Shown: one piece after another, positions 1 through 12,532 of the stretch
Layout: every line of letters begins with the position of its first letter
How positions within the stretch are numbered: the stretch's first letter is position 1
The notes under the pieces: model-generated
Told to the model about the DNA's origin: nothing
What the model saw: the letters and a program-made list of their open reading frames with translations, nothing else
Databases searched by the model: none
Origin: a virus
Taxonomy: Duplodnaviria; Heunggongvirae; Uroviricota; Caudoviricetes
Strand: one strand, 5' to 3'
DNA length: 12,532 nt
Virus record (IMG/VR): IMGVR_UViG_2548876964_000021
Translations under genes and position numbers: made by a program

Positions 1-357
1 GAGCAGGCGTTGTGGGCCCGTCGTCCGTCTGGCACCATCCATCACAGCGATAAAGGCTCTCAGTATGTGTCACTGGCCTATACGGAGCGACTAAAAGAAG
101 CCGGATTACTGGCATCAACAGGGAGTACAGGCGACTCGTATGACAACGCGATGGCTGAGAGCATCAATGGTCTTTACAAAGCGGAGGTAATACACCGTAA
201 GAGCTGGAAAAACCGTGCAGAAGTGGAACTGGCCACACTAACGTGGGTGGACTGGTATAACAATCGACGATTGCTGGGAAGGCTGGGCCATACTCCTCCG
301 GCAGAAGCAGAAAAAGCTTATTATGCTTCCATCGGAAACGATGATCTGGCAGCCTGA
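1..357 (+). CDS. IS3-family transposase OrfB, C-terminal fragment (5' partial; the real start lies outside the window)
   Basis: Translation ...HHSDKGSQYVSLAYTERLKEAGLLASTGSTGDSYDNAMAESINGLYKAEVIHRKSWKNRAEVELATLTWVDWYNNRRLLGRLGHTPPAEAEKAYYA... matches the C-terminal integrase core of IS3-family OrfB proteins, including the conserved Glu of the DDE triad in AESINGLYKAE. The frame is open back to base 1; the TTG at 10 chosen by the ORF track is not a true start. Confidence 0.85.
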   Translation, partial: EQALWARRPSGTIHHSDKGSQYVSLAYTERLKEAGLLASTGSTGDSYDNAMAESINGLYKAEVIHRKSWKNRAEVELATLTWVDWYNNRRLLGRLGHTPPAEAEKAYYASIGNDDLAA

Positions 358-399
358 GTTCACAGATAAAACACTCTCCAGGAAACCCGGGGCGGTTCA
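1..399 (+). mobile_element. Right-hand part of an IS3-family insertion sequence (IS629/IS1203-like), cut by the window edge
   Basis: The transposase frame is open from base 1. After its stop (355-357) the sequence ends ...CCCGGGGCGGTTCA at 399, i.e. a 5'-TG...CA-3' IS3-type terminus (reverse complement TGAACCGCCCCGGG...). The exact end at 399 is from recalled IS629 terminal sequence plus the TG/CA rule and was not verified. Confidence 0.65.
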
Positions 400-657
400 G
401 TTTTCGCCCTGTTCAGCCGACGTCAGACAACGTTGTTCGCCTTCAATCACTGTCGTTGGCTTCTGAACATCGCGGATCCAATATCTGACCGTTGCGCCGC
501 GCAAAAACGGGAATTTAGACCGGTATTTGAACGGCACCCGGATGAAACCCGGTTTAATTTCCACATCACCAAGTTCTAAATGCGTGATGTCCTTGCGTTT
601 TAGCAAATAGCGATCGGCTAAGGCTAACGCAAGAGCGCATACACCCCAGCCAATCAT
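397..657 (-). pseudogene. IS-truncated second gene of the lysis cassette (first 86 codons of a membrane-anchored protein; candidate antiholin, endolysin or spanin)
   Basis: The ATG at 657 overlaps the holin stop in an ATGA arrangement. The N-terminus MIGWGVCALALALADRYLLKRK is a hydrophobic anchor followed by basic residues. The frame runs into the IS terminus, and its stop codon TGA (399-397 on the minus strand) is the TGA of the IS end TGAACC..., so the native 3' part of the gene is missing. Confidence 0.5.
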
Positions 658-983
658 TTCCCACCTCCCTTTTTCACCAAACTTGTAAGAACATTCAGAA
701 TGCTATCGATATTCACTCGTTTCATCCCTGAAATCACCTCATGACCGTTATTGCTGGCTATCGTTACCATTAAGTACGTAATTGATAACTCCCAGCCCTC
801 GTGTTGCCCCAATAGGTACGCCACCGCGCCAGCTGTCACTGCAACAAAGATCTCCGTAACCAATCCCAACAAATTGCCAGACTGGCGACCGTCTCGGACA
901 TCCATCAGGAACGTGCCTATCCCACCAATTACTGAAAGCAGGAGCGCAATAGCAACTGGAGCTAATTCCTGTGTGTCAAGCAC
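654..983 (-). CDS. Holin, lambda S-like (109 aa, 2-3 transmembrane segments, basic C-terminus)
   Basis: GTG start at 983 preceded by AGGAGG with 6-nt spacing; an in-frame TGA upstream excludes a longer ORF. Predicted transmembrane segments: APVAIALLLSVIGGIGTFLM, LLGLVTEIFVAVTAGAVAYLL, LSITYLMVTIASNNG; C-terminal tail ...LVKKGGGK. The pattern resembles lambda S as recalled (GIG...RGR...ITSV...IGS...KRF). Four-base overlap with the downstream gene. Confidence 0.6.
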   Translation of the reverse strand: MLDTQELAPVAIALLLSVIGGIGTFLMDVRDGRQSGNLLGLVTEIFVAVTAGAVAYLLGQHEGWELSITYLMVTIASNNGHEVISGMKRVNIDSILNVLTSLVKKGGGK

Positions 984-989
984 AAGTTC

Positions 990-1009
990 CCTCCTACGTT
1001 GTCAGGAGG
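990..1009 (-). promoter_or_regulatory. 6-bp inverted repeat (CCTCCT-8 nt-AGGAGG) able to fold the holin Shine-Dalgarno into a hairpin
   Basis: Seen directly: 990-995 CCTCCT and 1004-1009 AGGAGG are reverse complements. On the minus-strand mRNA this gives CCUCCU-GACAACGU-AGGAGG-GAACUU-GUG, so the holin SD is the 3' arm of the stem. The same palindrome explains the apparent plus-strand SD at 1004-1009. Confidence 0.3.
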
Positions 1010-1011
1010 TA

Positions 1012-1248
1012 ATGGTATGCAAAGTAACTTCTCAACCGGTCATGCAAAGACAACAAGCGGAAAAAGAAAAGCAAAGCCTGCTACAGCTCGTCAGGGATAA
1101 AACTCAGCTCTGGGACTCACAGTTACGGCTAGGCATTATTTCCGTTCAGGGTAAACAAAAATTAACCGAGTGGATTCTCTATGCGCAGAAAGTCGAATCC
1201 ACGGATACCTCCATCCTTCCAGTAACGTTTCCCGAAAAGCCGGAATGA
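1012..1248 (+). CDS. Hypothetical small protein (79 aa); uncertain whether real or leader sequence of the holin operon
   Basis: ATG at 1012 in frame to TGA 1246-1248, translation MVCKVTSQPVMQRQQAEKEKQSLLQLVRDKTQLWDSQLRLGIISVQGKQKLTEWILYAQKVESTDTSILPVTFPEKPE. AGGAGG lies only 2 nt upstream (poor spacing) and is the complement of the holin-leader palindrome. Several rare codons (AGA, AGG, CTA, CGG). A GC-rich hairpin follows the stop. No homolog recognised. Confidence 0.25.
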   Translation: MVCKVTSQPVMQRQQAEKEKQSLLQLVRDKTQLWDSQLRLGIISVQGKQKLTEWILYAQKVESTDTSILPVTFPEKPE

Positions 1249-1251
1249 GGA

Positions 1252-1271
1252 AAGGCCCGGAATCGGGCCTT
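1252..1271. terminator. GC-rich hairpin (AAGGCCCG-GAAT-CGGGCCTT), possible terminator or RNA structural element
   Basis: Perfect 8-bp stem with a 4-nt loop, 4 nt after the stop of the 1012-1248 ORF and about 270 nt upstream of the holin start on the other strand. Flanking sequence is A/T-rich but there is no clean U-tract on either strand. Confidence 0.3.
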
Positions 1272-1582
1272 AATTAATATCTATAAGCTCAACAAATAAG
1301 AGCTAACAATTTTGTTAATTTCCTCTGGAAATAATGCATTGTGCTTATATATACCTGAAGCTATATTAAAGAGCGTCATGTAAAAAATAAACCAATCAAT
1401 TAAATCTATTTTCAACAAACAAGTCAAAATTTTTAACAGATATGTATAGAAATGGCAAGCCATAAATTAATAATGACATCCTTAATAAGTCTAAAGAAAC
1501 ACTAAATAGATAAAATATAAATTATTACATCCAAAAATATAGAAAGTGTTGGCAATCTTGCAACTCATTATCAATACAATAT

Positions 1583-1612
1583 TGACATCCCTTTAGCGCT
1601 CAGTTTAAAATT
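1583..1612 (+). promoter_or_regulatory. Candidate sigma70-type promoter for the acetyltransferase gene (TTGACA-18 nt-TAAAAT)
   Basis: TTGACA at 1583-1588 and TAAAAT at 1607-1612 within a 470-bp AT-rich upstream region. A second candidate -10 (TATAAT, 1688-1693) lacks a good -35. Sequence match only. Confidence 0.2.
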
Positions 1613-1738
1613 AACATTTGTGTTTACATTGTGCGTTGATTTAGTTTAGCAGGAACGCAGTAACACACTGATGATTATTGTTTTAATTATAATGTCAATA
1701 TATAAACATAGAAACCAAAAAATATAGGCAGTTGCAAT

Positions 1739-2311
1739 ATGTTATGTTACTTAATAGCTATTCACTTTGTCATCTTCGGGAATTCAAAAGCTCTATTGAG
1801 CTACTGGATGGCTGAAATCATCAGGCGTGAAAAAATGGATGTTTGGCGACTATTAAGAGAGAAGAAGCAGCGCAATCGGAATTTCCTTTTCTGGTGGAGA
1901 CTGGCTAATGAAATGTATATTAATGGCAATAAATTACATAAGAAAGCAGCCAGAAAGTTAAACAATAATATAATTAACAGATTTGGTTGCGAAATTGGAT
2001 TGGGCGCAAATATTGGAAAAGGTTTAACAATTCCCCATCATACTGGAATTGTTGTTCATTTTGCTGTTGATGCTGGTGAAAATCTGGTTTTGCGACAGAA
2101 TACTACCATTGGACAGGTAGATGGTGACATGCCTGGTTCAAGAGTAAAAATTGGTAATAACGTTGATATCGGAGCTAATTGTTGCATCATTGGATTATCA
2201 CGTAAAATTGGGGATAATGTAAAAATAGGTGCAATGTCTTTTATAAATAAAGATATACCATCGAACTGCACATATATAACAAAAAAGAGCGGTGTTGTAT
2301 TGTATAAATAG
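1739..2311 (+). CDS. Hexapeptide-repeat (left-handed beta-helix) O-acetyltransferase, serine acetyltransferase/WcaB-like; the start may be internal at 1808 or 1835
   Basis: Translation ...FLFWWRLANEMYINGNKLHKKAARKLNNNIINRFGCEIGLGANIGKGLTIPHHTGIVVHFAVDAGENLVLRQNTTIGQVDGDMPGSRVKIGNNVDIGANCCIIGLSRKIGDNVKIGAMSFINKDIPSNCTY... shows the SAT-type N-terminal helix, [LIV]-G-x-x-x-x hexapeptide repeats and a His in PHHTG at the catalytic position. Alignment with recalled CysE and WcaB sequences suggests the true start is the Met at 1835 (about 158 aa); the longest ORF begins at 1739. No strong SD at any candidate start. AT-rich and on the opposite strand to the phage genes. Confidence 0.85.
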   Translation: MLCYLIAIHFVIFGNSKALLSYWMAEIIRREKMDVWRLLREKKQRNRNFLFWWRLANEMYINGNKLHKKAARKLNNNIINRFGCEIGLGANIGKGLTIPHHTGIVVHFAVDAGENLVLRQNTTIGQVDGDMPGSRVKIGNNVDIGANCCIIGLSRKIGDNVKIGAMSFINKDIPSNCTYITKKSGVVLYK

Positions 2312-2319
2312 AGTACATG

Positions 2320-2347
2320 AAGCCATCAATATTTCTATCGATGGCTT
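2320..2347. terminator. Bidirectional rho-independent terminator candidate between the convergent acetyltransferase and tfa genes
   Basis: Inverted repeat AAGCCATC (2320-2327) / GATGGCTT (2340-2347) with a 12-nt loop. On the plus strand it is followed by TATCCTTTTATT; on the minus strand it lies 8 nt after the tfa stop and is followed by a U-rich stretch. Confidence 0.5.
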
Positions 2348-2354
2348 TATCCTT

Positions 2355-2933
2355 TTATTGCGGGGCGACTGGCCACTCAACATCCGATGCTACTGTTGTA
2401 TCAACACGATTCAACAATACCCGATATGTCTTCCATGCAGTCAGTAACGATGCCTCTTCCTCCGTCGCAATATCCAAATCTACGGCATCCTGAAGTGGCG
2501 CAATATGCTCACTGGCCATCTGCATCAGGCTGTTTTTTGTTTCTTCCGCCTTCCGGATCCGGAACAGTTTTTCTGCTTCTGCATCTTTCACCCAGGCTGT
2601 GCCGTTCCACTTCTGAAACTCCCCTTCCGGGGATAACCAGGTGACATTTTCCGGTAATGGGCCAAGTTCAGAAATAAATAACGCGTCGCCGGAAGCCACG
2701 TCATAGACGGTTTTTCCCCGATGGTCTTCAACGAGATTCCACGATGCCTCATCACTGTTGAAAACGGCCACGAAGCCAGCCGGAATATCTGGCGGGGCAA
2801 TATCGGTACTGTTTGCAGGCAGACCTGTATGAGGTGGAATGTATGCATCACCTTCACCAATAAACTCATTGGTTCCGGTCAGTAGATTATAAATTTTTAT
2901 GGTCCGTGATTGTTCACTCATTCTGAATGTCAT
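2355..2933 (-). CDS. tfa: Tail fibre assembly protein (lambda Tfa-like chaperone)
   Basis: 192 aa, [65 protein letters not shown]...LLNRVDT..., near-identical along its length to lambda Tfa as recalled. Its start overlaps the fibre stop (TAATG). Confidence 0.93.
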
Positions 2934-5782
2934 TATGCAAGCCTCACAATATAGTTAAATGCGATGTTTTTTACGGTGTTTTCTTCGTTACCCGTAGCGT
3001 TAACGGTGATGGTGTGTCCGTGGGGACCAATAATGACAGAATGGGCATGAGCACCAATGCCGATAGTGTGGTTATGGGCACCGATATATACATTGTGAGC
3101 ATGCCCGCCTGCGCTCGACGTGGTACCAGTACCTAACGCAGCGTTAAAACCGGCTGATACACCATTCCCCGCGCCAGTGTGACCAACAGGTATATTGTGT
3201 GAATGATTTCCAGCGCTATTCGTAGTTTTTGTGCCGTAATCAAATGAACTGGTCGTTTTAGTACCGTAATCAAACGACGATGTGGTTTTCGTCCCCAAAT
3301 CCGTACTGGATGCGCTGGCGCTGTGGGTGTGCGATTTAATGCCGTCCTGTTCCTGAGACAATACGGCACGACCACTGCCGGGCTTGCCCTTAATCGTCCA
3401 GCCACGCATATCAGGAATAACGCCTGACGGATAAGCCGCTGCAAGTTTCGGGTATGCAGATTTGTCAAAAGTCTGCCCCTGCATCAGGGCATAACCAGAC
3501 GGAACGGTATCTGATGGCCACGGGATTGGTGCGCCGACTGGGTAGCTTTCTGGTGGAAGATTTTTCGAGGTATAAACTTCTGCCCAGTCTTCCTCAAAAC
3601 CATAACCGTCTCTTGAAGAACGGTAGAACAGACCACCATTTCTGTAATGCGCCTTCATCTGCAAGGTCGGGCAACTTCCGACTCCGGTATAGAAGTTAAC
3701 CAGAATATAGCTGTCGGCAGAGCGAATGACATTGTAAGCGCCTGATTCGGCATTCCAGGGAACGCCCCCATCCGCATCGGCATACGTATCCGTTGCTCTT
3801 CTGGCAAAAGCAGCAACATGCGCAGCGGTTAAAGTGATATCAGTAGAACCATCAAACGAGACGCCATTGATAGTACATGCTGTCTGCAACTTGGTCGCTG
3901 TAGCCGCATTACCAGAGGTGTCCTGATCCCCTTTGGCATTGACGCCGGGAATTGAATCTTTTGACGTATAGACCTGCGCCCATTCAGACCAGTTGGCAGA
4001 ATCAGTATCACGCCGCGAACGGATATGTACGGGCGCATGGTCACCGCTCGTGCCACTCCAGCCAATGAATAACTCACCTTCGCCAGCAGCGGTGGCACCT
4101 TTAAGGTGAAGCACATTGCCATAGGTGGAAGGGTAGCCATTGTTGTATGCCTCATACAGCTGAATCCCGGATGTTCCCTGTGCATTCGCCTCTAGGGCCG
4201 TTACGCGACCGCGAGATACCAGAGTATTGATATTAATGTCAGCCGAACCATCGAATCTGACGCCATTAATGTTTATGGCTGTTTTTAATTTCGTCGCGGT
4301 GTCGGCGTTCCCTGTCAGCGCCCCGGTGATCCCACCGTTGAAAGTCTGGCGTGCACTCCATTTGTTAGCCGTGCTCAACAGGGGGATCTTTTCACCGCTT
4401 GTGCCAAGTTCTCTTAAATCAAGGTATTGGATAACAGCAAGGACGCTTGTTTTGGCCAGAATATCGCGACCGACTGACGTTAAGTCAGTCTGAGAAATAG
4501 TGTCTGTACCGGTAAAGTACGGCAATTTATTTGCGCCTGTAGCAAGACCAGCAAGCGCGGTTAAAGTTGCATCCAGAGGCTGTTTGCCTGCCAGCGCATT
4601 TGTCATTGTTGTCGCAAAGTTCGGGTCATTACCAAGTGCTGCGGCAAGCTCATTCAGGGTATCAAGAGCTTCTGGTGATGAACCAACCAATGCGGATATG
4701 GCAGCTCTTACATAAGCGGTCGTAGCAATCTGCGTGTTATTCGTACCCTGTGCAGCGGTAGGCGCAGTAGGTATTCCCGTTAATGCAGGACTTGCTAAAG
4801 GAGCTTTAAGAGCCAGAGCATTGTTGATAGTTGTGCTGAAATTCGGGTCGTTATTGATCGCAGCAGCTATTTCTTTAAGCGTATCCAGTGTGCCAGGTGC
4901 ACCGTTGATAAGTGCCGTTATAGCTGCCTTAACAAAGGCTGTATTTGCGATCTGCGTGCTATTTGTACCTTGCGCTGCCGTCGGCGCGGTTGGCGTTCCT
5001 GTCAGACTCGGGCTTTCTATTGGCGCTTTGGTATCAGCAAGATCTTTTACAGACTTAACGGCTTTAGGGGTAGCCGCCATTGTTTCGCTGTCGCTGTTAG
5101 TTTCGCTACTGAGCTGAACTAATCCCTTTTGCGTTGTGCTTGCATCCTGCGCCGTATACTTACTGTTCGCCAGATCGTAGGCTTTTTTAACTGCCAGCGA
5201 ACTTGCAGCAACATCACTTCTGCTACTGGTTACAGAGTCTGAAATATCAATGCCGATCGTGCGGTTAATACGCTCGGATGTATCAATCATCTCCTGGGTA
5301 ATGGCTGATACTCCAGCAGGGATATTCACCGTACAAACAAGCAGCTCCCCATCTCCTAACTGATATGAATCGGTATAGGTTCTGGTAACAAATTCAGCCG
5401 CATGAATATGTGACGCGGTATTAACCTGATAGGTATCCTCTCCAAGGAGGTATCTTCCCTTCAGCACAATTGCATATTTCTTGCCTGCACTAAGTGCAAG
5501 AGGAATATCCGTACATTGCTGAATAGTTACCTGGTAGAATTCACCAATATCCACCGACGCCGCGCCTGCGGTTTTATCTCCATCCACTGAGGTGATTAAC
5601 AGGTTCATCCCACCGCCAGGCTTAGGTAAGAAACCGGCATAAAATCCCGGGTCAACAATCCCCCTGAATTTTCGGTTTAGCGCGGCTGACAGATATGGTT
5701 CGTGGTATTGCACATCAGCAACCAGAGCCAACGACTCGGGTGATGGGTAAGTAACCGATGTAACAACTGTAACGTCATTCAT
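2933..5782 (-). CDS. Tail fibre protein (949 aa), mosaic: distinct N-terminal attachment domain, P2 H/T-even-type fibre repeats, lambda Stf-like C-terminal tip
   Basis: Start taken at the ATG at 5782 ([10 protein letters not shown]...), which has AAGGA 8 nt upstream and lies 8 nt after the upstream gene stop. Middle region ...[45 protein letters not shown]...[28 protein letters not shown]... resembles P2 H/T4 gp37 repeats. C-terminus ...[47 protein letters not shown]...[40 protein letters not shown] matches the lambda Stf C-terminus. Confidence 0.9.
3225..3314. repeat. Tandem 30-bp repeat (2 good copies plus 1 degenerate) inside the fibre tip coding region
   Basis: 3225-3254 gtttttgtgccgtaatcaaatgaactggtc; 3255-3284 gttttagtaccgtaatcaaacgacgatgtg; 3285-3314 degenerate. 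Encodes the [10 protein letters not shown] decapeptide repeats on the minus strand. Confidence 0.8.
4580..5020. repeat. Diverged tandem duplication of about 219 bp inside the fibre shaft coding region (approximate bounds)
   Basis: Two roughly 73-aa units, [74 protein letters not shown] and [75 protein letters not shown]; the matching DNA blocks are visible around 4600-4800 and 4820-5020. Confidence 0.75.
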
Positions 5783-5793
5783 CAAGCATATCC

Positions 5794-6228
5794 TTATGCT
5801 GTAGTCGTGTTTATGGCCATAACTGCGGTATATGTTTTGCCCACATACAGCGAGTCTTCCTGGACACAAATAATGGCGATTGGCTTGTTCTCGTTATCCA
5901 GAACAACCAGAGTGTTGAATGGGTAGTTTTTCCCTTCCTGCAACTGGCTTTGATCAAGGTCCATTCGGACAGTAATTATCCCACCTGAGTAGGTTGGCAC
6001 GAGGTTGATGGTACAAAATTGGCTGGTCAGTTCTGCCAGATCGAAAGCCTTTGGCAGTTCTCCAATCTCATAAGTGCCATCTCCTTTCTTAGTAACCAGA
6101 GAACTGGTACCGAAAACGGCCTTGCTGATTAAAAATCGAGAGCCTTTGTTAATGGACGATTCAGCGCGCCGCTGATAGTAATAGTCCAACAACTGACTCT
6201 TATAGAGGTTTGTTGAGACGTCAGACAT
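5794..6228 (-). CDS. Hypothetical tail protein (144 aa) immediately upstream of the tail fibre; possible fibre-associated structural or assembly protein (P1 R-like position)
   Basis: ATG at 6228 with GGGAAAA upstream; ends 8 nt before the fibre start. No motif recognised; assignment is by position only. Confidence 0.6.
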
Positions 6229-6278
6229 GATTTTCCCTAATCACTGTTGTGAAGCCTCATTGTAAGAGAAGTAACTTG

Positions 6279-6303
6279 TCACCCCGCCCTGCGGACGGGG
6301 TGA
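6279..6303. other. Intercistronic GC-rich hairpin (TCACCCCG-9 nt-CGGGGTGA) between the baseplate genes and the fibre module
   Basis: Perfect 8-bp inverted repeat, 3 nt after the stop of the 279-aa gene and about 50 nt before the 144-aa gene start, in an otherwise tightly overlapping operon. No U-tract, so not a classical intrinsic terminator. Confidence 0.4.
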
Positions 6304-6306
6304 TTG

Positions 6307-7146
6307 TCAGGCGTCGCTATCCAGCAACAAATCATCTGCGCGGGTGCGATCAAACGTAGGTGTCGCTTTCACAATAGTGCCACCAGGCGTTGCGGTGATC
6401 GGGGCGCTAATCGACGTAACTCCAGTAAGCGAAGTTGTATCCGAAGTTTCAAACCAGCAGAATGCTTTTTCGGTATCAGAAATCTCGTTCAAAGTGATCA
6501 TGTCGGCCTGTTCATTTACAACAACCGACAAATAGAGCGTAAGCCCATCAAACACTATATGCAGTGGCAGTAGAGGCTTTACGAACTGATTAAACTTTCT
6601 GAGAATTTCTTCTGTAATTGCGGACTGATCTATCGTGCCAGTAATACCCATTGTCCGGGCCAGGTCGTTTATGGGAATACTGATCATCCCTCTGGAAGTC
6701 AGAAACATCTCGCCGAATGTGCCGCCGGTAGTCTCCAATGTGCTTTCTGGTATTAGAACTGTGCCATAGGGATGACGCTCAAGGTCCACCGGTGCATATA
6801 TCGGATCCCATAAAACAGAAATACCGTTAAATTCGCGGTAAATTGTCTGGTTTATAGGACGTTCAGTTCCCTTAAAGTGGATCTCATCAAGCCGCTGTTG
6901 TAACAACATCGGAACGGAAGATGAGTCCGAGGTTCTGATAGTAAAGAACTGGCCAAGTTCATTTGTCCTGGTCTCCAGATCCTCCTTGCTCATGGAGAAA
7001 ATAGACTTCCGGTTGGTAATTCGCTCCAACCATGGGTCAACAAAGGTGTCCATCATTGACTGAACCAAATCAGCCAATGATTTATAGAGCAATGACTTTT
7101 GCTTAGCTGATGTAAGCCGGTTATTAAACCAGGAACGCTGCATCAC
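6307..7146 (-). CDS. Putative baseplate / tail protein (279 aa)
   Basis: Start overlaps the stop of the 477-aa gene (ATGA), placing it in the same coupled operon between a J-like wedge protein and the fibre module. No specific motif recognised. Confidence 0.65.
   Translation of the reverse strand: MMQRSWFNNRLTSAKQKSLLYKSLADLVQSMMDTFVDPWLERITNRKSIFSMSKEDLETRTNELGQFFTIRTSDSSSVPMLLQQRLDEIHFKGTERPINQTIYREFNGISVLWDPIYAPVDLERHPYGTVLIPESTLETTGGTFGEMFLTSRGMISIPINDLARTMGITGTIDQSAITEEILRKFNQFVKPLLPLHIVFDGLTLYLSVVVNEQADMITLNEISDTEKAFCWFETSDTTSLTGVTSISAPITATPGGTIVKATPTFDRTRADDLLLDSDA

Positions 7147-12532: not shown

Follow-up and report, generated by a model that had tools for sequence, protein, structure and literature searches.

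An IS629/IS1203 element interrupts the antiholin gene lydB of a P1-like phage-plasmid in a Shiga-toxin Escherichia coli O111:H8 clone

The stretch of DNA analysed here (the window, 12,532 bases) is the whole of a draft contig, AICG01000097.1, from assembly GCA_000446245.1. Its bases 1-12493 are 100% identical to positions 60870-73362 of CP077546.1, the complete sequence of p08_4347-1, a 101.8-kb (101,763 bp) P1-like phage-plasmid of E. coli O111:H8 strain 08-4347, which belongs to a Shiga-toxin clone. On its minus strand the window carries, in the gene order of P1, lydB'-lydA-U-S-R-16-bplA-pmgA-sit and the end of pmgB, with 95-99% nucleotide identity to P1 where the genes were compared. The plasmid also carries c1, a late-promoter activator, terminase, phd/doc, parA/parB, a rep gene, ban (dnaB), dmt, lyz, and ssb. 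Synteny and identity with the structural and lysis genes of P1, together with these maintenance and immunity genes, make it a phage-plasmid of the Punavirus type; the cin invertase and the invertible C segment with alternative tail fibres that go with this type were not found in the plasmid. After base 12493 the contig continues with chromosomal htpG (its final 39-50 nt), joined through an 11-nt overlap, and an exact-pattern search for this pmgB-htpG junction gave no match in IMG/VR. The features of the window that are needed below are the following.

1-399, plus strand: right-hand 399 nt of a 1310-bp IS629/IS1203 element (IS3 family), from identity to p08_4347-1 and Pfam matches
375-399, plus strand: right terminal inverted repeat (IRR) of the element, ending in ...TCTCCAGGAAACCCGGGGCGGTTCA, with the outermost TCA reading TGA on the minus strand
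397-657, minus strand: truncated lydB (antiholin, LydA antagonist), codons 1-86 of 147 plus a TGA supplied by the IS, from the open reading frame list, Pfam and alignment
400-402, no strand assigned: one copy of the GTT target duplication, corresponding to lydB codon 86 (AAC, Asn); its partner is at the left IS end, beyond the window
654-983, minus strand: lydA, P1-type holin, 109 aa, intact, with the length and position of P1 lydA
1012-1030, minus strand: late promoter LPdar (-22 box and -10) of lydA-lydB-hdf-darA-ddrA-ddrB, from the P1 annotation (L001 4613-4631)
12491-12493, plus strand: TGA, the first three nucleotides of a second IS629 copy; the window is plasmid up to 12493 and htpG thereafter

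The IS copy in lydB occupies positions 59959-61268 of CP077546.1 and begins 910 nt to the left of the window, which therefore holds only the C-terminal part of the OrfB transposase, ending at window base 357. The frame at 10-357 on the plus strand, running in from base 1, matched the Pfam integrase-core families rve, rve_3, and rve_2, and the 404-aa transposase product matched HTH_Tnp_1, HTH_21, and rve. The full element is labelled in RefSeq as an IS3-like IS1203-family transposase with a programmed frameshift and a frameshift pseudoknot, and thus has the DDE (rve) transposase from two overlapping frames, joined by a programmed -1 frameshift, that characterizes the IS3 family. A repeat search in the complete copy of p08_4347-1 found inverted repeats of 25 nt that are 88% complementary, with arms at positions 8090-8114 and 9375-9399 of the plasmid region searched (L003, in which 9399 corresponds to window base 399). 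The repeat sequence is TGAACCGCCCCGGAAATCCTGGAGA with its imperfect complement, and the element as a whole (L003 8090-9399) has the ends TGAACC...GGTTCA. Imperfect TG...CA terminal repeats and a length of 1310 bp, within the 1.2-1.5 kb of the family, are accompanied by target duplications of the 3-4 bp size expected of IS3 elements (GTT in lydB, GAT in pmgB, and GCT in an icd-like gene). Three further copies on p08_4347-1 and its sister plasmid p08_4455-1 (see below), all 100% identical, end in the same way. The element is 99.5-100% identical to copies in Stx phages and in O111:H8 chromosomes and genomes, and the name IS629/IS1203 is used here on the strength of this identity and the RefSeq label. 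Known IS629/IS1203 insertions in prophages and plasmids of enterohaemorrhagic E. coli have the same length, orfA/orfB frameshift, ends, and 3-bp duplications; in structure the present insertion is no different from them, and the one feature peculiar to this clone is the target, lydB of a P1-like plasmid.

In a megablast search, P1-type homology started at window base 400 in more than 100 phages and plasmids, and the bases up to about 399 matched copies of the IS in Stx phages and in a large number of E. coli replicons. This boundary and the end of the inverted repeat coincide, confirming the IS terminus at window base 399. The stop codon of the truncated gene, TGA (399-397), consists of the first three bases of the IS end TGAACCGCCCCGGG, so the encoded protein comprises LydB residues 1-86 precisely and nothing foreign. 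The initial annotation, which was made from the letters of the DNA, had placed an IS3-family element in the gene after the holin, had set its terminus at 399, and had read an 86-codon open reading frame ending on a TGA supplied by the IS; all three readings are borne out, and RefSeq already annotates the IS and an 86-aa 'lysis protein'.

Intact lydB in P1 and in pO111_2, a closely related plasmid, has 444 nt and encodes 147 aa, and the lydB-lydA region of the window is 99.2% identical to that of P1 at the nucleotide level. The position of the gene is that of the LydB family, directly after lydA under LPdar, with the lydA stop and the lydB start overlapping in ATGA at 654-657. When aligned with intact homologues, as the initial annotation had proposed, the open reading frame contains 86 of the 147 codons and lacks 61. 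The Pfam profile LydB (PF16084) matched it at profile positions 1-86 of 147 (E=1.4e-56), and matched an intact relative (P0001) at 1-147. We then considered the case, already raised by the initial annotation, of a homologue that ends naturally at this point, so that the 86-codon frame would be a short LydB variant lying beside an IS and nothing would be truncated. The frame is open and has its own stop, and we found nothing else in favour of this idea. In a search of 5.8 billion proteins, the diverged LydB homologues (48-66% identity) all had 147-149 aa, every shorter match was a fragment at 71% identity or more, and no member of this small family was seen that ends naturally at codon 86. Together with the alleles of P1 and pO111_2, which read through for 61 more codons, the profile match that stops at position 86, and the presence of the missing 61 codons on the far side of the IS (see below), these data make a natural short LydB vanishingly improbable. 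By profile coverage and length, the window frame is evidently a fragment of a LydB family member and not an intact member.

The part lost from the product contains the best-conserved block of the family, SEWLxIPT ... VTHGDSFxNPLYRIFP. In an AlphaFold model of full-length LydB (mean pLDDT 74, a moderate confidence, built from 8 sequences), an N-terminal helix is followed by one beta-rich domain, a single-domain beta-sandwich, in which three strands (84-93, 101-112, and 126-137) are located either at the cut after residue 86 or past it. A Foldseek search of the model against the PDB returned generic beta-sandwich matches only (LEA14/WHy and Asf1, TM about 0.4-0.46). Because the most conserved block and three long beta-strands are lacking, the 1-86 fragment is likely non-functional, although residues 1-86 may retain some residual activity.

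The draft contig starts inside the IS, and the left IS end was therefore taken from p08_4347-1, which is identical over 12,493 nt. The initial annotation had proposed that the other IS end and a 3-4 bp target duplication should lie to the left of the window, and in p08_4347-1 both were found there: the sequence is CACTGTT|TGAACC... at the left junction and ...GGTTCA|GTTTTCGCC at the right one, and the empty site in P1 and pO111_2 is CACTGTTTTCGCC, so that GTT is duplicated. The IS sits between lydB codons 86 and 87, antisense to the operon. Beyond it follow the other 61 lydB codons, within which RefSeq annotates a 51-aa frame starting from Met97, and then hdf, darA, ddrA, and ddrB, all intact. 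With the GTT duplication, the remainder of lydB, and the intact hdf-darA-ddrA-ddrB genes on the far side, the event is a simple transposition, and the 3' end of lydB is displaced, not removed. Here the initial annotation, according to which the native 3' end had been removed, has to be corrected, since the 61 codons and the rest of the operon are present beyond the 1310-bp IS. An insertion accompanied by a deletion of the lydB 3' end and neighbouring genes might have been suspected, because the window stops inside the IS with the left side out of view and deletions beside IS629 that depend on the IS-excision enhancer (IEE) are known (PMC9943667). It is nevertheless very improbable, given that in the only complete record with the junction, which matches the window at 100% over 12,493 nt, the 3-bp duplication is perfect and the rest of lydB, followed by hdf, darA, ddrA, and ddrB, is uninterrupted.

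The same 86-aa product and the same junction occur in a 2013 draft, in two other NCBI drafts, in a complete genome, and in Logan assemblies of SRA runs, amounting to about 20 samples. Among 5426 complete E. coli genomes the IS-lydB junction was present in one, and exact-pattern searches gave no match in IMG/VR, GTDB species genomes, or JGI metagenomes. The other end of the contig is evidently chimeric, with its 39-50 nt of htpG joined by the 11-nt overlap, which raised the question of whether the IS-lydB junction could be an assembly chimera as well. This is extremely improbable, however, as the junction recurs in a complete long-range assembly, three drafts, and the Logan assemblies of SRA runs, and carries the target duplication expected of real transposition. 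The junction is real and confined to one clone. A Logan contig (L016) carries another P1 allele and breaks off precisely at the end of codon 86; it was considered as evidence for an insertion hot-spot and rejected, as an exact-protein look-up selects contigs that break there.

We next turned to the genes on which the outcome of lysis would depend. The lydA product matched the Pfam family Phage_holin_3_3 with 30.1 bits (cut-off 28.4), and the window and P1 are identical through LPdar, up to window base 1043. Elsewhere in the plasmid, the SAR-endolysin gene lyz is intact (185/185 aa aligned, 98.9% identity), as is the pinholin gene lydD (84/84 aa, 100%), and lydE lacks its last 5 codons, with a TnpB-type element adjoining. 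In P1, lydA and lydB head the late dar operon, and LydB antagonizes the holin LydA; lydB amber mutants show premature lysis, and plasmids expressing lyz and lydA without lydB cause much earlier lysis (PMC9025707). LydB resembles the lambda-type antiholin S107 in that both delay the triggering of the holin. Whereas S107 is encoded within the holin gene, LydB, an unrelated protein of 147 aa, has a gene of its own and was modelled as an N-terminal helix with a beta-sandwich. P1 lydB amber mutants and mutants of the darA operon carrying an IS or a deletion were reportedly described by Schmidt et al. (1996) and Iida et al. (1998). The present case shares with the P1 lydB amber and darA-operon mutants the gene (99% nucleotide identity), the operon, the late promoter, the loss of the LydA antagonist, and possibly polarity on hdf and darA; those, however, are laboratory mutants in which premature lysis was measured, and this is a natural lesion, known from sequence, in a plasmid with additional lesions.

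On induction, unopposed LydA together with Lyz and LydD would be expected to cause early cell lysis, as in P1 lydB mutants. Because the disrupted gene is an antiholin gene and lydA, LPdar, lyz, and lydD are intact, we infer that the effect would be early lysis rather than abolished lysis. The initial annotation had expected lysis to be altered or abolished and the prophage to become defective or a non-lytic replicon. The alteration is upheld as a predicted early lysis, on the analogy of the P1 mutants, and the abolition is not. The idea that the insertion abolishes lysis and leaves a non-lytic replicon can draw on the disruption of a gene of the lysis module and on the further lesions of the plasmid (the IS629 in pmgB, the TnpB element at lydE, and the loss of cin). 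It is quite unlikely, since loss of the antiholin in P1 gives premature lysis (PMC9025707), since lydA with LPdar, lyz, and lydD are intact, and since c1, the late-promoter activator, and terminase are all annotated as intact.

Early lysis may not be the only consequence. LPdar is the only promoter feature for the operon in the P1 annotation, and the IS, antisense and untranslated, puts 1.3 kb between this promoter and hdf-darA-ddrA-ddrB, an insert that would be polar on these genes and would lower the amounts of the Dar anti-restriction and head-size proteins. Such polarity is plausible from the arrangement of the operon and from the P1 mutants. In P1, when DarA or Hdf is deleted, none of the other Dar proteins enters the particle, and the share of normal-size heads falls from about 80% to about 15% (PMC12810830). 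A scan of the IS region for consensus promoters and terminators found no promoter-like and two terminator-like sites, no more than in shuffled sequences, and thus speaks neither for polarity nor against it; with nothing above the shuffled expectation, the polarity would have to be of the Rho type. The IS might also have an outward promoter.

The lydB insertion is one of several lesions. A second IS629 copy (CP077546.1 73360-74669), 100% identical, in the same orientation, and 12.1 kb away, is flanked by a GAT target duplication and lies within the 3' end of pmgB and upstream of sit, in the late (tail) operon under LPsit; both sister plasmids carry it, and other P1-like plasmids do not. The plasmid lineage also lacks lydC, cin, cixL, Sv', and the 5' part of U', that is, most of the invertible C segment, and the remaining 3' portion of U' is attached immediately upstream of LPdar, followed by an AT-rich insert with an acetyltransferase gene. 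IS-driven decay of the plasmid prophage, and not a switch to a non-lytic state, is a reasonable reading of these findings. It rests on the IS629 in pmgB, the loss of cin and the invertible segment, and the TnpB element at lydE, not on lost lysis; this agrees in spirit with the defective state envisaged by the initial annotation, and the proposed route to it through a failure of lysis is not supported. Overall, the sequence reading of that annotation is confirmed as correct and its functional forecast is partly supported.

Comparison with a sister plasmid, p08_4455-1 (CP077541.1, 101,761 bp), gave insight into the later history of the insertion. This plasmid is collinear with p08_4347-1 (101,763 bp), and a whole-plasmid comparison found one SNP and no other indels in about 100 kb. 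It has no IS in lydB and, exactly at the insertion site, a 2-bp deletion: p08_4347-1 reads CACTGTT[IS]GTTTTCGCC where p08_4455-1 reads CACTGTTCGCC. It also contains an extra IS629, with a GCT duplication, in an icd-like gene. The product of the -2 allele would be LydB residues 1-85 plus Gln, followed by a stop, so lydB is still broken. Because the right flank in p08_4347-1 is still GTTTT, the insertion went into an intact TTTT allele, and the 2-bp scar is therefore best read as an imprecise excision in which the ends were joined at a TT microhomology. A 2-bp deletion in the T4 run could in principle also have arisen by independent slippage or assembly error, but such an event would have had to fall on the insertion site in a pair of assemblies otherwise free of indels. 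Under the reading as imprecise excision, and with the new copy in the icd-like gene, IS629 is evidently still mobile in the O111:H8 clone.

An intact iee gene, encoding the IS-excision enhancer, was located in the chromosome of 08-4347 by walking from serX (NZ_CP077545.1 3380018-3382378, in an SpLE1-like element), a finding that covers this strain only. It is identical to Sakai ECs1305 at 2360 of 2361 nt, with an identical protein, and in a blastn search with iee 684 genomes tied in score. Published work documents the excision of IS629 in dependence on IEE, small deletions beside the element and joining at microhomologies included, and reports IEE in O111:H8 (PMC9943667; PMC9397093; bioRxiv 10.1101/2023.06.07.543989). 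The present pair resembles excision dependent on IEE (ECs1305) in that iee is intact in the host of p08_4347-1, the sister plasmid shows an empty donor site with a microhomology scar in an otherwise identical sequence, the IS having been lost with a small deletion, and a new copy has appeared elsewhere. It differs from the IEE reporter assays in that the event is deduced from a comparison of two genomes and that the scar is -2 bp and not a precise excision.

Taken together, our results are best explained by a simple transposition of IS629 into lydB, which would lead to early lysis and to polarity on the dar genes, within an IS-driven decay of the prophage and with an element that is apparently still mobile; we assign this joint reading a probability of roughly 0.85. 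It could be argued that the disruption of lydB and the dar genes was selected, or that the IS acts as a reversible switch of lysis timing, and not that the prophage decays neutrally, as the allele persists in about 20 samples and the IS has since left the site in the sister plasmid. This is improbable, because the excision left a -2 frameshift that did not restore lydB, because clonal descent explains the persistence, and because the junction is found in only 1 of 5426 complete E. coli genomes. A broader proposal, in which IS629 would be a natural cut-out-and-reinsert element and the repeated knock-outs of lysis timing, anti-restriction, and the antirepressor region would amount to a selected taming of a P1-like prophage rather than neutral decay, we regard as unlikely.

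Every component of this account is already known, namely IS629/IS1203 insertions in enterohaemorrhagic E. coli, the antiholin phenotype of P1 lydB, the dar operon, and excision by IEE. The insertion is one more inactivation of a gene by IS629 in a mobile element of Shiga-toxin E. coli, without a new mechanism or system, and its importance is limited accordingly. The prediction for the plasmid is that lysis comes early, that the burst is small, that Dar protection is lost, and that functional tails are probably lacking. The two plasmids p08_4347-1 and p08_4455-1 form a clean natural pair that differs essentially by the movement of IS629 with a 2-bp scar, in addition to the one SNP, and could serve as a marker for sub-typing within the clone and as a field example of IEE-type excision. 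The icd-like gene that contains the new IS629 in p08_4455-1 lies in the immunity region.

The sister plasmid p08_4455-1 (CP077541.1) does not carry the IS629 copy found in lydB of p08_4347-1 (CP077546.1), and a 2-bp deletion is present at the exact lydB insertion site. A new IS629 copy in p08_4455-1 splits an icd-like gene and is accompanied by the duplication GCT, and the remaining difference between the two plasmids is restricted to a single SNP, with no indels, over about 100 kb. The differences, identified by plasmid comparison, are located as follows:

L004/L008 (p08_4455-1), 3604-4045; and L008 49498 to L009 807: differences from p08_4347-1

Judged from these sequences, the state of p08_4455-1 looks like the outcome of a natural imprecise excision combined with a new insertion. 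The chromosome of strain 08-4347 encodes an IS-excision enhancer, Iee:

NZ_CP077545.1 3380018-3382378 (L023 15019-17379), minus strand: iee

The gene is intact, lies within an SpLE1-like element adjoining serX, and encodes a protein identical to Sakai ECs1305, labeled in RefSeq as [quoted passage not shown].

The complete plasmids also carry another copy of the element:

Window 12491 onward (CP077546.1 73360-74669), same orientation as the lydB copy: second IS629 copy

This copy is identical to the one in lydB, splits the 3' end of pmgB with a GAT target duplication, and is located upstream of sit within the LPsit late operon. The two IS629 copies flank a 12.1-kb segment extending from lydB' to pmgB', an arrangement that resembles a compound transposon or a substrate for tail-gene deletion. 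In the draft contig AICG01000097.1, the last 50 nt (window 12483-12532) are 100% identical to chromosomal htpG, a gene that almost every E. coli genome searched contains. The htpG tail and the plasmid sequence share an 11-nt overlap, GGTCTGATTGA, containing TGA, the 3 nt with which the second IS629 copy starts there in the complete plasmid. The htpG end of the contig is probably a chimeric draft-contig end and not a true plasmid-chromosome junction.

The window encodes only part of the LydB protein (full-length P0001):

Window 400-657: LydB residues 1-86

In the AlphaFold model, full-length LydB consists of a hydrophobic N-terminal helix (residues 3-19) and one beta-sandwich domain, for which Foldseek detected a weak likeness to LEA14/WHy-type and Asf1-type sandwiches (TM 0.4-0.46). 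The LydB family is very small, with 16 clusters among 5.8 billion proteins. A look-up of the exact 86-aa LydB product yielded a 1619-nt Logan contig from SRR27379422 (L016), which carries a different P1-type allele, has lydC, shows several synonymous differences, and breaks off immediately behind codon 86 of lydB. The break could indicate a branch at this lydB site in another plasmid lineage, and could equally be a by-product of having searched with the exact 86-aa product.

A further insertion affects lydE, the last 5 codons of which are lost in p08_4347-1, while lyz and lydD are intact:

CP077546.1 about 49017-50354 (L005/L006): InsQ/TnpB-type element at the overlapping pro and lydE 3' ends

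Upstream of LPdar, the P1 genes lydC, cin, cixL, and Sv' and the 5' part of U' are absent from window 1044-2354, which contains:

Window 1044-1275: U' 3' remnant, 86% identity to P1
Window 1261-1738: AT-rich insert, 27% GC
Window 1739-2311, plus strand: hexapeptide O-acetyltransferase gene, 190 aa, 35% GC

The U' remnant abuts the upstream side of LPdar and is followed by the insert. The acetyltransferase is EpsC/CysE/WcaB-like, yet falls under every curated cut-off, and its gene could be a surface-polysaccharide-modifying "moron" gene. This layout is common to pO111_2 and many STEC P1-like plasmids. An Rfam match was located within the tail-fibre-assembly gene U:

Window 2392-2590, minus strand: candidate small RNA IS009, 192 bits

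The probable reason for this match is that the coding sequence is conserved.

Follow-up and report, generated by a model that had tools for sequence, protein, structure and literature searches.

Several described systems resemble parts of the locus analyzed here. The classical P1 C and Mu G segments, host-range switches of the Cin/Gin type, hold fiber and chaperone genes only. P2 itself carries Z/fun, which blocks phage T5, at the moron site of P2-like phages. Receptor-blocking genes are linked to receptor-binding genes in T5, where llp lies beside oad, and in phi80 and N15, where cor lies beside fiber genes; in each case the exclusion function is kept next to the receptor-binding protein whose receptor is masked, and the products are lipoproteins that block FhuA. 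Prophage-borne acetyltransferases that alter surface glycans include Oac of Sf6, a membrane AT3 enzyme, and NeuO of prophage CUS-3, neither of them linked to a fiber chaperone gene. NeuO (PMC3046976) is a hexapeptide enzyme, as is the protein studied here, which belongs to another branch of that superfamily. NeaT, at P2 "moron position 2", shares with Z/fun the form of an AT-rich, single-gene, opposite-strand cargo directly after G, the fiber chaperone gene in P2-like prophages (PMC3573123); NeaT is a membrane Acyl_transf_3 protein (PF01757) with a tested virulence phenotype.

Here we analyze a window of 12,532 nt from a P1-like plasmid prophage, and within it an AT-rich island (positions 1272–2354) whose single gene encodes an acetyltransferase. 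The layout recalls NeaT and Z/fun, and the product is not homologous to NeaT. Our leading reading, to which we assign a probability of roughly 0.45, is that this is a lysogen-expressed O-acetyltransferase that would modify lipopolysaccharide (LPS), most probably its core, as a receptor mask; the arrangement would then parallel llp and cor, with a glycan-editing enzyme in place of a lipoprotein. In our literature searches the gene came up solely as cargo left unexplained, once in JL22 (PMC9603915) and once as ORF4 of phiNP (PMC6456863). The main text of two P2/P4 hotspot papers that we searched does not mention it, and we found no paper testing any member of the family.

An AT-Rich Island at the Center of a Former Invertible Segment

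GC content is 31.3% across the island and 47.9% in the rest of the window, and the lowest value for any 1,079-bp segment outside the island, with the whole stretch scanned, is 42.3%. Within the island the upstream part is at 26.6% and the acetyltransferase gene at 35.1%. A sequence-only reading had described an AT-rich stretch of about 1.1 kb carrying a lone opposite-strand gene with an AT-rich upstream region and a hairpin at each end, and all of these features are present (Table 1): the island holds one intact ORF, on the strand opposite to tfa/U and S. Judged by the homology with P1, which continues to base 1275, the left hairpin is the native P1 U′/U intergenic terminator. The right hairpin, identical in P2-like prophages, sits between the convergent stops of the acetyltransferase gene and tfa/U, has a T-rich run after it on the + strand and is likely a terminator. 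The holin had been named as the left neighbor; the gene that adjoins is instead a remnant of U′, with lydA beyond it. The non-P1 block (1276–3843) exceeds the AT-rich part and takes in tfa and the fiber tip. The 463-bp leader is present in 65 Escherichia coli records, all P1-like plasmids and none a chromosome, and a search for it elsewhere returned matches on those 65 plasmids only. A 60-aa ORF within the leader (1281–1463) matched neither Pfam nor PHROG, and an Rfam search of the leader gave nothing credible.

Table 1. Features of the acetyltransferase locus and its surroundings, in window coordinates.
Feature	Position	Strand	Evidence and remarks
IS3-family element, right end	1–399	+	rve, rve_2 and rve_3 domains; transposase C terminus at 10–357; inserted in lydB
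lydB	397–657	-	Truncated, 86/147 profile positions; Pfam LydB 1.4e-56
lydA holin	654–983	-	Phage_holin_3_3
U′ remnant, alternative tail-fiber chaperone	1012–1248	+	78 aa; Caudo_TAP 4.1e-18, profile positions 55–131 only
Left hairpin	1252–1271		GC-rich 8-bp stem, -15.1 kcal/mol (RNAfold); left edge of island
AT-rich leader	1276–1738	+	26.6% GC; upstream of acetyltransferase gene
Acetyltransferase	1739–2311	+	190 aa; SAT/WcaB clade; PHROG 2154, PDB, AF2 and Foldseek evidence
Right hairpin	2317–2350		15-nt arms, 87% complementary, 4-nt loop, -17 kcal/mol
tfa, tail-fiber assembly chaperone, U position	2355–2933	-	Caudo_TAP 7.6e-43; convergent with acetyltransferase gene
S fiber C-terminal receptor-binding part, non-P1	2933–3843	-	blastn vs. 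P1 and vs. L005; 60-bp identity scan
Orphan cixR-like crossover site	4412–4431		Inside S; 1 mismatch to P1 cixR; pattern search

In P1 the convergent fiber-chaperone genes U′ and U are just 28 bp apart, and the island occupies the space between them. This comparison with a relative that lacks the island marks the gene as accessory, and the locus differs from one at which all relatives carry the gene with no compositional break. Bases 400–1043 are P1 backbone, at 99.2% identity, left of a deletion junction at 1043/1044. Homology of U′ with P1 begins at 1044, with bases 1044–1275 showing 86% identity to P1 positions 10115–10346 (the U′ 3′ end and intergenic region), and the U′ remnant marks the far arm of a former invertible C segment. 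In the window lineage a 2.87-kb deletion, a separate event, took out cin, lydC and Sv′ along with the 5′ portion of U′; inspection of the junction revealed no microhomology. Neither cixL nor cin is found in the window, so the C segment is frozen there. The first description, which put an insert between the lysis genes and tfa at the place of the P1 invertible segment and cin, was thus partly right. An accessory insert does occupy the site and the surroundings are a C-segment remnant, but the insert lies at the center of that remnant, the deletion is distinct from it, and relatives carry the gene together with cin, not in its place.

In JL22 both cix sites are present, the acetyltransferase gene lies between cixL and cixR, and cin is alongside. 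A cin gene with an inverted pair of cix sites, as expected of a Cin-invertible segment, was found in JL22 and in pEND_Eco 19025-2, not in the window, whose switch is dead through deletion of cin and cixL. Assemblies of natural isolates hold the gene-bearing segment in both orientations. The cargo-carrying C segment measures 5.44 kb, against 4.26 kb for the classical one. The textbook P1 invertible segment can, on this evidence, carry cargo.

A Hexapeptide Acetyltransferase of the SAT/WcaB Branch

The protein belongs to the hexapeptide (left-handed beta-helix) acyltransferase superfamily, as seen from a beta-helix model and from PDB sequence matches to serine acetyltransferases at E = 1e-13. 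Residues 13–190 match positions 3–181 of the 185 in PHROG 2154, a phage family of unknown function (E = 1.9e-83). The AF2 model (pLDDT 96.6), from a run with 104 sequences, has five N-terminal helices (residues 2–82) followed by a left-handed beta-helix; an earlier 19-sequence run gave a poor beta-helix (pLDDT 54–66). The top 50 Foldseek matches in the PDB (TM about 0.7) consist of serine acetyltransferases without exception, which bears out the fold first suggested from the sequence. The Pfam Hexapep score of the window protein (24.6 bits) is slightly under the cut-off of 27, and homologs carry PF00132. A hydrophobic N-terminal helix was considered as a membrane anchor and dropped; it is variable or absent in homologs, and in the model it lies packed within the helical domain.

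The fold is shared with CysE, as are a helical N-domain and the catalytic residues: H100 and E85 align with H158 and D143, the catalytic His-Asp pair of E. coli CysE, H100 is near-invariant across the family, and the E85 column is D or E in all members. Published CysE structures assign serine binding to D92, D157, R192 and H193. Here D157 is replaced by P99, H193 stands opposite a gap, the R192 column varies among family members and the D92 region is absent. The N-domain, 82 residues long, is cut to five helices, the sequence can be aligned with CysE only from about residue 54–74, and a Pfam search of the window protein gave no SATase_N (PF06426) match. The C terminus, ...KKSGVVLYK, comes straight after the beta-helix, with no CysK-binding ...GDGI tail ending in Ile. 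Because it lacks the serine-binding residues, a complete N-terminal domain and the tail that binds CysK, the protein is not CysE, in line with the sequence-only reading, and its closest homologs are not housekeeping serine acetyltransferases with intact cysteine-synthase-binding tails. For this family, the label "serine acetyltransferase" used in databases misleads.

The closest characterized E. coli enzyme is WcaB, the colanic-acid O-acetyltransferase (E = 1e-16, with 36% identity across 109 aa; CysE gives 5e-11). It too is small, cytoplasmic and a hexapeptide acetyltransferase from the SAT-like branch, and HH-x-G and R-x-x-x-T-I-G motifs align between the two proteins. Unlike wcaB, the window gene is found on phages and plasmids outside the wca cluster, and its product has an 82-residue N-terminal helical domain, with a WWRLANEMY motif, that is particular to this family. 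Among NCBIfam models EpsC matches best, and the EpsC, CysE and WcaB models all score under their cut-offs (TIGR01172 for CysE, 65.6 bits vs. 210.65; PRK11132, 42 vs. 397; TIGR04016 for WcaB, 56.5 vs. 194.65). NeuO, the comparator offered earlier, is a poor one: it is absent from the PDB sequence matches at E ≤ 0.01, which include CysE-type and, more weakly, MAT/GAT-type enzymes.

Predicted Expression Signals and Selection

The best site in a promoter scan, TTGACA-18-TAAAAT at 1582–1611, has 11/12 consensus matches and is conserved in JL22. P2-like alleles have TTGAAT-17-TATAAT, an AAGGAG Shine-Dalgarno sequence and a GTG start; the window allele has a weak Shine-Dalgarno sequence. Conservation of the N terminus and the P2-like AAGGAG/GTG pair back the long start codon. 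The internal start M33, annotated in JL22, was rejected on the family-wide conservation of the N-terminal 32 residues and the strong P2-like Shine-Dalgarno sequence at the long start; M24 is replaced by Ile in JL22. The acetyltransferase gene is under purifying selection (dN/dS 0.16–0.21 overall and 0.08–0.11 in the beta-helix) and, on this dN/dS evidence, is functional. Its layout is moron-like in the sequence features that can be seen, namely absence from P1, a GC break and a terminator hairpin, with the promoter being a consensus match only.

Co-transfer and Co-divergence with the Fiber Chaperone and Tip

Whereas the whole island is found in 65/5426 E. coli genomes, 686/5426 complete genomes have a match to the acetyltransferase gene, including O157:H7, O111, O121 and O104:H4 strains; the island region of the window is identical to that of the O111 plasmid pO111_2. 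O157 and O104 strains have P2-like prophages in which the gene occupies the slot after the fiber chaperone gene. Bases 1987–3366, which run from within the acetyltransferase gene (its 3′ two-thirds) through tfa into the fiber tip, are ~99.6% identical to a P2-like prophage, tfa itself is ~99.6% identical to that of the HUSEC2011 P2-like prophage, and a 60-bp identity scan finds fiber bases 2933–3544 common to P2-like prophages. A chaperone gene lies directly downstream in 65/79 viral loci and in 5/78 species-level genome loci, always convergent, and the identities of acetyltransferase and chaperone fall in step, from 100%/100% to 43%/37%. Two isolated phages, phiNP and Hafnia yong2, have this convergent layout as well. 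At the sequence level, these comparisons show co-transfer and co-divergence of the acetyltransferase gene with tfa and the fiber tip. The receptor of phiNP is LPS, as demonstrated with core-biosynthesis (waa) mutants (PMC6456863).

Homologs in LPS-Core Gene Clusters and a Proposed Function

Outside phages, 14/78 species-level loci lie in or adjoin LPS-core genes, and homologs with 41–52% identity occur in waa/core contexts in Leminorella, Pantoea, Mixta, Orbaceae and Halopseudomonas; the window gene itself lies outside any waa operon. In Leminorella the acetyltransferase gene follows waaQ-G-P-B-O-Y-Z as the last gene of the waaQ operon, facing a convergent waaL, and in Pantoea and Mixta a homolog adjoins waaQGPOY. 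The order in Halopseudomonas/Pseudomonas is hldE, msbA, a Kdo-kinase-family gene and the acetyltransferase gene; the Orbaceae homolog has GT9 and GT25 neighbors, and that of Pseudomonas jinjuensis adjoins an O-antigen ligase gene. In Photorhabdus, fiber genes are followed by the acetyltransferase gene and then a WaaZ-like gene. About 58/78 chromosomal homologs stand in unrelated contexts.

The surface-modification or exclusion role proposed from the sequence is strengthened, as a candidate role, because the linkage to the fiber chaperone is conserved and homologs occur in LPS-core clusters. On this model the gene would be carried as a moron, that is, as non-essential phage cargo with its own signals, and would be transcribed in the lysogen, probably from its own sigma-70-type promoter, up to the hairpin held in common with tfa. 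Its product would be an acetyl-CoA-dependent cytoplasmic O-acetyltransferase of the SAT/WcaB branch of the hexapeptide superfamily, acting on a sugar of nascent LPS at the cytoplasmic face of the inner membrane, with the core oligosaccharide as the most probable substrate. Acetylation would alter the surface structure bound by the co-inherited fiber tip, and the lysogen would gain receptor masking, as superinfection exclusion or as reduced re-adsorption of progeny to debris. Lysogen expression, the acceptor sugar and the exclusion phenotype are the parts of this model that we infer. E. coli strains with the gene span many O serotypes, O157, O111, O121 and O104 among them, which would favor a conserved acceptor over a particular O-unit. 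We know of no O-acetyl group reported on the E. coli core types. Weighing against the LPS-core reading are the unrelated contexts of ~58/78 homologs, the lacZYA-like layout in Mixta and the plasmid paralogs (both described below), and the weak Shine-Dalgarno sequence.

Other substrates would suit parts of the evidence. The enzyme might acetylate a soluble small molecule (a glycoside, xenobiotic, toxin or signal) as a fitness, defense or anti-defense gene of mobile elements, with the tfa site being a permissive hotspot. Paralogs with 65% nucleotide identity lie on IncI/K/FIB plasmids beside replication, toxin-antitoxin and FinO-like genes, with no link to fibers or LPS; many homologs are lone chromosomal genes; and the site is a known variable moron position in P2-like phages (PMC3573123). 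In Mixta, moreover, a GH2 glycosidase gene lies upstream of the acetyltransferase gene, which overlaps the gene for an MFS sugar transporter and seems operonic with both, a layout that recalls lacA in lacZYA and points to a soluble glycoside substrate. We nevertheless consider this unlikely, if well worth keeping in view. A PADLOC search of the acetyltransferase matched no family at E ≤ 1, so it is not a catalogued defense protein, and a hotspot alone explains neither the members within waa operons nor the co-divergence of acetyltransferase and chaperone to ~40% across P1-like, P2-like, phiNP and Hafnia phages. Somewhat less plausible is classical lysogenic conversion through another envelope glycan at the cytoplasmic face, such as colanic acid, enterobacterial common antigen, the O-unit or capsule. 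The substrate of WcaB, the nearest characterized E. coli relative, is the repeat unit of colanic acid in its undecaprenyl-linked form, the NCBIfam family that matches best is EpsC, an exopolysaccharide-cluster family, and Halopseudomonas homologs adjoin NeuB-type nonulosonic-acid genes. However, the EpsC/WcaB family scores fall far under their cut-offs, the recurrent chromosomal context is waa/core and not wca, wec or O-antigen clusters, and the gene is spread over unrelated O serotypes.

Two further explanations fit less well. A minimal true serine O-acetyltransferase, free of feedback and CysK control, could raise O-acetylserine or cysteine, or induce the CysB regulon. The database name, the best PDB sequence and fold matches (to CysE) and the retained catalytic His and acid would agree with it, but the altered or missing serine-binding positions and tail, the low TIGR01172 score, the lack of a SATase_N match and the presence of family members in waa operons make it very improbable. 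The target could also be the virion, with the fiber or chaperone acetylated or the enzyme needed to assemble this fiber type, as strict adjacency to tfa and the fiber tip and co-transfer with them might suggest. That seems most improbable, given a gene on the strand opposite to the late fiber operon with sigma-70-like and not late-promoter signals, homologs that lie in waa operons, are plasmid-borne or stand alone with no phage neighbors, and nothing between U′ and U in P1.

A stronger form of the LPS-core reading is doubtful but can be stated: the enzyme may be a "receptor editor" paired with the fiber tip, O-acetylating the LPS-core epitope of that tip, and in intact C segments the strength of exclusion would be coupled to fiber choice, with segment inversion flipping the gene relative to cin read-through and late transcription. 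As far as we know, O-acetylation of an LPS-core epitope has not been described for E. coli cores. If this stronger form holds, phages with an intact C segment would have the first cargo gene in a Cin/Gin-type host-range switch. If the LPS-core reading itself is true, a common accessory gene of E. coli would be an LPS-modifying lysogenic-conversion factor that moves with the fiber tip whose receptor it masks. This would bear on host-range prediction for P1- and P2-type phages, on P1 as a delivery vector, on resistance in phage therapy and possibly on LPS antigenicity in Shiga-toxin-producing E. coli.

Other Features of the Window

Tandem Repeats Finder returned zero DNA-level tandem repeats in S, although the peptide FDYGTKTT recurs; the translated S fiber has an HxH-rich tip. 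At the left end of the window, bases 1–399 give a 94.7% match to a region of O157 strain SS17 with an IS3-family transposase, and lydB is uninterrupted at the matching position in pO111_2.

Anatomy of the AT-rich island

The AT-rich island (window positions 1276–2354) has a GC content of 31.4% (26.6% in its upstream 463 bp, the leader, and 35.1% in the gene), compared with 47.9% for the rest of the window, where the lowest value for any other 1,079-bp stretch is 42.3%. The sequence-only reading had described such an island with a lone gene and a hairpin at either end. All three are confirmed: the compositional break is pronounced, a single intact ORF converges on the tail-fibre chaperone gene tfa/U, and both hairpins are present.

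Features of the acetyltransferase locus, in window coordinates
Feature	Position	Strand	Details
IS3-family element	1–399		transposase C-terminus at 10–357
U′ remnant, 78 aa	1012–1248		Caudo_TAP (chaperone domain) positions 55–131
Left hairpin	1252–1271		−15.1 kcal/mol
Promoter-like site, window allele	1582–1611		TTGACA-18-TAAAAT
Acetyltransferase gene (sole intact ORF of island)	1739–2311	+	convergent with tfa/U
Right hairpin	2317–2350		−17 kcal/mol
Chaperone gene tfa/U	2355–2933	−	convergent with 1739–2311
Orphan cixR-like site	4412–4431		

Rearrangement of a P1-like plasmid prophage

Window positions 1000–2700 are 100% identical to ~16 E. coli plasmids of 92–102 kb, including pO111_2 of O111:H− strain 11128, and P1 genes surround the island (lydA/lydB, darA, S, R, gene 16, bplA, and sit), indicating that the window belongs to a P1-like (Punavirus) plasmid prophage. 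In blastn comparison with P1, positions 400–1043 correspond to lydB/lydA and their upstream region, and 1044–1275 to the last 200 bp of the alternative chaperone gene U′ and the U′/U intergenic region, so that the left hairpin comes from P1 itself. Positions 1276–3843 have no P1 counterpart, and homology returns at 3844, within the fibre gene S; in P1 itself, 28 bp separate the stop codons of U′ and U. Two separate events thus set the window apart from P1: a foreign block came to occupy the middle of the invertible C segment, the P1 host-range switch, and a 2.87-kb deletion took lydC, the recombinase gene cin, the crossover site cixL, the fibre gene Sv′, and the 5′ part of U′. Exactly the same deletion junction occurs in 49/65 island-bearing E. 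coli plasmids.

Homology to P1 puts LPdar, the late promoter of the lydA-lydB-darA operon, at 1012–1030 (−). There it directly adjoins the 1043/1044 deletion junction and overlaps the U′ remnant ORF at its start, so the first codons of this ORF are not U′-derived. The IS3-family element is inserted in lydB (397–657), which encodes the LydA-holin antagonist, and leaves 86 of about 147 residues; pO111_2, otherwise identical in this region, lacks the insertion and has lydB intact. Antiholin loss could alter the timing of lysis. The protein at 7143–8576 (−; 18144–19577 in compared locus L001) is baseplate protein BplA by position and by JL22 and P1 annotations, and its RefSeq name, "bleomycin hydrolase," is probably a misannotation.

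JL22, a P1-like phage with an intact C segment, has the order cin, cixL, Sv′, U′, island (95% identity), tfa, Sv, cixR, placing the acetyltransferase gene inside a 5.44-kb invertible segment. The same type of arrangement is found in 15 complete E. coli genomes, with the match beginning at cin, as in JL22, in 11 and at cixL in 4. In pEND_Eco 19025-2, the one of these four examined, the segment is inverted: S and Sv′ form a fusion, U′ is followed by the acetyltransferase gene in the same direction, and cin is found at the opposite side. The cargo-bearing segment therefore exists in both orientations among natural isolates. The JL22 paper mentions the gene and calls the reason for its presence unknown (PMC9603915).

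A cassette shared with P2-like prophages

The gene is far more widespread than the island, with matches in 686/5,426 E. coli genomes, mainly chromosomal; the 463-bp leader was found only on the P1-like plasmids. In O157:H7 SS17 and O104:H4 HUSEC2011 the gene lies in P2-like prophages, right after the fibre chaperone gene and convergent with it, a variable slot in P2-like phages that Wiles et al. described as "moron position 2" and that in CFT073 holds the acyltransferase gene neaT (PMC3573123). Both genes are AT-rich and occupy the same slot, but they are unrelated. In a 60-bp scan, identity to the HUSEC2011 prophage is 68% at 1747–1866, about 89% at 1867–1986, and about 99.6% at 1987–3366, so the 3′ two-thirds of the gene make up one recently exchanged block together with the terminator, tfa, and the fibre tip, and its breakpoint falls inside the acetyltransferase gene. 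The P2-like alleles have a promoter-like site of their own (TTGAAT-17-TATAAT) and an AAGGAG Shine-Dalgarno ahead of a GTG that aligns with ATG 1739.

Several smaller features accompany this region. Relative to canonical P2, the SS17 and HUSEC2011 prophages have the FI, FII, E, E′, T, U block (sheath to gpU) inverted with respect to V-W-J-I-H-G, so that both tail operons point towards the acetyltransferase gene from either side; on the far side, gene D is truncated. The fibre tip in S (about 3190–3275, −) contains about 2.5 copies of a repeated peptide and, after them, many HxH motifs like the metal-binding ones of T4 gp37-type tips. Tandem Repeats Finder detected no DNA-level repeat there, and the adjacent 3545–3843 is where the window and JL22 differ in the length of S. 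Rfam RF02111 ("IS009") matches at full length wholly within the tfa CDS (2392–2590, −; 192 bits, gathering score 117), and this "RNA family" may be no more than a model of the 3′ half of tfa genes, which is conserved in prophages.

The linkage of acetyltransferase and chaperone is old. A Caudo_TAP gene lies within 300 bp downstream in 65/79 IMG/VR loci with a family member and in 5/78 species-level genome loci, convergent every time, and the identities of the two proteins fall in parallel from 100%/100% to 43%/37% in Gilliamella prophages. The isolated phages phiNP (Citrobacter rodentium) and yong2 (Hafnia) have the same order of acetyltransferase, chaperone, and tail-collar fibre, and the phiNP receptor was demonstrated to be LPS with waa mutants (PMC6456863).

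Protein family and predicted fold

The 190-aa product belongs to PHROG 2154 (E = 1.9e-83), which has no assigned function, and PADLOC gave no match to it. NCBIfam scores are all below cut-off (EpsC 77.5 bits against 150, CysE 65.6 against 210.65, WcaB 56.5 against 194.65), and among characterised E. coli enzymes WcaB is the nearest. The family is small, with about 80 representatives of 50%-identity clusters at E ≤ 1e-30 among 1.84 billion; most of them belong to Enterobacterales, Orbaceae, and Pseudomonas/Halopseudomonas. An AF2 model (104-sequence alignment, pLDDT 96.6) has five helices (residues 2–82) followed by a left-handed beta-helix, and its top 50 PDB fold matches are without exception serine acetyltransferases, bearing out the fold that had been read from the sequence.

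H100 and E85 align with catalytic H158 and D143 of E. coli CysE. In contrast, CysE D157 is replaced by proline, H193 falls at a gap, the column of R192 varies within the family, and the region bearing D92 is missing. The CysK-binding C-terminal tail is likewise missing. dN/dS against JL22 and P2-like alleles is 0.16–0.21 (0.08–0.11 in the beta-helix), indicating purifying selection. Retention of the catalytic pair, loss of the other CysE features, and this constraint indicate an active-looking O-acetyltransferase of the SAT/WcaB branch rather than a serine acetyltransferase, and the latter name is wrong for the family.

Homologue neighbourhoods and proposed function

For the neighbourhood survey, ORFs were called in 78 species-level loci, and neighbours were clustered, annotated with Pfam, and searched by phmmer with E. 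coli K-12 Waa proteins. LPS-core genes surround or adjoin the homologue in 14/78 loci, in at least five or six independent arrangements, which by our own estimate is far above expectation for genes making up well under 1% of a genome. In Leminorella grimontii the homologue ends waaQ-G-P-B-O-Y-Z, 39 bp after waaZ and convergent with waaL; in Ca. Pantoea superficialis and Mixta it is immediately upstream of waaQGPOY; and in five Halopseudomonas/Pseudomonas species it follows hldE, msbA, and a Kdo-kinase-family gene. Other neighbours are GT9 heptosyltransferase and GT25 genes (Orbaceae), an O-antigen ligase gene (Pseudomonas jinjuensis), Kdo-kinase-family genes (Dechloromonas), and, in Photorhabdus, tail-fibre genes on one side and a WaaZ-like gene on the other. 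The Photorhabdus namnaonensis member sits between tail-collar fibre genes (one fused to Caudo_TAP) and a WaaZ-like/MptE-like gene, a layout that suggests two-enzyme LPS-modifying cargo beside fibre genes.

P1 and P2 fibres bind the LPS core, which is assembled on the cytoplasmic side of the inner membrane, already the site of action of soluble enzymes such as WaaP and WaaY. We infer expression, substrate, and phenotype, and propose with a probability of roughly 0.45 that the enzyme O-acetylates LPS, probably its core, because branch, moron layout, fibre-tip linkage, waa homologues, and site of core assembly fit together. The enzyme, cytoplasmic and of the sugar-acetylating branch, is laid out as an independently expressed moron (non-essential cargo with its own signals) that stays beside, and is exchanged with, receptor-binding tip and chaperone in phage groups with LPS-core-binding fibres; homologues are built into waa operons; and acetylated LPS would mask or alter the receptor for cognate-type fibres. 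A more novel reading, in which the enzyme is a tip-specific LPS-core editor with its expression tied to fibre switching, is improbable.

We ranked the rival explanations by weight. The foremost, although unlikely, is a soluble acetyltransferase of small molecules or glycosides whose genomic position reflects only a hotspot. There are counter-examples to the LPS-core contexts: about 58 loci are in unrelated surroundings; the Mixta homologue overlaps a gene for an MFS sugar transporter, downstream of a GH2 glycosidase, in a lacZYA-like arrangement; and on IncI/K/FIB plasmids, paralogues of 65% nucleotide identity lie by repA, yacAB, and a FinO-like gene. Another envelope glycan as acceptor is somewhat less probable still. 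A true minimal serine acetyltransferase is improbable, and a virion-directed function is the least credible of all.

AT-rich cargo genes for surface modification, situated after the fibre chaperone gene of a prophage, are already familiar. The present gene was previously annotated and mentioned as unexplained cargo (PMC9603915, PMC6456863), and no experimental work on a family member turned up in our literature search. New here are the cassette of fibre tip, chaperone, and acetyltransferase with its deep linkage, its place within a working Cin-invertible segment, the waa-cluster homologues pointing to LPS, and the misnaming of the family.

Two further settings stand out. A 55%-identical member, indexed in 594 blocks of the collection, lies at the end of another myovirus-like prophage (HP1_ORF34, tail-fibre, and DUF4376 genes) on E. 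coli chromosomes, after a hok-like toxin gene and before a heavy-metal (HMA-domain) P-type ATPase gene. IncFIB, IncK2/Z, and large IncF-type plasmids carry the paralogue under the name "serine acetyltransferase," regularly adjoining repA, yacAB or a Phd/RelE toxin-antitoxin pair, and a ProQ/FinO-family gene (IncI-complex and IncF). IncI thin pili also bind the LPS core, which may or may not be relevant. On some APEC plasmids the paralogue is truncated by IS1.

Follow-up and report, generated by a model that had tools for sequence, protein, structure and literature searches.

How did a tail fibre come to combine a tip and chaperone of the lambda Stf/Tfa (T4 gp37) family with a tail of a different kind, and does this kinship predict the receptor that the fibre binds? 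The question is raised by a 12,532-nucleotide stretch of viral DNA (hereafter the window, to which all positions refer). Tail-fibre modules are exchanged among P1, Mu, P2, lambda and T-even phages, and a sequence-only reading of the window had proposed a recombinational mosaic of this sort. The proposal is borne out, as the tail-fibre gene S (2933-5782, minus strand, ATG at 5782, 949 aa) is a mosaic open reading frame along which the binned identity profile resolves blocks of different origin. The same reading gave exact coordinates for S and for tfa (2355-2933, minus strand) and was right to place the tip and chaperone on a non-lambdoid tail, which is the contractile tail of P1. S contains matches to Phage_fiber_2, Collar and gp37_C in Pfam, its stop codon overlaps the start of tfa (TAATG), and chance similarity is excluded by E-values of 0 against P1 S, 3e-98 against lambda orf-314 and 2e-128 against lambda Tfa. 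Very probably, LPs, R, S and tfa make up the late tail-fibre operon of a plasmid prophage of the P1-like (Punavirus) kind, in which the tip cassette has been swapped and the inversion switch deleted.

The evidence for a P1 tail starts at the proximal end of the fibre, where residues 1-653 of S share 96% identity with P1 S. The N-terminal two-thirds of the protein thus correspond to P1 gpS, and would be expected to provide baseplate attachment and the shaft. In particular, the counterpart of P1 Sc, the constant part of S that lies outside the C segment, covers 4432-5782 on the minus strand (approximately residues 1-451), the putative baseplate anchor and proximal shaft. The surroundings follow P1 as well, since sit-pmgA-bplA-16-R-Sc is syntenic with it at 97% DNA identity and none of the seven open reading frames running from sit to tfa is interrupted or shortened. 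Gene R (5794-6228, minus strand, 144 aa), which encodes the P1 tail-fibre structure/assembly protein and is the first gene of the fibre operon, shows synteny with P1 R at a DNA identity of 96-100% and matches PHROG 2032 with an E-value of 7e-85. Upstream of R-S-tfa lies the P1 late promoter LPs (6259-6277, minus strand), with a -22 box and the -10 box TACAAT; the region is 98% identical to the annotated P1 LPs, with both boxes unchanged and a single change in the spacer. No NCBIfam family was found in the fibre, Tfa or R.

The sequence-only reading had considered the anchor and shaft unrelated to lambda Stf and similar in look to P2 H. The first statement holds for residues 1-168, which have no match in lambda orf-401, the N-terminal attachment domain of lambda Stf being absent here, whereas the shaft is partly similar to lambda, with 47% identity to orf-401 over residues 169-253 and a close alignment of the start of orf-314 with residues 393-452. 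The PGAP name 'prophage tail fiber N-terminal domain', which belongs to lambdoid fibres, is carried by chromosomal matches and not by S. The resemblance to P2 H exists over residues 213-458 (58%), but the much closer P1 gpS had been missed. An anchor derived from P2 H or Mu S was rejected, as the similarities to these proteins are only local (38-58%).

The mosaic is real but already deposited and described. The S protein has a counterpart of 100% identity in vB_EcoM-Ro157c2YLVW (MH160767), a deposited phage genome (80.7 kb, linear) whose host is STEC O157; no paper describing the biology of this phage was found. Uniform similarity to one known fibre, which the sequence-only reading had named as evidence against a mosaic, is therefore what this phage provides over the whole protein, yet the shared fibre is itself a mosaic. 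Since the identity extends along the whole protein, the mosaic is old and already sequenced rather than new. Ro157c2YLVW and about 48 P1-like E. coli plasmids carry S at 100% and Tfa at 99% identity as well as the same deletion junction, and match 96% of the window at a DNA identity of 98.5%. They differ from it in the acetyltransferase region, which is 91-98% identical, and in lydB, which in the window is interrupted by IS1203. Among 5,426 complete E. coli genomes, 48-49 have each of the two junctions, the crossover in S and the deletion junction, the latter being present in 49. Many of the plasmid relatives come from Shiga-toxin strains, pO111-type plasmids included.

A different view of the operon, whatever its history, is that it is a decaying relic on a defective prophage plasmid and that its fibre goes unused. 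IS1203 truncates lydB at 399/400, the plasmid that matches at 100% carries a further copy immediately upstream of sit, and damaged tail regions are well documented in P1-like plasmids (PMC6906374). However, the reading frames from sit to tfa and the LPs promoter are intact, the S protein is that of a deposited phage genome, and LydB is annotated in P1 as an antagonist of LydA, hence as a lysis regulator and not a part of the virion. A relic is thus a real but unlikely possibility, while the window's own element, with IS1203 in lydB and, in the matching plasmid, the further copy, may no longer make virions.

The point at which S departs from P1 is sharply defined. A 16-nt stretch of crossover microhomology, TCGTTTGATGGTTCTA (3844-3859, minus strand), encodes S-F-D-G-S, and in a four-way alignment at these positions the window equals P1 as far as the stretch and the stf gene of phage Turner from there on. 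P1 Sv and the stf of phage JL22 part ways at the same point, which is also where the homology of S to P1 ends together with the inverted repeat of the P1 C segment. The former arm of this repeat is retained at 3844-4411 (minus strand, approximately residues 458-646). Beyond the crossover, a lambdoid-Stf-type segment with a gp37_C-like domain (3545-3843, minus strand, approximately residues 647-745) is 98% identical in DNA to the stf gene of Turner, a lambdoid phage; for Rac stfR the figure is about 94%. At the protein level, it is 48% identical to Mu S' and matches PDB 8JU3, while PF12604 scores slightly under its cut-off.

The receptor-binding tip follows at 2933-3544 on the minus strand (residues 746-949) and comprises a collar, a His-x-His needle and a small distal subdomain. 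The T4 gp37 tip (PDB 2XGF) aligns with residues 745-949 at an E-value of 2e-77, and PF07484 Collar is matched at 6e-12. There are six HxH motifs, for which a role as iron sites is predicted, as compared to seven in T4 gp37 and eight in lambda Stf. The sequence-only reading had judged the last 150 or so residues nearly identical to lambda Stf. The similarity in fact spans the last 204 residues and amounts to 63-64% overall, with 90% (94/105) over residues 746-850, the collar. Identity to lambda drops at about 851-885, where some 20 residues of S (866-885) face a non-aligning lambda stretch of 62 residues with 44 gap positions, and it recovers to 78% (50/64) over the final 64 aa, the C-terminal 15 residues being identical. 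The distal subdomain is 42 aa shorter than that of lambda and does not align with it. T4 gp37 aligns over the whole tip, has a distal subdomain of similar size and shares the H-S-H-x-I motif ahead of the glycine-rich loop (PMC6957217). It differs in overall identity (64%), in at least three of the 10 critical tip residues reported (N937, S947 and Y949 by HMMER alignment) and in its chaperone, which is gp38 in T4 and of the Tfa type here.

These features bear directly on the receptor. A receptor specificity of the lambda Stf type, predicted by the sequence-only reading, does not follow from the kinship, as S departs from lambda precisely in the distal subdomain. With a receptor-contacting subdomain that cannot be aligned with its lambda counterpart, the fibre gives no ground to predict specificity of the lambda (OmpC) type. 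In T4 gp37, the contacts with OmpC and LPS are carried by the distal subdomain (PMC6957217), and receptors differ among members of the tip family (PMC9659904, PMC6957217), being either OmpC or the LPS core (PMC9659904). A search for characterised phages with the same distal tip gave, beyond Ro157c2YLVW and JL22, a best match of only 68% over the last 119 aa (Peduovirus P24A7b), and hence the receptor is not transferable by homology. Judged from the tip family, an OmpC-like protein or the LPS core are possible receptors, and lambda does not predict which.

The chaperone encoded by tfa is a 192-aa tail-fibre assembly protein of family PF02413 (Caudo_TAP), matched with an E-value of 8e-43 and 146 bits against a cut-off of 22. 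It is of the lambda Tfa type, as had been read from the sequence, and at 88% identity over 191 aa (168/191) it is similar to lambda Tfa rather than nearly identical; the values for the Tfa of Turner and of a P2-like prophage are 92% and 95%. Together with the collar and the final 64 residues of the fibre, this likeness is what would favour the acquisition of tip and chaperone straight from lambda, along with the OmpC specificity of lambda Stf. That origin is very improbable. The tip is 63% identical to lambda Stf, no better than to T4 gp37, whereas it is 98% identical to the fibre H of a P2-like O104:H4 prophage; the distal subdomain is shorter and does not align; along the imported segment, Turner and P2-like prophages exceed lambda in DNA identity in the majority of bins of 150 bases; and receptors vary within the tip family. 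A direct lambda origin was therefore rejected, its identity being below that of other phages. Where the sequence-only reading had lambda as the donor, the tip, tfa and a neighbouring acetyltransferase gene form one ungapped block that matches P2-like O104:H4 prophages at up to 97.5% DNA identity, and the segment upstream is Turner-like.

The P2-like prophages of O104:H4, O111 and O157 hold close relatives of this block. They share the tip (96-98% aa), Tfa (95%) and the same convergent acetyltransferase, with ungapped DNA identity of 94-97.5% over 1747/1835-3544, the upper value being reached by the cassette of an O104:H4 prophage; unlike the window, they carry these on a P2 H-type anchor and shaft and a P2-type tail. 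One such prophage, which matches 1747-3544 without gaps at 93.7%, lies in the chromosome of a strain that also has a window-matching plasmid. No single donor with all imported segments was found outside P1-like plasmids in the collections searched. Partial matches are provided by P2-like prophages (1835-3544) and by lambdoid prophages (2369-3857, minus the distal tip). The number and order of the recombination events are therefore inferred.

The acetyltransferase gene (1739-2311, plus strand) is a low-GC moron that converges on tfa and belongs to the imported cassette. Its product, a left-handed beta-helix with Hexapep matches, falls in PHROG 2154 and has 88% aa identity to the product of a similarly placed gene in a P2-like prophage. 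By its sequence it is a hexapeptide acyltransferase that stays below every NCBIfam cut-off, including those of EpsC (77.5 against 150) and WcaB (56.5 against 194.65). The annotation name CysE (serine O-acetyltransferase) was rejected, as the CysE model scores 65.6 against a cut-off of 210.65. The gene is preceded by an AT-rich spacer (1276-1738, GC 28-31%) whose full-length matches are only in P1-like plasmids, with a candidate sigma-70-like site at 1582-1611 on the plus strand, a consensus match only, at 11 of 12 positions.

The linkage of tip, Tfa and acetyltransferase is found in P1-like plasmids and in the P2-like prophages of O104:H4, O111 and O157; a diverged version occurs in Citrobacter phage phiNP (acetyltransferase 43% aa, tip 67%). 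A search of the literature for the function of an acetyltransferase beside tfa returned nothing. One conjecture, to which we assign a rather low probability, is that the three genes form a host-range cassette whose enzyme would modify the surface structure recognised by the tip, be it LPS core, O-antigen or another polysaccharide. Such masking of the receptor would explain why tip, Tfa and acetyltransferase travel together and, if true, would exclude superinfection of lysogens and keep progeny from adsorbing to them.

The change of tip is not the only difference from the P1 operon, with which the window shares the gene order sit-pmgA-bplA-16-R-S, LPs, the proximal part of S and cixR. Here, a foreign tip, tfa and acetyltransferase stand in place of U and the unique part of Sv, and a deletion has taken out cin, cixL, Sv', lydC and the 5' part of U', leaving no inversion switch. 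The loss of the P1 invertible C segment with cin is the larger event, and had been missed by the earlier reading. The deletion junction is at 1043/1044 and corresponds to the loss of P1 L002 2145-5014. It is followed by the 3' remnant of P1 U' with the U'/U intergenic hairpin (1044-1275, plus strand; ORF 1012-1248), which is 86% identical to P1 L002 5015-5246 and retains the C-terminal half of Caudo_TAP and a conserved hairpin. The orphan cixR (4412-4431), inside the S reading frame, agrees with P1 cixR at 19 of 20 bases, the mismatch being a C-to-T change beside the central AA, and each of the two arms of the P1 C segment aligns with 3844-4432 at 96-97%. Within the 12.5-kb window, no second cix-like site was found at up to five mismatches. 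A tblastn search for Cin homologues was negative for the window and for the complete genome of Ro157c2YLVW (JL22, as a control, gave 99.5%). The invertible C segment is a feature of the prototype P1 and not of all Punavirus members (PMC6906374). The loss of cin, cixL, Sv' and most of U' locks the fibre and fixes the host range. Continued switching between cixR and a cix-like site elsewhere, by a chromosomal Pin/Cin-type invertase acting in trans, is hardly credible: although cixR is kept with a single mismatch, and Pin-family invertases are common in E. coli prophages and lie beside tfa in the lambdoid phages Turner and 2H10, that mismatch adjoins the crossover dinucleotide, a partner site is absent from the window, the alternative Sv'/tfa' cassette is gone save for the U' stump, and Ro157c2YLVW is devoid of any Cin homologue.

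A stage on the way to the locked fibre is preserved in JL22 (ON018986; PMC9603915), which is an invertible intermediate. It shares with the window tfa (98% aa), the acetyltransferase, the crossover point in S and the distal tip, where the final 119 aa are 99% identical. In contrast, it keeps cin, cixL, Sv' and U', hence the invertible segment, and its fibre of 1006 aa has another middle segment (69% or no DNA match at 3551-3850). Replacement of U and part of S was already noted in the JL22 paper (PMC9603915). In the history that we propose for the P1-like operon, a first event would have replaced Sv and the chaperone U of P1 at the SFDGS-coding motif with a cassette from other temperate phages, consisting of a lambdoid-Stf-type domain, a T4-gp37/lambda-Stf-type tip, a lambda-type Tfa and the hexapeptide acetyltransferase. 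A second event, the deletion of lydC, cin, cixL, Sv' and most of U', would then have removed the switch and left one fibre only. By comparison with lambda Tfa acting on lambda Stf, and gp38 or Tfa acting on T4 gp37, Tfa would fold the trimeric His-x-His needle, and the small distal subdomain would bind the outer-membrane receptor.

The SFDGS-coding motif, a crossover common to P1 Sv/Sv', JL22 and S, represents a natural splice point for the engineering of P1 fibres. Given the P1 anchor, particles with the S fibre would be transducing phages of the P1 type, in circulation among Shiga-toxin strains of O111, O26 and O157.

Seven large open reading frames, all on the minus strand, fill positions 2355-12351, and the P1 late promoter LPs is intact upstream of R. 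In megablast searches of phage genomes, phage P1 is 97% identical across sit, pmgA, bplA, gene 16, R and the first part of S, and 96% of the window aligns at 98.5% identity with the P1-like phage vB_EcoM-Ro157c2YLVW (Ro157c2YLVW). Plasmid p08_4347-1 from E. coli O111:H8 is 100% identical to 1-12493. The tail-fibre gene S (2933-5782, minus strand, ATG at 5782, 949 aa) is followed by the gene of the assembly chaperone, tfa (2355-2933, minus strand), whose start overlaps the fibre stop as TAATG; the sequence-only reading had placed both genes exactly.

That reading had proposed a lambda Stf tip and Tfa on an unrelated anchor and shaft. A binned identity profile of the window against eight references did reveal blocks of different origin along the fibre, so that the mosaic is real, with a make-up other than the one described. 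P1 gpS is 96% identical to fibre residues 1-653, and the anchor and shaft, correctly seen as different from the lambda Stf anchor, are therefore those of the P1 fibre. The noticed likeness to P2 H is present (58%, residues 213-458) and reflects the known P1/P2 similarity, but the shaft is not wholly unrelated to lambda Stf, which it resembles in two patches (residues 169-253 and 393-452). P1 homology spans 3844-5782, with a single poorer bin (87%) in the binned profile. In 4601-4900, the part of the constant segment Sc with Phage_fiber_2 repeats, P1 identity falls to 87-91% and that of the P1-like phage-plasmid JL22 is 99-100%, a hint that another small exchange took place or that repeats were shuffled inside the 'constant' part.

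The P1 block ends at 3844-3859, TCGTTTGATGGTTCTA, which encodes S-F-D-G-S and is common to P1 and the lambdoid phage Turner; up to this stretch the window reads as P1, and beyond it as Turner. The divergence of P1 Sv and of the JL22 fibre begins at that nucleotide too, so the motif looks like a recurrent crossover point. Turner stf is 98% identical to the following segment, 3545-3843, and Rac stfR about 94%. The tip (residues 746-949), tfa and an acetyltransferase gene then form one ungapped block, 1747-3544, with a best identity of 97.5% to a prophage of O104:H4 and 93.7% to a P2-like prophage that the matching O111:H8 strain has in its chromosome. No single source of all imported pieces was found outside P1-like plasmids in the collections searched, and thus more than one exchange probably built the locus. 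Lambda itself was rejected as donor.

The low-GC hexapeptide acetyltransferase gene (1739-2311, plus strand; upstream stretch 1276-1738) is annotated as 'serine acetyltransferase', with a score under every curated NCBIfam cut-off. The gene converges on tfa beside a gp37-type tip, an arrangement shared by P2-like prophages of O104:H4, O111 and O157 and, in diverged form (43% aa), by Citrobacter phage phiNP; the gene may be a surface-modifying moron tied to the tip.

The tip matches the solved receptor-binding tip of T4 gp37 (PDB 2XGF; residues 745-949, E 2e-77), includes a Collar domain and carries six His-x-His motifs, as against seven in T4 gp37, seven in Turner and eight in lambda. At the tip, the fibres of the P2-like prophages of O104:H4 and O111 are 98% and 96% identical to this one; identity is 72% for Turner, 64% for T4 and 63% for lambda. 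The C-terminal similarity to lambda, first read as near-identity, extends over 204 residues at 63-64% overall: identity is 90% over residues 746-850 and 78% over the last 64, but drops in between, where about 20 fibre residues face 62 non-aligning lambda residues. The chaperone, also taken as nearly identical, is 88% identical to lambda Tfa. Receptors in this tip family are OmpC or the LPS core (PMC9659904), and the contacts of T4 with OmpC and LPS lie in its small distal subdomain, residues 932-959 (PMC6957217); the corresponding stretch here keeps H-S-H-x-I and a glycine-rich loop, whereas most other positions are changed. Over the last 119 residues, identity is at most 68% for every phage of the collection besides Ro157c2YLVW and JL22. 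The predicted lambda-Stf-type specificity is unsupported, and the receptor cannot be deduced from such relatives or from lambda.

In P1, the region around the C segment, the Cin-invertible fibre switch, is ordered as lydA, lydC, cin, cixL, Sv', U', U, Sv, cixR, Sc. At 1043/1044, sequence just past the LPdar region is joined straight to the final 232 bases of the U' region, followed by the U'/U hairpin and foreign AT-rich DNA; the deletion thus takes out lydC, cin, cixL, Sv' and the 5' part of U'. A 589-bp arm of the inverted repeat, matching both P1 arms, is kept within the P1 block of the fibre gene. JL22, which shares tfa and the acetyltransferase with the window but retains all the deleted parts, represents the invertible intermediate. 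No Cin homologue was detected in the window or the whole Ro157c2YLVW genome, while the JL22 control scores 99.5%; the fibre is thus locked in one form. An orphan cixR (4412-4431) lies within the S reading frame with one mismatch to P1 cixR, a C-to-T change beside the crossover dinucleotide at its centre, as would be expected once selection for inversion has ceased. In the U' stump (1012-1248, plus strand, 78 aa) an ATG still stands in frame and the C-terminal half of Caudo_TAP survives; RefSeq names it a tail fibre assembly protein. In Turner and 2H10, the lambdoid phages whose Stf segment comes closest, a DNA invertase gene lies just downstream of tfa (1802-2392 in both loci); fibre-switching modules thus also adjoin lambdoid stf-tfa.

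At the left end, lydB is cut short by an inserted IS1203, whose right end occupies 1-399. The 100%-matching plasmid has a second, directly oriented IS1203 just upstream of sit, so that the 12-kb tail block is bracketed like a composite transposon (5144-6357 and 18545-19758 in the plasmid locus); the prophage may be defective. The last 42 bases (12491-12532) match neither P1 nor IS1203, which the plasmid has there. Used as a query, 12420-12532 hit almost all E. coli chromosomes a single time each (5,432 chromosomal places), presumably by way of the final 42 bases, in which case the window's source either joins the block to the core chromosome or is a chimeric contig.

In the proposed mechanism, R, S and tfa would be transcribed from LPs late in infection, the trimer would be mounted on the P1 baseplate via its P1 N-terminus, the needle would be folded by Tfa, and the distal subdomain would bind the receptor. 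The mosaic, correctly located by the sequence-only reading, is a variant of the P1 fibre region that was known already: the Ro157c2YLVW fibre protein is 100% identical, and P1 variants without a complete C segment have been reported (PMC6906374). Among complete E. coli genomes, 49 of 5,426 carry the deletion junction and 48 the P1/Stf junction. As the adjacent P1 lydA sequence occurs in about 470 plasmid records, roughly one in ten P1-like plasmids has this form; among the matches listed, many carriers are O111, O26 and O157 strains.
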